Origin: Elusimicrobiota bacterium
Lineage (GTDB): Bacteria; Elusimicrobiota; Elusimicrobia; UBA1565
Assembly (NCBI GenBank): GCA_043819795.1
Contig: JBDREN010000090.1
Location: 1 to 58,513, forward strand
Reading direction: 5' to 3'
Length of the DNA: 58,513 nt
A model generated the notes under the pieces. That model was given only the letters and a program-made list of their open reading frames with translations. It ran no database searches and was not told the DNA's origin. Made by a program: the position numbers and the translations under genes. Positions 1 through 58,513 of this stretch are shown here, one piece after another (within the stretch, counting starts at the first letter, position 1; each line of letters opens with the position of its first letter).

Positions 1-136
1 TTAACGGCAACGGTGGAGTGTACGACCCCTCTGCCCGGCCACGACACTCTCTGTCTTCTCGAACGACAACGGCAAACGGCAACGACAACGACCACCTTAA
101 ATCAGGCCCTCCGTGGTCCTAACAACTGGGAGCCCC

Positions 137-874
137 TCAGCCATGCCGTTGCAGAGCGGACTTCAGCTCATCCAGCGCGAGTGGCCAGGATCTGTTTTGG
201 CCTCCTGGAAAGCCGGCGGGAATGTGAATCGGCACGCGATCCAAATGCGCGGAGTTCGCGACTTCTTTCAACTGCTCGGTCACGGCAGTATTTGCATCCT
301 TGCCGAACGAGATGCAGAGCCGCGGCCTAACGCCAACAATTTCTTCTCGAAGAACGCCAAACCAATATGCGTCGTCCTTGCCGCTTTCTGCCTTCCAGAC
401 GTCAGTGACGTACAAGGTCGAGAAGAATCTATTGCGCCCTTCCTCGCTAAACCAAAACCTCTGACCCTCTCCCCCACAAGCTTTGAGGATGAGGTCGAAA
501 AACTGCTTCATCGGTTCTTTCGCCGCCCAGGAGTGAAATATAGACCGGTGCCGTTCGAGGGCTTCGGCGACGGTCCGAGGCTCTCTGAACAGGAAGCCAC
601 GCTGCGTTTCAGCGAGCGCTGGAGACAGCAAGACCACCATGCACTTGACGCGAGTCGGTTCGTTGGCGCCATAGAGTGCCGGCAACAGATATGGCACACC
701 GTCAAAGGAGGGATAGTCTTTGTAGACTCGGTCCGCCAGCCTAAGGAAGTCGAACGGTTCTCTTGGCATGTCGAAATCCAATGCGTGAGTCCAAGTATAT
801 CCCGTCTCGTGTGGGTTTACCAGCGGTAGGTCGTATCCCCTTTCGTAGATAGCCCGCCGTCGCCAGATTGGCAA
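137..874 (-). CDS. Uracil-DNA glycosylase-like superfamily protein (divergent); start uncertain
   Basis: C-terminal motifs LYVTDVWK...LREEIVGVRPRLCISFGKDA...PIHIP resemble the UDG family 4/5 fold signature. The listed TTG start overlaps a hairpin, so the true start may be downstream. Confidence 0.5.
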   Translation of the reverse strand: MPIWRRRAIYERGYDLPLVNPHETGYTWTHALDFDMPREPFDFLRLADRVYKDYPSFDGVPYLLPALYGANEPTRVKCMVVLLSPALAETQRGFLFREPRTVAEALERHRSIFHSWAAKEPMKQFFDLILKACGGEGQRFWFSEEGRNRFFSTLYVTDVWKAESGKDDAYWFGVLREEIVGVRPRLCISFGKDANTAVTEQLKEVANSAHLDRVPIHIPAGFPGGQNRSWPLALDELKSALQRHG

Positions 875-885
875 CGGCGGGCTAT
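849..885 (-). terminator. 17-bp hairpin directly 3' of the tRNA-Phe CCA end (terminator or processing stem)
   Basis: ATAGCCCGCCGTCGCCA (849-865) and TGGCAACGGCGGGCTAT (869-885) are inverted repeats with one G-U pair on the minus strand; no clear U-tract. Confidence 0.5.
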
Positions 886-893
886 TCTCAGAG

Positions 894-1239
894 TGGTGCC
901 GCGGGGTAGAATCGAACTACCGACACCAGGTTTTTCAGCGCTTTGTTACCAGCCGGAAAACCACCCCGACCAGGGCCGGGCACGAGGCCCGGCCTCTTCA
1001 CATTACTGTGAAGGCCAGACTATATCTTCCGCTCGAAACGAAGTCCCAGCGAGCGGTCAGGCGTGTAGTCGTTACGGGTTCCCGGGAGGATTTGCGCCTT
1101 CCGGGTCTTCCCTCGGTATTGTCCTCCCCGGCCCAGGGCCGGGGGTGGGAGATCCACCGATATAGCCTGATTCAATCCCCGGGATCGCCCCCAGGGCGGG
1201 CCATTACTGACCTGTGCTCTACCACTGAGCTACCGCGGC
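894..1239 (-). tRNA. tRNA-Phe(GAA), intron-containing: exon 1 = 1239-1210, exon 2 = 938-894
   Basis: Joined exons give a 75-nt cloverleaf: GCCGCGG TA GCTC AGTGGTA GAGC A CAGGT|CTGAAAA ACCTG GTGTC GGTAG TTCGATT CTACC CCGCGGC A CCA, with all four stems paired and an encoded CCA. Confidence 0.95.
939..1209 (-). ncRNA. Group I self-splicing intron, 271 nt, no homing endonuclease ORF, between tRNA positions 31 and 32
   Basis: 5' exon ends in U and the intron ends in G. P1 CAGGU-CA-GUAA-UG-GCCCG with U-G wobble; P2 with GCGA loop; P3 UCAGGC/GCCUGA (1170-1165, 1062-1057); P4 UCGGU/ACCGA; R element CCCGUAACGACUAC (1078-1065); S element AAGAUAUAGUCU (1028-1017); P8 CCGCUCG/CGAGCGG; P9 UUCACA-GUAA-UGUGAA. 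Confidence 0.93.
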
Positions 1240-1389
1240 ACAATACATGGCAGAACGCCGTCATTTAACTATTTTCCCTCCCAGGACGCAAGGTCATGGG
1301 CGTACGGCAGCCGTGCGAGCCGACTTCAAGAGGATGGATGCGGGCTGATTGGTGGAGCGATGACCGTCAGTCCCCAGCTCCCAGCAGAC

Positions 1390-1746
1390 CTAGACGCCCC
1401 ATAGATCGGCCAAGAGTTTGATGTGATTCCGGCCGCGGGCCCTCCGCTTTGCGGCTTTCTTTCGTTTCGCCTGCGGGTTCTTGGGCGGCCTGCCAGGGAT
1501 TGGCCGGTCCAGCAGCCCGCGGAATCCCTTCTCCGCGAAGCGCTTGCGCCATAGCTTGACCGTGGTCCGGCTGATGCCGAGTACGCGCGCGATATGTGCG
1601 TTGGACTGTCCGTCTGCGGCCCGGAAGATGGCGTCCGCGCGCTTGGCGTCGCGCAGCTTGTAGGTCAGAGTCCCCTTTTGCATGCGGCCCAGAAGGAGCC
1701 TGTCGGGCATACCGATCCGGATGGGAATGGGCTTCGGTCCGGGCAT
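1390..1746 (-). CDS. Stand-alone helix-turn-helix protein resembling the IS630 transposase N-terminal domain
   Basis: RADAIFRAADGQSNAHIARVLGISRTTVKLWRKRFAEKGFRGLLDRPIPGRPPK matches the IS630-type HTH with GRP AT-hook; no DDE domain follows. Confidence 0.75.
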   Translation of the reverse strand: MPGPKPIPIRIGMPDRLLLGRMQKGTLTYKLRDAKRADAIFRAADGQSNAHIARVLGISRTTVKLWRKRFAEKGFRGLLDRPIPGRPPKNPQAKRKKAAKRRARGRNHIKLLADLWGV

Positions 1747-1908
1747 CAGGACCATTCTACATTTGACCCTCGATTTCGTCAAAATCTGGCCAGGGATTTA
1801 TTTTTTTCTCGACGGACTTGCGCGGTTATTGGTTTCCCACCCGATTAGAGAGTAGAGGGGCGCTTTCCCGAAACCGGGCATGGGGTGTCCGGCGCGGTGT
1901 CCGGTAGG

Positions 1909-2078
1909 CGCTCCAGCGAAGCTTCGAGCCTATCGCTGGAGCGGGCGATGGGAAATGTCGCGAACTGCGGGCCTTTTCGCCCGCCTCGATCCGAGCTGGC
2001 GCTCGGATCGCTTCCCGACCACGCCCCCACTACGAACCGTGGGTGGGGCCGTGGTCGGGAAGGCGGCGGGCGAAAAGG
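1909..2078. other. Highly structured non-coding segment (candidate origin or ncRNA)
   Basis: Perfect stems: 1909-1919/1933-1943 (11 bp); 1972-1985/2065-2078 (14 bp) enclosing 1987-1996/2001-2010 (10 bp) and 2011-2023/2050-2062 (13 bp). Confidence 0.6.
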
Positions 2079-2113
2079 AGGACTATCTTAGATTCAGGAC
2101 TGAGGAGGTGCGA

Positions 2114-2923
2114 TTGAACAGAGACAACAGGGGCGGCGCGCATGGGGAACCCACTGGACGCTTCAGGCTGCTTCAACTGACGGCAAGGGACTTGGCCGCG
2201 CTCTCGGCCCTTGAACTTTGGGGCGTGCTCGGCCTCGGTCAGCTTCAGGCCTGGGCCTACTGGCGCGGTGGTACGTTGGAGGAACGGGTCCGTCTTTTCT
2301 TCGAGGAGATCCGCCGCGACGACTACGAGCGCTACGGCTACAAGCGGCTCTTGCGGCTGGAGCGGGGCGGGTTCGTTCGGCCGCATATCTGTCCGGGATT
2401 CAAGAAACTCTACCTCCTCTCGGCCGGAGGGCATGAGGAGCTCAGGGCGCGGGCTCGGGCGCGTTTCCCGGAGCACCTGGCGGAGGTGAGCCCCTACAAG
2501 GTCCGGCACACGCTCGCCGTGGCCGGGGTCTGGATGTCGGCCCGGGCCTTCCGGAACGTCCGGCCGGTGGCCGAGCGGGAGCTGCGCTATCGCTGGGACA
2601 TGCGGCGGGAGAAGCCTCTGGGCGGCATCGTCCCTGACCTTCTATTCCAGGGGAAAGAGGGCATGCAGGCCATGGAGGTGGAGCTCTCGCCCAAGGCACA
2701 TCGCCGCTATTTGAGGCTTTGGCAGACCTACGGGCGGCGTTTGCCGCGGGGCGGGCAGGTCCTCTACCTGACCGGCTTCCCGGGCGGCTACGAGATGATC
2801 CTGCGGCTCGCCAGGAAGCACCAGGTGTGGTTCATCCGGGCCGCGACCATAAATGATTGGAAGCTCAGCCGGGGCTTCTGCGACTTCAACAACTACACGC
2901 TGCTGGAAGAGGACACCATGTAG
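2114..2923 (+). CDS. Replication-relaxation family protein (wHTH + PD-(D/E)XK nuclease-like domain)
   Basis: LTARDLAAL...RLLRLERGGFV...LYLLSAGG...HTLAV...PDLLF...MEVELSPK pattern. TTG start chosen from the GAGGAGGTG RBS at 2102-2110. Confidence 0.8.
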   Translation: MNRDNRGGAHGEPTGRFRLLQLTARDLAALSALELWGVLGLGQLQAWAYWRGGTLEERVRLFFEEIRRDDYERYGYKRLLRLERGGFVRPHICPGFKKLYLLSAGGHEELRARARARFPEHLAEVSPYKVRHTLAVAGVWMSARAFRNVRPVAERELRYRWDMRREKPLGGIVPDLLFQGKEGMQAMEVELSPKAHRRYLRLWQTYGRRLPRGGQVLYLTGFPGGYEMILRLARKHQVWFIRAATINDWKLSRGFCDFNNYTLLEEDTM

Positions 2924-2978
2924 CGGGACGCGGTCGGAGAGGCAGGCGGACTCGATCTCAGACCCAAGGAGGTGCCCA

Positions 2979-3311
2979 TTGGAGCAGGCAGAAAACCTCG
3001 AACCCAACGTGACCGGACACGTGCCGGCTCAGCTGGAAGCCTTGCGCATGACCCAGGGAGTCCTTGAACGGATGATCCGGGAGCTCGCGGAAAGGCTCAA
3101 CCGGCAGGGGACGGCGCCGGAGCTTCTTACGGCCGCGGAGGTGGCCGCGAAGCTCCGGCTCTCCCGGTGGCGGTTCTACCACATCTACCGGCAGATCGGC
3201 CTCCTACCCGTGCGCCGCTTCGGGCGCAGGCTTCTGTTCCGCCGGGAGGATGTCCGGCGGGTCGTGCAAAGCCGGCGAGCGCCCAGGGGCAGGCCGCCGC
3301 GAAGATTGTAG
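2979..3311 (+). CDS. Excisionase-like HTH_17 DNA-binding protein
   Basis: ELLTAAEVAAKLRLSRWRFY...GRRLLFRREDV motif; AAGGAGGTG RBS before TTG 2979. Confidence 0.8.
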   Translation: MEQAENLEPNVTGHVPAQLEALRMTQGVLERMIRELAERLNRQGTAPELLTAAEVAAKLRLSRWRFYHIYRQIGLLPVRRFGRRLLFRREDVRRVVQSRRAPRGRPPRRL

Positions 3312-3322
3312 CCATGCCGGCC

Positions 3323-3351
3323 TTGACAGAGAGCATAATGGACTATAAACT
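3323..3351 (+). promoter_or_regulatory. Sigma70-type promoter for the MNT-HEPN-integrase unit
   Basis: TTGACA-17 nt-TAAACT in a local AT-rich patch. Confidence 0.65.
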
Positions 3352-3382
3352 ATTATTGCCAACTGGTAATTATTCACTCCAT

Positions 3383-4015
3383 ATGCCTCCAAAGTTCCTG
3401 ACCGGGCTTCTGGGACAGCGCTCCAAGGTGGAGGCCTTGCGCTGCCTGTTCGCAGAGCAGGGCGAGCTGGCCGGCCGGGAGGTCGCGCGGCGCTGCGGCC
3501 TGAGCCATCCCATCATCCACAAGGCCCTGAGCGAGCTCGAGCGCGAGGGGGTCGTGCTCCGGAGGGTCGCTCCCCCGACGCATCTGTTCCGGCTCAATCG
3601 CAAGAACTGGCTCGTCTCAAGGCTGCTCGCGGGGCTCTTCGAGAGGGAGCTTCATTGGCAGGAGGATATGGAGGCCCTCATCCGGAAGGACGTCCCAGAG
3701 GCCGTGGTTTCTCTCGTCTTGTTCGGGAGCCTCATCCAGGGCAAGTTCAGCGCCAAGAGCGACGTCGACGTGCTGGTCTTGGTCAAAGACGCCAAGAGCG
3801 TCGAGCCCGCGGGTGAGCATTTCGCGGATGTCGGAGCGCGGGTTTACGAGACGTTCCACCATCCCCTGGCCCCTGTGATCCTGCCTATCCAGGAGTTCCG
3901 CAGGCGCTACCGGGAGGGGGTGAAGTTCGCCAAGGACATCTCTTATTCAGGCAAGGTGATCCACGGGAAACTGTTGACCGAGGTGCTGTTCGAGCATGGC
4001 GGCAAAAAAGACTGA
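3383..4015 (+). CDS. HTH + minimal nucleotidyltransferase (MNT) antitoxin
   Basis: N-terminal wHTH (GREVARRCGLSHPIIHKAL), then LFGS...SDVDVLV polymerase-beta motif; overlaps the HEPN gene. Confidence 0.85.
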   Translation: MPPKFLTGLLGQRSKVEALRCLFAEQGELAGREVARRCGLSHPIIHKALSELEREGVVLRRVAPPTHLFRLNRKNWLVSRLLAGLFERELHWQEDMEALIRKDVPEAVVSLVLFGSLIQGKFSAKSDVDVLVLVKDAKSVEPAGEHFADVGARVYETFHHPLAPVILPIQEFRRRYREGVKFAKDISYSGKVIHGKLLTEVLFEHGGKKD

Positions 4016-4406
4016 TATCAAGAAGGTCGCATCCGACCGGGCGGGCATCTATTGGGACAAGGCCGAGGACTTCTTCCGGACCATGAGGGACGCCTCGGCG
4101 GCCGGCAACTGGAACGGCGCCGGCTTGGCCGCGGTCCACTGCGCGATCTCGGCCGCGGACGCCGTTCTTGTAGCCAAGGCCGGGGTCCGTTCGAGCTCCA
4201 AGGATCATGAGGACGCGGCGGACCTCATCGCTTCCCATGTGCGCCATCCCCAGGCCAAGGAGCAGGCCCGGAGGCTCAGGCGCATCCTGCAGGAGAAGAA
4301 CCTGATCGAGTACGTGGACAAGTCGTACCGCCAGGACGACGCCCTGGAGCTCCAAAAGCACGTAGAGCGGTTCATGGCCTGGGTGCGGCCGCACCTGAAC
4401 CGCTAG
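3996..4406 (+). CDS. HEPN domain protein (partner of MNT)
   Basis: 136 aa all-helical: KAEDF...AVHCAISAADAVL...H...KNLIEY...DA; the Rx4-6H motif is degenerate. Confidence 0.8.
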   Translation: MAAKKTDIKKVASDRAGIYWDKAEDFFRTMRDASAAGNWNGAGLAAVHCAISAADAVLVAKAGVRSSSKDHEDAADLIASHVRHPQAKEQARRLRRILQEKNLIEYVDKSYRQDDALELQKHVERFMAWVRPHLNR

Positions 4407-4414
4407 GAGGGACC

Positions 4415-5524
4415 GTGGCAAAGAAGGTGGTCGGGGGAAAGTACGAGGTGGACTTCACCTACAAGGGCCAGCGGGTCCGGGGCTCGATCCCGGTGGAGAC
4501 CTTGGTCGTGCTCCTGCGTGGCCCGGAGGCCAAAGACGGCGCCGCCAACCTGGGGCCCCAGGGCGCGATTGCCTTCGACCGGTTCGTGGACGAGTATTAC
4601 CTCCCCCGCCGCGCCAAGCCCCACAAGAAGGAAACCGCCTACGCCAGCGACCGCTCGGCCTGCGACTGGCTCAAGCGGTTCTTCGGAGGCCGGCCGCTCC
4701 ACCTGGTGGGCCGGGTCCAGCGCGAGGAGTTCAAGCAGCAAAGGCTGTGCGGCATCCTTTCCCGGTTCGGCAAGCCGTGCGCGACCAACACGGTCAATCA
4801 TGACCTCTCCTGCCTCAATCAGGTCATGGAGTACGCCGTCGAGCTCGGCCACCTGAATGAGAACCCGCTGGCCGGCATGAAGCGGCTTCCCGTGACGCAT
4901 CGGGAGCGCTTCTGGCTCACGAAAGAGAAGCTAGGAAGGCTTCTTGAGGCCGCGAAGGGCTACGAGCAGGGCCGCTACCTGGACTTCGTGGAGTTTCTGG
5001 CCGCAAGCGGCGCTCGTCTCGGGGAGGCCCTGGACTTCCGCAAAGAGCACATCGACTGGAAGCGCAAGGAGATCCGGCTCAAGACCCTCAAGAAGCGCAA
5101 CCGCGCCAACGCGGAGCGGTTCCTGTCCTTCAAGGACATCGGCCCGAGCCTCGAGGGCGTGCTCCGGCGCATGAAGGCGCACCCCAGGACCGGCTACTTC
5201 TTCGCTTCAAGGCAAGGGAAGCCCTGGTGGCCGCGCAACGCCGGCCGCGCCTTCCGCCGAATCCGGAGCATCGCGGGCCTGGAGGAATTCCGTCTGCACG
5301 ATCTGAGGCATACCTTCGCCATGCACCGGGCCATGACGCGGATCACCTTCCGGCAGCTCCAGGTGGAGCTCGGCCACTCCTCGCCGCAATCGGTACAGGC
5401 CTACCTGGACCAGGCCGACCGCTTCGATCCCAGGCAGTCCATCTTTTTCAAGGAGCCGGCCAAGATGACCGCTGAGGAAACGCGGCGGCTCTTATTGAGT
5501 GTTTTGGGCAGAGGCGAGAGGTAA
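4415..5524 (+). CDS. Tyrosine recombinase/integrase
   Basis: Catalytic motifs GARLGE, HDLRH, LGH and QAY; GGAGG RBS before GTG. Confidence 0.93.
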   Translation: MAKKVVGGKYEVDFTYKGQRVRGSIPVETLVVLLRGPEAKDGAANLGPQGAIAFDRFVDEYYLPRRAKPHKKETAYASDRSACDWLKRFFGGRPLHLVGRVQREEFKQQRLCGILSRFGKPCATNTVNHDLSCLNQVMEYAVELGHLNENPLAGMKRLPVTHRERFWLTKEKLGRLLEAAKGYEQGRYLDFVEFLAASGARLGEALDFRKEHIDWKRKEIRLKTLKKRNRANAERFLSFKDIGPSLEGVLRRMKAHPRTGYFFASRQGKPWWPRNAGRAFRRIRSIAGLEEFRLHDLRHTFAMHRAMTRITFRQLQVELGHSSPQSVQAYLDQADRFDPRQSIFFKEPAKMTAEETRRLLLSVLGRGER

Positions 5525-5627
5525 GCCCTTTACCCGACTTGAGAAAGAGTACCTGCTCCGCATTCTAAAAAATAATCATAATATAAAGCATTTCCGTCTA
5601 TCCTGATAATTCCCACCAATATAGGCC

Positions 5628-5655
5628 TTGACTAATTATTAATTTATGCTATATT
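5628..5655 (+). promoter_or_regulatory. Promoter for the AbiE-like operon
   Basis: TTGACT-16 nt-TATATT with extended TGn in a very AT-rich intergenic region. Confidence 0.6.
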
Positions 5656-5672
5656 TATAACGAACGTTAATT

Positions 5673-6869
5673 ATGGCTGATAAAGTAGCCAAGATACTAT
5701 CCGAAATCAGCGAAGCCGACTTGCGTCGCAAATTGCCGAGTCTGCTGTCCTACTTCCTCCCAGACGCCAAGATTCAAAAAGTGGAAGCTGAGGTCACAGC
5801 GGGACCCGTTGTCGTGGATTTGAAAGCGACGGTCAAGGTCGGTAGAGTGAGGAAGGTTCTTTTGTTCGAGGTCAAGGGTAAGGGAGAGCCAAAGTACCTC
5901 CTGAACGCTATCGGGAGTCTGACTATTGCCGGAAGGCGCACCCCAGAGGCCTATCCCATTGTGTTTGTACCGAGCCTGTCAAAGGAGGGGCGCAGTCTGC
6001 TCCGAGAAGCCGGAATCGGCTACGTGAGCATGGAAGGTGAGGTCTATATCAAGTTCGATACCGTCTACGTCGACCGCCAGGGTGGACCCAGAAAGGCTCG
6101 TGAATTATTCCAGGCTGCACTTGAGGCACAGCTGACGGCGATGGGGCAGTCGCTGCAAGAGGCCCAGCGGCTGATTGAAAACGCTGGAGTCCGGCAGCGA
6201 CCCAGGAAGAAGCTCGGGTTCCCATATAGCCCCAAGGCGTCCCGAGTGATTAGGGCTATGTTGGAGCGGCCCAAGCAGAGTTGGACCATCTTAGGTCTGG
6301 CCAGAGAGGCGAATGTCGCGCTCCGTCTGGTGCTTCTCGTGGTCAATGCCTTGGATTCGAAGGGATATGTGAGGAAACAACGGGGAGACATCCGTTTGCT
6401 GAAGCGCAAGGACCTGCTGGGCTCCTGGGCGGAGCAATACGAGTTCCGGGAGGTCAACGACCTCTACTTCTGCTACTCTCTTGCGCGCGATTTTGATGAG
6501 TTCAAGCGGCGACTCACGAATTTGCCGCCGGGATTGGCCGATCAGTATGGGCTGACTATGTTCGCCGGCGCATCTTTGATCGCCCCGCAGCTCCGCTTTA
6601 ATGATTCGCACCTCTACGTGCGTGGACCCTTCGAGGAGTGGGCCTCCAAGCTGGATCTGCGGCCGGTGACCTCCGGTGCCAACGTCGTTCTAGCGGCGCC
6701 GTTCGATGACGGCGTCTTTGACTATGCCCAGATGATCGACGGCGTGCGCGTAGTCAGCAACACGCAGCTATTCTTGGACCTATACAACATCCATGACCGT
6801 GCACGGGATCAGGCGGAATTCCTTTATAGGGAAGTAATGGAACGTGGCAAGACCCAGAACGAAAGCTGA
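5673..6869 (+). CDS. AbiEi-like type IV TA antitoxin / transcriptional regulator with N-terminal PD-(D/E)XK-like domain
   Basis: VDL...FEVK N-terminus, central wHTH, C-terminal YGLTMFAGA...GANV...FDDGVF...VSNTQLFLDL...RARDQAEFL. Confidence 0.8.
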   Translation: MADKVAKILSEISEADLRRKLPSLLSYFLPDAKIQKVEAEVTAGPVVVDLKATVKVGRVRKVLLFEVKGKGEPKYLLNAIGSLTIAGRRTPEAYPIVFVPSLSKEGRSLLREAGIGYVSMEGEVYIKFDTVYVDRQGGPRKARELFQAALEAQLTAMGQSLQEAQRLIENAGVRQRPRKKLGFPYSPKASRVIRAMLERPKQSWTILGLAREANVALRLVLLVVNALDSKGYVRKQRGDIRLLKRKDLLGSWAEQYEFREVNDLYFCYSLARDFDEFKRRLTNLPPGLADQYGLTMFAGASLIAPQLRFNDSHLYVRGPFEEWASKLDLRPVTSGANVVLAAPFDDGVFDYAQMIDGVRVVSNTQLFLDLYNIHDRARDQAEFLYREVMERGKTQNES

Positions 6870-7725
6870 TTACGATTCTCAGACGACAGAAGCCTCCAAG
6901 TCGGTCCTCTTGGAGGTTATGCGGATTTTCGGGGAGTACAAAGACGCGCTCGTGCTGATCGGTGGCTGGACGCCGTATTTCCTGCTTGAACACAGCGCCT
7001 CTGGGGTCGACTCGGCGGAATCAGGATTCGGAGCGCGGCCATTCCGCCACGTTGGCTCTATAGACATCGACCTTGCAGTGAATCCTGACAGGATCACGGG
7101 CGAGGAATATTCCACGATTGTTCAGCTTTTGCGTGATCGCGACTATGACCCAGATCTGGAAATTCGGTTCCGGCTCAACCGCACTTTGCCCGGCATGGCG
7201 ACACCTATCGGCGTGGATTTTTTGACATCAAAGCCTCCCAAGGGTGACGGACGCGGGCGCAGGCACCGCAAAGTGCAGGCTGATTTGGATGCCCGGGCCA
7301 CGGAGCATCTTGAGATCGCCTTCGCACTGAATGAGCGCTATGCTCTCGAAGGAGAGTTGCCCGAAGGCGGGGGCTTAACCCGCACGGAGTTCAACCTGGC
7401 ATCCTTGCCGGCGATCTTCGCGCTAAAAGGCCTGGCCATGGGTTATTTCGGCAGGTACAAGGAGAAGGATGCCTACGACGTCTACGCGCTGGCGAGGTAC
7501 TACGGGCGCGGTATCGAAGATGTCGTTGCGGAACTCAAACCCCACCTTGGCCGTGAGGCGCTCAGGATCAGTCTTGGACACATACGCGAGTCGTTCAAGA
7601 GCATCGCCCATACCGGCCCAAAGCAGGTCGCAAAATTCATCGAGGCAACGCCGGAGGAGGAACAGGGCATCGTGCAGGATGCGTTCTTGTCTGTTGATTC
7701 GGTATTGCGGGGGTGCCGATTTTGA
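6844..7725 (+). CDS. AbiEii-like nucleotidyltransferase toxin
   Basis: LVLIGGW...GSIDIDL...LK...KEKDAYD motifs; overlaps the antitoxin gene. Confidence 0.78.
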   Translation: MARPRTKADYDSQTTEASKSVLLEVMRIFGEYKDALVLIGGWTPYFLLEHSASGVDSAESGFGARPFRHVGSIDIDLAVNPDRITGEEYSTIVQLLRDRDYDPDLEIRFRLNRTLPGMATPIGVDFLTSKPPKGDGRGRRHRKVQADLDARATEHLEIAFALNERYALEGELPEGGGLTRTEFNLASLPAIFALKGLAMGYFGRYKEKDAYDVYALARYYGRGIEDVVAELKPHLGREALRISLGHIRESFKSIAHTGPKQVAKFIEATPEEEQGIVQDAFLSVDSVLRGCRF

Positions 7726-7773
7726 GGCCCCGGTACGATGATGTATCTCTGCATCGCGGGGAGAGGTGACCAT

Positions 7774-8424
7774 ATGCTTGAGCAGATAGCAAAGCGATTT
7801 GATGAAACTGAGGCTGAGGGTGGGCAGTGGGCTAGGCGTCCGCGTCCCCGGAATGACTATTTTGTAGCTGATGAGGCGCAGGGATGGGTGACGTCGACGA
7901 CCAACCTTATCTTTACCGTCACTCGCGGACATGGGCCGTACATGGAGCAAGTCAGGCAGTTATTGAACACAGACCACATGAAGGTGGGCGTGCCCATGGA
8001 GACTTTGAATCGGCTGCGGGGAATCCTGTCAGCGGTGCGGACGGACTGGGAAAGCGGGCTGCTGAGCCGCATTGAATATTTGATTGCAGCGGAGGATTTC
8101 GATTCTTTTCTGGACCACGCCAAGAATTACCTCAAGGCGGGACATCATCGGGAGGCGGGCGTGCTCGCAAGCGCCGTATTCGAGGATGCCGTCCGCAAGC
8201 TTGCCAAGAAATACGAACTTGATCCGGACGCCAAGATCGACCGCATCATAGATGATTTGGCCAAGGTCGAGGCGGTCACGCCCCTGCAGGCAAGGAGGAT
8301 GAAGGCAGCGGGTGCGGCGGTGCGGAATAAAGCTCTTCACGCCAAGTGGGATGAGTTCGACAGGGATGATGTGGAGGCGGCGATTCGCGTAACTGAGCAG
8401 CTTCTGGAGGGCCCTCTGCAGTAG
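7774..8424 (+). CDS. HEPN (DUF4145-like) putative RNase
   Basis: AGVLASAVFEDAVRKL and an intact RNKALH (Rx4H) motif; GAGGTG RBS. Confidence 0.75.
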   Translation: MLEQIAKRFDETEAEGGQWARRPRPRNDYFVADEAQGWVTSTTNLIFTVTRGHGPYMEQVRQLLNTDHMKVGVPMETLNRLRGILSAVRTDWESGLLSRIEYLIAAEDFDSFLDHAKNYLKAGHHREAGVLASAVFEDAVRKLAKKYELDPDAKIDRIIDDLAKVEAVTPLQARRMKAAGAAVRNKALHAKWDEFDRDDVEAAIRVTEQLLEGPLQ

Positions 8425-8569
8425 ACCGGCCCCACGCCAATCGTGTCGAGATAAGTGTCGAGATATGGCCAAAAACGGGCCTATTTTGGCAAACTACGGC
8501 AAAGAGTGCTTGCTCGGATTTGCCGCTGGCGTAAGGATTTTCTAGGAACGGGCTGGATTTTCTGGAGCG

Positions 8570-8617
8570 CGACACCAGGTTTTTCAGACCAGTGCTCTAC
8601 CACTGAGCTACCGCGGC
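8570..8617 (-). pseudogene. Intron-less 5' fragment of tRNA-Phe (positions 1-49), att junction
   Basis: GCCGCGGTAGCTCAGTGGTAGAGCACTGGTCTGAAAAACCTGGTGTCG; lacks T-arm and 3' acceptor strand; differs from the full copy at position 28 (T vs A). Confidence 0.92.
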
Positions 8618-8627
8618 AACGGGGCTT

Positions 8628-8633
8628 ATTCTA
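8628..8633 (-). promoter_or_regulatory. -10 box of the presumed ancestral chromosomal tRNA-Phe promoter
   Basis: TAGAAT 10 nt upstream of the tRNA fragment's first base. Confidence 0.5.
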
Positions 8634-8766
8634 CAAAAACTTTTCCTCAATCCGAAGCGGAGACCGGACCCGCGGAGAGCGCCGGGATGCCCCTGGGCGC
8701 GCGCGTTTCCGACGGCGCCGGGGATGCGTATGGAACTCGCCGCGGGTTAGTACTATAATCTCCCGC

Positions 8767-9636
8767 ATGAAAGGGATCATCCTCGCCGGGGGCTCCGGCA
8801 GCCGCCTCTACCCGCTTACGCGCGCCGTGAGCAAGCAGCTCGTGCCCATCTACGACAAGCCGATGGTCTTCTATCCGCTCTCGACTTTGATGCTCTCCGG
8901 CATCCGCGACATCCTCGTCATCACCACGCCGCACGAGGCCGACGGGTTCAAGCGCCTGCTCGGCGACGGCGCCTCGCTGGGGCTCACGATCCGCTACGCC
9001 AGCCAGCCCAAGCCGGAGGGGATCGCCCAGGCCTTCCTGATCGGAAGGGAATTCATCGGGAGCGACCACGTGGCGCTGGTCCTCGGCGACAACATTTTCT
9101 ACGGCCATGGGCTGCCCGAGCGCCTGCGCGCGGCCGCGGGCCGGGAAACGGGGGCCACCGTGTTCGGCTATCAGGTGCGCGACCCCGAGCGCTACGGCGT
9201 CGTCGCCTTCGACGCCGAGGGGCGCGCCGTCAGCCTGGAGGAGAAGCCGGAGAAGCCGCGCTCGAACTACGCGGTGACGGGCCTCTACTTCTACGACAAC
9301 CGGGTCGTGGAGATCGCGGCGGGGCTCAAGCCCTCAGGGCGGGGGGAGCTCGAGATCACCGACGTCAACCGCGTCTACCTCGAGTCGGGCGAGCTCCACG
9401 TCGAGAAGCTCGGGCGCGGCTTCGCCTGGCTCGATACGGGGACCCACGAGGCGCTGCTGCAGGCCTCGACCTTCATCCAGGCCATCGAGGAACGCCAGGG
9501 TCTCAAGGTGGCCTGCCTCGAGGAGATCGCCTACCGGCTCGGCTACATCACGGCCGAGGACGTCCGCCGCATGGCCGGGGAGATGGGCAAGACCGGCTAT
9601 GGCAGCTATCTGCTCCGCGTCCTCGAGGCCGAGTGA
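8767..9636 (+). CDS. rfbA: Glucose-1-phosphate thymidylyltransferase
   Basis: [18 protein letters not shown]...[11 protein letters not shown]...RGELEITD...WLDTGT. Confidence 0.97.
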
Positions 9637-10184
9637 ACTTCGTTCCCACCGACTTGCCGGGAGTCCTCGTCGTGGAACCGGACGTGTTCCGCGACGCCCG
9701 GGGCTTCTTCCTGGAGACCTATCACGAGAGCAAGTACCGGGAGGGCGGGATCCCCGGGCCTTTCGTCCAGGACAACCAGTCCCGGTCGGTGAAGGGCACC
9801 CTGCGCGGCCTGCACCTGCAGCGCACGAAGCCGCAAGGAAAGCTCGTGCGCGCCATCGAGGGTGAGATCTTCGACGTCGCGGTGGATATCCGGCGGGGCT
9901 CGCCGAGCTTCGCCAATTGGGTCGGCGTCGTCCTCTCGGCGGAGAACTTCAAGCAGCTCTACGTGCCCCCGGGCTTCGCCCACGGCTTCTGCGTGCTCAG
10001 CGAGACGGCGCAGTTCGCCTACAAGTGCACCGACTTCTATGATCCGTCCGATGAGAAAGGGATCATCTGGAACGATGGGGCGATCGCGATCGATTGGCCC
10101 TTGCGCGAGCCGCTCCTGTCGGCCAAGGACGGCTCCTACCCGACGCTCTCAGAGATAGAGCGGGAACTGCCTGTCTACAAGTAG
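9633..10184 (+). CDS. rfbC: dTDP-4-dehydrorhamnose 3,5-epimerase
   Basis: DARGFF...QDNQSRS...LRGLH...GFAHGF...YKCTDFY; 4-bp overlap with rfbA. Confidence 0.97.
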
Positions 10185-10218
10185 GTATCGCCGGGCGTCG
10201 GACCTCGACCGCTGCGGA

Positions 10219-10524
10219 TCAGCACTTGACACAAATCCAGCCGTCGCGCACTTCGATGTGGAAAATCGGGATGTCCAGGCCGGCCTCGGAGAGGCACTTC
10301 CCGTTGGAGAGGTCCATCTTATAGCCGTGGGACCCGCAACGGATCACGTGGCCCCGGAGTTCCGCGTCCTCGAGGCTATCGCCCAGGTGGGGGCATTCGT
10401 TACTGCAGGCGTAGAAGCGCTTGCCGTTGTTGATAACCAGGATGTCGAGCGCTCCCAGCGGGAAGCGCATGCGTTGACCGGGGGGTATGTCCTCGACGGG
10501 ACACAGCTTCTCCCAGTTAGCCAT
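10219..10524 (-). CDS. Rieske [2Fe-2S] ferredoxin
   Basis: CPH...CGSH Rieske ligands in a 101-aa protein. Confidence 0.9.
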   Translation of the reverse strand: MANWEKLCPVEDIPPGQRMRFPLGALDILVINNGKRFYACSNECPHLGDSLEDAELRGHVIRCGSHGYKMDLSNGKCLSEAGLDIPIFHIEVRDGWICVKC

Positions 10525-10559
10525 TTCCACCAATAACTTAGCACCTTTTCCCGCGGGAT

Positions 10560-12140
10560 TCAATAAGAAAGACGGCCGGTCCGCAAGGCGAGGTCCTTGA
10601 GCATGGCCGTCTTTTGGGCGGGGATCGCGGCCTCGGAGAGCTCTTCCGCGTTCCAGGCGACGCGGTACGTCCAGTTCCGGGCGCTCACCGTGGCGGGGAC
10701 GTTGATCCGCTCCCGCGTCCCGAAAGCGTCCTGGAACAGCAGCAGCGCGAGCCCGGAGCCGGCGGCGTACAGGTTCTCGATCAGGCGCCGGTGGACGGTG
10801 TGCGAGAAGCGCGGCGCGCGCTCGGCCTTGCCTGTGACCATCCTCCAGTACGCGTCGCGGTGGGCCTGCCCGACCTCGCGCCACCACGTCGCCAGGGTGG
10901 AGGTGTCGTGATTGCTGTGCGCCGCCACCGACAGCGCCGGGAAGCCGCGCGGGTCGCGGAAGACGCCGTCGTCGGACTCCCAGCGCGTGACCCGGTAGCC
11001 GGGGACCTCCAGCTCGGCGAGCACCTCGGGCACGTACTCCGGTATGACGCCCAGGTCCTCGCCCACGACCCGGGCCGGGGCCGCCTCTTCGACGCACATC
11101 CCGAAGAACCGGCGGCCGCGCTCCCTCTGCGGCTCGGCTCCCTCGATGTCGAAGGCGCTGTCGCGTTTTCCGCCGTAGATCAACCAGGTGCGGAAGAACC
11201 CGACGGCGTGATCCATCCGTATCAGGTCGTAGAGCTCCCGGGCCTGGCGCAGGCGCCGCCGCCACCAGATGTGTCCGCCCGCCTCCATCCCGGCCCAGCG
11301 GTAGGCCGGCAGGCCCCAGGCCTGGCCGGTGGCGCTGTACTGGTCGGGGGGGGCTCCCATGGACGCCGAGAGCTCGTACTCCCCGGCCCGCGCCCAGACG
11401 TCGGCGCTCTCGCGGTTGAGCCCGAACGGGATATCGCCGAAGAGAAGGACGCCTCGGGCGGCGGCCCGGCGGCGCACCTCGGCCCACTGCTCGAACGTCA
11501 GCCACTGCAGATACTCATGCAGGCGTATCCGCTCTTGCAGCCTGGCGCGGGCCGCGGCCAGGGCCTCGGGCTCGCGGTCCCTAAGGCCGGCGGGCCAGCC
11601 GTTCCAGGGGCGCCAACCGGTCTCTTCCTTAAGGGCCCGGAAGAGCGCGTAGTCCGCCAGCCAGGCGCTTTGCGCCTCCGCGAAGGCGCGGAAGGCCTCC
11701 GTCCGGGGACCGCCGCGCCCGCGTTCGTCTTCGAACCGCGGGAACGCTTTTTCGAGGAAGCGCCGCTTGAACGCCCGCGTCTCGCCGAAACGCACGCGGG
11801 GGGACGCCCGCAGGCGGCTCGCCTCCGGACCGCGCATCGCGGCTTCCAGCTCGCTCCGGAGCGGCGCCGAATCCCGTATCTCGGGCACGTCCGGCAGCGA
11901 TATGTAGGCGCTGTCGAGCGCGAACGCGCTCACGGCCGTGTAGGGGCAGCTGTCCTTCGGCGCCAGGTCGCTCAGCGGCAGGAGCTGCAGCACCGACAGC
12001 CCGGACGACGGCATCCAGTCGAGCAGCCTCATGAGCGCGGCGGTGTCCCCGATGCCGGCGTCGTCGCGCGAGCGCAGGGCAGAGAGGGGGACCGTCACCC
12101 CGGCCCTTCGCGTCAGGATGTCCACTGGTTTTAGGTTCAT
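10560..12140 (-). CDS. malQ: 4-alpha-glucanotransferase (GH77)
   Basis: GIGD, LQLLPL, GDIPF, GAPPDQYSATGQAWGLP, RMDH, GEDLG, NHD, RINVP motifs; ATGA overlap with the upstream gene. Confidence 0.95.
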   Translation of the reverse strand: MNLKPVDILTRRAGVTVPLSALRSRDDAGIGDTAALMRLLDWMPSSGLSVLQLLPLSDLAPKDSCPYTAVSAFALDSAYISLPDVPEIRDSAPLRSELEAAMRGPEASRLRASPRVRFGETRAFKRRFLEKAFPRFEDERGRGGPRTEAFRAFAEAQSAWLADYALFRALKEETGWRPWNGWPAGLRDREPEALAAARARLQERIRLHEYLQWLTFEQWAEVRRRAAARGVLLFGDIPFGLNRESADVWARAGEYELSASMGAPPDQYSATGQAWGLPAYRWAGMEAGGHIWWRRRLRQARELYDLIRMDHAVGFFRTWLIYGGKRDSAFDIEGAEPQRERGRRFFGMCVEEAAPARVVGEDLGVIPEYVPEVLAELEVPGYRVTRWESDDGVFRDPRGFPALSVAAHSNHDTSTLATWWREVGQAHRDAYWRMVTGKAERAPRFSHTVHRRLIENLYAAGSGLALLLFQDAFGTRERINVPATVSARNWTYRVAWNAEELSEAAIPAQKTAMLKDLALRTGRLSY

Positions 12141-13381
12141 GCCGGTTGTCCTTGGGGGCCGCTGACCCGGACCGAACGCAGCAAGGGCCAGCAGGCGATT
12201 TTGGCGAGCGCGCCGACCGCGATCAGGATGGCCATCGTCCCGTGCGCGCCGGCGGACCCGGCCGCGAGGGTCTCGTAGGCCCGGGCGCCGGCGGTGTTCG
12301 AGGACCAGGCCGCCAGGTTGAACACGCTCATGAAGAGGGCGAACGCCGTCGCTTCGCCGTGCTCGGGGCAGGCGCGCGCCACGAGGTCCATCAGGCTCAG
12401 CCGCATGGCGACGCCGACCACGCCGAAGAAACTCGTCAGGGCCAGTGCGCTGGCGGGGCCCCGGTAGGCCCAGTACAGCAGCGTCAGGGGCGCGCTGAGC
12501 AAGACGCTCCACCGGACCAGCGTGGCCGTGTCGAGGAGGACGCTCCGCGTCCCGATGTTCACGCGCTTGTCGTAGTATCGCCAGAAAAGAGCGGCGCCGG
12601 CGACCCCGGCCAGGCCCTCGACCGAGGTGAGCGTCCCGATAAGGAGTTTCGAAAATCCCAGGGCGTCGGTCTGGTAATAAAAGAAGGCCGTGCCCTGGAA
12701 GGGATTGAAGCTGAAGAGCAGGAGGATCAGGCAGGCGGCCCAGAAGGCGCGGGTGGAGAGCAGACCGCGCATCCCGCGCCACAAGAGCCGCGCCTGGCGC
12801 CCCGCCGCGGCCGCGGGCGTCTCCGGGACGACGAAGGTCGTGGCGAAGATCGCCAGGGGGAATACGGCCGTGAGGGCGAAGATCATCCGGTAGGAGGCGT
12901 GCTGGGCGAGCCAGCCGCCGCCCACGCCGGTGGCGAAGAGAGTGAAATAGAGCGTGCCGATCTGGGCGGCCTGGTAGGCGCCGGTCTTGGCCAGGCGCTT
13001 GCCGTGCTCGACCATGACGCCGTCGCAGAGGACATCGGCGAAGGCGATGCCGGTGTTGACGAGCGCGAGCAGCGCCAGCACCGGCCAGTAGGCGTAGGCC
13101 CGCATCGCCGCCAGCCCGGCCCAGCCGGCCGTGGTCGCCGCCGAGAAGATCAGCAGGTAGGGGACGCGGCGCCGGCCCCCGAGCGGGAGGGCGTCCGAGA
13201 CGACGCCCATCAGCGGCCGGAACAAAAACGGCAGCGTCATCCACGCCACGAAGACGCCGCTCTCGGCCGCCGACAGCCCGAGGTCGTCCTTCAGAAGGTA
13301 CGCGATCGGCTCGTACGCGATGCCGACCATGCCCTGCGCGAAGTACGTGGCGATGAAGAAGAAATAGATGCGGTCTTTCAT
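12137..13381 (-). CDS. MFS transporter, folate-biopterin (BT1)-like
   Basis: About 12 TM helices; RPLMGVVSDALPLGGRRRVPYL and DVLCDGVMVE motifs. Confidence 0.85.
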   Translation of the reverse strand: MKDRIYFFFIATYFAQGMVGIAYEPIAYLLKDDLGLSAAESGVFVAWMTLPFLFRPLMGVVSDALPLGGRRRVPYLLIFSAATTAGWAGLAAMRAYAYWPVLALLALVNTGIAFADVLCDGVMVEHGKRLAKTGAYQAAQIGTLYFTLFATGVGGGWLAQHASYRMIFALTAVFPLAIFATTFVVPETPAAAAGRQARLLWRGMRGLLSTRAFWAACLILLLFSFNPFQGTAFFYYQTDALGFSKLLIGTLTSVEGLAGVAGAALFWRYYDKRVNIGTRSVLLDTATLVRWSVLLSAPLTLLYWAYRGPASALALTSFFGVVGVAMRLSLMDLVARACPEHGEATAFALFMSVFNLAAWSSNTAGARAYETLAAGSAGAHGTMAILIAVGALAKIACWPLLRSVRVSGPQGQPA

Positions 13382-13501
13382 CGGAACGTCCGGCTCGCCG
13401 GATCCGGGTGGGGCGCGGGACCGGCCCGCTGGCCAAGCCCTCCTCAAAAAATGTATAACTAGACCCGATTTTAACTTTTCTTCTCGGTCAGGGAGAACCA
13501 A

Positions 13502-14125
13502 ATGCCCACATTGATCCCGCAGGTCATCGAGCGCTCGAACCAGACGGCCGTCGTAGGCTACGACATCTATTCCCGCCTGCTCAAGGACCGCATCATCTTC
13601 GTGGGCGGCTACGAGGGAGAGGTGACGACCGATTCCGCCAACGTCCTCATCGCGCAGCTCTTATACCTGGACTCCGAGGACTCCGGCAAGGACATCAACC
13701 TTTACATCAACTCCCCGGGCGGCATGGTGACCGCCGGCCTCGCGGTCTACGATACCATGCAGTACGTCAAGGCGCCGATCACGACGATATGCATCGGCAT
13801 GGCGATGTCGTTCGGGGCGGTGCTGTTGGCCGCCGGCACGAAGGGGCGGCGTTTCGCCCTCCCGCAGTCCCGCATCATGATCCACCAGCCGCTGATCGGC
13901 GGGCACGGCATCTCGGGCCAGGCCAGCGATATCGAGGTGGAGGCCGGCGAGATGATGGCCACCAAGCGCATCCTTAACGAGATACTGGCCCGCCACTGCG
14001 GCCAGCCCGTCGAGAAGCTCGAGAAGGATTCCGAGCGGAACTTCTATCTGTCGGCGGAGGAGGCCAAGGACTACGGCCTCATCGACCAGGTGATCGCCAG
14101 CGCCAAGCAGGTCGTCAAGAAGTAG
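13502..14125 (+). CDS. clpP: ATP-dependent Clp protease proteolytic subunit
   Basis: [24 protein letters not shown] (catalytic Ser), IMIHQP, YGLID. Confidence 0.97.
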
Positions 14126-14140
14126 ACCGCGTCCCCCACC

Positions 14141-15121
14141 TTACCGGCCTTTCTCAAGAACCGCCGCCAGCGTTTCGGTCAGCTTCGCCATCCTCTCGTA
14201 GTCGAGGGTCTCGGGCGTGTCGGCCGTGGTGTGGTAGTTCGGGTTCCGGAAGAAGGCCGTATCGGTCAGCATGAGCGCGGGGAAGCCGGCCTGCCAGAAG
14301 TTGAGATGGTCCGACAGGCTGATGGCCGGGATGAAGCGGGGCAGTCCGGCGGTCTCTAGGGGGAAATCCGAGCGGGCCCGCCATGTCTTCCGGACGGACC
14401 TCAGGAAGGAGAGGCTCGGTAGGTCTCCGACGAGCGCGATGAAATCGCCCCGGTCCGGATATAACCAGCGCAGGATGGGGGGATATCTCTGGGACTTGGG
14501 CTTCGGGCTGTAGTAGCCGAGCATCTCCAGGCTGATCATGCCCCGGACCTTCTCCCCGCGCGCCTTCAGCCGCTGGGCGTAGTGATGGCTGCCCATGTTC
14601 TTGGTTCCGAAGGAGGGGGGCTCCTCGGTCGAGAAGGCGACCAGCCGCAGCTCCTTGTCGAGCGTCTTGCCCCGCAGCAGGCGCGCGAGCTCGAGCAGCA
14701 CCGCCACGCCGCTGGCGTTGTCGTCGGCGCCCGGGGTGCCCGGGGCCGAGTCGTAGTGCGCGCCGACGACCCAGATGCCGGCTTCGCTTTTTCGGTCCTC
14801 GCCCAGCGCGGCGACGACGTTGTAGAACACGGCCTCCTCGGGGAAGGCCGGCAGGCCCTTGCCCCGGTATTCCTGCAGCTCGGGCGCGTACCCGTAGCGC
14901 GCCAGCTCGTCGCGGATGTAGTCCCTGGCGTTCAGCAGGGCCCGGGGGCGGTAGGGATTGCGCTCCCCGATGCGGACCGCCAGGGCTTGGACGTGCGCTT
15001 TGATCCTGGCCGCCGAGGCGGCGGCGGGCGGCTCCTCCTCGGCGCCGCGGGCGCCGGGTCGGGGGCTAAAAATCAGGCAGGTAAGGATCCCCAGGCAGAG
15101 ACGCGCGGGACCCGGCTTCAC
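14141..15121 (-). CDS. M28 family zinc peptidase with signal peptide
   Basis: GAHYDS, GADDNASG, EEPP, SDH, YHT motifs; GTG start overlaps the upstream stop. Confidence 0.9.
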   Translation of the reverse strand: MKPGPARLCLGILTCLIFSPRPGARGAEEEPPAAASAARIKAHVQALAVRIGERNPYRPRALLNARDYIRDELARYGYAPELQEYRGKGLPAFPEEAVFYNVVAALGEDRKSEAGIWVVGAHYDSAPGTPGADDNASGVAVLLELARLLRGKTLDKELRLVAFSTEEPPSFGTKNMGSHHYAQRLKARGEKVRGMISLEMLGYYSPKPKSQRYPPILRWLYPDRGDFIALVGDLPSLSFLRSVRKTWRARSDFPLETAGLPRFIPAISLSDHLNFWQAGFPALMLTDTAFFRNPNYHTTADTPETLDYERMAKLTETLAAVLEKGR

Positions 15122-16521
15122 TCTTCGGGCGGGGGAACGCGGACGGGACGCCGCATCTCTTTGAGGATGGCCCGCCGGCCCGTCAGGCCCCTCACGATGA
15201 CCTCGACCTCGATGCCGATCGGCGCGCGCCCTTCCTCGCCGATCCCCCAGCCGGGGCTCACCCGGTCGTCCTCGTAGGTGTTGATGACGAGCAAGCCGCG
15301 GCGGTACAGCTTCATCAGCTTGCTCTTGGGGACCCGGAACAGGTAGGGCTCGGTGTCGTTGAACCGGTAGTAGTTCAGGGCGAAGGTGGTCTTCGGCGCG
15401 GTCTCCATCCCCATCCCCATGACGTTCTGCTCGGAGCGGATCTTGCCGACCTTGCCCTCCTTCCAGAGAGCGAACTCTTTCTCGCTCATGACCCGGGAAA
15501 GGGTGACCGTCTTGGGCAGGCTGCGGAGGATCAGCCCGGTCTGGTCCACGGGCGTCCAGGAGCGCTTCCGGGGTCGACGTTGCACCGCGGAGAAGGGGGG
15601 CGGCCTGGCGCGTCGGCCGCTGGACCACACGTCCTCGATGTCGAGGGCCCACGTGGAGGTCAGGAACGCGATGCGTCCATCGGAGCGGAAGTCGAGGTCC
15701 ATGGTCTCCGACCAACCCGCGTCGACCGACTTGACCTTGAGCTTGGCCCGGTAATACGGGAACCGGGGGTGGTCGGCGATCCGCCGCACGCTCTTGACGG
15801 AGATCCGTACCGGCTTGTCCGGGAAGAGGGAGCGATTGGAGTGGAAGAGCGCGACGGCGGCGTCTCCCAAGTACGCCGGGAGCGCCTTCCTGGTCGAGGG
15901 CTTTTTTGCCCGCTGCCGCGTCCGGGCGGCGTTCGGAGTCCGGGCCCCGGCGCGGCGCGCGGCCGCCGAAGCGAAATCCGCCCGTACGCCCCGCGCGACC
16001 GGAGAGGCCGAGGCATCGGTCCGTGCCGCGCCGTCGAAGACGCGGCCCAGGGCGCGGCTGGCCGCGCTCGCGGGCTTCTCTCCCAGGGAGGCTAGCCGCT
16101 TGGCCGCCGAGCCAAGAGAGTGTCGCGCGCTTCGCCTTCCGTTCCCGGGGGTTGTGCTCCGGCCTAAGAGCGACGCGCGGGCGGGACCGGCGCCGGCCCC
16201 CTCCAAGGAAGTCGGCGCCGGCATCGCCATGGCCGCGGCGCGATAGGCCTCGGCTCGCTGGTATGCCTCGGCCAGAGGGCCTGTCTTCCAGACGGGGGCC
16301 GCCGGGCCGGTGAGAGAGAGGCCCGGCAGGGCGCTGCCCAAAGCCGGCCGCAAGAGAATATCCGCCGACGGCGCCGCGCTCCGCGCGGCCAGGCCCGCCG
16401 CGCCCAGCGCGCCGATCGCGGGCTGGACGGGACGCACGGCTACCGCCGCGCACGGGTTCGCATGGGCGGCGGCTGATAAGCCGCCCAGGAGCAGCGCCAG
16501 AAGCGTCGCCCGGGTACGCAT
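15118..16521 (-). CDS. Secreted hypothetical protein (signal peptide, Ala/Arg-rich linker, globular C-terminus)
   Basis: MRTRATLLALLLGGLSAAAHA signal peptide; translationally coupled to the M28 gene. Confidence 0.7.
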   Translation of the reverse strand: MRTRATLLALLLGGLSAAAHANPCAAVAVRPVQPAIGALGAAGLAARSAAPSADILLRPALGSALPGLSLTGPAAPVWKTGPLAEAYQRAEAYRAAAMAMPAPTSLEGAGAGPARASLLGRSTTPGNGRRSARHSLGSAAKRLASLGEKPASAASRALGRVFDGAARTDASASPVARGVRADFASAAARRAGARTPNAARTRQRAKKPSTRKALPAYLGDAAVALFHSNRSLFPDKPVRISVKSVRRIADHPRFPYYRAKLKVKSVDAGWSETMDLDFRSDGRIAFLTSTWALDIEDVWSSGRRARPPPFSAVQRRPRKRSWTPVDQTGLILRSLPKTVTLSRVMSEKEFALWKEGKVGKIRSEQNVMGMGMETAPKTTFALNYYRFNDTEPYLFRVPKSKLMKLYRRGLLVINTYEDDRVSPGWGIGEEGRAPIGIEVEVIVRGLTGRRAILKEMRRPVRVPPPEE

Positions 16522-16654
16522 CATTCTAAGGATAGCCGGATGGCGGCCTCCCGTCATGGGCCGTCGGGCGGGGGGCCCGGGGGGTCTATTGGCCTGCCGC
16601 GACCTTACCGGTCTTTAACGGCGGGCGCGAAGCGCCGGCCTTTTCGGTGTCGTT

Positions 16655-17662
16655 CTAGCCGTTGGCCTGCAGGCCGGTGACCGCGCCCAGCGTGACGATA
16701 TCGTCCACGCTGCAGCCGCGCGAGAGGTCGTTGACCGGCTTGTTGAAGCCTTGCAGGATGGGGCCGATCGCCTCGGCTTTGGCGAGCCGCTGCACTAGCT
16801 TGTAGCCGATGTTCGCGCTGTCGAGGTCCGGGAAGATGAGCACGTTGGCGCGGCCCGCGACCGGGCTGTCCGGCGCTTTGCGCCGGCCTATCTCCGGGAC
16901 GAGGGCCGCGTCCGCCTGCATCTCCCCGTCGATGGCGAGATCGGGCTGCCGCTCCTTGGCAATGCGCAGGGCCTCGCGGACCTTGTCCACGTGGGCGTGC
17001 TCGGCGCTCCCCTTGGTCGAGAACGAGAGCATCGCGACCCGGGGCTCCATGCCGCACAGGGTCTTCGCCATATTCGCCGTCGAGATGGCGATGAGCGCGA
17101 GCTTCGCGGGGGGCGGGTCCGGGTTGATCGCGCAGTCGGCCATCAGCATCAGGCCGTTGTCTCCGAGCGAGCAGTCCGGGACGACCATGATGAAGAAGCT
17201 GGAGATGGCTCGCACGCCTGGAGCGGGCTTGATGATCTGCAGCGCCGGACGGATCGTGTCGCCCGTGGCGTGTATGGCGCCGGACACGAAGCCGTCGACC
17301 CGGCCGGCGTCGAGCATCATTGTCGCGAAGTGGATGGGGTCGGCCATCAGTTTCTCGGCGTCCGCGACCGAGATCCCCTTGTGCTTGCGGAGTTCGTAGT
17401 AGCGCTCGGCGTATTCCCGCGCGCGCGCGTCCTTGGCGGGATCGACGATATCCACCTTTGAAATGTCCGCCGATTCCTTCTCGGCGGCGGCCCGGACGCG
17501 GGCGGCGTCGCCCACGAGCGACACCTCGGCGATGCCCTCTCGGCTCATGATGGAGGCGGCCGCGATCGTGCGGGGTTCCTCGCCTTCGGGAAGGACGAGG
17601 CGCTTGGGTGCCTTCTTGGCCCTGCTGCGGATGCTGTCGATGATGTTCATGGCCTCCATCAT
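16655..17662 (-). CDS. pta: Phosphate acetyltransferase
   Basis: VLPEGEEPR, ADCAINPDP, AMLSFSTKGS, DGEMQADAA, NIGYKL, DLSRG. Confidence 0.97.
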   Translation of the reverse strand: MMEAMNIIDSIRSRAKKAPKRLVLPEGEEPRTIAAASIMSREGIAEVSLVGDAARVRAAAEKESADISKVDIVDPAKDARAREYAERYYELRKHKGISVADAEKLMADPIHFATMMLDAGRVDGFVSGAIHATGDTIRPALQIIKPAPGVRAISSFFIMVVPDCSLGDNGLMLMADCAINPDPPPAKLALIAISTANMAKTLCGMEPRVAMLSFSTKGSAEHAHVDKVREALRIAKERQPDLAIDGEMQADAALVPEIGRRKAPDSPVAGRANVLIFPDLDSANIGYKLVQRLAKAEAIGPILQGFNKPVNDLSRGCSVDDIVTLGAVTGLQANG

Positions 17663-18067
17663 ATCAGGGCCGGGGGGAGTTTGTCTATCACGTCACGTCC
17701 GGCGGCATGGTCCGCCGACCTCATTTTAGGATTTCTGCTTTGGGGGGTTCAACGAGCGGTCGACCGAAGGGAGAGGAGCGAGCGCCGACGAAATGGGGGG
17801 CAGCGCCCCCCTTGGAGAGCGGCCGAGCGGAGGCTGTTCGTTCCTCCCCGAAGCGAGGGGACCCGACGCCCCCTGGCGGACTATCAGTCCGCCGGGCTGT
17901 GGAGGGCCGCGACAAGCGGGTAGATGGTCCTAGAAACCTATAGGTAATTTTCCCATGACGAACCGGCCCCATGGGCCTAAACGGTTTTCCGGCGGCGGTG
18001 GTACTATCTACGGGTCAACATGATATTCCCCTTGGGACGATACTCCGCTTACTCGAGGAACCGCGCC

Positions 18068-21000
18068 ATGACCGGGACTTCCATCCGCCTTCTTAAGAAG
18101 CTCCTCGCCTCCGTCGTTGTCGGGGGCTTGATCCTGACCGCTCCGGGGCTGCCCTGCTACCGGGCCCTCGCCCAGACGATCGGCGTGGGCGCCAAGGCCG
18201 CGCCGGTCCGGATCGGAGGCGGCTACGCCGCGGGATCGCAAGCGGCTTCCCTGGGCGGGAAGGTCTCCGCCTCGCGGCTCGATCTTGCCCTGGGCGGGGG
18301 AACCGTGCTTCGAAGCGCCCTGCCTTCGGCCGTCTCTCCCGAGGCGGCGCGTTTCGTGCGGGCTCAAGCCGCCCGGATCGCCCTGCCCTCCGCCGTCGCC
18401 GCGGCCGGGCGCGTGATCCCCCAAGCTGCGAAGAGCGCGGGACGGTCGACGAGCCGGGACCTGCCGGCGCGGTCGGCGGTTTCGGCGCGGGCAAAAAGCG
18501 TCTCCGCGTTCGCGAAGACGGACGCCGCGATGGAAGGGGTTCGGTCCGGCCGCGTCCGGGCCTTCGGGGCTCTGAGCCGGCTCTTCGATCTCACCGGAAA
18601 GCGGCGTGCGGCCGCGGACAGCGCGACCCCGGTGCGGGGCTCGGCGGCTCTCGCTCCCGGCTCCGCCGGCCGGAACGGCGGGCTGCTCAAGCCCGGCGCG
18701 GCCTCGGCCGCGCGAAGCGTCCGGACCGAGCCCCCGGCTCAAGGCGAAGCCGGCCAGCCCGGGAAGGAGCGGCCCGTCCGTAGGCCCCCGCTGGCTTTGG
18801 TGCTGGCTCTCGGCGGTCTTGGCGCGGCCGGAGCCTTCTTCGCCGCGCCCACGCTCCTGGCTTTGCTTGGGGCCGCCCTGCCCGCCTGGTTCGCGGCGCA
18901 TGCCGCCGTGACGTCCGGTCTGATCACCTCCGCTGGAGGGCTCGCCGGCGTCGCCGCCTCCCGCTACGACGTCTGGATCCATCTGCCTTCCGAGCTGCTG
19001 AGGGGGGCCAAGACCGCGGGAGTCTCCACGTTCCGGTTCTGGGCCCGCTTCGGGCGCGTATTCAACGCGGTCCTGACCGGGGGCTCGGCGGAGGACGCCA
19101 TGAAGGCGCCGCTCCCGCTCAACATCTTCCGTTATCCGGTCCTCGCCTGGCCCTTTGTATCGGTCGGCTACGGGACCGTGCCGCTGGCGGTGGGCCTCGG
19201 CGCCCACTTCCTGGGGTGGCCGCTCATCGCGCTGTCGACCATCGCACCGGCGGTCCTTTTCGGAGGCGCTCCGGCCGCGTTCGTCACCGGCTTCCTCTAT
19301 AAGGCGGCAGCCGTGCCGGCCCGGGCGGCGTTCCTGGGGCTCAAGCAGATCGTCCTCGAGTTCTTCCCCTGGCTCGCCGACTTCTTCAGCTTCCTGAACC
19401 GCTTCGTGCGCAATTTCCTCTCGTTCGCGGGAGGCTTCGTCGTGGGAGTCGCGCGCACGGGCGGGGCCGGCATCGCGTTGGGCTCGGTGACGCTGGGGCG
19501 GCCCGTCTTCAATTTGGTCGTGGCCCCGGGCTACCGGGACTACGGGACCAAGACGCTTCCGGCGCTCATCGGCATGCGCCTGCTTCAGTTCGTCGGCCTG
19601 GTGGGCACGGCCGCGGCCGGCGTGGTCGGCGGCGCGCTCGGGCTCGTCTTGAGCCTGCCGTTCATCCCTATGATCGCGACCTACGCGGGCCTCGAAGTCG
19701 CGGAGCTCCACGGCGGTCTTTTCAAGCTGCTCGAGGCCTGGTTCGACTCCGTCGAGAAGGAGGAGCAGATCGGAGAGCTCAGCGAGTACGGGTTCGCCAG
19801 CTACCGCGATAAGTACAAGTCGGTCCGCCTGGGCGAAGGCGTCATCCGCATGCTGAACATCCCGGTCCAGACCGGCTACCTCGCCGCGGCTCTCACGGCG
19901 TCGGCCGCGGTCATGTACGCGCGTGCCTGGGTCCGGGCCATCCGCTCCCTGCAAGGCGGCAAGGAGGATGGATCGGCCCGGAGCGGTGATAAGGCCGCGG
20001 GCGAGAGCGAAGAGCCGGTCAAGAAGGCCGCGCGGCCGGCGGCCGCGACCCAGAGCCGCCCAATGCCGACTCTCATCCTCGGCGGGTTGGGGAGCTCCGT
20101 CGGCGGGGCGGTCGCGTTTCACTTCTTCCTCGGAAGCACGGCGCTCTTGAGCTGGCCGGCGCTCGGCATCCTGGGCGCCGGGACCTTGATCGGGGGCTCT
20201 ATGGGCTTGGCTCTGTCCCAGCCCGGCGCGTGGAAGGGATTTTTCGCGGCCGTCGCGCGCGAGGCGAAGCGGGCCGCCGGGGCTTCTTTCCGCTCCTGGG
20301 CCCGCCTCGCGCTCAACGCGGACGCGGCCATCCGGGCGAAAGCCAAGGATGCCGAGATGTTCCGGGCTCCGCCCGCCCGGCTTTCCCGCTACCCTTGGCT
20401 GGCGCGGCCGGCCGTGGTGATCGGCTACGGGGCCGCGGCGATCGCCTATCCGGTCGGAGTCGTTTACCGCGCGCTTGCCGTGCCGGTCCAGGCCTCCTGG
20501 CAGGGCTTCATGGTATTGGCGGATCAAATCCTCCCCTTCCTCCGGAGGGTGGCGGAGGTCATCGGCAAGGTCGCCAGGAGGATCGTCCCCTTCGTGCTCG
20601 GCTTGGCCTGGGGGATCGTCAAAGGGGTGTATTTCTCGGCGATGACCGGAGCGACGGTCTTCGCCACTCCGATGCTCGCCCGGGTCGTCTCCCTGGAGTG
20701 GGGCGACTACCGGGCCGACACGGTGCTCGATATGTTCGCGGTGAAGATCGTCCAGGCCGTGGCGGCCGTGCTCGGCCTGGCCATCGCACTGGTGGGATTG
20801 GTCGCCGGAGCTGTCTACGGGCTTCCCTACACGGCGACTCTGGCGCTGAGCGCGGCCTTCCGGTGGGCGCACGTGGGGGGACGCCTGGAGAATTTCTTCC
20901 AGATATGGGAGCCCGGCACCATGCGCCAGGAGAAGGACCGGATTGAGGAGCTCTCCGACATCGACTTCCCCACCCAGGGCAAGAAGATCACCTACTGGCA

Positions 21001-22783
21001 GGGCATCGTGCGCGCGGGCAACTTCCTGGCGCACTCGATCGGCCTGATCGTTTCCTTCAAATTGATCGTTGGCGTGACCTACGCGCGTAGCGTCTTCCGG
21101 GCCGCTCGCTACGCCATGCAGCGCGATCCGGACAAGAACGCTTCGCTGGTCGCCAAGGAGCTGACTCAACGGCTCAAGGACGTCCCGGGCTTCATCTCGG
21201 TCGAGGGCACGAAATATTGGGGCGGCAGCCTCAAGATCCGTTTCAAGACCGCGGCCGAGCTGGAGAAGGTCTTCGAGGCCGGCCTGGTCGCGCGCCTGAT
21301 GGAAGGCTATCCCGTGGACCTGGTCTCGGACGACGGAGGAAGATACAAGCCGGACGCCACGGCCGCCTCCTCGCGGCGCGCGGCCGCCCAGCCGGCGGAC
21401 GAGTCTCAGCCGGCCCCGCCTCGCGCATCGAAGGGCGGCGCCGTGGCCGCCTTCATCCTGGGGCTCCTGGGCACGGGCGGAGGCGCGTACGCCGCCTACG
21501 CCTACGCGATCCCGCTCTTGGGCCTGACGGGATGGGCGGCCGGGGCCGGCTACGCCTTGTCCGCGCTCATCGGTGGAGGCGCGGGCCTGGCCGTCTCCCA
21601 GCCGTCGGCCTGGAGAGGGTATCACCGGGTGATCGCGGGCACCGCCCGGGAGTCCGGGCGCGCGAGCCACGGATTCTGGAAGCACTCCGGCGAGATCTTC
21701 GTGCGGGTGCTGACCGCGGGCGAAGCCTCCGGTAACTCCTTCCTCGCCTGGCCTTACAAGGCCGCGGGCGCGATCCTCGCGCTGGTGGCGGGATTGGCCG
21801 GGGCCCTGCACGGCGTGGCCGTGGTCCCGGTCCGCGCGTCGCTGCTGGGCGCCAAGAAGGTCCTAGAGAGCCTGTTCCCCTGGTTCAAGAAGTTCATGAG
21901 AGTCCTTTGGCGCGTGGCCCGGCGCTTCTTCCCGTTCGTCTTCGGCGGGGTGGCCGGGCTCGCGGCCGGGGTCCTGGGATCGGCGCTCTTCGGCGCGCTG
22001 CTTCTGGGCCGGCCCTGGTTCAAGCACGTGGTCGCCGAGAGCTTCGACACGCGGGGGCTGGTCGCGTTCCTGAACTCCGTCGTGTTGAGGCTTGTCGCCG
22101 GGATCGCGGGCGTGGCCTTCGGCACGGCGGGTCTGGCCTTCGGCGCGCTCGCGGCGCTGCCCTACGCCCTGACGCTGAGCCCCGCCCTGGCGTTCCGGTT
22201 CTCGGAAGTCGGGGGCAAGGCCCAGCGGCTCTTCGACCTGTGGAGCAAGGGGAACCTGCTCGCCGAGATGCGGCGCATCAACCTTCTCACCAACCGCTTC
22301 GAGTTCAATGAAGAGCGCACCGGCGGCCGGCTCGCGCTGGGAGACGGCTGGATCCGCATGGCCATCATCTTCCCCGCGGTCCTCGCCGCGGCCCTGGCCG
22401 CCACGATCGCCGGCTACGTCTCCTACGTGCGCAGCATCGTGAACGCCGTGCGCGACCTGCTTGCCGGCAAGGATGTCCCGGACGACCCGGGCGGCGACGG
22501 GCAGGTGGTGGGGCGCATGGCCGGGCGCTTCGCGCGTACCGGCAGCCAGTGGCTCGGCCACCTGGCCGGGTGGGGCGGCGTGCTCTACGGCGCCTATCTC
22601 GTGATACGCGGGTTCATGGCCGGCGGCGGCGTCCTCTCGGCGGTCTGGAAGGGCCTGCTCTACGCCGTGCTGTCCTGGCCGGCCGGGGGGCTGACGGGGG
22701 CGATCCTCGGGGCCGTGGCCGGCGTGACCGTCGGGCTGATGATCTGGATGGCGCGTCAGCTGGAGGATAAGCCGTCCAAATAG
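18068..22783 (+). CDS. Giant (~1570 aa) polytopic membrane protein with three ~300-aa internal repeats
   Basis: Signal peptide and Ala-rich linker, then three homologous hydrophobic modules; GAGGA RBS before ATG 18068. Confidence 0.85.
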   Translation: MTGTSIRLLKKLLASVVVGGLILTAPGLPCYRALAQTIGVGAKAAPVRIGGGYAAGSQAASLGGKVSASRLDLALGGGTVLRSALPSAVSPEAARFVRAQAARIALPSAVAAAGRVIPQAAKSAGRSTSRDLPARSAVSARAKSVSAFAKTDAAMEGVRSGRVRAFGALSRLFDLTGKRRAAADSATPVRGSAALAPGSAGRNGGLLKPGAASAARSVRTEPPAQGEAGQPGKERPVRRPPLALVLALGGLGAAGAFFAAPTLLALLGAALPAWFAAHAAVTSGLITSAGGLAGVAASRYDVWIHLPSELLRGAKTAGVSTFRFWARFGRVFNAVLTGGSAEDAMKAPLPLNIFRYPVLAWPFVSVGYGTVPLAVGLGAHFLGWPLIALSTIAPAVLFGGAPAAFVTGFLYKAAAVPARAAFLGLKQIVLEFFPWLADFFSFLNRFVRNFLSFAGGFVVGVARTGGAGIALGSVTLGRPVFNLVVAPGYRDYGTKTLPALIGMRLLQFVGLVGTAAAGVVGGALGLVLSLPFIPMIATYAGLEVAELHGGLFKLLEAWFDSVEKEEQIGELSEYGFASYRDKYKSVRLGEGVIRMLNIPVQTGYLAAALTASAAVMYARAWVRAIRSLQGGKEDGSARSGDKAAGESEEPVKKAARPAAATQSRPMPTLILGGLGSSVGGAVAFHFFLGSTALLSWPALGILGAGTLIGGSMGLALSQPGAWKGFFAAVAREAKRAAGASFRSWARLALNADAAIRAKAKDAEMFRAPPARLSRYPWLARPAVVIGYGAAAIAYPVGVVYRALAVPVQASWQGFMVLADQILPFLRRVAEVIGKVARRIVPFVLGLAWGIVKGVYFSAMTGATVFATPMLARVVSLEWGDYRADTVLDMFAVKIVQAVAAVLGLAIALVGLVAGAVYGLPYTATLALSAAFRWAHVGGRLENFFQIWEPGTMRQEKDRIEELSDIDFPTQGKKITYWQGIVRAGNFLAHSIGLIVSFKLIVGVTYARSVFRAARYAMQRDPDKNASLVAKELTQRLKDVPGFISVEGTKYWGGSLKIRFKTAAELEKVFEAGLVARLMEGYPVDLVSDDGGRYKPDATAASSRRAAAQPADESQPAPPRASKGGAVAAFILGLLGTGGGAYAAYAYAIPLLGLTGWAAGAGYALSALIGGGAGLAVSQPSAWRGYHRVIAGTARESGRASHGFWKHSGEIFVRVLTAGEASGNSFLAWPYKAAGAILALVAGLAGALHGVAVVPVRASLLGAKKVLESLFPWFKKFMRVLWRVARRFFPFVFGGVAGLAAGVLGSALFGALLLGRPWFKHVVAESFDTRGLVAFLNSVVLRLVAGIAGVAFGTAGLAFGALAALPYALTLSPALAFRFSEVGGKAQRLFDLWSKGNLLAEMRRINLLTNRFEFNEERTGGRLALGDGWIRMAIIFPAVLAAALAATIAGYVSYVRSIVNAVRDLLAGKDVPDDPGGDGQVVGRMAGRFARTGSQWLGHLAGWGGVLYGAYLVIRGFMAGGGVLSAVWKGLLYAVLSWPAGGLTGAILGAVAGVTVGLMIWMARQLEDKPSK

Positions 22784-22784
22784 C

Positions 22785-23780
22785 TCAAGGCTTCATCCGG
22801 GTGTAGTATCTCGGCGTGGTGTCCGGCCATACCGAAGCGATCTTCTCGCCGTGGTCGTTTTTCCCCCTGGTGGCGACGTGCGCGCGCACGTAGGGGTCGG
22901 ATTCCTCGAGGAAGTCGATGCCGTAGTAGTTCTCGGGCGGGACGAAGTGGTGTTTGACGACCCACCCCTTCTCGACCAGCTCGAGGTCCTCCGGGGGCAC
23001 GGTCGCGAGCTGCCATAGGCCGGAGCCGCCGAACGCGAAGGAGCTGTCCAGGACCCCCGCGTAGCTTTTCCCCCCGATGCTGATGGTCACCTTGCAGTGC
23101 TTGAAGCCGCTGAGATAGTGCATCCGGATACGTACCTTCTTGAATGAGCTGACCGGCTCGTCCCCGCAGTCCTCGGCCGACTGGGCGCAGGCCGATTCGT
23201 CGTCCGGCTTGCGCAGGTTCATGAACAGGGACTTCCTCAGCAGGCTATGGTTCTTGAGGATCGCGTTCTCGAACACCACCTTCTGGGCGGCCGCCACGTC
23301 CCCGATATGGCGGTAGATCGTGACATAGCCGAAGGCGACGCGCTCCGCCGACGCCAGAGAGACGGCCGCGGCGCCGGAAGGGTTCATGTGCAGGATGCCG
23401 AAGTTGCTCGGGGGATTCGGGGTGTTGGCGCCGGGCCTGCCGCCGAAGCGGATGGGCCAGATCTTGTCGGCGTAGGAGAGCGGGCGGCTTGCCGAGGGAT
23501 ACTGGGAGGCATTGCCTCCGCCGGAGCCCATGCCCCCGCGGAAGATCCTCTGGGGAAATATCCCGTTGAGGTAGGCGAGGCGGTTGAACAGGTCGGTGTA
23601 TGCCTCCATCTCGAGCGTGGCCGCGGCGTCGAGCGCGAACTGCTGGCGGATCTTCTCGCTCGAGAGCTTCGCGAGGTCGTACACTAGATACACGAAGAGG
23701 AGCATGGACGGGATCAGCCACAAGGCCGGCATCGCGATCTGGCCCCAGCGCCTACCGCCCGGCGACCGTCGGCCCCTCAT
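22785..23780 (-). CDS. Tad/TadG-like pseudopilin
   Basis: RRWG|QIAMPALWLIPSMLLFVYLVYD...QFALDAAA prepilin-like N-terminus; ATGA overlap with the upstream gene. Confidence 0.7.
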   Translation of the reverse strand: MRGRRSPGGRRWGQIAMPALWLIPSMLLFVYLVYDLAKLSSEKIRQQFALDAAATLEMEAYTDLFNRLAYLNGIFPQRIFRGGMGSGGGNASQYPSASRPLSYADKIWPIRFGGRPGANTPNPPSNFGILHMNPSGAAAVSLASAERVAFGYVTIYRHIGDVAAAQKVVFENAILKNHSLLRKSLFMNLRKPDDESACAQSAEDCGDEPVSSFKKVRIRMHYLSGFKHCKVTISIGGKSYAGVLDSSFAFGGSGLWQLATVPPEDLELVEKGWVVKHHFVPPENYYGIDFLEESDPYVRAHVATRGKNDHGEKIASVWPDTTPRYYTRMKP

Positions 23781-25345
23781 TTGAGGATGTCCTCCCAGCG
23801 ATTGCGGCCGGCCCCTTTCTTCTTCGGTTGCTCCGGGGGAGGACACCCCTCTCCGATGCAGATCCCCCGCTTGCCGGAGCCGTATTCGTCCGGGATCCGC
23901 ACGCCGCCCTCCCCGCCGAGCGGGTTGCCCTGGAGCCCGGCCCCGCCGCCCCCTCCGGGCGCGGCCGCGGCTCCCCCTTCCATGCCGGCCCCTTGCAGGT
24001 TGCCGCCCCCTGAGTCGTCCCCGCCCCCGCCCCCGCCGGGCGTTCCGTAGGCGCCGTCCGGAGGGCCGTTGGAGATCTTCTCTCCGTAGAAGGTGGCCCG
24101 GGCGTTGTGGATGCGCCGTTCCGTCCCGCAGGTCGTGCAGTATAGCGCCTCATCCGAGGACCGCTTGGTCTCCAGGAGCTGGAAGAGGGCCACATTGCTC
24201 CTCATCATCAAGCCCTCGAGCGGGTGGCGGACCGTCTCCTCTCCGGCCGTCATCTCGCGCAGCCGGAAATCCCCGTCCTTGGCGTGGTCCTTGATCTCCT
24301 GGAGCAGGGTGGCGTCCAGCATGGCCATGACCATCTCGTTGCCGTGGACGCCGTCGGGCACCCTCTGGTAGTTTCCCATGGCCTGGGGACGCATGAAATC
24401 CTCGGGCGCGTCCACGGGATTGGATATGGACGCGTAGTTTTCGAGGAGCTCTCCGGCCCGGCCGAGGTAGACGCCGGAGGCGGTCGGCTGGAGCTCGCCC
24501 CGCTTCCCCGTCTTGTGGCGGTACGGCCCGAGGCGGTCGTCCTTCTCCTTGAGGATGATCGTCCGTCCCATGCTCCCCGGAGCGGTGCGGCCGTCCGCGT
24601 AGGAATCCAGGCCAAGGACGAAGTTTTCCCGGTGCGTCTGGCGCAGTTCGTCGGGCGTCAGGATGCCGGCGACCGGGCTTCCACGGAGCGAGGGCGTCTC
24701 CCACTTGTCCGGCGGGAGCTTCTCCTCGCCGGAGACCGCGGACTCCACGGCCTGGTCGATCACCACCTGCCCGCCGGTTCCGGTCAGGAAGCCCAGCCCC
24801 TCCGAGCGCTGCTCCCAGAGCCGGAACTCCCCCTTGCGCTCGGGGCGCAGGATGTACGAGATCGGCAGCCATTGCGAGATGTTGTAGCGGCGGACCAGCT
24901 TGACCATGTCCGCCACGAAGATGGAGAGCGCGAGCAGCAGAATCCCGGCGGAAAGGAAGGGGCGGTTGCGCGCCATGTCGAACAGGCGGGTCATCTGGTT
25001 GCGCGGGTCCAGGTCGCGCTTCGCCTGGTCGGGAGTGCGGGTGAAGTGCTTCATGTTCCACTGCGGGAGGTTTCCCGGCCCCGGCGACGGGGCCGGCTGC
25101 TTCCGGGGCTTCCCGGGGGAGACTTTCGCTTCCCCGAAGGCGGAGCGCAATCTTTGGCGCGCCTCGGACGCGTTCGGAGGAGCGCCGGCCGCCTCGCCGG
25201 CCTGAGGGGGCGTCGGTCCCGGAGCCGCCTGCTGGTCGCCTTGGGGGGCGGACGGGTCCGCCCGGCGCTTGGAACGTCGGTCCACGGGGGAGCACGGCGG
25301 CTGGAAATACTCCTCGCTGTTCTTCTCTGGAGTGTCGTCGGCCAC
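23777..25345 (-). CDS. Single-pass membrane hypothetical protein (Pro-rich N-terminus, CTTC motif, Gly-rich C-terminus)
   Basis: Long ORF with one TM (FLSAGILLLALSIFVA), coupled to the Tad gene; GTG start lies 7 nt after TATATT. Confidence 0.65.
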   Translation of the reverse strand: MADDTPEKNSEEYFQPPCSPVDRRSKRRADPSAPQGDQQAAPGPTPPQAGEAAGAPPNASEARQRLRSAFGEAKVSPGKPRKQPAPSPGPGNLPQWNMKHFTRTPDQAKRDLDPRNQMTRLFDMARNRPFLSAGILLLALSIFVADMVKLVRRYNISQWLPISYILRPERKGEFRLWEQRSEGLGFLTGTGGQVVIDQAVESAVSGEEKLPPDKWETPSLRGSPVAGILTPDELRQTHRENFVLGLDSYADGRTAPGSMGRTIILKEKDDRLGPYRHKTGKRGELQPTASGVYLGRAGELLENYASISNPVDAPEDFMRPQAMGNYQRVPDGVHGNEMVMAMLDATLLQEIKDHAKDGDFRLREMTAGEETVRHPLEGLMMRSNVALFQLLETKRSSDEALYCTTCGTERRIHNARATFYGEKISNGPPDGAYGTPGGGGGGDDSGGGNLQGAGMEGGAAAAPGGGGGAGLQGNPLGGEGGVRIPDEYGSGKRGICIGEGCPPPEQPKKKGAGRNRWEDILK

Positions 25346-25446
25346 TATTAAGAATATAGGTCCATTGGGTAAAATTATCAAGGCCCAAAAGGCCTATGTG
25401 CGCGTGGGGGGCGATTCTTCCACCGCTCGTTGAGGCTCACCCCCCA

Positions 25447-25576
25447 CTTGAGCGGCCCCCGTGGGGGGCTGCTGACAAAGGGCTCGCCCCCCCGCTTGAG
25501 CAGCCCCCCGCGGGGGGGCTGCTGAGAAAGGCCTCGCCCCCCCGGCTTGAGCAGCCCCCCGCGGGGGGGCTGCTGA
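25447..25576. repeat. Three tandem REP-like palindromic units, period about 50 bp
   Basis: CTTGAGCAGCCCCCCGCGGGGGGGCTGCTGA at 25495-25525 and 25546-25576, variant at 25447-25475; near-identical linkers AAAGG(G/C)CTCGCCCCCCC. Confidence 0.85.
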
Positions 25577-25652
25577 TTACCCCTTGACGTCCGACCGTTG
25601 TTGGGTTAAGTAATTGGGTGGAGGCCCCGGCTGCGCCGGGAGCCGCGTCGCG

Positions 25653-26216
25653 ATGAACGAGACTGATTACGAGAAGCCCGAGGGCCAGGCCCCTCCGCCC
25701 CGCCGGCGCTGGTGGGCGTCTTTCGGATTTTGGATGCTGTTGGGCGCGGGCCTGGGGACCGCCTTCTTCGCCGTCTCGCAGCGGGACGCCTTGCGGAGGG
25801 CCTACCGGGCGCACCTGCCCGAGGCGAAGGCCGTGGGGAAGGATATGATCGAAATCGCCGGGGACCTCGGCCGGAAATACGCTCCCGAGGGCGGGCGGGA
25901 GGAGGACCTCCCCCCGCAGCCCTCGGCCAGCAGCCTTTCCGCCCCGGTGGACCCGTCGGCGGCGCGCCGGCGGTCCGAGACCAGCCGGCGGCAGAGGCGC
26001 TCTCTGCCGGGAAGGCGGCGGATCGGAAAGACCAAGTACCGATCCGCCGCCGAAGTGCAGGATGTCCGGCAGCGGCTTGACGCGCCGGTGATCCAGCACG
26101 AGTTCAAGGTCCCGTTCCTGCAGACGGATCTGGGGCGCGGGATGACCATGAGCTTCGGGATCGCCTGCTTTTTCGGACTGCTCGGCTACCTCCTTTTCCG
26201 CAACAAAAACCGATGA
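25653..26216 (+). CDS. Hypothetical membrane protein (two TM)
   Basis: Hydrophobic segments near both ends; GC3-rich codon usage. Confidence 0.6.
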   Translation: MNETDYEKPEGQAPPPRRRWWASFGFWMLLGAGLGTAFFAVSQRDALRRAYRAHLPEAKAVGKDMIEIAGDLGRKYAPEGGREEDLPPQPSASSLSAPVDPSAARRRSETSRRQRRSLPGRRRIGKTKYRSAAEVQDVRQRLDAPVIQHEFKVPFLQTDLGRGMTMSFGIACFFGLLGYLLFRNKNR

Positions 26217-26234
26217 ACGCGCGGGGGTATCCCT

Positions 26235-26501
26235 ATGCAACCTGAGAAGCCGTTCCCCGAGGTCGGATCCTCCGTGGACCCCAAAATCGTTCCGTGGCAG
26301 GATTCCGTCGTCTGGTCGGAGCGCACGTCGGACGGCCGGCGGGTCTACGAGTGGCTCACGAAGGAGCACATCCGTTCGGTGGGCTGGACCAACGGGCTGG
26401 TCTCCGTCCAGATCGCCGACGCGTCGTTCCTCGCCCGTGACCTCATCTACTTCGTGATCCAGGCGCCTTTCGTCACGATCGGGAGGAATGTCTCGATCTG
26501 A
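26235..26501 (+). CDS. Small hypothetical protein (88 aa)
   Basis: GGGGG RBS-like sequence, host-like codon usage, globular composition. Confidence 0.6.
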   Translation: MQPEKPFPEVGSSVDPKIVPWQDSVVWSERTSDGRRVYEWLTKEHIRSVGWTNGLVSVQIADASFLARDLIYFVIQAPFVTIGRNVSI

Positions 26502-26644
26502 GCCCGGCTCACTTCTTCTCGCCGAGAAGGAAGAGTCGGCGGCCCGAGCGCCGCCGCGGCGACGCAGAGAGCCGGCGATCTCCACGGCCGCCGGATCGCT
26601 TCGGCCAGGCGATCCGAGGACTGACGGGGGAAGGGCGGTATGGT

Positions 26645-27517
26645 TCAGGGCAAGGATCTTTGACGCCGTCTCTGGGAATCGAGGACGCAACCGACCAGGA
26701 ACACGAGCAGGCCGCTGAGCGCGCTCGCGGCCAGCATGGCGAGATCGCCGAAGGCCCGGCCAGAGAGGTAGCGCAGCGCGAACAGCAGCGCGAAGCCCGC
26801 GGGGACCAGCGAGAGGCAGGCGACGAACTTGAGGGGATCGTAGTACAGGATGATCTGGAGCATGATCTGGAGCGTCCTGAGGATGTCGCGTACGATACGG
26901 ACTTTCGAGCGCCCCTTCCTCTCCTCGAGCCGGATCGGCTCGAAAGCGACGAAATTGCCGCTTTGGATGAAGGAGAGGGTCATGGTCGTTTTAAAAGAGT
27001 ATCCGAAGCACAGGAACGGGACGGTTCTCAGGTAAGCCTCCTTCCGGAACAGCCGGAGTCCGGAGTTGGCGTCGGGGATGGGCTCGCCCGCCACGAAGCC
27101 GGCGATCCACAGGTATATCCATCGCATCCAAGCCTGGAGCGGGTTGCCCCAGAAGAGCTTGCCCTGCCGGGCCCCGATGACCATGTCGAACTCGGGCGCG
27201 CGGGGAAGGAGCTTGCCCGCCTCCTCCGGCGGATAGCTGCCGTCGCCGTCGATCATGAGGACCCAGTCGTGCCGGGCGGCGCCTATGCCCGTCAGGAGGG
27301 CGCGGCCGCAGCCCCGGTTGATCGGGTGCTTTATGACGCGCACGCTCTCGAAGCGGGCCATCTCTTCGGTCCGGTCGGTGGACCCGTCGTCGACGACGAT
27401 GATCTCGTAGCTGTCGCAGCCGCGCTTCAGGGCGAGATCGAGGCCCTCCACCACTTGAGCGATCCCGTCCTCCTCGTTGAAGGCCGGCACGACGGCGCTG
27501 ACTTGGAGTCCGCCCAT
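26645..27517 (-). CDS. GT2 glycosyltransferase (DPM1/GtrB-like) with C-terminal TM helices
   Basis: VVPAFNEE, IVVDDGSTD, IDGDGSY, DANSG motifs. Confidence 0.92.
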   Translation of the reverse strand: MGGLQVSAVVPAFNEEDGIAQVVEGLDLALKRGCDSYEIIVVDDGSTDRTEEMARFESVRVIKHPINRGCGRALLTGIGAARHDWVLMIDGDGSYPPEEAGKLLPRAPEFDMVIGARQGKLFWGNPLQAWMRWIYLWIAGFVAGEPIPDANSGLRLFRKEAYLRTVPFLCFGYSFKTTMTLSFIQSGNFVAFEPIRLEERKGRSKVRIVRDILRTLQIMLQIILYYDPLKFVACLSLVPAGFALLFALRYLSGRAFGDLAMLAASALSGLLVFLVGCVLDSQRRRQRSLP

Positions 27518-27711
27518 GCGTTGTTGCTCCCCGGTGAAGATGGTCCGATAATACACTTCTCGTCGCCGGCTTTCAACCTGTGCGCGTCCCTCCCCCGCGG
27601 GGAGGGACGCGGGAACAAGAGGGGGCAGAGGATCCCTTGATAATCCAAGAATGTAAGCCCCGCGAGCTGAGCACACCCGGATCGCGGGGCTGTCTCGCGG
27701 GGCTGTCCGTC

Positions 27712-27740
27712 TTGACTTCTGCGCTCCCGGACGCTACACT
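27712..27740 (+). promoter_or_regulatory. Promoter for a probably leaderless kinase mRNA
   Basis: TTGACT-17 nt-TACACT, 7 nt before ATG 27748. Confidence 0.65.
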
Positions 27741-27747
27741 CAAATCG

Positions 27748-29592
27748 ATGGCCGCCCAACCGCTGCGGGTCCTTCTGGCCGAGGACGATCACGTATCCGG
27801 CAAGCTCGTCGAGCTGATCCTGGCGCGCGAGAAATCGCGCCCGTTCGTGGTCTGCTGGGTCAAGTCGCTCGCCCAGGCGCTGGACCGGCTCGGGAGGGAG
27901 CGCTTCGACGCCATCGTGCTGGGGCTCGATCTGCCCGACTCGAAAGGGATCGAGACGTTCCGCAAGGTCAACGGGGCGGCGTCCGAGACGGCGATCGTTC
28001 TGCTCGCGGCGCCGGACGCCGAGGCGGCCGCGGCCGATGCCGTCCACTACGGCGCGCAGGACTACCTTATCAAGGGGCCCATCGACAGCCACCTGCTCGT
28101 CCGCTCGGTGCGCTACGCGGTGGAGCGCAAGCGCGCGCAGAGCGAGCTGGCCCGTCTGGCCTCCTTCCCGGAGAAGAACCCGAACCCTATCGTGGAGATC
28201 GACGGCTCGGAGCGCCTGTCCTACCTCAACCCGGCGGCCCGCGAGCAGTTCCCGGATCTCGAGGCCAAGGGCTTCGGGCATCCGGTCCTCGGCGACGTCA
28301 GGGCGTTCCTCGCCGCGCTCCGAAAGGACCCCCGCCGCAACATCGTGAGCCAGGTGAAGCTGGGCGAGCACACCTACGAGCAGCACGTCCATCTGGAGCC
28401 GACCAGCGACGTCATGCGGCTCAACATCGTGGACGTCACGGAGAGGGCCCGCATCGAGCATCTCAAGGAGGAGTTCCTGCACAACGTCAGCCACGAGCTT
28501 CGCTCGCCGCTCTCGGCGATCTGCCAGTCCGTGCAGCTGGTCCTCGAGGATATGGGGGACGACTCCAGCCCGGCGCAGCGGAGGTTCCTCGAGATCGCCG
28601 ACCGCAACGTGGAGCAACTGAGGGTCATGATCGAGGACCTCCTTGAGACGACCCGCGCCGAGACCGGGAAGCTGACCGTCGAGCCGCGGCGCGTCGTTCT
28701 GCCGGCGCTGATCGCCGAGGCGGCGGGGGACAAGAAGCTCGTCGCCCAGGAGAAGGGCATCTCGGTCTCCGCGGAGGTCGAGGAGGACCTGCCCCGGGTA
28801 TTCGCCGATCCCGTCCGCGTCCGGCAGATCCTGATCAATCTGGTGGACAACGCGATCAAGTTCACCCCCGAGAAAGGGAGCGTCATCCTCCGGGGCGGGG
28901 TATTCGACAAGGAGCCGGGCATGGTCCTCGTCTCGGTCGCCGATACCGGCTGCGGGATCGAGCGGGACGTGGCCACGCGCATCTTCGACCGCCTCTACCA
29001 AGTCGAGCGGGGAAGGAAGGGCCTCGGGCTCGGGCTCTACATCTGCGAGCAGTTGGCGACCCGCCACGGCGGCCGGATCTGGCTCGAGAGCGAGCCGGGA
29101 AAGGGCAGCACGTTCCTGTTCACCCTCCCGGTCTTCTCGCTCGAGAAGTTCCTGGCCCCGGTCCTCATGCGGGAGGGCCGCCCGCGCGACGGCTTGGCCC
29201 TGGTGACCGCCGAGCTCTACCCGGCCAACCACTTCCTCACGGAGGGGGCCATGCGGAGCGTCCAGCAGGAGGCCCGAAACGTCTTGAAGCGCGACCTGCC
29301 CGCCGATAATCTGATCCTGCCAGAGATGAGCCCGCAGGGCAAGGAGGGCCTGGTCTTCGTGGCGACCGGCGCGGGCGCCGAGGGGGCGACGAACGTCGCT
29401 CGCCGCATGAGGAGCCTCCTCGCCGACGCGCACGTCATCCAGCTCAACCGGCTCGAGCCTCGAGTCTCGGTATCGACCGTGGATCTGCCCGATCTCGGTG
29501 ACGCGTCCGCCGAGGCCTTGGTGAAGGCCGCCGCGCGGGCGTTAGAGGACTACGTGCTCCACTCCATCAAGGAGCGGGCCGCAAGCAAATAG
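27748..29592 (+). CDS. Cytoplasmic hybrid histidine kinase (atypical REC-PAS-HisKA-HATPase + degenerate GGDEF-like tail)
   Basis: LLAEDD receiver whose phospho-Asp position reads IVLGLDLPD; SHELRSPL H-box; NLVDNAIKFT, DTGCGI and GLGLGL boxes. Confidence 0.92.
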   Translation: MAAQPLRVLLAEDDHVSGKLVELILAREKSRPFVVCWVKSLAQALDRLGRERFDAIVLGLDLPDSKGIETFRKVNGAASETAIVLLAAPDAEAAAADAVHYGAQDYLIKGPIDSHLLVRSVRYAVERKRAQSELARLASFPEKNPNPIVEIDGSERLSYLNPAAREQFPDLEAKGFGHPVLGDVRAFLAALRKDPRRNIVSQVKLGEHTYEQHVHLEPTSDVMRLNIVDVTERARIEHLKEEFLHNVSHELRSPLSAICQSVQLVLEDMGDDSSPAQRRFLEIADRNVEQLRVMIEDLLETTRAETGKLTVEPRRVVLPALIAEAAGDKKLVAQEKGISVSAEVEEDLPRVFADPVRVRQILINLVDNAIKFTPEKGSVILRGGVFDKEPGMVLVSVADTGCGIERDVATRIFDRLYQVERGRKGLGLGLYICEQLATRHGGRIWLESEPGKGSTFLFTLPVFSLEKFLAPVLMREGRPRDGLALVTAELYPANHFLTEGAMRSVQQEARNVLKRDLPADNLILPEMSPQGKEGLVFVATGAGAEGATNVARRMRSLLADAHVIQLNRLEPRVSVSTVDLPDLGDASAEALVKAAARALEDYVLHSIKERAASK

Positions 29593-29708
29593 GAATAATC
29601 CAGCCTGGCAGTACCGCCATAGGCGGGGCCGCCGGCGGTTAGCCGCTCTCGGCCCTCCCACCCTGGCGGAAATCCGGAAAAGCTGTTATAAATATTGCTT
29701 AGGTTGGC

Positions 29709-31925
29709 ATGACGCTTGTTCGCCGCGTTCAGCCTTTGGCCGATGTCCGGCTGAAGGACATTACCTGTTTGTCGAAACCGACAGCCGGGCTGGCCTGTTT
29801 TGTGGCGATTTTCCTCTCCTGGTCCCCGGCGTTCGGGAGCGATGTCTATGTCGGCCGGGAGTTGCCCCGCAAGATATTGGCTCTATACAACAAGGCCCAG
29901 ATCCCGGGAAAATTCCCCGATATAGCCTACACCGAGCTGCATCTTTTCGCCGAGATGCCGCTCAACCATCTGGGGATGGACCTGGTCTACCATGACGTCA
30001 ACGAGCCCCTTCCGGCGGTCCGCTTGCTGGAAGGGTACCGCGGGATCATCACCTGGTTCCCGGGCCTGGGCAGCGTCCCGGAGCCGGCGGCTTATTGCCG
30101 CTGGCTGCACGAGGCGATGGACGCCGGATTGAAGGTCGTGGTCCTGGGGGATACCGGGGCATACGGCCGGGGAGCGGACAAGCATACCCGGATGGGCCCC
30201 GCGTGCTCTCGCGCCTTCCGCAGGCTCGGCGTGGAGCTCGAGGAGGTGGGCGAGCCCGAGTCGGGCTTCCTGCGCATCGTCCGCAAGGACAGCGGGATGG
30301 TGGAGTTCGAGCGCCGGTTGAGCTTCTCGGAGTTCCCGGAGTTCAGGATCGTTCACGCGCTGGAGGGTGCCACGTCCTATCTGCGGATCGGCTCGAGCGT
30401 GGACGCGATGTCCCACTACGAGCCGGTCGTCACCTCGCCCTCCGGCGGGATAGCCGTCAACCCGTTCGTGCTCTACACCAACAAGCAGATGGAGAGGGAG
30501 CGGGCCGAGGAGGGGAAGGACAAGTACGAGACCTTCGAGGCCGCGTTGTCCCCGGACGAGCAGTTCCGCTGGAGGATCAACCCCTTCGCCTTCTTCGAGG
30601 CGGCCTTCGGCCTCCACGGCTGGCCGCGGCCGGACACGACCACGATCAACGGGCGCCGCATCTACTACAGCCATCTGGACGGGGACGGGTTCTTCAACGT
30701 CTCGGAGTACGACCATAAGAGCTGGAGCGCGGCGGTCTATCTGAAGGAGGTCCTCGAGCGCTACCCGGAGTCCCCGTTCTCCGTCTCCGTGGTCACCGGC
30801 TATTACCGGATGCGGCGTTTCGGAGGGCCCAAGGCGATCAAGCTCTCCCGAAAGATACTGGGCCTGCCGAACGTGGACCCCGGCTCTCACGGGCACACCC
30901 ATCCCTTCATTTGGCACAAGGAGAAGCTCGGGATCGAGGTCCCCGGATTCGAGTACAGCGTGGAGGCGGAGATCCGCGGTTCGCTGGACATCATCAACAA
31001 GGAACTCCTCCCGGAAGGCAAGCGGGCGCGGCTTTTCCAGTGGACGGGCGACTGCATGCCGGGAGAGGAGGCGATCCGCCTGGCGTCGGAGGACGGGTAC
31101 CTGAACATGAACGGCGGGGACACGCGCTTCGACCGGCGCTTCAACAGCGTGGCGTTCGTGACCCCGCTCGGCCGGCGCATCGGCGACGCCCTGCAGGTCT
31201 ACTCGAGCAACTCCAACGAGAACACCTACACGAACCTCTGGCACGGGCCGTACTACGGCTACCGGGAGGTCATCGAGACCTTCGAGAACACCGACTCCCC
31301 CCGGCGGCTCAAGCCGGTGAACATATACATGCATTACTACAGCTCCGAGAGGATCGCCTCGATCAAGGCGCTGCTTTCCGTATACGAGTGGGTGCACGCG
31401 AGGCCCCTGTTCCCGATCTTCGCTCGCGAATACTCCCGGCTCGTGGTGGATTTCTTCGCGATGCGCATCCATCGTTTGGGGCCGGGGCGCTACCGCTTCG
31501 AGGGGGGCTCCCGGGTCCGGACGGTCCGCTTCGACGAGGAGGAGCGGTATCCGGATCTGGAGCGATCGAAGGGCGTCTTGGGTTTTCGGCGCTATGAGGG
31601 GAGCCTCTACGTGTTCTTCGACGAGGGACGCGTTCGGGAGCTGGCGCTCACGGAGAAGCCGCCGAGCAGCCCCTATCTCAGCGAGGCGAATTTCGACGTG
31701 ACGGGCTGGCGCGTGGATCCGGACGGCGTGCGCTTCCGCAAGCGCGGCTGGTGGAAGGGAGAGATGGTCCTGGCCGGCCTGCCCCCGGAGCGGACCTACC
31801 GTATCCGCGCGGGGAGGAGGCGTTTCAAGCTCCGGGCGGGACGCGACGGCCGGCTTTCGTTCCGATTCCCGGGATCCGAGGGCACGGGCCCGCCCGAGGC
31901 CGTCCTCGTTGAGCCGGTGAAATGA
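29709..31925 (+). CDS. pelA: PelA-like polysaccharide deacetylase lacking the N-terminal glycoside hydrolase domain
   Basis: PRKILALY, PRPDTTTINGRRIYYSHLDGDGF, SHGHTHPF, WTGDC, NENTYTNLW, PRRLKPVNIYMHYYS; first gene of a pel cluster. Confidence 0.85.
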   Translation: MTLVRRVQPLADVRLKDITCLSKPTAGLACFVAIFLSWSPAFGSDVYVGRELPRKILALYNKAQIPGKFPDIAYTELHLFAEMPLNHLGMDLVYHDVNEPLPAVRLLEGYRGIITWFPGLGSVPEPAAYCRWLHEAMDAGLKVVVLGDTGAYGRGADKHTRMGPACSRAFRRLGVELEEVGEPESGFLRIVRKDSGMVEFERRLSFSEFPEFRIVHALEGATSYLRIGSSVDAMSHYEPVVTSPSGGIAVNPFVLYTNKQMERERAEEGKDKYETFEAALSPDEQFRWRINPFAFFEAAFGLHGWPRPDTTTINGRRIYYSHLDGDGFFNVSEYDHKSWSAAVYLKEVLERYPESPFSVSVVTGYYRMRRFGGPKAIKLSRKILGLPNVDPGSHGHTHPFIWHKEKLGIEVPGFEYSVEAEIRGSLDIINKELLPEGKRARLFQWTGDCMPGEEAIRLASEDGYLNMNGGDTRFDRRFNSVAFVTPLGRRIGDALQVYSSNSNENTYTNLWHGPYYGYREVIETFENTDSPRRLKPVNIYMHYYSSERIASIKALLSVYEWVHARPLFPIFAREYSRLVVDFFAMRIHRLGPGRYRFEGGSRVRTVRFDEEERYPDLERSKGVLGFRRYEGSLYVFFDEGRVRELALTEKPPSSPYLSEANFDVTGWRVDPDGVRFRKRGWWKGEMVLAGLPPERTYRIRAGRRRFKLRAGRDGRLSFRFPGSEGTGPPEAVLVEPVK

Positions 31926-32139
31926 CCGAGCATATCGCGCGGTTTCGGCTGCGTGCCTCCACCATTCCCTCGCGTTTGGCCGCAAACGCTTCGGTCACAG
32001 GAATGGTTGCATCCGACCGAGGGTTATCCCGAGGAAGTGTGACCGAGCGTTCCAGCGAGGGAATGCCGCCTCCGGCCGTTGTTAGGGAGCGGCCCGCCTC
32101 CGAGGTCGTGAGGGCGGCCGAGGTTGTCGGGGAGCGACC

Positions 32140-35100
32140 ATGATATTCAGCTGGCAGCGCCTCGTCTCGTTCTTCTTCATCATCGCCCTCGTGGCGTGGC
32201 TGCTCTATCCCAACGAGTATTTCCTCGGCTTGATGCACAAACGCGAGCCGGACCGGACCGTCTCCATCGAGTTCTTCAAGGACTATCTGGACAAGCACCC
32301 GCATCACAAGGGCGCGTCCCGGGCCCTGGCCCGGGCCTACGAGGAAAACGCCGATCCCGAGTCCGCGATCGAGGTCATGCGGGATCTCTACGAGCACCGG
32401 CGGGGGGACGAGAGGATCGGGAGGGAAAATATCGAGCTGCTCGAGCGGGCCGGAGACCTGGAGAGGGCGCAGGCCTTCCGGTGGGAGCTGTTTCAGGACC
32501 TAAAGGACAAGGGGGCCGTGGACCGGCGCGGTCTGGAGTGGATGCTGTTCAGCTACTACCAGGAGGCGCAGCTGGTCCAGGACGAGGCCGCGGAGCTGAA
32601 GGTCCTGAAGGCGCTGGTGGGCGTGGCCAAGGAGCCGGATTCCTTCCGGTGGGCGCTGGCCCGCTACCACATGCTCCATCAGGAATACAAGGAGCTGCTG
32701 AGCATGCTCAAGCGGACCCTCCGGGATGAGCCCGGGAACTTCTTCGCCTGGGAGCAGCTCATCGACGTCTACCGCGCGCGGAGGGACGTGGGGGCCGCGC
32801 TCGCCGCGGTCGCCGACGCGCTCCGGAAGCATCCCGACCACCCGGACCTGCTCGCCCGCCGCGTCTCGATCCGCGTGAGCGCCGAGCGCTTCGAGGACAC
32901 GCTGGCCGACCTCAGGCGGCTCATCAGCCTGCAGCCGGGCCAGGAATCCTTCCGCAAGATGCTGGCGTACAATACTCTGCGCGCGGGGCGGTTCGATGAG
33001 GCGGTCGGGCTCTACCGCGAGGAGATCGAGCGGAATCCCGACGATTCCGGGTCGTGGGAAGACCTTATCGGCGTGTTCACCTCGCACAAGCGGCACCGGG
33101 AGGCCGCCAAGGAGCTCTTGCGCTATCTGCGGCGCTTCCCGGACGACGACGGAGCCCGGGACGATCTGGTCGCGCAGTACGACCAGCTGGGCGAGAAGGC
33201 GGCGGCCGCCGAGGCCCTCCGGGAGGTCGTCGCGCGGCGTCCCGACGATGTGGAGCGGTCCCTCGACCTCGCCTACCGCCTCTTCGATCTCGGGCGCTCG
33301 AACGAGGGCGTGGCGATCTTCGTGGAGTACCTCAAGCGGCGTCCCGACGACCTGGAGCGGTCCCTCGACCTCGCCTACCAGCTTTTCGATATGAAACGGC
33401 CGGACGAGGCCGTGGCGATCTTCGTCGATTACCTGGAGCGCCGCCCCGACGACCTGAAGCGCTCGCTCGAACTCGCCTATCGTCTCATCGAGCTCGGGCG
33501 CTTCGACGATGCCGCGGCGCGCTTCGGCGCCTATCTCGAGCGCCGCCCCGATGACCGCAAGATCTGGTGGGAGCTCATCTACTCGCATGTCGACCGCGAG
33601 CGGGACCCCGAGGCCGCCGCGCTGCTGCGCCGCTACGTCGAGCGCTTTCCGGACGATTCGGAGGCTTACGACCTGATCTCGTACGTTGACGGGAGGCGGG
33701 GCGAGAAGTTCGCGAGCATCGCCCCCCTGAAGGGCTTCGTGGCGCGCAAGCCGGACAACGAGAAGCTCGCGCGCCTCCTGGCGGGCCTGCTCAACGAGAG
33801 CGGCCGCATGGACGAGGCCGCCGGGGTCTACGAGGTCCTTATCGCGCGCCAGGACTCGGACAAGCAGCTGTGGCGGGACGTGATCTACGGTTTCGCGGAC
33901 CGCAAGCGCTATCCGGAGGCGGTCGCCTGGCTCGAGCGCTTCACGAAACGCTTCCCCGACGACCCCAAGGGCTTCGAGCAGCTGGTCTATCTCCACCAGA
34001 CGTCCGGGGATCACGGTAAGGCGGTGGACGTGCTCAAAGATTACGTGATCCGGCATCCCGAGGACGAAGATAAGGCCCGCGCCCTGGTGGATATGCTCGT
34101 GTACCGGGAGCGCTATCCGGAGGCGGAAGCCTTCCTGCTCGAGCGCCTTAAGGCCGCCCCCAAGGAGGCGGCGTGGCTGACGAAGCTTGCGCAGGTCTAC
34201 TCCTATAGCGGAAGGCCGGCGGAGGCGGCCGAGTACTACCGGAGATCCATCGACCGCTCGGGGGAGACGCCGGAGCTCCTCAAGCAGCTCGGCGCGAACG
34301 CCCTCTTCTCCGCCGATCACAGGACCGCCTTCCAGGCGCTGCGCCGGGCGGTGGAGCTGTCCCCGGAGGACGGCGAGGTCCTCTACTACCTGGCGGAGAC
34401 CGAGTTCGCCCGCGGACATCCCGACGCGGGCCGCCGTTGGGCCCGGCGGGCGCTCGAAAAGATGCCTCCCGGCACGGACCCCCTCGCCGAGCGCCGCCGC
34501 CTCCGGCTCGAGGGGAAGCTCGGCTGGAGCGAAGGGATCGAGCGGCGCTACCGGGCGCTCGCCGAGCAGCGTCCCGAGGACCCGGACGTGGTCACGGACT
34601 GGATCGACGGGCTGCTGGCCGGCGGCCGCGCGGACCGCGCCGAGGAGCCGTTGGCCTTGTTGGCCGAGCGGTTCCCCGAGCGGGAGCGCAGCCGCCGGCT
34701 CTACGCCTACGAGGTCGCCGTGCGCGGCGGCGATTGGGAGCGGGCCGCCTCGTCGCTCGAAGGGTGGATCGAGCGCGAGCCCGAGGACGCGCCCGTCCGC
34801 AGGCTGCTGGGGGAGGCGTACTACCACGGGGGGCGCTGGGTCGAGGCCGAGGCGACGCTGGAAGGGCTCCCTTGCGAGTCGAAGGAGGAATGCCACACGG
34901 CCGAGCTGTTGTGGCAGATCCGGGACCGCTACGGCAAGCTTCCCGGCGCGACGTTTCGCTACTACAATCTTCCCGGCGACACCAGCTACCGGAGCGGGCT
35001 CGTCTACCGGGGCTACGCCTCTCGCGACCTCGGCTGGGAGGCGGATGCCGGGTACGGAAGCTACCGGGTGGATAGCCGCGGCTTCAGCCAAGGGGCGGCG

Positions 35101-35859
35101 GACGGGGAGGTCCGCGTCCGCTACGAGGGCCGGCGTCCGTTCCGGCTCGGCCTGAGCGGCGCCGTCTCGGCCGGGGCGCCCAGGGACACGGTCTCGCCGG
35201 GCGTGTCCCTCCGGTACGAGCCCGCGGGCGGCCCTCGGCTCGGAGTCGAGTACCGGTACCGCCGGTTCTGGAACGATTTCGCCCTGCCGGTCGCGGCGGG
35301 CTCCGTGGCCGACGAGGCGCGCCTGGAGGTCGAGGCCCGCGTGCGCAAGCGCATTTACCTTCAGGGGCAGTATCTGTATAATCACTACCAGGAGGGCGGG
35401 GGCGGCCAGACGGACCGGCATCAGCTGATCCCGGGGGCCGGCGTCGTCCTCTTGGAGGGCGGCGGCCACTGCGGACGGCCGTACCTGTCGACCGGGTACC
35501 AGCTCTTCCTGGAGGAGGCGGCCGGAGACGAGGCCTTCTTCCGCCAGGTCCCGCTCATCCGCAAGAGCCGGAGCCACTGCTGGAACGTTTCCTATAACCA
35601 GTGGTGGCGGCCCGGGCGGGTGCACGCGAACGTCTACGGGTATACCTGCGTCGACGGGACGCGCAGTCTCGGCCCCGGGGAACTTTTCGGGTTCGCCAGC
35701 CAGGTGCGCTTCGTCCCGGCGTCGTGGCTGCGCGTCCTCGCGGGCTATGAATACGGCCAGGAGTCGGCGCTGGGCGTGACGGGCCAGAGCCATACCGTAA
35801 CTTTGAAGCTGGAGGCACCGTGGGATGGGCGACGCCAAGAAGATTTGCCTGATCGATGA
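32140..35859 (+). CDS. pelB: PelB-like TPR scaffold with C-terminal beta-barrel
   Basis: N-terminal TM ending LLYP, about 900 aa of TPRs, C-terminal ~310 aa of alternating beta strands; pel context. Confidence 0.78.
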   Translation: MIFSWQRLVSFFFIIALVAWLLYPNEYFLGLMHKREPDRTVSIEFFKDYLDKHPHHKGASRALARAYEENADPESAIEVMRDLYEHRRGDERIGRENIELLERAGDLERAQAFRWELFQDLKDKGAVDRRGLEWMLFSYYQEAQLVQDEAAELKVLKALVGVAKEPDSFRWALARYHMLHQEYKELLSMLKRTLRDEPGNFFAWEQLIDVYRARRDVGAALAAVADALRKHPDHPDLLARRVSIRVSAERFEDTLADLRRLISLQPGQESFRKMLAYNTLRAGRFDEAVGLYREEIERNPDDSGSWEDLIGVFTSHKRHREAAKELLRYLRRFPDDDGARDDLVAQYDQLGEKAAAAEALREVVARRPDDVERSLDLAYRLFDLGRSNEGVAIFVEYLKRRPDDLERSLDLAYQLFDMKRPDEAVAIFVDYLERRPDDLKRSLELAYRLIELGRFDDAAARFGAYLERRPDDRKIWWELIYSHVDRERDPEAAALLRRYVERFPDDSEAYDLISYVDGRRGEKFASIAPLKGFVARKPDNEKLARLLAGLLNESGRMDEAAGVYEVLIARQDSDKQLWRDVIYGFADRKRYPEAVAWLERFTKRFPDDPKGFEQLVYLHQTSGDHGKAVDVLKDYVIRHPEDEDKARALVDMLVYRERYPEAEAFLLERLKAAPKEAAWLTKLAQVYSYSGRPAEAAEYYRRSIDRSGETPELLKQLGANALFSADHRTAFQALRRAVELSPEDGEVLYYLAETEFARGHPDAGRRWARRALEKMPPGTDPLAERRRLRLEGKLGWSEGIERRYRALAEQRPEDPDVVTDWIDGLLAGGRADRAEEPLALLAERFPERERSRRLYAYEVAVRGGDWERAASSLEGWIEREPEDAPVRRLLGEAYYHGGRWVEAEATLEGLPCESKEECHTAELLWQIRDRYGKLPGATFRYYNLPGDTSYRSGLVYRGYASRDLGWEADAGYGSYRVDSRGFSQGAADGEVRVRYEGRRPFRLGLSGAVSAGAPRDTVSPGVSLRYEPAGGPRLGVEYRYRRFWNDFALPVAAGSVADEARLEVEARVRKRIYLQGQYLYNHYQEGGGGQTDRHQLIPGAGVVLLEGGGHCGRPYLSTGYQLFLEEAAGDEAFFRQVPLIRKSRSHCWNVSYNQWWRPGRVHANVYGYTCVDGTRSLGPGELFGFASQVRFVPASWLRVLAGYEYGQESALGVTGQSHTVTLKLEAPWDGRRQEDLPDR

Positions 35860-36196
35860 CGAGAAGGATTTTACCGAGCTGACCGGGACCCTCCTCGGCT
35901 TCCACGGCTTCCAGGTCGAGGCCATCAATAACCCGGTGGTGGGGCTCGAGCGCCTCAAGCAGGCGTCGTTCGACGTCGTCGTGGTCGACATCATGATGCC
36001 GCAGATGAACGGCCTGGATCTGATGGAGAAGCTGCGCGCGGAGGAGGCCTACGCCAAGACGCCGATATTCGCGCTCTCGGCCAAGAAGCTGTCGGACGAG
36101 GAGCGCAAGTTCCTGCTGACCAACGACATCCATTTCGTGCAGAAGCCGTTCACGCCGCGCCGTCTGGTGGACCTGATCCGCGAAACGCTGGGATGA
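35825..36196 (+). CDS. Single-domain response regulator (CheY-like)
   Basis: LIDDE, VVDIMMPQMNG, ALSA, QKPF motifs. Confidence 0.92.
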   Translation: MGDAKKICLIDDEKDFTELTGTLLGFHGFQVEAINNPVVGLERLKQASFDVVVVDIMMPQMNGLDLMEKLRAEEAYAKTPIFALSAKKLSDEERKFLLTNDIHFVQKPFTPRRLVDLIRETLG

Positions 36197-37578
36197 AGCT
36201 CAAGAGTTACTGGTACGAGATACCGGTCCTCTTTCTCCTGGCCCTCGTCTTCCAGCGGCAATTCTTCCCGGACATCCCCTCCTTCTTCCAGGTCAGCCCG
36301 CATCCGTTCTGGATCGGCGTGCTGGTCTTCGGGCTTCGCTACGGCCTGACGGCCGGGATCGCCGGCGGGGTATGCGCGGCCGGCCTCTATCTCGGCGGTC
36401 TGTGGTTCTCTGACGAGCGGTTCCGCTTCGACGACGCCGATTTTTACCTGCTGCCCGGGCTGTTCGTCGTCCTCGGTGCTCTGATCGGCGGGGTGGTGGG
36501 CATGCTCGAGGAGCGCAACCGGGACACGAAGCGCGAGCTCGACGAGCATCGCGAGCGCGTCCGCCAGCTGGTCGAAGAGCTGGTCACCCAGCGCAAGACC
36601 AACCGGGCCATCGAGCAGCAGGTCGTTTCCCAGATGTCCTCCCTCGTCACGCTCTACCAAGGGGCGCGGGAGCTGGACAGCCTGGACCGCAAGGACCTCC
36701 TCGACGGCATCCTCTCGTTCTTCGCCGAGGCCCTGCGGGCCGACAAGGCGGCGCTGCACGTGCGCGAAAAGGGTCAGTGGGTCCTCTACGGCCAGAAGGG
36801 CTGGGCCGATGGCGACGCCTACCCCAAGAAGCTCGATATGTCTCAGGGCGTCATCGGCAGGGCCGGCGTCGAGAACCGGGTCGTGAGCCTCCGCGACTGG
36901 TTCGGGCAGGACGTCGAGCAGGCCTGGCGCGGCAAGGACCGGGCGGACGCCATCATGGCCGGTCCCCTGCGCCGGGACGACGGAGAGGTGATAGGCGTTT
37001 TCAGCGTCCAGGACATGCCGCTGCTCCGGTTCAACAGCGCGAGCGTCAACCTCCTGACGCTGCTGGTGGATTGGGCCGAGACGGCCATCTCCAAGAGCCT
37101 CTACTTCGAGGAGCTCAAGTCGAAGACGATCCTCGACGAGGTCTACAACGTCTACAACGAGACCTATTTCAAGAGCCGCTCGGAGCAGGAGTTCGGCCGC
37201 AGCAAGACCTACACCCTCCCCTTCTCCATGCTGCTCGTGGCGATCGAAGGGCTCAAGGACCTCCCGCACGAGCGCCAGCTGAACCTCTTGCGCGCGGTGG
37301 GGCGCCTCCTCCAGGAGGTGAGCCGCGATATCGACATCGTCACGAAGTCCGCCGACCCCGGCATCCCGTTCGCCGTCATGATGATGACGGCCAGCGTGAA
37401 CCAGGCCCGGGGCCTGCGCACGAAGATCCTGGACGCCTTCGGCAAGCTCGGCTTCGCCGGCGGCTCGGGGAAGGACGCCGAGCGGGCGCTGTCCATCAAG
37501 ATCGGCATCGGGACCTTCGCCCCGGCGATGAAGGCGGTGGGAGAGATCATTGCGGAAGCGCGAGAAGACCTCCGGTAA
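36193..37578 (+). CDS. pelD: PelD-like c-di-GMP receptor (4 TM, coiled coil, GAF, degenerate GGDEF)
   Basis: PHPFWIGVLVFGLRYG TM domain, GAF ending VQDMPLLRFN, RDID (RxxD I-site) with no GGDEF motif. Confidence 0.85.
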   Translation: MKLKSYWYEIPVLFLLALVFQRQFFPDIPSFFQVSPHPFWIGVLVFGLRYGLTAGIAGGVCAAGLYLGGLWFSDERFRFDDADFYLLPGLFVVLGALIGGVVGMLEERNRDTKRELDEHRERVRQLVEELVTQRKTNRAIEQQVVSQMSSLVTLYQGARELDSLDRKDLLDGILSFFAEALRADKAALHVREKGQWVLYGQKGWADGDAYPKKLDMSQGVIGRAGVENRVVSLRDWFGQDVEQAWRGKDRADAIMAGPLRRDDGEVIGVFSVQDMPLLRFNSASVNLLTLLVDWAETAISKSLYFEELKSKTILDEVYNVYNETYFKSRSEQEFGRSKTYTLPFSMLLVAIEGLKDLPHERQLNLLRAVGRLLQEVSRDIDIVTKSADPGIPFAVMMMTASVNQARGLRTKILDAFGKLGFAGGSGKDAERALSIKIGIGTFAPAMKAVGEIIAEAREDLR

Positions 37579-38608
37579 CCCGCGCTTTCTGGCGTGCTGG
37601 GCTCTGGCCGGAGCGCTGGAGGCGCCGGTGTGCTCGCTGCTCCTGCGCGGCGAGCCGCTCGTCGGCTATCCGGTCCTGGCCCTGGGCCACGTCGCGGCCG
37701 CCGTCCTCGTATTCTTCGCGGTCCCGAAGGGAGCCGGCTGGCTGAGCCCCAAGAGGGGATGGGCCGAGCCGATGGCTCTTTGGACGCTGCTCATGCCCGG
37801 TTTCGGCTGGCTCTTCGCCGGAGTCCTCCGGTTCTCGTACGATTCTTCGGCCCAGCGGAAGGATTTCTCTCCCGAGGAGGACCTCCCGGCGTCCGAAGAT
37901 GAGGAGTTCCTCCGGGCGCTGGGCCTGGAGGGCGGGCGTCCCGGCGAGGAGCAGCGGCTCAGGGAGGCGTCGGAGATCATGCCCGCCACCGACATCCTTC
38001 TGGGCACCGACCCGACGCTCAAGCGCAGCGCGATCGAGACTCTGGCGAGGATCCGTACGCCCGAAGCCATCGGCTGGCTTCTGCAGGCGCGCACCGATCC
38101 GGCCCCCGAGGTGCGGTTCCACGCGACCTCGTCACTGACCTACCTGAAGCGGGACTACGAGCAGCGCATCCGGGCGGCCGAGCGGGAGGTCTTCGACAAG
38201 CCGGCCGACATCCGGCCGCAGCTGGCGCTGAGGCACATCACCTACGAATACGCCCTCAGCGGCCTGGTCGATCATGAGCGGCGGCGGGAGCTGCTGAAGG
38301 GATGCCGCGAGCCCCTGCTGGAGCTGGCCGAGCGCGAGGTCGAGGCCCTTCACCTTCTCGCCCGGATCGAGGCCGAGCTGGACCCCGAGCGGGCGCTCGT
38401 CCTCCTCGATCGGCTCGTCGAGCGGTCCCCGGAGGGGAAGGATCGCTGGCTGAGGGCGCAGGCGGCGCTGCTTTTCCGGTTGGGGCGGTACGACGAGGTG
38501 AAGAAGAGGATCGATGAGCTGAGGGCCGAGCCCGGAGGCGCGCCCGCGGTCGCGGCGCTGGAGGACGCCGAGTGGAAGTCGGTGCTCCTCTGGTGGGGCG
38601 AGGAATGA
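37550..38608 (+). CDS. pelE: PelE-like protein (TM + HEAT/TPR)
   Basis: TM helices with PGFG, DPAPEVRFHA HEAT motif, YALSGL; pel context. Confidence 0.75.
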   Translation: MRKREKTSGNPRFLACWALAGALEAPVCSLLLRGEPLVGYPVLALGHVAAAVLVFFAVPKGAGWLSPKRGWAEPMALWTLLMPGFGWLFAGVLRFSYDSSAQRKDFSPEEDLPASEDEEFLRALGLEGGRPGEEQRLREASEIMPATDILLGTDPTLKRSAIETLARIRTPEAIGWLLQARTDPAPEVRFHATSSLTYLKRDYEQRIRAAEREVFDKPADIRPQLALRHITYEYALSGLVDHERRRELLKGCREPLLELAEREVEALHLLARIEAELDPERALVLLDRLVERSPEGKDRWLRAQAALLFRLGRYDEVKKRIDELRAEPGGAPAVAALEDAEWKSVLLWWGEE

Positions 38609-40635
38609 GCATGTCGAGTCGGGCCATCGCTGACGTGATCCAGAGGTTCAAGTCTTTCGAGGAGATCGGCCGCTACGAGCTTTTCCTCGATCTCTATTAC
38701 TCCAGGCGCGAGGAGGACCGGGAACTCATCAAGCGGGTGCTCGCGGGCGACGACGCCATCGTCAAGATGATGTTCCTGCAGTACCTCGAGGAGATCCCCG
38801 CGCAGCGCGCCGTCTCCCTGTTCTTGCCCCTCTTGGAGGACGACAACGAGATCATCCGGGACGCCGCCATGCAGGCCTACAAGCGCAGCGTCTTCGCGCA
38901 GAAGAACAAGCTGCTGCGCCCTTACGTGGCGAGCCAGCGTCCCGGAGCGGCCTGCTTCGCGATCGGCGCCTTGGCCCGCCAGGGGGACAGGGACGTCCTT
39001 CCGGCTTTGCTGGGGCGGCTCCCGAACGCCCCACCCGAGGTCCAGCGCGAGATCCTGGAGGGGCTGCGGTATCTTCCGGACCCGCGATGCGTGCCGGCCC
39101 TGATCCCGTTCGCGGACTCCCGGGAGGAGGACGGCCGCTACCGGGCTATCCGGGCCCTGGCGGAAATGAAGTCCCGCGGCCACCCGGTGCGCGCCGCGAT
39201 ATTCCTGGACCGAGTGCAGGACGACTCGGCCAGGGTGCGGCGCGCGGCGCTCTTGGGGCTGCAGGCCTTTCCCTCCCAGAAGGTGGCGCGCGTCTTCCTC
39301 GAGAAGGCCCTGTCCGAGGACGAGCCCATGCCGAGCCGGCGGCGGGCGATCCAAGGCTTGGCCTCCTTCCCGGACCAGGAGTGGGTCGAGCCCCTCGTCA
39401 CGTTGATGTCGCGGGACCCGAGCGGGCCGCTGCGGCTGACGATCGAGATCGCTCTCAAGCGTTTCCCCGCGGACGTCCTCAAGCGGGGGCTTTTCGCCGT
39501 GCTGGACGGCGGCGATGCCGCCGTCCGCCAGCAGGCGGCGCTCATCGTGGCGGAGTTTCTGGGCGAGGATCCCGAGGTCCGCCGGCGGATCATGGAGTTC
39601 TGGGAGAAGGCCGAGGACATGCAGGCCAGGCTGGGGGCCATGGAGGTCCTCGGGGAGCTGGGCGGCACGGAGCTCATCCCGCTGCTCCTGTCGGTCCTCA
39701 AGGAGAACCAGGTGCTCGCCTACACGGCGATCGGGGTCCTGAACCGGCTGTGGACGGCGGAGAGCGGACCGCAGATACTCAAGCTTCTCAAGGAGCCCGA
39801 ACTCCCGCAGTTCGCCAAGCAGGCCCTCCTCAGCGCGATCCTCAGGCGCGGGCTCGACGATACGATGCGGCAGGATCTGCTGCCGTGGCTGCTGGAAGGC
39901 CTGGGCGACGAGGTCACGAACATCCGCTACCTCTCGCTGCAGATACTGGAGTGGTATCCCGTCGAGGCCTGGGTCCAGCCGGTCCTTAGGATGCTGTGCG
40001 GCGAGACAGACGATGAGGTGTGCCGCACGGCGTACCGGATCGTCACGAAGAAGGTCGGCGGCAACCCGGTGCCGATCATCGCGGCCGTGCGGGAGTACCC
40101 GGACCAGAAGGCCGTCCGGAATCATCTCGTGCAGATGCTCGGTTGGCGCAAGTGGGACCCCAAGCGCGTCTTCGACATGCTCTACGGCCTCATGCTCGAG
40201 CCGATCAATCTCCCCGTCAAGGACAGGCAGGCGTTTCTCGTTCTCTGCGTCCGGCTCCTTGAGTACGGCAGCATGACGCTCGAGCGGATCTGGCCGTTCG
40301 CGCCGTCCGATTCCCTCAAGCGCCTCCTCCTTGAGAAGATACGCGACGGCATGAAAGACCCGAAGCGTGTCTTTCCCCCCCTGCCGCTGGACTTTTTGGC
40401 CGGGCACTTCCGGGACGTGGACCCCGTCTCCCGAAGCCTGTTCTACGAGATCGTGGGGATGAGCCGCCAGGCGGAGGGGATCGGCCTGCTCACCGCCTGC
40501 CTGCTACGCGAGAGCGAGCCGGCCGCGCTGTCGGCCGGGCAGGAGGGCCTGCGCCGCCTCGTCCGGGAGGCGCCCCCTCCCTCCGAAGCGGAGCGGGCGA
40601 AGGTCGCGATGCCGGGGGGCGGCGTGCCGTCATGA
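38605..40635 (+). CDS. HEAT-repeat protein (676 aa)
   Basis: Repeated D...VRRAA/IRDAA/VRQQAA motifs; ATGA overlaps on both sides. Confidence 0.85.
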   Translation: MSMSSRAIADVIQRFKSFEEIGRYELFLDLYYSRREEDRELIKRVLAGDDAIVKMMFLQYLEEIPAQRAVSLFLPLLEDDNEIIRDAAMQAYKRSVFAQKNKLLRPYVASQRPGAACFAIGALARQGDRDVLPALLGRLPNAPPEVQREILEGLRYLPDPRCVPALIPFADSREEDGRYRAIRALAEMKSRGHPVRAAIFLDRVQDDSARVRRAALLGLQAFPSQKVARVFLEKALSEDEPMPSRRRAIQGLASFPDQEWVEPLVTLMSRDPSGPLRLTIEIALKRFPADVLKRGLFAVLDGGDAAVRQQAALIVAEFLGEDPEVRRRIMEFWEKAEDMQARLGAMEVLGELGGTELIPLLLSVLKENQVLAYTAIGVLNRLWTAESGPQILKLLKEPELPQFAKQALLSAILRRGLDDTMRQDLLPWLLEGLGDEVTNIRYLSLQILEWYPVEAWVQPVLRMLCGETDDEVCRTAYRIVTKKVGGNPVPIIAAVREYPDQKAVRNHLVQMLGWRKWDPKRVFDMLYGLMLEPINLPVKDRQAFLVLCVRLLEYGSMTLERIWPFAPSDSLKRLLLEKIRDGMKDPKRVFPPLPLDFLAGHFRDVDPVSRSLFYEIVGMSRQAEGIGLLTACLLRESEPAALSAGQEGLRRLVREAPPPSEAERAKVAMPGGGVPS

Positions 40636-42104
40636 TCGACGTCTGCCTGGTCCTGGAGGGGACCTATCCGTTCGTGTCCGGGGGCGTCTCGACCTGGATC
40701 CATCAGCTCGTCACGGCGATGACCGACATCCGCTTCTCGATCCTCTATATCTCCCCGTACCCGAACCCCCGGCGCGAGCTCAAGTACGCGGTCCCTCCCA
40801 ATGTCCTCGATATCCAGGACCTCTACCTCCACGAATACAGGATCGACGGCAGGCGCACCCCGCGGCCCCGGCGGCGCGAGCTCTTCCGGCGGCTGGCCGA
40901 GCTGCACGAGGGCCTGCTCGGCGGCCGCTGGGCCGCTTTCGAGGACGCGCTGCCGCTCATCCGCGATCCGGAGCGGGGCGTGACGATGTCGGACATATTC
41001 GAGTCTCAGGAGAGCTGGGAGGTCCTGGTCGCGGCCTACGAGAAGTACGGGCGCGCGGTCTCCTTCGTGGACTTCTTCTGGACCTGGCGGTCGATCTATC
41101 TTCCGCTCATGACCACGGTGACGGTGCCCATCCCCAAGGCGCGGCTCTATCACACGGTCTCGACGGGCTACGCCGGGCTGGTGGCCGCGATCGCCAGGAT
41201 CACGCAGAAGAAGGGCGTGCTCCTGACCGAGCACGGGGTCTACACGCACGAGCGCATGCTCGAGATCTCCCAGGCCTCGTGGATCTACTCGCCCCATGAG
41301 TCCCGCTTTCGCGTCCGGCGCGAGCTGCCGTTCTTCAAGCGGCTATGGGTCGGCCTGTTCAACACGTTGGGCAGCATCAGCTACCATTACTCCGACCGGA
41401 TCGTCACCCTGTACGAGGGAAACCGCACCAAGGAGATCCTCGCCGGGGCCGACCCCGAGCGGATCTCGATCATCCCCAACGGCATCGACCTCGATCGCTA
41501 CCGTGACATGAAGCGCGAGGAGCTTTCGAAGGACGGCCCGACGATCGCGTTCATCGGGCGGGTCGTGGCGATCAAGGACGTGAAGACGTATCTGCAGGCG
41601 GCGAAGATCGTGCTGGCTCAGCGGCCCTCGGCGCGGTTTTTGATCATGGGGCCGACCGACGAGGAGCCGGAGTACATGGCCGAGTGCCGCCAGCTCGTCG
41701 AGACGCTCGGGCTCCGCGACGGCGTCGAGTTCACCGGCAAGGTGGACGTCCTGGAATACCTCAAGCGGATCGACGTCGTGGTCCTCACCAGCCTCAGCGA
41801 GGCGCAGCCCTACGTCATCCTCGAGGCCAACGCCGCCGGGGTGCCGGTCGTGGCCACCGACGTGGGAGCCTGCCGCGAGATGGTCGAGGGGCGGCTGCGC
41901 GAGGATCGCCGGATCGGGCCGAGCGGGATCGTCACCGAGGTCTCCAACGCGGAGCAGACGGCCGAAGCGATCCTGCGCCTGACGACCGAGACGCGGCTGT
42001 GGAAGGAGTGCTCCGAGGCCGGCCGCAGGCGGACCTTTCAGTTCTACGATCAGAACGACCTGATCAGCCAGTATTTGAATCTGTACGAGCAGAACATGGG
42101 GTGA
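40632..42104 (+). CDS. pelF: GT4 glycosyltransferase PelF
   Basis: DVCLVLEGTYPFVSGGVSTW, HTVSTGYAG, LTEHGVY, GRVVAIKDVKT, SEAQP. Confidence 0.95.
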   Translation: MIDVCLVLEGTYPFVSGGVSTWIHQLVTAMTDIRFSILYISPYPNPRRELKYAVPPNVLDIQDLYLHEYRIDGRRTPRPRRRELFRRLAELHEGLLGGRWAAFEDALPLIRDPERGVTMSDIFESQESWEVLVAAYEKYGRAVSFVDFFWTWRSIYLPLMTTVTVPIPKARLYHTVSTGYAGLVAAIARITQKKGVLLTEHGVYTHERMLEISQASWIYSPHESRFRVRRELPFFKRLWVGLFNTLGSISYHYSDRIVTLYEGNRTKEILAGADPERISIIPNGIDLDRYRDMKREELSKDGPTIAFIGRVVAIKDVKTYLQAAKIVLAQRPSARFLIMGPTDEEPEYMAECRQLVETLGLRDGVEFTGKVDVLEYLKRIDVVVLTSLSEAQPYVILEANAAGVPVVATDVGACREMVEGRLREDRRIGPSGIVTEVSNAEQTAEAILRLTTETRLWKECSEAGRRRTFQFYDQNDLISQYLNLYEQNMG

Positions 42105-42108
42105 AGTA

Positions 42109-42141
42109 CTCGGGCGGACCGGGAAACCCGGTCCGCCCGAG
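42109..42141. other. Perfect 15-bp hairpin just after the pelF stop
   Basis: CTCGGGCGGACCGGG-AAA-CCCGGTCCGCCCGAG; no U-tract. Confidence 0.7.
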
Positions 42142-42254
42142 CGACCCTAGAGGCCGGTGATATCGGGGGCCGTTCGGAGGGCAAGCAGAGCGGGAGCGGG
42201 CGGATGACGGACGGCGCAGAAACGGACGACATGCCTGATAGAAGACAAGGAGGG

Positions 42255-42285
42255 CTCATATCGAGCGCGCAGCGCTCGATATGAG
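42255..42285 (+). promoter_or_regulatory. Perfect 14-bp hairpin overlapping the pelG ribosome-binding region
   Basis: CTCATATCGAGCGC-GCA-GCGCTCGATATGAG, 6 nt before ATG 42292. Confidence 0.55.
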
Positions 42286-42291
42286 GGCGCC

Positions 42292-43689
42292 ATGGCAGGC
42301 ATAGGGTTCCGGCTCCAGAAGATCCTCGAGGAGGACACCTACACCAGCAGCCTTCGGGCCTACGCCTACTCGGCTTTGATCGCGGCCGGGCCTTTCCTGA
42401 TGACGATCCTCGTGGTATCCCTCATCCACCTGGTGTCGATCGAGAACCTGACGCTGAGCCAGATGTGGTACCTGAAGGGCCTGATCACCTACGGCTTCGC
42501 GCTCTCGCTTCTCACCGTCGGGGGCAGCTACCTCGTCGTCACCCGCTACGTCGCGGACGAGTACTACCGCGGGCATGTGGGCAGCTTCGCGGCCGTCTTC
42601 TTCTCGACGGTGTTCCTCAACGCCCTCCTCTGGGGTCCTTTCGTGCTCTGGTTCTTCTCGCGCCTGTCGGCGTCGCCGATGGTCCGGCTCTACGCGCTGC
42701 TGCTCTACCTCGTGGCCGCGGCGATATGGCTCGCGCTCGTCTTCCTGTCTGCCGCGCGCGACTACATGAGGATCTCCCGGGTATTCCTGATCGGCGCCGC
42801 GTTCAGCTTCACGGCGGCGTATCTGTGGGGAAGCGTCCGGGGCCTGGAGGGATACCTCGGCGGCTTCGTCTGCGGGCAGGGCGTCATCCTCGTGTTGCTG
42901 GCCAACGCGATCCTCGATGAGTTCGGCTACAGCGAGCCGCGCGACTACTACTGGCTCGGCCACTTCAAGAAGTAGCCGTATCTGATCGGGATCGGCTTCT
43001 TCTACAACCTCGGCATCTGGGTCGACAAGTTCCTGTTCTGGGCCTCCCCGGCCGGCGAGAGCATCGATGTGGGGTTCCGGCACTGCCCGGTCTACGACGC
43101 CCCGATGTTCTTCGCCTACCTGACGATCCTGCCCTCGCTCGCCTACTTCCTGATCCGGATGGAGACCGACTTCTTCCAGAAGTACCACGCCTACTACCAG
43201 GCCATCCAGCATCAGGAGACCCTGGACCGGCTGGAGAGGCGCCGCCAGGACATCCTCCGCTCGCTGGCGGACAACCTGAAACGGCTCGTCGTCATCCAGG
43301 GCATCGTCAGCGGCTTGGCGCTTCTGGCCGTGCCGTGGCTCGTCGAGGCGGCGGGCATGGACCCGCTCCAGATGGGCATACTGCGGATCGGGATATTCGC
43401 TTCGTTCCTGCAGGCCGGGTTCCTGATCGCCTTGAACCTCCTGCTTTACTTCGACTTCCAGAAAGAGGCCCTGATGACGACCGCGACGTTCTGCGCGGGC
43501 AACGCCCTGCTGACCGCGCTCAGCCTCCGCTTCGGCCTGCCGGCCTTCGGCTACGGCTATTCGCTCGCGTGCTTCCTGGCTCTGGTCCTGGCGCTTGCCC
43601 TGCTCAACGAGCGGCTCCGGTTGCTCCACTTCTGGACGTTCATGCGCCAGCCCATACCCACACCGGTCGTCGTCCCCGAAGAGGCCTGA
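42292..43689 (+). pseudogene. pelG: Pel transporter PelG interrupted by an in-frame TAG at 42973-42975
   Basis: MAGIGFRLQK N-terminus; the frame continues past the stop as PYLIGIGFFYNLGIWVDKF...YDAPMF...METDF...LLYFD; 465 codons in total. Confidence 0.9.
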
Positions 43690-43700
43690 GCGGGCGGACC

Positions 43701-45347
43701 GTGCGATCCCCGGACGATACCCCCGAGTCCTCGCCTCCCCGCGGGCCGAAGCGGGACCCCGCCGTTCACGTCGCGGTCGGCTGCCTGTTGGCTCTGGCGG
43801 GCGCCTTGTTCTTCGCGAGGGCATGGTGGTTCGTCACGGCCAACTCCCTTCCCATGGACGACCAAGGAGTGGACCTCGCCCTTTCGGTGCAGTTGCGCGA
43901 GTCGGGGGGCTGGGCCGGTTTCTTGTCCGGCTGCGTGCGCGGGAGCTATCGGGAGGCCAACCGCCATCCCCTGCTGCCGCTATTGCTGAGCCCTTGGGCC
44001 TCGCGCGATCCCGTGTTCTTCGATCGCGCCCGCGCGGCCGGGATGATCATGGCGCTGCTGTCGTGGGGCCTGCTGTTCTGGACGCTGGCGCGCCTGGAGG
44101 GGAAGTCCACCTCGCTGGCCGCCCTCGCGTGGATGGCCGTGATCCCGTCGACCGCCCGGTACGCCGGCCTGGTCGGACCGGAATCGCTGCTGGCCGCGGC
44201 CACCGCCGCCGGATGGCTCCTGCTTCGTTCCCGTCGGCCGGCCGCGGGCTATGCCGCGGGCGTCTGCCTGGGGTTGGGTTTCATGCTCAAGGCGACGGGG
44301 CTTCTCTTCGCGGTCGCCTGCCTCCTCGGAGCCTGGCTGGGGGGGCAGTCGAAAAGGCAGCTTCTCCGGACCGCGACAGGATTCTTGTTGGTGGCCAGCC
44401 CGCTGATCATCCGCAACTTAGTCGTGTTTCATCTTCCTTTCTACAACGTCAACCAGCATGTGTTGTGGCTGGATACCTGGTGGGACTACTGGCCTCGAGA
44501 ATGGGCCGGCACGGTGGAGTCGGTGGGCGTCGCGGAATACGCGTCCGGCCATACCGTGTATCAAGCCCTATTGAGATGGCTCAAGGGTCTCGCGGCCGTC
44601 GGGGGCGTATTCGCGCATATCTGGTCCCCGCGGGGTCTGCTCGGGGCCGCGCTTTTCCTGCCGCTGGCCGCCTGGGGCCTCTGGAATGATGCCCATGCCG
44701 CCCGTCGACGAGCGGCGACAGCCCTTTTGCTGGCGTGTTGGGCGGCGTTCGGGTGGTACGCTCCGGTGGTCCTATCGGACCGCTTTCTCTATCCGCTGCT
44801 TCCCATCGCGGCGTATTATGCCGGCCAAGCCACGCTTCGGTTGTGGGAAAGAATATCGGGGCGCGCCCAAAGTCGGGGTGCGATCGCGGCGGCGTGCTTG
44901 ACGGCTCTCTTGCTGTGGAACGCCGCGGCTCGGGACAGGGCCAAGCCGGCGTGGGACCTACACAGCCGGGGATTCAGGGAAGCCCTGCGTTGGATGGACG
45001 GCCGGTTTCAAGACCGTACGAAAGTGGTGATGGATACGGACGATTTCCTCACATGGATGCTGCGATCCTCTCCGAAGAAGGCCTGCCTCCCGGTCCCTCC
45101 CGTTGAGCTGTGGCGGTTCGCCGAGTGGGGGAAGGCGGAGTACGTGGTCTTGTTCCACGGATCGGCCCGCCCGGTCGGCTTGGATTATCGGAGTGCCTTC
45201 GGCAACGAGGTCGCCACCGTGTTCTCCCGGATCCCGCCATCCGCCTCCAGGCCGGAAGGCGCGGCCTCGTCGGACATGACCCGCGACGAGCCGGTTCCCG
45301 CCGACGAAGGCCACGTGCTCTACACGACCGGCCCAACACCCCGCTGA
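43701..45347 (+). CDS. GT-C fold membrane glycosyltransferase (ArnT/PMT-like)
   Basis: First TM followed by a DD motif and RHPLLPLL, LKATG, PLIIRN, RFLYPLLP; multiple TMs. Confidence 0.75.
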   Translation: MRSPDDTPESSPPRGPKRDPAVHVAVGCLLALAGALFFARAWWFVTANSLPMDDQGVDLALSVQLRESGGWAGFLSGCVRGSYREANRHPLLPLLLSPWASRDPVFFDRARAAGMIMALLSWGLLFWTLARLEGKSTSLAALAWMAVIPSTARYAGLVGPESLLAAATAAGWLLLRSRRPAAGYAAGVCLGLGFMLKATGLLFAVACLLGAWLGGQSKRQLLRTATGFLLVASPLIIRNLVVFHLPFYNVNQHVLWLDTWWDYWPREWAGTVESVGVAEYASGHTVYQALLRWLKGLAAVGGVFAHIWSPRGLLGAALFLPLAAWGLWNDAHAARRRAATALLLACWAAFGWYAPVVLSDRFLYPLLPIAAYYAGQATLRLWERISGRAQSRGAIAAACLTALLLWNAAARDRAKPAWDLHSRGFREALRWMDGRFQDRTKVVMDTDDFLTWMLRSSPKKACLPVPPVELWRFAEWGKAEYVVLFHGSARPVGLDYRSAFGNEVATVFSRIPPSASRPEGAASSDMTRDEPVPADEGHVLYTTGPTPR

Positions 45348-45401
45348 GGCTGGCGGCGGGCCGAAGGCGTCCCTCCTACTCAGGGATTTGAGGAAAGTTC
45401 T

Positions 45402-45739
45402 GGCGTCAGGCTGAAACTTCAGGACTCCTGACATGAAGAAAAAGTCGGCGCATCATCGGAGAGGGAGATATCCACAGAAACAACAGCACGTTCCTCCGTT
45501 GACCTTTTTGACCGCAGATCATGTTGCATCAATTATGACGCACTCTCGACGGAGACCGGCCATTTTCTCGACGACGTCTGCTCGACATGTCAGGAGTCCT
45601 GAACTTATGAAACTTATGGCGCCGCGGGCCAATCCGCATCGTGCCGGCGGCAGGGCCGGAGGGCTTTCGATACGAACGCATGACCGCCTCATGGCACGCC
45701 TGCCCATTCTAAAAGTTTCATAAGTTTCAGCCTGACGCC
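45402..45739. mobile_element. RAYT-type MITE copy 1 (left end interrupted by a nested MITE)
   Basis: TIR GGCGTCAGGCTGAAACTTATGAAACTT / AAGTTTCATAAGTTTCAGCCTGACGCC; near-identical to 47775-47925. Confidence 0.85.
45420..45601. mobile_element. 182-bp non-autonomous DDE-type MITE nested in a MITE end
   Basis: 16-bp perfect TIR CAGGACTCCTGACATG; 5-bp target duplication AACTT (45415-45419, 45602-45606). Confidence 0.85.
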
Positions 45740-45794
45740 AAGACCATCAGCCGGCTGACGGAACAGGCGTCGGCAAGCATCAAATAGGCAGTCC

Positions 45795-45823
45795 TTGACA
45801 GGACAAGTGCCGCCGCCTAAACT
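45795..45823 (+). promoter_or_regulatory. Sigma70-type promoter for the TPR/immunity pair
   Basis: TTGACA-17 nt-TAAACT. Confidence 0.65.
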
Positions 45824-45930
45824 AAGTGTGCCCTCATTGGCCGTCCCGTTCCGGAAGCCGGGCGGCCGGGAAAGGAACGCTGGAAAGTACGCAGCTTTCG
45901 CATACAGTTCGCGTGCGCCTCGGACTGGCG

Positions 45931-47241
45931 ATGGGGGTATCCCTGTCCCTCTGCGCGGTGCTGGCCTTCGGCCAGAGCCCGGCAAGGGGCTCCCCGCGTT
46001 CCGCGCCGGGAACAAACAGGCAGTTCGAAAGCCGGCTCCGCAACATCGAGCGGCGTCTCGGTCCGGTCCGGGCCGATTCCCGCAAGATGATCGAAGGCCT
46101 GCGCGCGAAAATGGAGGGCTTCAGCCCCCAAGAGCGCTACGACGTCCAGCGGGACTACCTGGACGCCCTGGAGGCGGCCGACAAAATCCGCGCCGCGCGC
46201 CGCCAAGGCGACAAGGCTCAATCCAGGCAACTCGCCCGCCAAATGCGAGGCCATCTACGGACCCTCCAGAGCCGGTTCGGAGCCGCCGGCGGGGACATGG
46301 TGGCGCTCAGCCTGCAGAGCGAAGCGGACCACAGCCGGCGAAGCGCCCAGATCGACCAGAGCCAGTTCGATTTCGCCCGAGAAGCCGCCCAGGCCTTCCC
46401 GGAGCACGCCGGCGTCCAGCGGGGCCTAGCGGACCTCCTCCTCCGCACACGCGATCCGGAAGGCGCGATCAGCGCCTACGCAAGGTCCGCCCAGCTCGAC
46501 CCCAAGAACGCGCAAGCCTTCGTCGGCATGGCCGACGCCCGCTATCAGATGAAGGACTATGAGGGGGCTTACCGGGATGCACGACAAGCATTGGAACTAG
46601 ACCCCACCGATATTGCCGCCAAGACCGTCGTGAAGCTTGTTAGGGCAGCCGGCAACTTCAGCGGAGCAATAGTATCGCCGACCGCAGACTTGCAAGGGCA
46701 CTTTGCTTCTAGATCTGTATCACGCGCATCCGGGGATACTGATGCCAAGCAGACGCCTCTCCCCGAGAAGGGACTTATTATCGCTGCGCCGCCCATGCCA
46801 ACTAAGACGACATTTTCCGGGCTTCAACCTTCGGAAGAACATTCTGAGCCGGGAGTATTGCGGCAGGCGTACAGTTGGGTGCGGTTGGCAGCAAAGGATT
46901 CCGAGGGATTTGCACTGTCGGCTGCTGATGAAACGCTCGGCATCAAACCGTCCGAAAGGCAGGTCGCGAAGGCCGGTGCTAAGACGGGAAAGGCGGTGGG
47001 CTTTGCGGCAGGCTCGATCGGAAGTGCATACGTTGGAGGGACCTCCTTTTGCACTGCAGGCGTCGTTCTCGGAATGTATTGGCCCTGTGTAGCTGCAGCC
47101 TTCGGAGGAGGCGGTCAGGTTGGAGCTCCGCTGGGAGCCTATGCCGGAGCCTCAGGCAGCGTCGTATGGAATAGGTTTTGGGATCGGGTTGATGAAATAT
47201 TTGTAGACAATGTTGGAATCCCATTTAGCAAAGGTGAATAG
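45931..47241 (+). CDS. Secreted TPR protein with a glycine-rich hydrophobic C-terminal domain (candidate toxin); start uncertain
   Basis: Signal-like N-terminus, three TPRs, linker, then GKAVGFAAGSIGSAYVGG...GGGGQVGAPLGAYAGASG glycine zipper. Confidence 0.75.
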   Translation: MGVSLSLCAVLAFGQSPARGSPRSAPGTNRQFESRLRNIERRLGPVRADSRKMIEGLRAKMEGFSPQERYDVQRDYLDALEAADKIRAARRQGDKAQSRQLARQMRGHLRTLQSRFGAAGGDMVALSLQSEADHSRRSAQIDQSQFDFAREAAQAFPEHAGVQRGLADLLLRTRDPEGAISAYARSAQLDPKNAQAFVGMADARYQMKDYEGAYRDARQALELDPTDIAAKTVVKLVRAAGNFSGAIVSPTADLQGHFASRSVSRASGDTDAKQTPLPEKGLIIAAPPMPTKTTFSGLQPSEEHSEPGVLRQAYSWVRLAAKDSEGFALSAADETLGIKPSERQVAKAGAKTGKAVGFAAGSIGSAYVGGTSFCTAGVVLGMYWPCVAAAFGGGGQVGAPLGAYAGASGSVVWNRFWDRVDEIFVDNVGIPFSKGE

Positions 47242-47242
47242 A

Positions 47243-47722
47243 ATGTCCCAAGAAGAGGAGCGGAGGATTCTTTCGGCCTATTATTTCCTCTCCTGGATTT
47301 TCGTGGGCGTCGGCATTTTTACCTTGATGCCGTACATCTCGTTCATTGTCGCCGGATTTCTTGTCCGGCACTCACAGGCTGAAATCGCGTGGATCGCTTC
47401 GGCCGCCAAACTGTCTATGGCTGTCGGACAACTTTTGGTGGCGCTCCCTATTTTCACATTGCCGATTGCAGCGATGTGGCTTCGCTATTCAACCGGGAGC
47501 CGGACAGTTTCCCGGAGGGTCTTTATGGGAGGGCTTATCCGGTACGCACCCGTCGCTATGGGGACCTTACTTCAGTATGTCCTAATGATTAAGGCGGATC
47601 CATTCTTGATGCCAGCTGGTTTTGGAATGTTGGTATTAATCTACGGTGTCTGGCTCCTAACAAAATCAAGCATGCATGCATTGCCTGTGGATAGTGATGC
47701 GCGTGGGGCCGATGAAGACTAG
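47243..47722 (+). CDS. Four-TM small membrane protein (candidate immunity protein)
   Basis: ATG separated by 1 nt from the upstream stop; 159 aa, four hydrophobic helices, lower GC. Confidence 0.65.
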   Translation: MSQEEERRILSAYYFLSWIFVGVGIFTLMPYISFIVAGFLVRHSQAEIAWIASAAKLSMAVGQLLVALPIFTLPIAAMWLRYSTGSRTVSRRVFMGGLIRYAPVAMGTLLQYVLMIKADPFLMPAGFGMLVLIYGVWLLTKSSMHALPVDSDARGADED

Positions 47723-47774
47723 CGGATGCTCCCTCTGCTTCGACAGGCGGGCGCAGACTTGAAAGGCGGGTTCT

Positions 47775-47925
47775 GGCGTCAGGCTGAAACTCATGAAACT
47801 TATGGCGCCGCGGGGCAATCCGCATCGTGCCGGCGGCAGGGCCGGAGGGCTTTCGATACGAACGCATGACCGCCTCATGGCACGCCTGCCCATTCTAAAA
47901 GTTTCATAAGTTTCAGCCTGACGCC
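47775..47925. mobile_element. RAYT-type MITE copy 2 (151 bp, intact)
   Basis: 27-bp TIR with one mismatch; interior retains ATGGCACGCCTGCCC (MARLP), resembling a RAYT/Y1 transposase start. Confidence 0.85.
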
Positions 47926-47932
47926 GGATTTT

Positions 47933-48077
47933 CTCCCTATTTTCACATTGCCGATTGCAGCGATGTGGCTTCGCTATTCAACCGGGAGCCGGACAGTTTT
48001 CCGGAGGGTCTTTATGGGAGGGCTTATCCGGTACGCACCCGTCGCTATGGGGACCTTACTTCAGTATGTCCTAATGA
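47933..48077 (+). repeat. 145-bp duplicate of 47444-47588 (internal part of the four-TM gene)
   Basis: Direct repeat with one substitution (CAGTTTCCCGG vs CAGTTTTCCGG). Confidence 0.92.
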
Positions 48078-48078
48078 G

Positions 48079-48377
48079 ATGATTATCAGGCTTCAACTTC
48101 ATACGCGCACGCCGACTGCCGCGCGGCAAGCGCCCGCGATTGGCTGAACTGGCCCGGACAGCGGCGGAGAAGAGTGCGATCTCCGTCACGGCGCTTCTTG
48201 GGCGCAGCAGAGAGCGCCGTGTGTGCTCCATGCGCAGGGACATCGTCGGACAGGCGCTCAAGCATGGCTGCACTCTTGCCGAGCTTGCTCGATTCCTGGG
48301 CCTTTCCCATTCCGCCGCCTCCAACCTGGCTGCCCCGAAAGTTGCATAACTTGCAGAAGTTGAAGCCTGATAATCAT
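48079..48377 (+). mobile_element. Internally deleted RAYT-like element retaining the C-terminal DnaA_C/TrpR-like HTH
   Basis: 22-bp perfect IR ATGATTATCAGGCTTCAACTTC; remnant ORF 48140-48349 (LLGRSRERRVCSMRR...TLAELARFLGLSHSAAS). Confidence 0.7.
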
Positions 48378-48447
48378 ATAGAGATCCCCTCCCACAGGTT
48401 GTATTGTTTCGTTGCAAGACGAACATTCCAACCCAAGGAGGGGACTG

Positions 48448-49467
48448 ATGAAATTATACGTAGGAATCGACCTGCATTCCAACAACAGCGTGCTGGTGAT
48501 CTTGGATGAACATGATCGCATCGTATACGAGCGGCGTCTACGAAATGAACTGCCGCTTATTTTGACGGAGCTGGCGCCGTACCGAGAGAAGGTCGAGGCG
48601 ATAGCCGTGGAGTCAACGTACAATTGGTACTGGCTCGTCGATGGCCTGATGGAGGCCGGCTACACCGTGAAGCTGGTGAACACGGCGGCGGTGAAGACCT
48701 ACGACGGGCTCAAGTACACGGCCGACGAGCACGATGCCCGGCACCTGGCGCACCTGCTGCGGCTGGGAATCCTGCCGACGGGCTACATCTATCCGAAGCA
48801 AGAGCGCGCCATCCGCGACCTCTTGCGCAAGCGCGCCCAGTTGGTGCGCTGCCGCACCGCGCAGATCTTGAGCATCCAGAACCTGGTCAGCCGCAATAGC
48901 GGCAAGGGGATCAAAACCAACGATATCCGCCGGCTCGACGAAGAGGCGATCGGCCGTCTTTGCGGTGGCGATGGCGCTAGGGCGTTGGCGATGCAAAGCA
49001 ACCTGGCGGTGATGCGCTGCCTGGATGAGCAGATTCAGGGACTCGAGCGCGTGGTGCTGGCGAAGGCAAAGCTCAAGCCGGCCTTCGAGAAACTCCAGAC
49101 CGTCGCCGGCATTGGGAAAATCCTCGGCATGACCATCATGTACGAGGCGGGAACCCTGGAGCGCTTTGCGAAGGTCGGGTGCTTCGCCTCCTATGCGCGC
49201 TGCGTGAGCAGTTCGCGTTGGAGTAATAACAAGAAGAAAGGCGAGGGCAACCGCAAGAATGGAAACAAGTACTTGGCGTGGGCGTTTGTCGAGGCGGCGC
49301 ATTTTGCCGTGCGCGGCAACGAGCGCATCCGGCGATTTCATCAGCGCAAGAAGGCCAAGACCAACGGGGTCGTCGCCGTCAAGGCGGTAGCCCATAAGCT
49401 GGCCCGCGCTTGCTACCACGTGCTCAAGAACCAGGTTCCCTTCGAGGAGGCGCGGGCTTTCGCGTAA
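48448..49467 (+). CDS. IS110-family DEDD recombinase/transposase
   Basis: GIDLH, AVEST, DEHDA RuvC-like residues; AGIG...FASY...S...GNKYL...AVAHKL C-terminal domain; AGGAGGGG RBS. Confidence 0.95.
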   Translation: MKLYVGIDLHSNNSVLVILDEHDRIVYERRLRNELPLILTELAPYREKVEAIAVESTYNWYWLVDGLMEAGYTVKLVNTAAVKTYDGLKYTADEHDARHLAHLLRLGILPTGYIYPKQERAIRDLLRKRAQLVRCRTAQILSIQNLVSRNSGKGIKTNDIRRLDEEAIGRLCGGDGARALAMQSNLAVMRCLDEQIQGLERVVLAKAKLKPAFEKLQTVAGIGKILGMTIMYEAGTLERFAKVGCFASYARCVSSSRWSNNKKKGEGNRKNGNKYLAWAFVEAAHFAVRGNERIRRFHQRKKAKTNGVVAVKAVAHKLARACYHVLKNQVPFEEARAFA

Positions 49468-49469
49468 CG

Positions 49470-49860
49470 ATTTAGGTGGAGGAGGCGAGCTCGACAACGG
49501 TGTTGGTAAAACCACCAGTCTGATTAGCCGCTTCCTCCACCGCTGTTTTGGGCGAAGACGCCTCGGCCGTGAACCAGCTAGGGGTTGGCTCGACGCGAGT
49601 CGTAAGCCATAAATCTGTCGGCGGCATGGGCCGCCATCGAATGGACACGGCCGGGTACCAAAGGTTTTCTGGGCCCTCGGACAGAGGGCAGGGGCGACGG
49701 CAGTATCGTAGCCGGAGCCTTGACCCTGATGAGTGACGGGTGCGGCTTCGTGCCGACGCTAAATCAAAGAGAACCCGGATGCGGATGCGCCTTCAACAGC
49801 GGCAACGATTAGACGCGATGACGAACACCCACGGCCTGTGGGCTGGGATTCTTTTGCCCA
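49470..49860 (+). ncRNA. Candidate bridge/seek RNA of the IS110 element
   Basis: About 390-nt non-coding end; stem 49475-49487/49529-49541 encloses segments matching both target flanks; ATGAGTGA (49729-49736) equals the IS right end. Confidence 0.7.
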
Positions 49861-49989
49861 TTGACGCGGGGACCTCTAATGAGTGACACTGTTGTCCTAG
49901 CCTGACACTGTTGTCCTGTTGTCCTGACGCCTTTTCCGCTTTTTGATAGGCTTTCCCCGCGGGCTCAAGAGCGCAACCGGAGGCGCCTC

Positions 49990-51027
49990 ATGGAGTATAT
50001 CGTCGTCTCGATCGTCATCCCCGTCATCGTGTTCATGGAGGCCTTGCTCCTCCTGCTCATCCACCGCTTCCTCAAATACAGGTTCGCCCCGTATCTCGCG
50101 CTCGTCTGCCTGGTCCTCGGCATCCTGACCGACGGGACCATCATCACCGATTTCAGCGTGCTCCGGCTTATACTCCCGGTTTTCAACGCGGTCGCGCTCT
50201 TCGCCGCTCTCAAGCTCAACGAAAGGTGGCGCAAGATCCTTCTATCGAGCCTTTGCGCCGGGGGAGCGGCCTTCGTCTTCACGGCGGCGATCTCATTCAC
50301 CATCACCAGGCCGGCCGTGCTGCATTTCCTCACCCGCACGTGGGCCGAAGAGGGGGCCCCGGAGGCGCTGTGCGCCCAAGCCGTTTTTCTGCACGAAGGA
50401 GTTGGCGGGCCCGGGGACGCCGCCAAGGGCCGCAAGCTGGCCGAGATGGCCGCCGAACAGGGGAACGCCGATTGCCAGCACCTGGTGGGGAGGCTGTATG
50501 CGGACGGGGAAGGATTCCCTCAAGATATAGCCAAGGGCGTCAAGTGGCTGCGCCTGGCCGCGGCGCAGGGAGAGACGGACGCGCAAGCCGACCTGGGAAA
50601 TATCCTCTTCGCGAACTATCGCGACGAACCGACCCTCGAAGAGGGCGTCAAATGGCTGAGTCTGGCCGCGAAAAAAGGCGTTCCCAGAGCCCAATACCTT
50701 CTCGCGCAAGCTCACTCGAGGGCCTGGGGCACGCCGAAAGACATCGAGCAAGCGGCCGCGTGGGCCTCCAGGGCCGCCTTCCAGGGCCACGCCGAGGCCC
50801 AATACCTCCTGGGCTTGTTCCGCTTGGACGGCGATGGCGTCCCGCAAAACTACGCCCGATCCTACAAGTGGCTCTCCCTCGCCGCCGCCGCGGGGCATAA
50901 GGAAGCCCGCGAGCTCGTCACCGAACTGGAAAGCGAAATGACGCCCGAAGAGATCAGCGCGGGCAAAAGGCTGGCCGAAGCTTTCCGGAAAGTGGAAGAA
51001 GCGTCAGGCGTTGACTCTGTCGACTAG
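49990..51027 (+). CDS. Membrane-anchored Sel1-like repeat protein
   Basis: Four N-terminal TMs; AAEQGNADCQHLVGRLYADGEG-type repeats; terminal YKWLSLAAAAG...MTPEEI motif. Confidence 0.92.
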   Translation: MEYIVVSIVIPVIVFMEALLLLLIHRFLKYRFAPYLALVCLVLGILTDGTIITDFSVLRLILPVFNAVALFAALKLNERWRKILLSSLCAGGAAFVFTAAISFTITRPAVLHFLTRTWAEEGAPEALCAQAVFLHEGVGGPGDAAKGRKLAEMAAEQGNADCQHLVGRLYADGEGFPQDIAKGVKWLRLAAAQGETDAQADLGNILFANYRDEPTLEEGVKWLSLAAKKGVPRAQYLLAQAHSRAWGTPKDIEQAAAWASRAAFQGHAEAQYLLGLFRLDGDGVPQNYARSYKWLSLAAAAGHKEARELVTELESEMTPEEISAGKRLAEAFRKVEEASGVDSVD

Positions 51028-51116
51028 TCCGGGACGGCCGAGCTTATAGACGGGGGCGCTGAGCCCCGGGCCCCGGACCGGGCTCCTTAAGTTAACAAAG
51101 TTAACACCCGACGCCT

Positions 51117-53537
51117 TTACCAGCGGGCTTCGTAGCCGATGGCCGGGGATCCCGGGGCCGAGACGGCCGTGATGTCCGCGGTGCCGTATGACTCCGTCCC
51201 TTGATGCATGACGGGACCCCAGGCCCCCGAGCACAGGGTGGTCTGGGTGTTCTCGAATCCGGTCACCCTGGCGCAAGTGAAGGTGGGCCCGTCGTGCCAG
51301 TAACCGCCGCTCCACGAGGTGACGTAGGGCGTGTCGCCGCACGGTCCACCCATCGTGACGAGGTCGTATGCCCCGGCACGCGCCTGCAATGCCGCGGATG
51401 CGAACGTGCATGACATGGGGCTGTCCGTCGAACCCCGTGTCCAGTTGTCGATCACGCTCGGCTTCCTCGGGAGGCCGTTGGCGACCAAGCACGCCGCCCC
51501 CATCCGCTCCATGCTCGTCAACCCTTGCGGCAGGAGCGCGTACGGCACTTCTATGCACTCCTTGTCGCCGGTCTGCCAGTCGACCGCATAGCCGGGCGCC
51601 GTTCCGGTGAGGAACAAGGAGGGGTCCAAGTCGAGCAGCTGGCCCAGGCCGGCGGCCAAGTCCTCCGGCAAAACCGGCTCCCAGCTTTCCTTCTCGCCCT
51701 CGTCGAAGCCGGGCGGGGTGTAGCCTTCCCAGCCCTTCTTCTCGCCTTTGTTGAATCCGGCGGGGACCTTCGAGGCGCCCGGCGGCAAGGCGATGGGGCA
51801 GATGTTGCCCCTGCCGTCGCCGTCCGAGTCCTCCTGGCCGGGGTTGGGCGTGTTCGGGCAGTTGTCCGCGTCGCCGCACACCCCGTCCCCGTCGGCGTCG
51901 TTGTCTGGGTCGTAGGGGCACGCGTCGCAGGCGTCGCCGAGGCCGTCGCGGTCTTTGTCCTTCTGCGTCTTATTGGGGGTCACCGGGCAGTTGTCGCGCT
52001 CGTCGTCGACCCCGTCGTTGTCGTCGTCGGGATCGCAGCCGTCGCGCAAGCCGTCGCCGTCGGTGTCGGTATCGGGGTACTCGAAGGCGCCGATGTCCAC
52101 GGTCGCCGTCCCGTCGCAATCGGCGTCGAACACGCGGGCGTTGCCGTCCGCGTCGGTCGCGGGCAGGCCGGGGGCGTCGTTGGACCCGGCGTCTATGGCG
52201 GGGGATCCGGCCAGCAGCCGGTAGTCGCCTTCGGCCGGGTCCGCGAACAGCGGGTCCGCCGAGATATTGTCCTCGACCGTCGGGTAGGATCCGTAGCCGC
52301 TAGTGATGTCCCGAGCGTTGTCCCAGAGGTCGTTGTAGGTTATCAGCGGGGAGGACTCGTAATAGTTGTAGATGCCGTTTCTGTTGCCGGCGATCACATT
52401 ATTGGTGACGACCGAGTCGACGCCCCGGTAGTTGTAGACGCCGTCATAGGGGTGGTCGACGATGGTGTTGTTGGTGATGATGGGGGAGCAATCGTACCGG
52501 CTCTCGATGCCGCTCCGAAGGTTGCCGGCCAGAAGGTTGTTGGCTATGAGCGGAGACGAGCGGGAGTTCTCGATGCCGTCCCTCCCATTGCCCATGCTCA
52601 CGTTGCCGATCACCGTCGCGTCGGAGTCTCGGTTCTCGACGCCGTCCCTGCCGTTGCCGTTCAGAACGTTGCCGGTGATCACCGGAGACGAGTACGAGTT
52701 CTCGACGCCGGCCCTGCCGTTGCCGCTGGCCTCGTTGCCGGAGATTTCCGCGGAGGAGCGGTAGTTTTTGACGCCGGTGCGGCCGTTGCCGCTCAAGCTG
52801 TTGCCGGCGATCACCGGGGCGGCATAGTAGTAGTTGAAGACGCCGCTGTACGCGTTGCCGTCGATCGCGTTGCCCGTGATCTCCGGGGCGGACCCGGAAG
52901 CGAAGTTGAACACGCCGGTGTGCCCGTTGTCGACGATCGTGTTCTCGTATATGCCGGGAGAGGACCCGTAGTTGTAGACGCCGGCGTGGGGCCTGGGGGG
53001 ATTCTGCCCCAGGGAGGGGAAGGTCTGGAAGTTGGTGCTGTACCCGTTCTCGCCGATGCGGTTGTCGGCGATCCGCGGGGAGGACTCGACGTTGAAGATG
53101 CCGTGCGTCACGTTGCCCGAGACATCGTTGCCGGTGATCTCCGCGGGGGTCCGCCGCCAATTGAGGATGCCCACGGTGCTGCCCGTTATGGCGAGGCCCG
53201 AGATGGAGCTCCCGTCCGCGCCGAGGATGGTGTACGTCCAGCCCGAATGCTGGGTGTCCGGCATCCCGTACCAGCTGCCGTCGCCCCGGAGCGTGGTCGC
53301 CTCGGCCCCCGAGCCCCGCAGCGCGACCTCCGCCTTCAAAGCGACGCTCTCGGTGTAGTCCCCGGGCGCGACCAGGACCGTGTCGCCGCTCTGGGCGGCG
53401 TCGATCCCCGCCTGGATGGTCGGGTAATCGCCCGGCACGTTCAACGTGGCCGCCAAGGCCGAGCCCGCCAGAGCCAACAGCAGCGCTCCCGCCAATCCCG
53501 ACGCCGTCACCGCTTCACCGATCCCGGATCTCTTCAT
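51117..53537 (-). CDS. Secreted right-handed beta-helix protein with thrombospondin type-3 Ca-binding repeats
   Basis: VPGDYPTIQAGIDAA, 22-aa SSPxIxGN repeats, GSPAIDAG...DIGAFE, DxDxDGxGDxCD repeats. Confidence 0.9.
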   Translation of the reverse strand: MKRSGIGEAVTASGLAGALLLALAGSALAATLNVPGDYPTIQAGIDAAQSGDTVLVAPGDYTESVALKAEVALRGSGAEATTLRGDGSWYGMPDTQHSGWTYTILGADGSSISGLAITGSTVGILNWRRTPAEITGNDVSGNVTHGIFNVESSPRIADNRIGENGYSTNFQTFPSLGQNPPRPHAGVYNYGSSPGIYENTIVDNGHTGVFNFASGSAPEITGNAIDGNAYSGVFNYYYAAPVIAGNSLSGNGRTGVKNYRSSAEISGNEASGNGRAGVENSYSSPVITGNVLNGNGRDGVENRDSDATVIGNVSMGNGRDGIENSRSSPLIANNLLAGNLRSGIESRYDCSPIITNNTIVDHPYDGVYNYRGVDSVVTNNVIAGNRNGIYNYYESSPLITYNDLWDNARDITSGYGSYPTVEDNISADPLFADPAEGDYRLLAGSPAIDAGSNDAPGLPATDADGNARVFDADCDGTATVDIGAFEYPDTDTDGDGLRDGCDPDDDNDGVDDERDNCPVTPNKTQKDKDRDGLGDACDACPYDPDNDADGDGVCGDADNCPNTPNPGQEDSDGDGRGNICPIALPPGASKVPAGFNKGEKKGWEGYTPPGFDEGEKESWEPVLPEDLAAGLGQLLDLDPSLFLTGTAPGYAVDWQTGDKECIEVPYALLPQGLTSMERMGAACLVANGLPRKPSVIDNWTRGSTDSPMSCTFASAALQARAGAYDLVTMGGPCGDTPYVTSWSGGYWHDGPTFTCARVTGFENTQTTLCSGAWGPVMHQGTESYGTADITAVSAPGSPAIGYEARW

Positions 53538-53621
53538 GCTTCCCCCTTAAATCGTCCACTACATGTTTAGCCCCGATGAGCTAATAAGTCAAGGATAAGC
53601 CCCCGACGACGCGCGGTGCGC

Positions 53622-54236
53622 TCAGCTTCCTCGCGAGCGGAAGCCGATTCTCTTCCCGGGCTCATGGGACGGGGACATAATCTCACGGATCGCCTGAAAA
53701 ATGTTGCGTATCTGCGTGTCGTGGCTCTGGGTCTTTCTCTCCAATTCATCAAGTCTCTTGGCGAGCTCCTTGTGCGCGGAAACCATCCGCCGCAGCTTGA
53801 CGAAGGCCCGCATGATGGCGATGTTGGCCCGGACCGCCCGTTTGCTGCGGAGTACGCCGGAGAGCATCGCCACGCCCTGCTCCGTGAATACGCGCGGGAG
53901 GTATCTCCGGCCGCCCCAACTTGAGATTCCAAATTGGAATCTCAAGTTCTTCTCCTCCTCGGCGGAGAGCTGGAACATGAAGTCGGGGGGGAAGCGGTCC
54001 TTGTTGCGGCTGACCGCTTTGTTGAGCTCGGACGTCTTGACGCCGTAGAGCCCGGCCAAGTCCGAATCCAGCATGACCCGGCGGCCGCGGATGAGGAAGA
54101 TGCGCCGGACAATGCGCCCGGCACGCACTGTTGGAGAAATACCCACACTACCCGTACGAACCACCAGGCCGTCTGGTTCCCTGAACCATCGACGCCTGGG
54201 CCTGGGCCGGACACCTCTGGTTAACAAAGCTACCAC
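53622..54236 (-). CDS. ORF6N domain DNA-binding protein; true start probably near 54146
   Basis: IRGRRVMLDSDLAGLYGV...RNKDRFPPDFMFQL...FTEQGVAMLSGVLRS...IMRAFV...RIGF. Confidence 0.9.
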   Translation of the reverse strand: MVALLTRGVRPRPRRRWFREPDGLVVRTGSVGISPTVRAGRIVRRIFLIRGRRVMLDSDLAGLYGVKTSELNKAVSRNKDRFPPDFMFQLSAEEEKNLRFQFGISSWGGRRYLPRVFTEQGVAMLSGVLRSKRAVRANIAIMRAFVKLRRMVSAHKELAKRLDELERKTQSHDTQIRNIFQAIREIMSPSHEPGKRIGFRSRGS

Positions 54237-54319
54237 CTGACGCCATATTCCATTTTGCTACTCTCTGGTCGATGGCGCTTGAATCCCGGATGTCCACGCT
54301 TTCGAAGAGGCTCTCCATC

Positions 54320-54994
54320 ATGTTCCGCCGCGCCCTCGATATCTCCGCCGTTTTTTTGCTGATCCTTTCCGCGGCGGCCTGCGGCTGCAAGCCGGGTGAA
54401 GAGGGGACCGGCGCGGCGCCCCCGCCGAGCGTCAAGCCGGCCCGGAACGTCTACCTGTTCCTCGGGGATTCATTGACCGCGGGCTACGGCGTGACGGCCG
54501 AGGAAGCCTTCCCGGCGCTCCTCGGAGAGCGTTGGCGCGAAGAGGGGATCCCTTTCCGGGCCCGCAACGGAGGGGCCGGCGGCATGACGACGGCGGTGCT
54601 CCTCGATAATCTCGATTGGCACCTGACCGGCGACGTCCATACCGTCTTTCTTTGCATCGGCGCCAATGACGGGCTCCGGGGCCGGGATCTCGGCCGGACA
54701 AAGCGGGACCTGGATTCGATCATCCGCCGCGTAAAGGCGGCCGGCCCGAGGGTGGTCCTTGCCGGCGTCAAGATCCCGCCGAACTACGGCGCGGAGTATT
54801 CCCGCCGCTTCGAGGAGATCTTCCCCGCGCTGGCTCGGAGCTGGGATCTTAAGATCATGCCGTTCCTCTTGGAAGGGGTCGGAGGTGAAAGAGATTTGAA
54901 TATCCAAGACGGGATCCATCCCAACCCCGAAGGGCATCGTCTGATCGCGCGCAACGTCCACGCCTTCCTGGAGTCCGAGGGGCTCCTGAAATGA
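54320..54994 (+). CDS. tesA: Arylesterase / SGNH lipase, probable lipoprotein
   Basis: GDSLTAGYG, GANDGLRG, PPNYG, DGIHPN. Confidence 0.9.
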   Translation: MFRRALDISAVFLLILSAAACGCKPGEEGTGAAPPPSVKPARNVYLFLGDSLTAGYGVTAEEAFPALLGERWREEGIPFRARNGGAGGMTTAVLLDNLDWHLTGDVHTVFLCIGANDGLRGRDLGRTKRDLDSIIRRVKAAGPRVVLAGVKIPPNYGAEYSRRFEEIFPALARSWDLKIMPFLLEGVGGERDLNIQDGIHPNPEGHRLIARNVHAFLESEGLLK

Positions 54995-55683
54995 GCGGGC
55001 CCGGAACCGCCCCCCTGTTCGCGCTCAAGGACGTCGTGAAGGAGTTCACGGCGGCCGGCCGGAAGGTCCGGGTCTTGGACGGCGTGAGCTTCACCGTCAA
55101 GCCGGGCGAGAGGATCGCCGTCACCGGCCCCAGCGGCAGCGGAAAGTCGACGCTTTTGGGATTGATGGCCGGGCTCGAACGGCCGAGCTCCGGAGGCATC
55201 CTCGTCAAGGGCGAGCCGACCTCCGCTTGGGACGAGGACCGCCTCGCGGCCTGGCGTCTGCGTTCGGTCGGTTTCATCTTTCAGAATTTCCGGCTCGTAT
55301 CCAGCTTGACCGCCCTCGAGAACGTCCTCGTCCCCCTGGAGATCCAGGGGGGGGATCCGGCGGCGATCCGCGAACGGGCGGAGCTCGTCCTGCGAAGCCT
55401 GGGGCTCGCCGGGCGCGAGGGGCATTTCCCGCCGCAGCTTTCCGGCGGGGAGCAGCAGCGTGTGGCGATCGCCCGCGCCCACGTCCACCGGCCCGAGGTC
55501 ATCTTCGCGGACGAGCCCACCGGGAGCCTCGACAGCCGTACGGCCGATTCGATCATGGAGAGGCTCCTTCGGATCAACAAAGAGGCGGGCGCGTCGCTGG
55601 TCCTCGTGACCCATAATCCGGAGCTCGCCGGGCTTATGGAGCGGTCCGTCGCGTTGGAAGGGGGCCGGCTGCGGTCTTCATGA
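54991..55683 (+). CDS. ybbA: ABC transporter ATP-binding protein (YbbA-like)
   Basis: GPSGSGKST, LSGGEQQRVA, ADEPTG; adjacent to tesA and a YbbP-like permease. Confidence 0.88.
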   Translation: MSGPGTAPLFALKDVVKEFTAAGRKVRVLDGVSFTVKPGERIAVTGPSGSGKSTLLGLMAGLERPSSGGILVKGEPTSAWDEDRLAAWRLRSVGFIFQNFRLVSSLTALENVLVPLEIQGGDPAAIRERAELVLRSLGLAGREGHFPPQLSGGEQQRVAIARAHVHRPEVIFADEPTGSLDSRTADSIMERLLRINKEAGASLVLVTHNPELAGLMERSVALEGGRLRSS

Positions 55684-58220
55684 CGCTTTTCAAGAGGCTC
55701 TACCTTCGTCATTGGCCGCGACTGCTCTTCTTCTCCTCCTGCATCGCCCTGGGCGTCGCGTTCCTGTTCGGCACGGGGAATCTGCTGGCGGCGGTGGATC
55801 GGGCCGTCGGAGCCCGGGCCCGGGAATTACTGTCCGCGGACGTGGAAGTCGCGTCGAACCGTCCCTTCGGCCCGGCCGCGCGGGAGATGTTCGAGCTCCT
55901 CGAAAGCGAGGGCGTGAGGATCGGGAAGGTCGTATCCTTCTCGTCGATGCTCCGGCCCGAGCGCGAGGGGACCGCGCCCTTTTTGGTCAGCGTGAAGGCG
56001 ATCGACGGGGCATATCCCCTCTATGGGGACCTGGTCGTCGATCCTCCCGGGGCGCGCGCGGCCTTGACCCGCGCGGGGGCCTGCCTGCTCGACGAGGCGG
56101 GCGCCCTGCAGCACGGCCTCTCGCCCGGGGATACGGTCCGCCTCGGCGCGGTGAGATTGCGCGTCTCGGGCTTGATCAAGGCCGAGCCGGATCGGACGCT
56201 TGCCCGGTTCGCGTTGGCTCCCCGTCTCATCATCTCCCAAAGCCAGGTGGAGGAAACGGGACTCGTGCGCTTCGGAAGCCGGATACGGCATCAGCGGCTG
56301 CTGGCTCTGGCGAGATCTCCGGACCCCGCCGCGGCCGCCCGCCGCTTGAGCGCCCGGCTGGAGGAGCGCTTGGATGATCCCTACCTGAGGATCACCGCGT
56401 ACCCCGATTCGGAGCCCAGGGTACGCCGCGTCCTGAGGCGGTTGACCGGGTTCTTCGCGCTTGTCTCGATCGTCGTCTTGCTGCTCGGGGCCGTCGGCAT
56501 GGCGGCCAGCATCGCTTTGTTTTTGGACGGGCAGACGGAAACGGCGGCGATCTTGCGCTGTCTCGGGCTCGGTCCGCGCGCGGTCGCGCGGCTCTATCAT
56601 GGGCTCTGCCTGGCGGTCGGCCTGCAGGGGGGCGCGCTGGGCGTCGCGGGGGGATGGCTGCTCAGCGCCGCGGCCATTCGGATCGTCACCGGCTATTTCA
56701 GCCTGAGGCTTCCGGTCGAAGCCGTATTCGATAAAAGCTCGCTCGCCGAAGCGTTCCTGGTCGCCTGCGTGCTCTCGGTCGGCGTTCCCTTCGCGAAGGT
56801 CCGCGCCTTGTCGCGTCTTTCGCCGCTGGACATCCTGCGCGAACGGCGGCGGGGGATCCCGCCGACTCCCTGGGCCTTCGGGATCGTCATAGCCCTGGCG
56901 GCGGGCGGCGTCTTCTTATACTCCTTTCTCAGATCCGACAGCTGGGAGCTCGCCGGAGGCTTCAGCGCGGGCCTTATCGGAGCGGGCGCGGCGGTCTCGA
57001 TGCTGACATGGGCGGCCCTGAAGGGGGCCGACGTCTTCGCCACGAAGCTGCGCGCGGCTCCGTTCGCCGTCCGCCACGGGATGCTCCAGCTGGCCCGGAG
57101 GCGCGCCCGGTCGCTGGTATTCCTGTTCACTTTATCCGCCGGCTTCAGCCTCCTGGGAGCGCTCGACCTGGTCCGGACGAGCCTGGGTCGCGAGATCCTG
57201 CTCGGGAAAGCCGAAGACCTCCCCGACCTTTTCATGGTCGACGTGCAGCCGCGGCAGCTTGACGGCGTGCGGGAACTGGCCCGGCGTTTCGGGCGCGGAT
57301 CCGCCGAGTTCGCGCCGTTGATCCGGGCCCGGCTCACTCATATCTCGGGGAAGTCCATCCGCGACCAAGACCTGAAAGGGCTGATCGTCGAAAAGAGATC
57401 GCGGCGGCGGTTTCTGACGCGCGAGTACAATCTGACCTACAAAGACCGGATGCACAAGAGCGAGGAGGTCGTGAGCGGCCGGTTTTGGGACCCGGAGGAA
57501 TCGACGCCGCAGATCAGCTTGGAGCGGGGTTTTTCCGAACGGACAGGCATCGGGATGGGGGATGTCCTGAGATTCGATATCCAGGGCCGGTTCATCGAGG
57601 CGCCGGTCACCTCCATCCGAAAGATCGAATGGATCTCGATGAGGCCGAATTTCTTCATCGTCTTTACGCCGGCCATCCTCGAAAAGGCGCCGCGGAACTT
57701 CGTGGGATCGCTCCGGATCCGCGATCCGGAGCGCATCGCGGCCTTTACGGCCGAGCTCGGGCGCCGGTTCTCGAACGTCTCGGTGATCGACATCACCAAG
57801 GCCTTCGACAATATCTCCTCGGTGCTCGAGACGCTGCTCGAGGCCTTGAAGGCCGTCGCGTGGTTCTGCGTGGCGGTCGGGCTTTTGGTGCTCGCCGGGA
57901 CCTTGGGGCTCGATCATAAGGAGCGCCGGAGCCAGGCCGCGCTGTTTAGGGCCATGGGGTGCGGCCGCGGGCTGGTGGTCATGACCGACGCCGTCGAGCT
58001 CATCGTGACCGGCCTCCTGACCTTCGCGATCGGCGGGGCGGTCGCGTACGGCTTGGGGTGGTTCATCTCCCTGCGGCTGGAGCTCCGCTTCGCCTCGGAC
58101 TCCGCGACGGTCGTGCGGACCTTGGCGGCCGCGATCGTCCTCCCTTTGGCCGTGGGCCTGGCGGTGAACGCACGCGCCTACGGGGCCTCCGTGCTTGAGA
58201 CTCTCCGTCGCGAGGCCTGA
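55680..58220 (+). CDS. ybbP: ABC transporter permease with two FtsX domains (YbbP-like)
   Basis: ARELLSAD, YPLYG, FGSR, PDLFMVDVQ, REYNLTY, SIRKIEWISMRPNFF. Confidence 0.9.
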   Translation: MTLFKRLYLRHWPRLLFFSSCIALGVAFLFGTGNLLAAVDRAVGARARELLSADVEVASNRPFGPAAREMFELLESEGVRIGKVVSFSSMLRPEREGTAPFLVSVKAIDGAYPLYGDLVVDPPGARAALTRAGACLLDEAGALQHGLSPGDTVRLGAVRLRVSGLIKAEPDRTLARFALAPRLIISQSQVEETGLVRFGSRIRHQRLLALARSPDPAAAARRLSARLEERLDDPYLRITAYPDSEPRVRRVLRRLTGFFALVSIVVLLLGAVGMAASIALFLDGQTETAAILRCLGLGPRAVARLYHGLCLAVGLQGGALGVAGGWLLSAAAIRIVTGYFSLRLPVEAVFDKSSLAEAFLVACVLSVGVPFAKVRALSRLSPLDILRERRRGIPPTPWAFGIVIALAAGGVFLYSFLRSDSWELAGGFSAGLIGAGAAVSMLTWAALKGADVFATKLRAAPFAVRHGMLQLARRRARSLVFLFTLSAGFSLLGALDLVRTSLGREILLGKAEDLPDLFMVDVQPRQLDGVRELARRFGRGSAEFAPLIRARLTHISGKSIRDQDLKGLIVEKRSRRRFLTREYNLTYKDRMHKSEEVVSGRFWDPEESTPQISLERGFSERTGIGMGDVLRFDIQGRFIEAPVTSIRKIEWISMRPNFFIVFTPAILEKAPRNFVGSLRIRDPERIAAFTAELGRRFSNVSVIDITKAFDNISSVLETLLEALKAVAWFCVAVGLLVLAGTLGLDHKERRSQAALFRAMGCGRGLVVMTDAVELIVTGLLTFAIGGAVAYGLGWFISLRLELRFASDSATVVRTLAAAIVLPLAVGLAVNARAYGASVLETLRREA

Positions 58221-58235
58221 ACGTGTCTCGGTCTC

Positions 58236-58330
58236 GGTGTCAGGCTATGTCTTTTGTGACTTATCTCAGGATTGCGGCGGCGAGGCGTGGCCCAAAGTCA
58301 AACAAGTCACAAAAGTCATAGCCTGACCCC
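58236..58330. mobile_element. 95-bp RAYT-type MITE
   Basis: TIR GGTGTCAGGCTATGTCTTTTGTGACTT / AAGTCACAAAAGTCATAGCCTGACCCC. Confidence 0.8.
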
Positions 58331-58358
58331 GGTACCCTGTTGAACGCGATTGAATGCG

Positions 58359-58439
58359 ATTTTCTCGACGGGACCCACTCTGTTCCGAGAAGAACCAAAG
58401 TGGATCTTCTCGGAATAGAGTGGGTCCCGTCGAGAAAAT
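58359..58439. repeat. 35-bp-arm hairpin (REP/REPIN-like)
   Basis: Arms 58359-58393 and 58405-58439 with a single G-T pair; 11-nt loop. Confidence 0.8.
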
Positions 58440-58513
58440 GGGGTTCAAAGCCGGTCAACTGATTTCTTCTCCAGATTGCCGCACTTGCGTAGAATCTTGA
58501 GCCGGAAGTAGGT

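Follow-up and report, generated by a model that had tools for sequence, protein, structure and literature searches.

Integration into tRNA Genes and Introns of Bacterial tRNAs

In the 2002 classification of Williams, islands and prophages that target tRNA genes with a crossover in the anticodon loop reportedly include the 3′ part of their target in attP and rebuild that gene. Integrative elements of another kind, which use the 5′ part of a tRNA gene for recombination, have also been described (Zhao and Williams 2002, J Bacteriol 184:859, as presented in PMC6563490). In the tRNA-dependent lysogeny of actinobacteriophages, a tyrosine integrase acts on a short core (~10 bp) overlapping a host tRNA gene (Guerrero-Bustamante and Hatfull 2024, mBio, PMC10865867); the accessible text of that article mentions introns solely through the title of one reference that it cites. 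Group I introns are known in the anticodon loops of bacterial tRNAs, and the accessible text on them draws no link with integrase sites (Williams 2020, bioRxiv 10.1101/2020.01.27.920355). We describe here a small mobile island in the tRNA-Phe gene of an uncultured Elusimicrobiota bacterium, contained in a stretch of 58,513 nucleotides that we call the window. As far as the accessible parts of these sources go, the tRNA-dependent lysogeny of actinophages is the closest known system.

An Island between Two Copies of tRNA-Phe

The island is bordered by a complete tRNA-Phe(GAA) gene (1239–894, minus strand) and by an intron-less dead 5′ fragment of the host tRNA-Phe gene (nt 1–48; 8570..8617, minus strand), recognized by repeat comparison, Rfam, and comparison with relatives. 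The two copies share an exact 18-mer (921–938 and 8570–8587) and an exact 26-mer of exon 1 (1214–1239 and 8592–8617). Neither has a third occurrence in the 58.5-kb window, and none of 100 shuffles produced any match for either block. A repeat search of the window returned a pair of 37 nt with 92% identity. The exon 1 copies differ at a single base, tRNA position 28, which is A in the complete gene and T, the host type, in the fragment. The fragment diverges from the tRNA after nt 48 and reaches 28.2 bits with the Rfam tRNA model, for a cut-off of 29. It is identical to the tRNA-Phe of the relatives G002 and G003 across nt 1–41. From the core onwards its sequence is element-derived, as it has T42, which is found in both copies of the 18-bp block, A42 being the host state in G002, G003, and G011.

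The DNA upstream of the fragment (aaaagtttttgtagaataag; 8618..8660, minus strand) is conserved with that upstream of the intron-less tRNA-Phe of G002, and the ancestral promoter region has therefore been kept; rfbA lies in the adjoining chromosomal flank. On its other side, the fragment is followed by the P′ arm of the attachment site (8430..8569, minus strand), delimited by repeats and blocks common to relatives. It contains two direct ATCTCGACA repeats (8444–8452 and 8456–8464) and a block tttgccgtagtttgcc, all conserved beside the 5′ fragments of relatives. The original prediction described an integrase island of reversed geometry, with an intron between two repeat blocks, an intron-less dead fragment after the host promoter and, at the opposite end, a working gene preceded by element-type DNA. 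It holds on each of these points.

Within the island, we identified an Xis-like gene, a tyrosine integrase, and defense or toxin–antitoxin genes. Next to the complete tRNA gene, a small HTH protein (HTH_23/HTH_28; 1390..1782, minus strand) resembles the N-terminus of IS630 transposases by domain match. All following genes are on the plus strand. A 347-aa protein (1880..2923) shows a weak domain match to Replic_Relax (E = 3e-4, under the cut-off) and has a homolog, 35% identical, within the ~70-kb element of G070. The excisionase-like HTH_17 protein (2853..3311; phrog_66, E = 7.5e-9) occupies a position directly upstream of the integrase that is conserved in relatives. Domain matches also revealed an MNT-type nucleotidyltransferase and HEPN protein pair of the toxin–antitoxin type (3167..4406) and, in a low-G+C module, an AbiEi/AbiEii pair (abortive infection/type IV toxin–antitoxin; 5673..7725). 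The full-length, 369-aa integrase (4415..5524; PF00589, E = 2.9e-24; phrog_1, E = 2.9e-46) is a tyrosine recombinase according to the alignment, where the catalytic residues R201, H295, R298, H321, and Y330 are conserved. The last gene encodes a 228-aa protein for which the domain search gave only a weak match to DUF7008 (7738..8424). As the weak Replic_Relax match is the only trace of conjugation genes, the island is not classified as an integrative conjugative element.

As to direct target repeats, the right end of the island (fragment and P′ arm) is clear and the left end (attR) is absent from the contig. The 896 nt to the left of the split gene contain 56.6% G+C, compared with 66.8% for the genome. 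At the contig start, this low-G+C DNA carries a gene of the uracil-DNA-glycosylase-like superfamily (137..772, minus strand; domain match), which has a homolog in one of 40 relatives and is probably part of the island or of some other foreign DNA. Neither a P arm nor a host 3′ fragment was found in these 896 nt or elsewhere in the assembly of the window, and the ATCTCGACA repeat pair is absent left of the split gene. We therefore infer the attR side (P arm and host 3′ half): it may have been deleted, in which case the island would now be fixed in place, or may lie beyond the contig start. For the tRNA-Phe count suggested as a check, ARAGORN called zero tRNAs in the window and 40 in the assembly (241 contigs, 90% complete), with no tRNA-Phe among them, and BLAST revealed no additional tRNA-Phe copy in this assembly.

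The Split tRNA-Phe Gene and Its Group I Intron

In the complete gene, a group I intron of 270 nt without ORF (939..1208, minus strand) separates nt 31 from nt 32. Exon 1 (nt 1–31, 31 nt; 1209..1239, minus strand) has A at position 28 by sequence comparison. Exon 2 (nt 32–76 with the encoded CCA; 894..938, minus strand) was delimited from its sequence and an alignment with 15 homologous split genes, and its first bases are the anticodon loop CTGAAAA. The intron matches the Rfam model Intron_gpI (RF00028) at 1219–996 over the full model length, with 46.8 bits (E = 1.7e-9), slightly less than the gathering score of 50. A consensus fold of 16 intron homologs has a conserved core, and compensatory changes affect 37 of its 93 predicted pairs. 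All 16 possess a U31·G wobble at the 5′ splice site and a terminal G. The splice sites read GGU/CAGU...GCG/CUGAAAA, which places the 3′ splice site at the edge of the 18-bp block, as predicted. The intron is of the self-splicing type and is predicted to splice itself. No RNA run was found to contain the locus. It resembles the introns in the accessible text of Williams (2020) in being compact and ORF-less, in having U at −1 and G at omega, and in lying in a bacterial tRNA, in the region of the anticodon loop. In the scheme of that text, its site is named Phe.0Ug, position 0 standing for nt 31/32.

Upstream of exon 1, an element-type promoter and leader (ttaaat ... cgttctgccatgt; 1240..1290, minus strand) are conserved with the DNA preceding the split genes of relatives, including element-borne genes of another family. 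The complete gene shows three differences from the tRNA-Phe of G002 and G003: A28, T42, and T60. Its exon 1 acceptor strand, GCCGCGG, is of host type and differs from that of all 15 other split genes.

Related Elements in Other Genomes

Related elements were identified in five other genomes of the order, one of which is a single contig. Their attachment core, GTCTGAAAA, is 9 bp long and corresponds to tRNA nt 30–38 in the anticodon loop. When these elements cut tRNA-Phe at the core, they leave it unrestored; they contribute a complete tRNA-Phe that belongs to the element, has the same intron, and lies ~190 nt from the core. After integration, one end shows the P′ arm next to the 5′ half of the host gene, which has kept its promoter. 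At the other end, the complete intron gene is followed by a P arm of ~190 nt, in which there are two ATCTCGACA repeats, and then by the core and the 3′ half of the host gene. This left junction is the same in all eight readable integrated loci (G053, G070, G074, G064, G082, L071, L088, and L090), and a single contig, L074, spans the attP junction (intron gene, P arm, core, and P′ arm). Taking these loci together with L074 and the cut contig L086, arm-type repeats are present in 10/10 P arms read, and each of the ten element-borne replacement genes is split by the intron, invariably at nt 31/32 and thus within the 9-bp core. Breaks at these tRNA-Phe repeats occur in contigs of relatives.

The most complete example is in G070, a single 3.8-Mb contig. 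At one end, the native promoter and 5′ fragment adjoin the P′ arm, followed by an integrase 60% identical to that of the window. At the far end lie an element promoter, the complete intron gene, the P arm, the core, and the host 3′ fragment. The element spans ~70 kb and encodes defense genes and conjugation genes, among them TraG-D_C and TraC/TraG P-loop proteins. In G070, G053, and G064, the 5′ half of the host gene pairs with its 3′ half. Besides the split gene, no complete tRNA-Phe was found in G000, G070, G053, G064, or G101, all of them incomplete bins except G070. Empty sites in G041 and G056 contain an intact, intron-less tRNA-Phe adjoining the same downstream gene.

These observations in relatives answer several points of the original prediction. 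The attP and empty-site comparisons it called for gave, respectively, a complete intron-bearing gene at the L074 junction and intron-less genes. As predicted, mobile elements have the intron as cargo, and it contains no endonuclease gene; the intron-bearing gene is found in the elements of relatives and on the attP contig. The proposal that the element contributes only exon 1 and the intron, the host contributing the 3′ half, finds no support in the eight readable relatives, each with a complete intron-bearing tRNA-Phe. At two loci, one in a genome and one on a metagenome contig, only the dead fragment and the intron gene are left. Element loss can thus leave the intron gene behind, as anticipated, and these elements do spread the intron. 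What was framed as intron homing through a 27-bp block amounts rather to whole-gene replacement.

A different arrangement was found in G058, whose integrase is 59% identical to that of the window. Its attP includes the promoter and tRNA nt 1–38 and rebuilds an intron-less gene, generating a 173-bp repeat; the relative has neither a replacement tRNA gene nor an intron. Split tRNA-Phe genes were also found behind host-type promoters (L091 and L093) and without an element within ~1 kb (L085, L087, L094, and L097). In the window's own family, BLAST detected the intron in 0/16 genomes, and ARAGORN identified an intact, intron-less tRNA-Phe in the nine genomes whose loci were scanned.

Probable Origin of the Complete Gene and Possible Role of the Intron

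Because related elements possess their own complete split tRNA-Phe, the only complete tRNA-Phe of the window is most likely that of the island and not a hybrid between host and element. We consider it probable that the island belongs to a tRNA-Phe integrase family that does not rebuild its target, that the complete gene is the replacement copy of the island, and that the intron, as predicted from this arrangement, guards the copy from the integrase. The tyrosine integrase would insert the element into the anticodon loop of tRNA-Phe and leave the target broken, and the intron-split tRNA-Phe of the element would replace the destroyed host gene. The intron would splice itself to give mature tRNA-Phe, so that the cell would live on the tRNA-Phe of the island. 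By interrupting the 9-bp core (GT/CTGAAAA), the intron would also move the left integrase half-site 270 bp away, and the replacement gene should therefore be unable to act as a second attB beside attP. By this logic, the intron likely shields the replacement gene from the island's own integrase. More tentatively, it may be a self-immunity device, the split core permitting a working gene copy beside the element's own attP; decayed elements might leave it as the sole tRNA-Phe and so spread introns free of endonucleases. Several observations speak against the replacement-copy reading: no P arm or host 3′ fragment was found for the window, exon 1 has the host-type acceptor strand, and G058 has a truly reversed design. 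Against the shielding role speak the split genes behind host-type promoters in L091 and L093 and the phages with tRNA-dependent lysogeny, which, in the accessible text, need no intron.

In the hybrid originally predicted for the window, attP would consist of the promoter, exon 1, the intron, CTGAAAA, ACCTGGTGTCG, and the P′ arm; a crossover in the anticodon loop would link exon 1 and the intron of the element with the host 3′ half, and excision would still be possible. The repeat geometry is consistent with this model, in which the 18 bp common to both copies are the same attP DNA. The host-type acceptor strand and the failure to find a separate host 3′ fragment in the assembly also favor it, and G058, able to carry the 5′ part of its target and rebuild it, makes such a design possible in the integrase clade of the window. 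We nevertheless regard it as unlikely. The complete gene should have the host A42, whereas it has T42, and a single anticodon-loop crossover cannot yield T42 in both copies from an A42 host, so that an added compensating change is needed. T60 would be a second change in a functional host half, against none over 41 nt of the dead fragment. The left side lacks the arm-type repeats seen in 10/10 P arms of relatives, its G+C looks foreign, and this form of attP is found for none of the 15 homologous split genes. Together, A28/T42/T60, T42 in both copies, the missing left arm-type repeats, and the low left G+C indicate a gene that would be wholly island-borne. With these bases and the foreign-looking flank, the window appears to lack the reversed, 5′-restoring orientation that G058 displays. 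A host gene that already contained the intron, the element having brought an intron-less 5′ piece by crossover in the 27-bp block, would account for the intron-less fragment, and split genes do occur behind host-type promoters elsewhere (L091 and L093). However, it is the fragment that adjoins the conserved host promoter and rfbA flank, and the DNA upstream of the split gene is like that of element-borne genes of another family. With 0/16 family genomes containing the intron and an intact intron-less gene in the nine scanned, we judge this alternative, already raised in the original prediction, highly improbable.

We have less reason to doubt, without favoring it, that the intron is a neutral passenger, inherited with a tRNA gene captured by an ancestral element and devoid of protective role. 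Split genes exist without a nearby element or behind host-type promoters, and in the accessible text of PMC10865867, phage systems that work by this logic do without introns. Chance inheritance fits less well with an intron present in 10/10 element-borne replacement genes, always at nt 31/32 within the core. Moreover, in its spliced form the gene would be identical to the host attB across the core and the two stem arms, at a distance of only ~190 bp from attP, and the intron is missing from G058, which rebuilds the host gene and has no replacement copy. As for the repeats or their junction being a product of mis-assembly, the genome is a metagenome bin of 241 contigs and related contigs break at these very repeats. 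Such an artifact is hardly credible: the same geometry is found on one contig in G070, G101, and L095, position 28 and the flanking DNA distinguish the two copies, and short contigs of a public run match pieces of the island with zero differences.

Comparison with Described Systems

Like actinophages with tRNA-dependent lysogeny, the related elements have a short core, here of 9 bp, in a tRNA gene and are bounded by attL and attR that each hold half a gene, the window showing only an attL-like junction. As in that system, the element has a tRNA gene on which the host would depend: the complete split tRNA-Phe is inside the elements, and no other was found in the genomes checked. The Elusimicrobiota elements differ in being islands or conjugative-type elements, known here from their sequences, and in targeting tRNA-Phe. 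They also differ from the phages, as these appear in the accessible text, in that the P arm holds the replacement gene, at ~190 nt from the core, and that a group I intron splits this gene within its core sequence. With them, tRNA-dependent integration reaches beyond actinophages and takes in islands as well as conjugative-type elements from an uncultured phylum. Like the elements that use the 5′ part of a tRNA gene, as far as these are covered in the accessible text, they leave a displaced 5′ fragment with the host promoter at one end, and the gene in working order is at the opposite end, preceded by element DNA. G058 fits that type exactly, its 173-bp repeat comprising the promoter and nt 1–38. 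In contrast, the working gene of the eight intron-bearing integrated relatives, and most likely of the window, is separate and complete and not a rebuilt hybrid.

For bacterial tRNA introns lacking an ORF, the arrangement suggests a testable job, guarding a gene against a site-specific recombinase, and a route into new genomes that requires no homing endonuclease. Annotation is affected as well: because standard tRNA finders overlook the split genes, the genomes seem devoid of tRNA-Phe, and programs that look for islands by a rebuilt 3′ end will set the borders wrongly. The elements share with classical islands a crossover in the 7-nt anticodon loop between the stem arms, the presence of arm-type repeats in each of the two att arms, and neighboring xis and int genes. 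The intron-bearing elements differ from classical islands in that they do not rebuild the 3′ part of their target. In contrast, the relative G068, whose target is tRNA-Tyr, seems to rebuild it in the classical way, as its P′ arm adjoins a complete tRNA-Tyr.

Structure of the Two tRNA-Phe Copies

The complete tRNA-Phe(GAA) gene of the window (1239–894, minus strand) is interrupted after nucleotide 31, just ahead of the first base of the anticodon loop, by a 270-nt intron that aligns with the entire Rfam group I intron model (46.8 bits, E 1.7e-9, slightly below the gathering score, 50). Its splice sites read GGU/CAGU...GCG/CUGAAAA, with a U at position −1 and a G as the last intron base. A second, intron-less copy (8617–8570, minus strand) corresponds to tRNA nucleotides 1–48 and then diverges. 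The blocks common to the two copies agree in every base and have no further occurrence in the window; 100 shuffles yielded no match. ARAGORN called no tRNA in the window and no tRNA-Phe among the 40 tRNAs of its assembly (241 contigs, 90% complete), in which BLAST detected no third copy; the count of other tRNA-Phe genes proposed with the original prediction therefore comes to none by either method.

An island of reversed geometry had been described, with a dead copy behind the chromosomal promoter and a complete gene whose upstream DNA lies inside the element. The fragment is identical over nucleotides 1–41 to the tRNA-Phe of two relatives, G002 and G003, and the 20 nt upstream of it, aaaagtttttgtagaataag, are also found upstream of the intron-less tRNA-Phe of G002. 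The DNA upstream of the complete gene is akin to that of split tRNA-Phe genes of another family in the order (cgttct[a/g]cca[a/t]gt). As the fragment has host-type upstream DNA and the complete gene that of the element family, the reversed geometry is real. The orphan host promoter (8618–8660, minus strand) is now aimed into the island, antisense to its plus-strand genes, and might drive an antisense transcript.

Replacement of the Host tRNA-Phe by Related Elements

By BLAST, the intron is present in five genomes among the 100 others of the order. All belong to family f2, and the 16 genomes from the family of the window itself gave no match. Of 12 loci scanned in relatives, 11 have an intact intron-less tRNA-Phe by ARAGORN, and the remaining one is the split gene of G053. 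The proposed comparison of the rfbA-adjacent tRNA-Phe was possible in G003, where an intact intron-less gene is separated from the rfbA orthologue by ~3.9 kb of ordinary genes that include no integrase.

Both ends of an f2 element are spanned by the single 3.8-Mb contig of G070. Read along the tRNA strand, the native promoter leads into tRNA-Phe nucleotides 1–38 and then into the P′ arm, one of the two element sides of the attachment site attP, with two ATCTCGACA repeats. The interior of about 70 kb includes a 60%-identical integrase and a cargo of TraG/TraD-type and TraC/VirB4-type proteins, Wadjet JetC/JetD, a type III restriction system, and transposases. At the far end, an element-type promoter precedes a complete tRNA-Phe interrupted at the identical position by the same intron. 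Next come a stretch of about 190 nt containing a further two ATCTCGACA repeats, CCAG-TCTGAAAA, tRNA-Phe nucleotides 39–76, and a cupin-like host gene. The succession of P arm, core (the 9-bp attachment sequence in the anticodon loop), and host 3′ half was found at all eight readable integrated loci (G053, G070, G074, G064, G082, L071, L088, and L090); a ninth, L086, is cut by a contig end. On contig L074, P arm and core run on into the P′ arm; this attP junction, which stems from a circular or tandem form, carries a complete split gene. The host halves pair mutually in G070, G053, and G064, and in the latter two their acceptor stem differs from that of the element's own gene. Empty sites in two genomes of G070's genus (G041 and G056) hold an intact intron-less tRNA-Phe with the same downstream gene, and no complete tRNA-Phe other than the split one was found in G070, G053, G064, or G101. 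Together, the junctions, the attP contig, the empty sites, and the lack of another tRNA-Phe give good support to the view that these elements break the host tRNA-Phe at the core GTCTGAAAA and supply a replacement.

A search of genome contigs for related loci, with the integrase as the sole query, gave 35 pattern matches, none of which was confirmed. Metagenome locus L096 was dropped for want of tRNA-Phe landmarks (D-arm, CTGAAAA), and the only viral contig with the intron core pattern carries an unrelated intron, by eye in an apparent protein-coding gene and not in a tRNA. Two P′ arms about 90% alike, each beside a tRNA-Phe 5′ fragment, are present in G053 (L033, G053:C164; L049, end of G053:C71), one of them truncated where its contig ends within the core; they represent either two related elements or an assembly broken at the repeat. 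L071 and L074 come from bins labelled Armatimonadota and Bryobacteraceae and hold split tRNA-Phe genes of Elusimicrobiota type, L074 belonging to the same series of records as G053. Both are probably mis-binned mobile DNA, real transfer to other phyla being conceivable.

The Left End of the Island

The right end of the window island follows the family pattern, with the 5′ fragment and a P′ arm carrying the ATCTCGACA repeat pair and the block tttgccgtagtttgcc. At the left end, 3′ of the CCA of the split gene, come a hairpin and then the gene of a 211-aa uracil-DNA-glycosylase-like protein (137–772, minus strand; nearest ESM Atlas clusters, feature score 0.95, structure TM 0.73), which has no Pfam, NCBIfam, or PHROG match and a homologue in 1 of 40 relatives. 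The original prediction took the complete gene for a hybrid, in which a crossover in the anticodon loop joined exon 1 and the intron of the element to the 3′ half of the host gene, and we give this about a quarter of the probability. A precedent is offered by G058, whose integrase is 59% identical and which carries the promoter and nucleotides 1–38 within a 173-bp repeat and rebuilds an intron-less gene; moreover, the window's exon 1 has the host-type acceptor strand. However, T42 is present in both copies of the 18-bp block, the nearest host-type genes having A42 paired with T28, and a single loop crossover would place T42 in the fragment only. The three differences from the tRNA of G002 and G003 (A28, T42, and T60) are all in the complete gene and none is in the 41 nt of the fragment. 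The arm repeats, found in all 10 P arms read (from the eight integrated loci, from L074 with its attP junction, and from the truncated L086), are missing left of the window gene: the repeat pair, the core, and the host 3′ half are absent from the 896 nt to the contig start and from the rest of the assembly. The left flank has a G+C content of 56.6%, against 66.8% for the genome and 66.5% for the window right of the island. These four features speak for a wholly island-borne gene.

With an island-borne gene, the attR side would be deleted or lie beyond the contig start. A one-mismatch arm-type site at 769–777 is at chance level (13 sites found vs 10.9 expected). When the 60-nt trailer of the split gene was compared with 9 type-A, 6 type-C, and 10 host trailers, all scores fell within the range of shuffles (best p 0.065), and a resemblance to P arms suggested by a multiple alignment proved spurious. 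Genes that follow tRNA-Phe in G002 and G003 have their counterparts on contig C41 of the window's genome; as the end of C41 holds no tRNA piece and the 2–3 kb adjoining the tRNA are not conserved, the host 3′ flank is not placeable by synteny. The one public sequencing run holds 8% of the window's words and gave only short, low-depth contigs on it; the excision, circle, or empty-site joints envisaged for the island did not appear there. The sole joint listed from this run (938 to 1215, with 5 other letters between) has a shorter side of 25 letters, under the 30-letter warning level for other organisms, and was not used. Overall, the earlier observation was confirmed and its interpretation is partly right, whole-gene replacement being a better description than intron homing.

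A Putative Ribozyme with a Predicted Shielding Role

An alignment of 16 homologous split genes shows a conserved core. Their consensus fold has compensatory changes in 37 of 93 pairs and a U31.G pair in 16/16, which argues for the tRNA-Phe intron being a working ribozyme.

The intron lies inside the 9-bp core and places the left stem arm 270 bp away from the loop. The spliced gene would be identical to the host attB throughout the core and the two arms, and it would lie just ~190 bp away from the core of attP. By this reasoning we predict that the intron shields the replacement gene, preventing integrase-mediated recombination between attP and the tRNA-Phe of the element itself. The intron is present in each of the 10 replacement genes observed on elements in relatives, and G058, which rebuilds the host gene, is intron-less. 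Against shielding, split genes are also found behind host-type promoters (L091 and L093) and at loci with no element within about 1 kb (L085, L087, L094, and L097).

Gene Content and Integrase Relatives

Between the tRNA copies, the window encodes, in this order, a small HTH protein, a product weakly matching Replic_Relax, an excisionase-like HTH_17 protein, an MNT/HEPN pair, a tyrosine integrase (369 aa, all catalytic residues present), an AbiEi/AbiEii pair, and a protein without assigned function. An Xis-like gene precedes the integrase in the window and in six relatives. The right flank of the island contains rfbA and rfbC. An A+T-rich stretch of 150 nt (5525–5672) separates the integrase from the AbiE module, and G+C falls to 48% at 5501–6000; this drop suggests that the right-hand module was added separately.

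The closest relatives of the window's integrase are found at tRNA-Tyr. At L120 (G007:C22, about 23900–24300; integrase 66% identical, with an internal TAG stop) and L121 (G068:C24, about 42900–43300; 54% identical), a ATCTCGACA repeat pair lies beside a tRNA-Tyr with the loop TCTGTAAA, as a 5′ fragment in G007 and a complete gene in G068. Rfam detected no intron in the 18-kb stretch around either integrase. The G058 locus (L119, G058:C71:59800–63720) is a 3.2-kb mini-element whose integrase has a cysteine in place of the catalytic tyrosine. With its direct repeat of promoter and tRNA-Phe 5′ part at the flanks and its rebuilt tRNA-Phe, it is a true "reversed orientation" element.

Comparison with Known Systems

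The closest described system is tRNA-dependent lysogeny, in which the core is short, the tRNA is not rebuilt, and a phage tRNA of the same isotype is needed for lysogeny (PMC10865867). In that article the term "intron" is confined to the title of one reference it cites, whereas the Elusimicrobiota replacement gene is intron-split. Rare cases of recombination with the 5′ part of a tRNA gene are known (PMC6563490, citing Zhao & Williams 2002), and group I introns have been catalogued at eight anticodon-loop positions (Williams 2020). Literature searches that paired introns with tRNA genes and integration sites, or disruption of a tRNA with its replacement, returned nothing relevant, and a search for a group I intron in a tRNA of Elusimicrobia returned nothing. 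The Elusimicrobiota islands appear to integrate in a tRNA-dependent manner with an intron-split replacement gene, an architecture that the sequences support well at the family level; what we infer is the condition of the left end in the window and the intron's role.

Probable Spread of the Intron by Gene Replacement

G101 and metagenome contig L095 each have a dead 5′ fragment with a host-type promoter and, only ~225–270 nt further on, a promoter and a complete split gene; no integrase homologue was detected in G101 at E 1e-15. These loci look like decayed insertions that left the intron-bearing gene as the working tRNA-Phe. Such loci support the idea of the island as a vehicle for the intron in modified form, with replacement of the whole gene instead of intron homing. 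On metagenome contig L093 (tRNA forward, about 1040–2420), a split tRNA-Phe with a host-type promoter has lost exon 2 exactly at the 3′ splice site; TTTTCAG follows, and then, on the opposite strand, a tyrosine integrase 24% identical to that of the window. A different element may have inserted into this intron-bearing gene. At L082 (G101:C62:7900–7945), the 11–12 nt directly past the core of the fragment (caacaacggcc) resemble the start of the intron of the neighbouring split gene.
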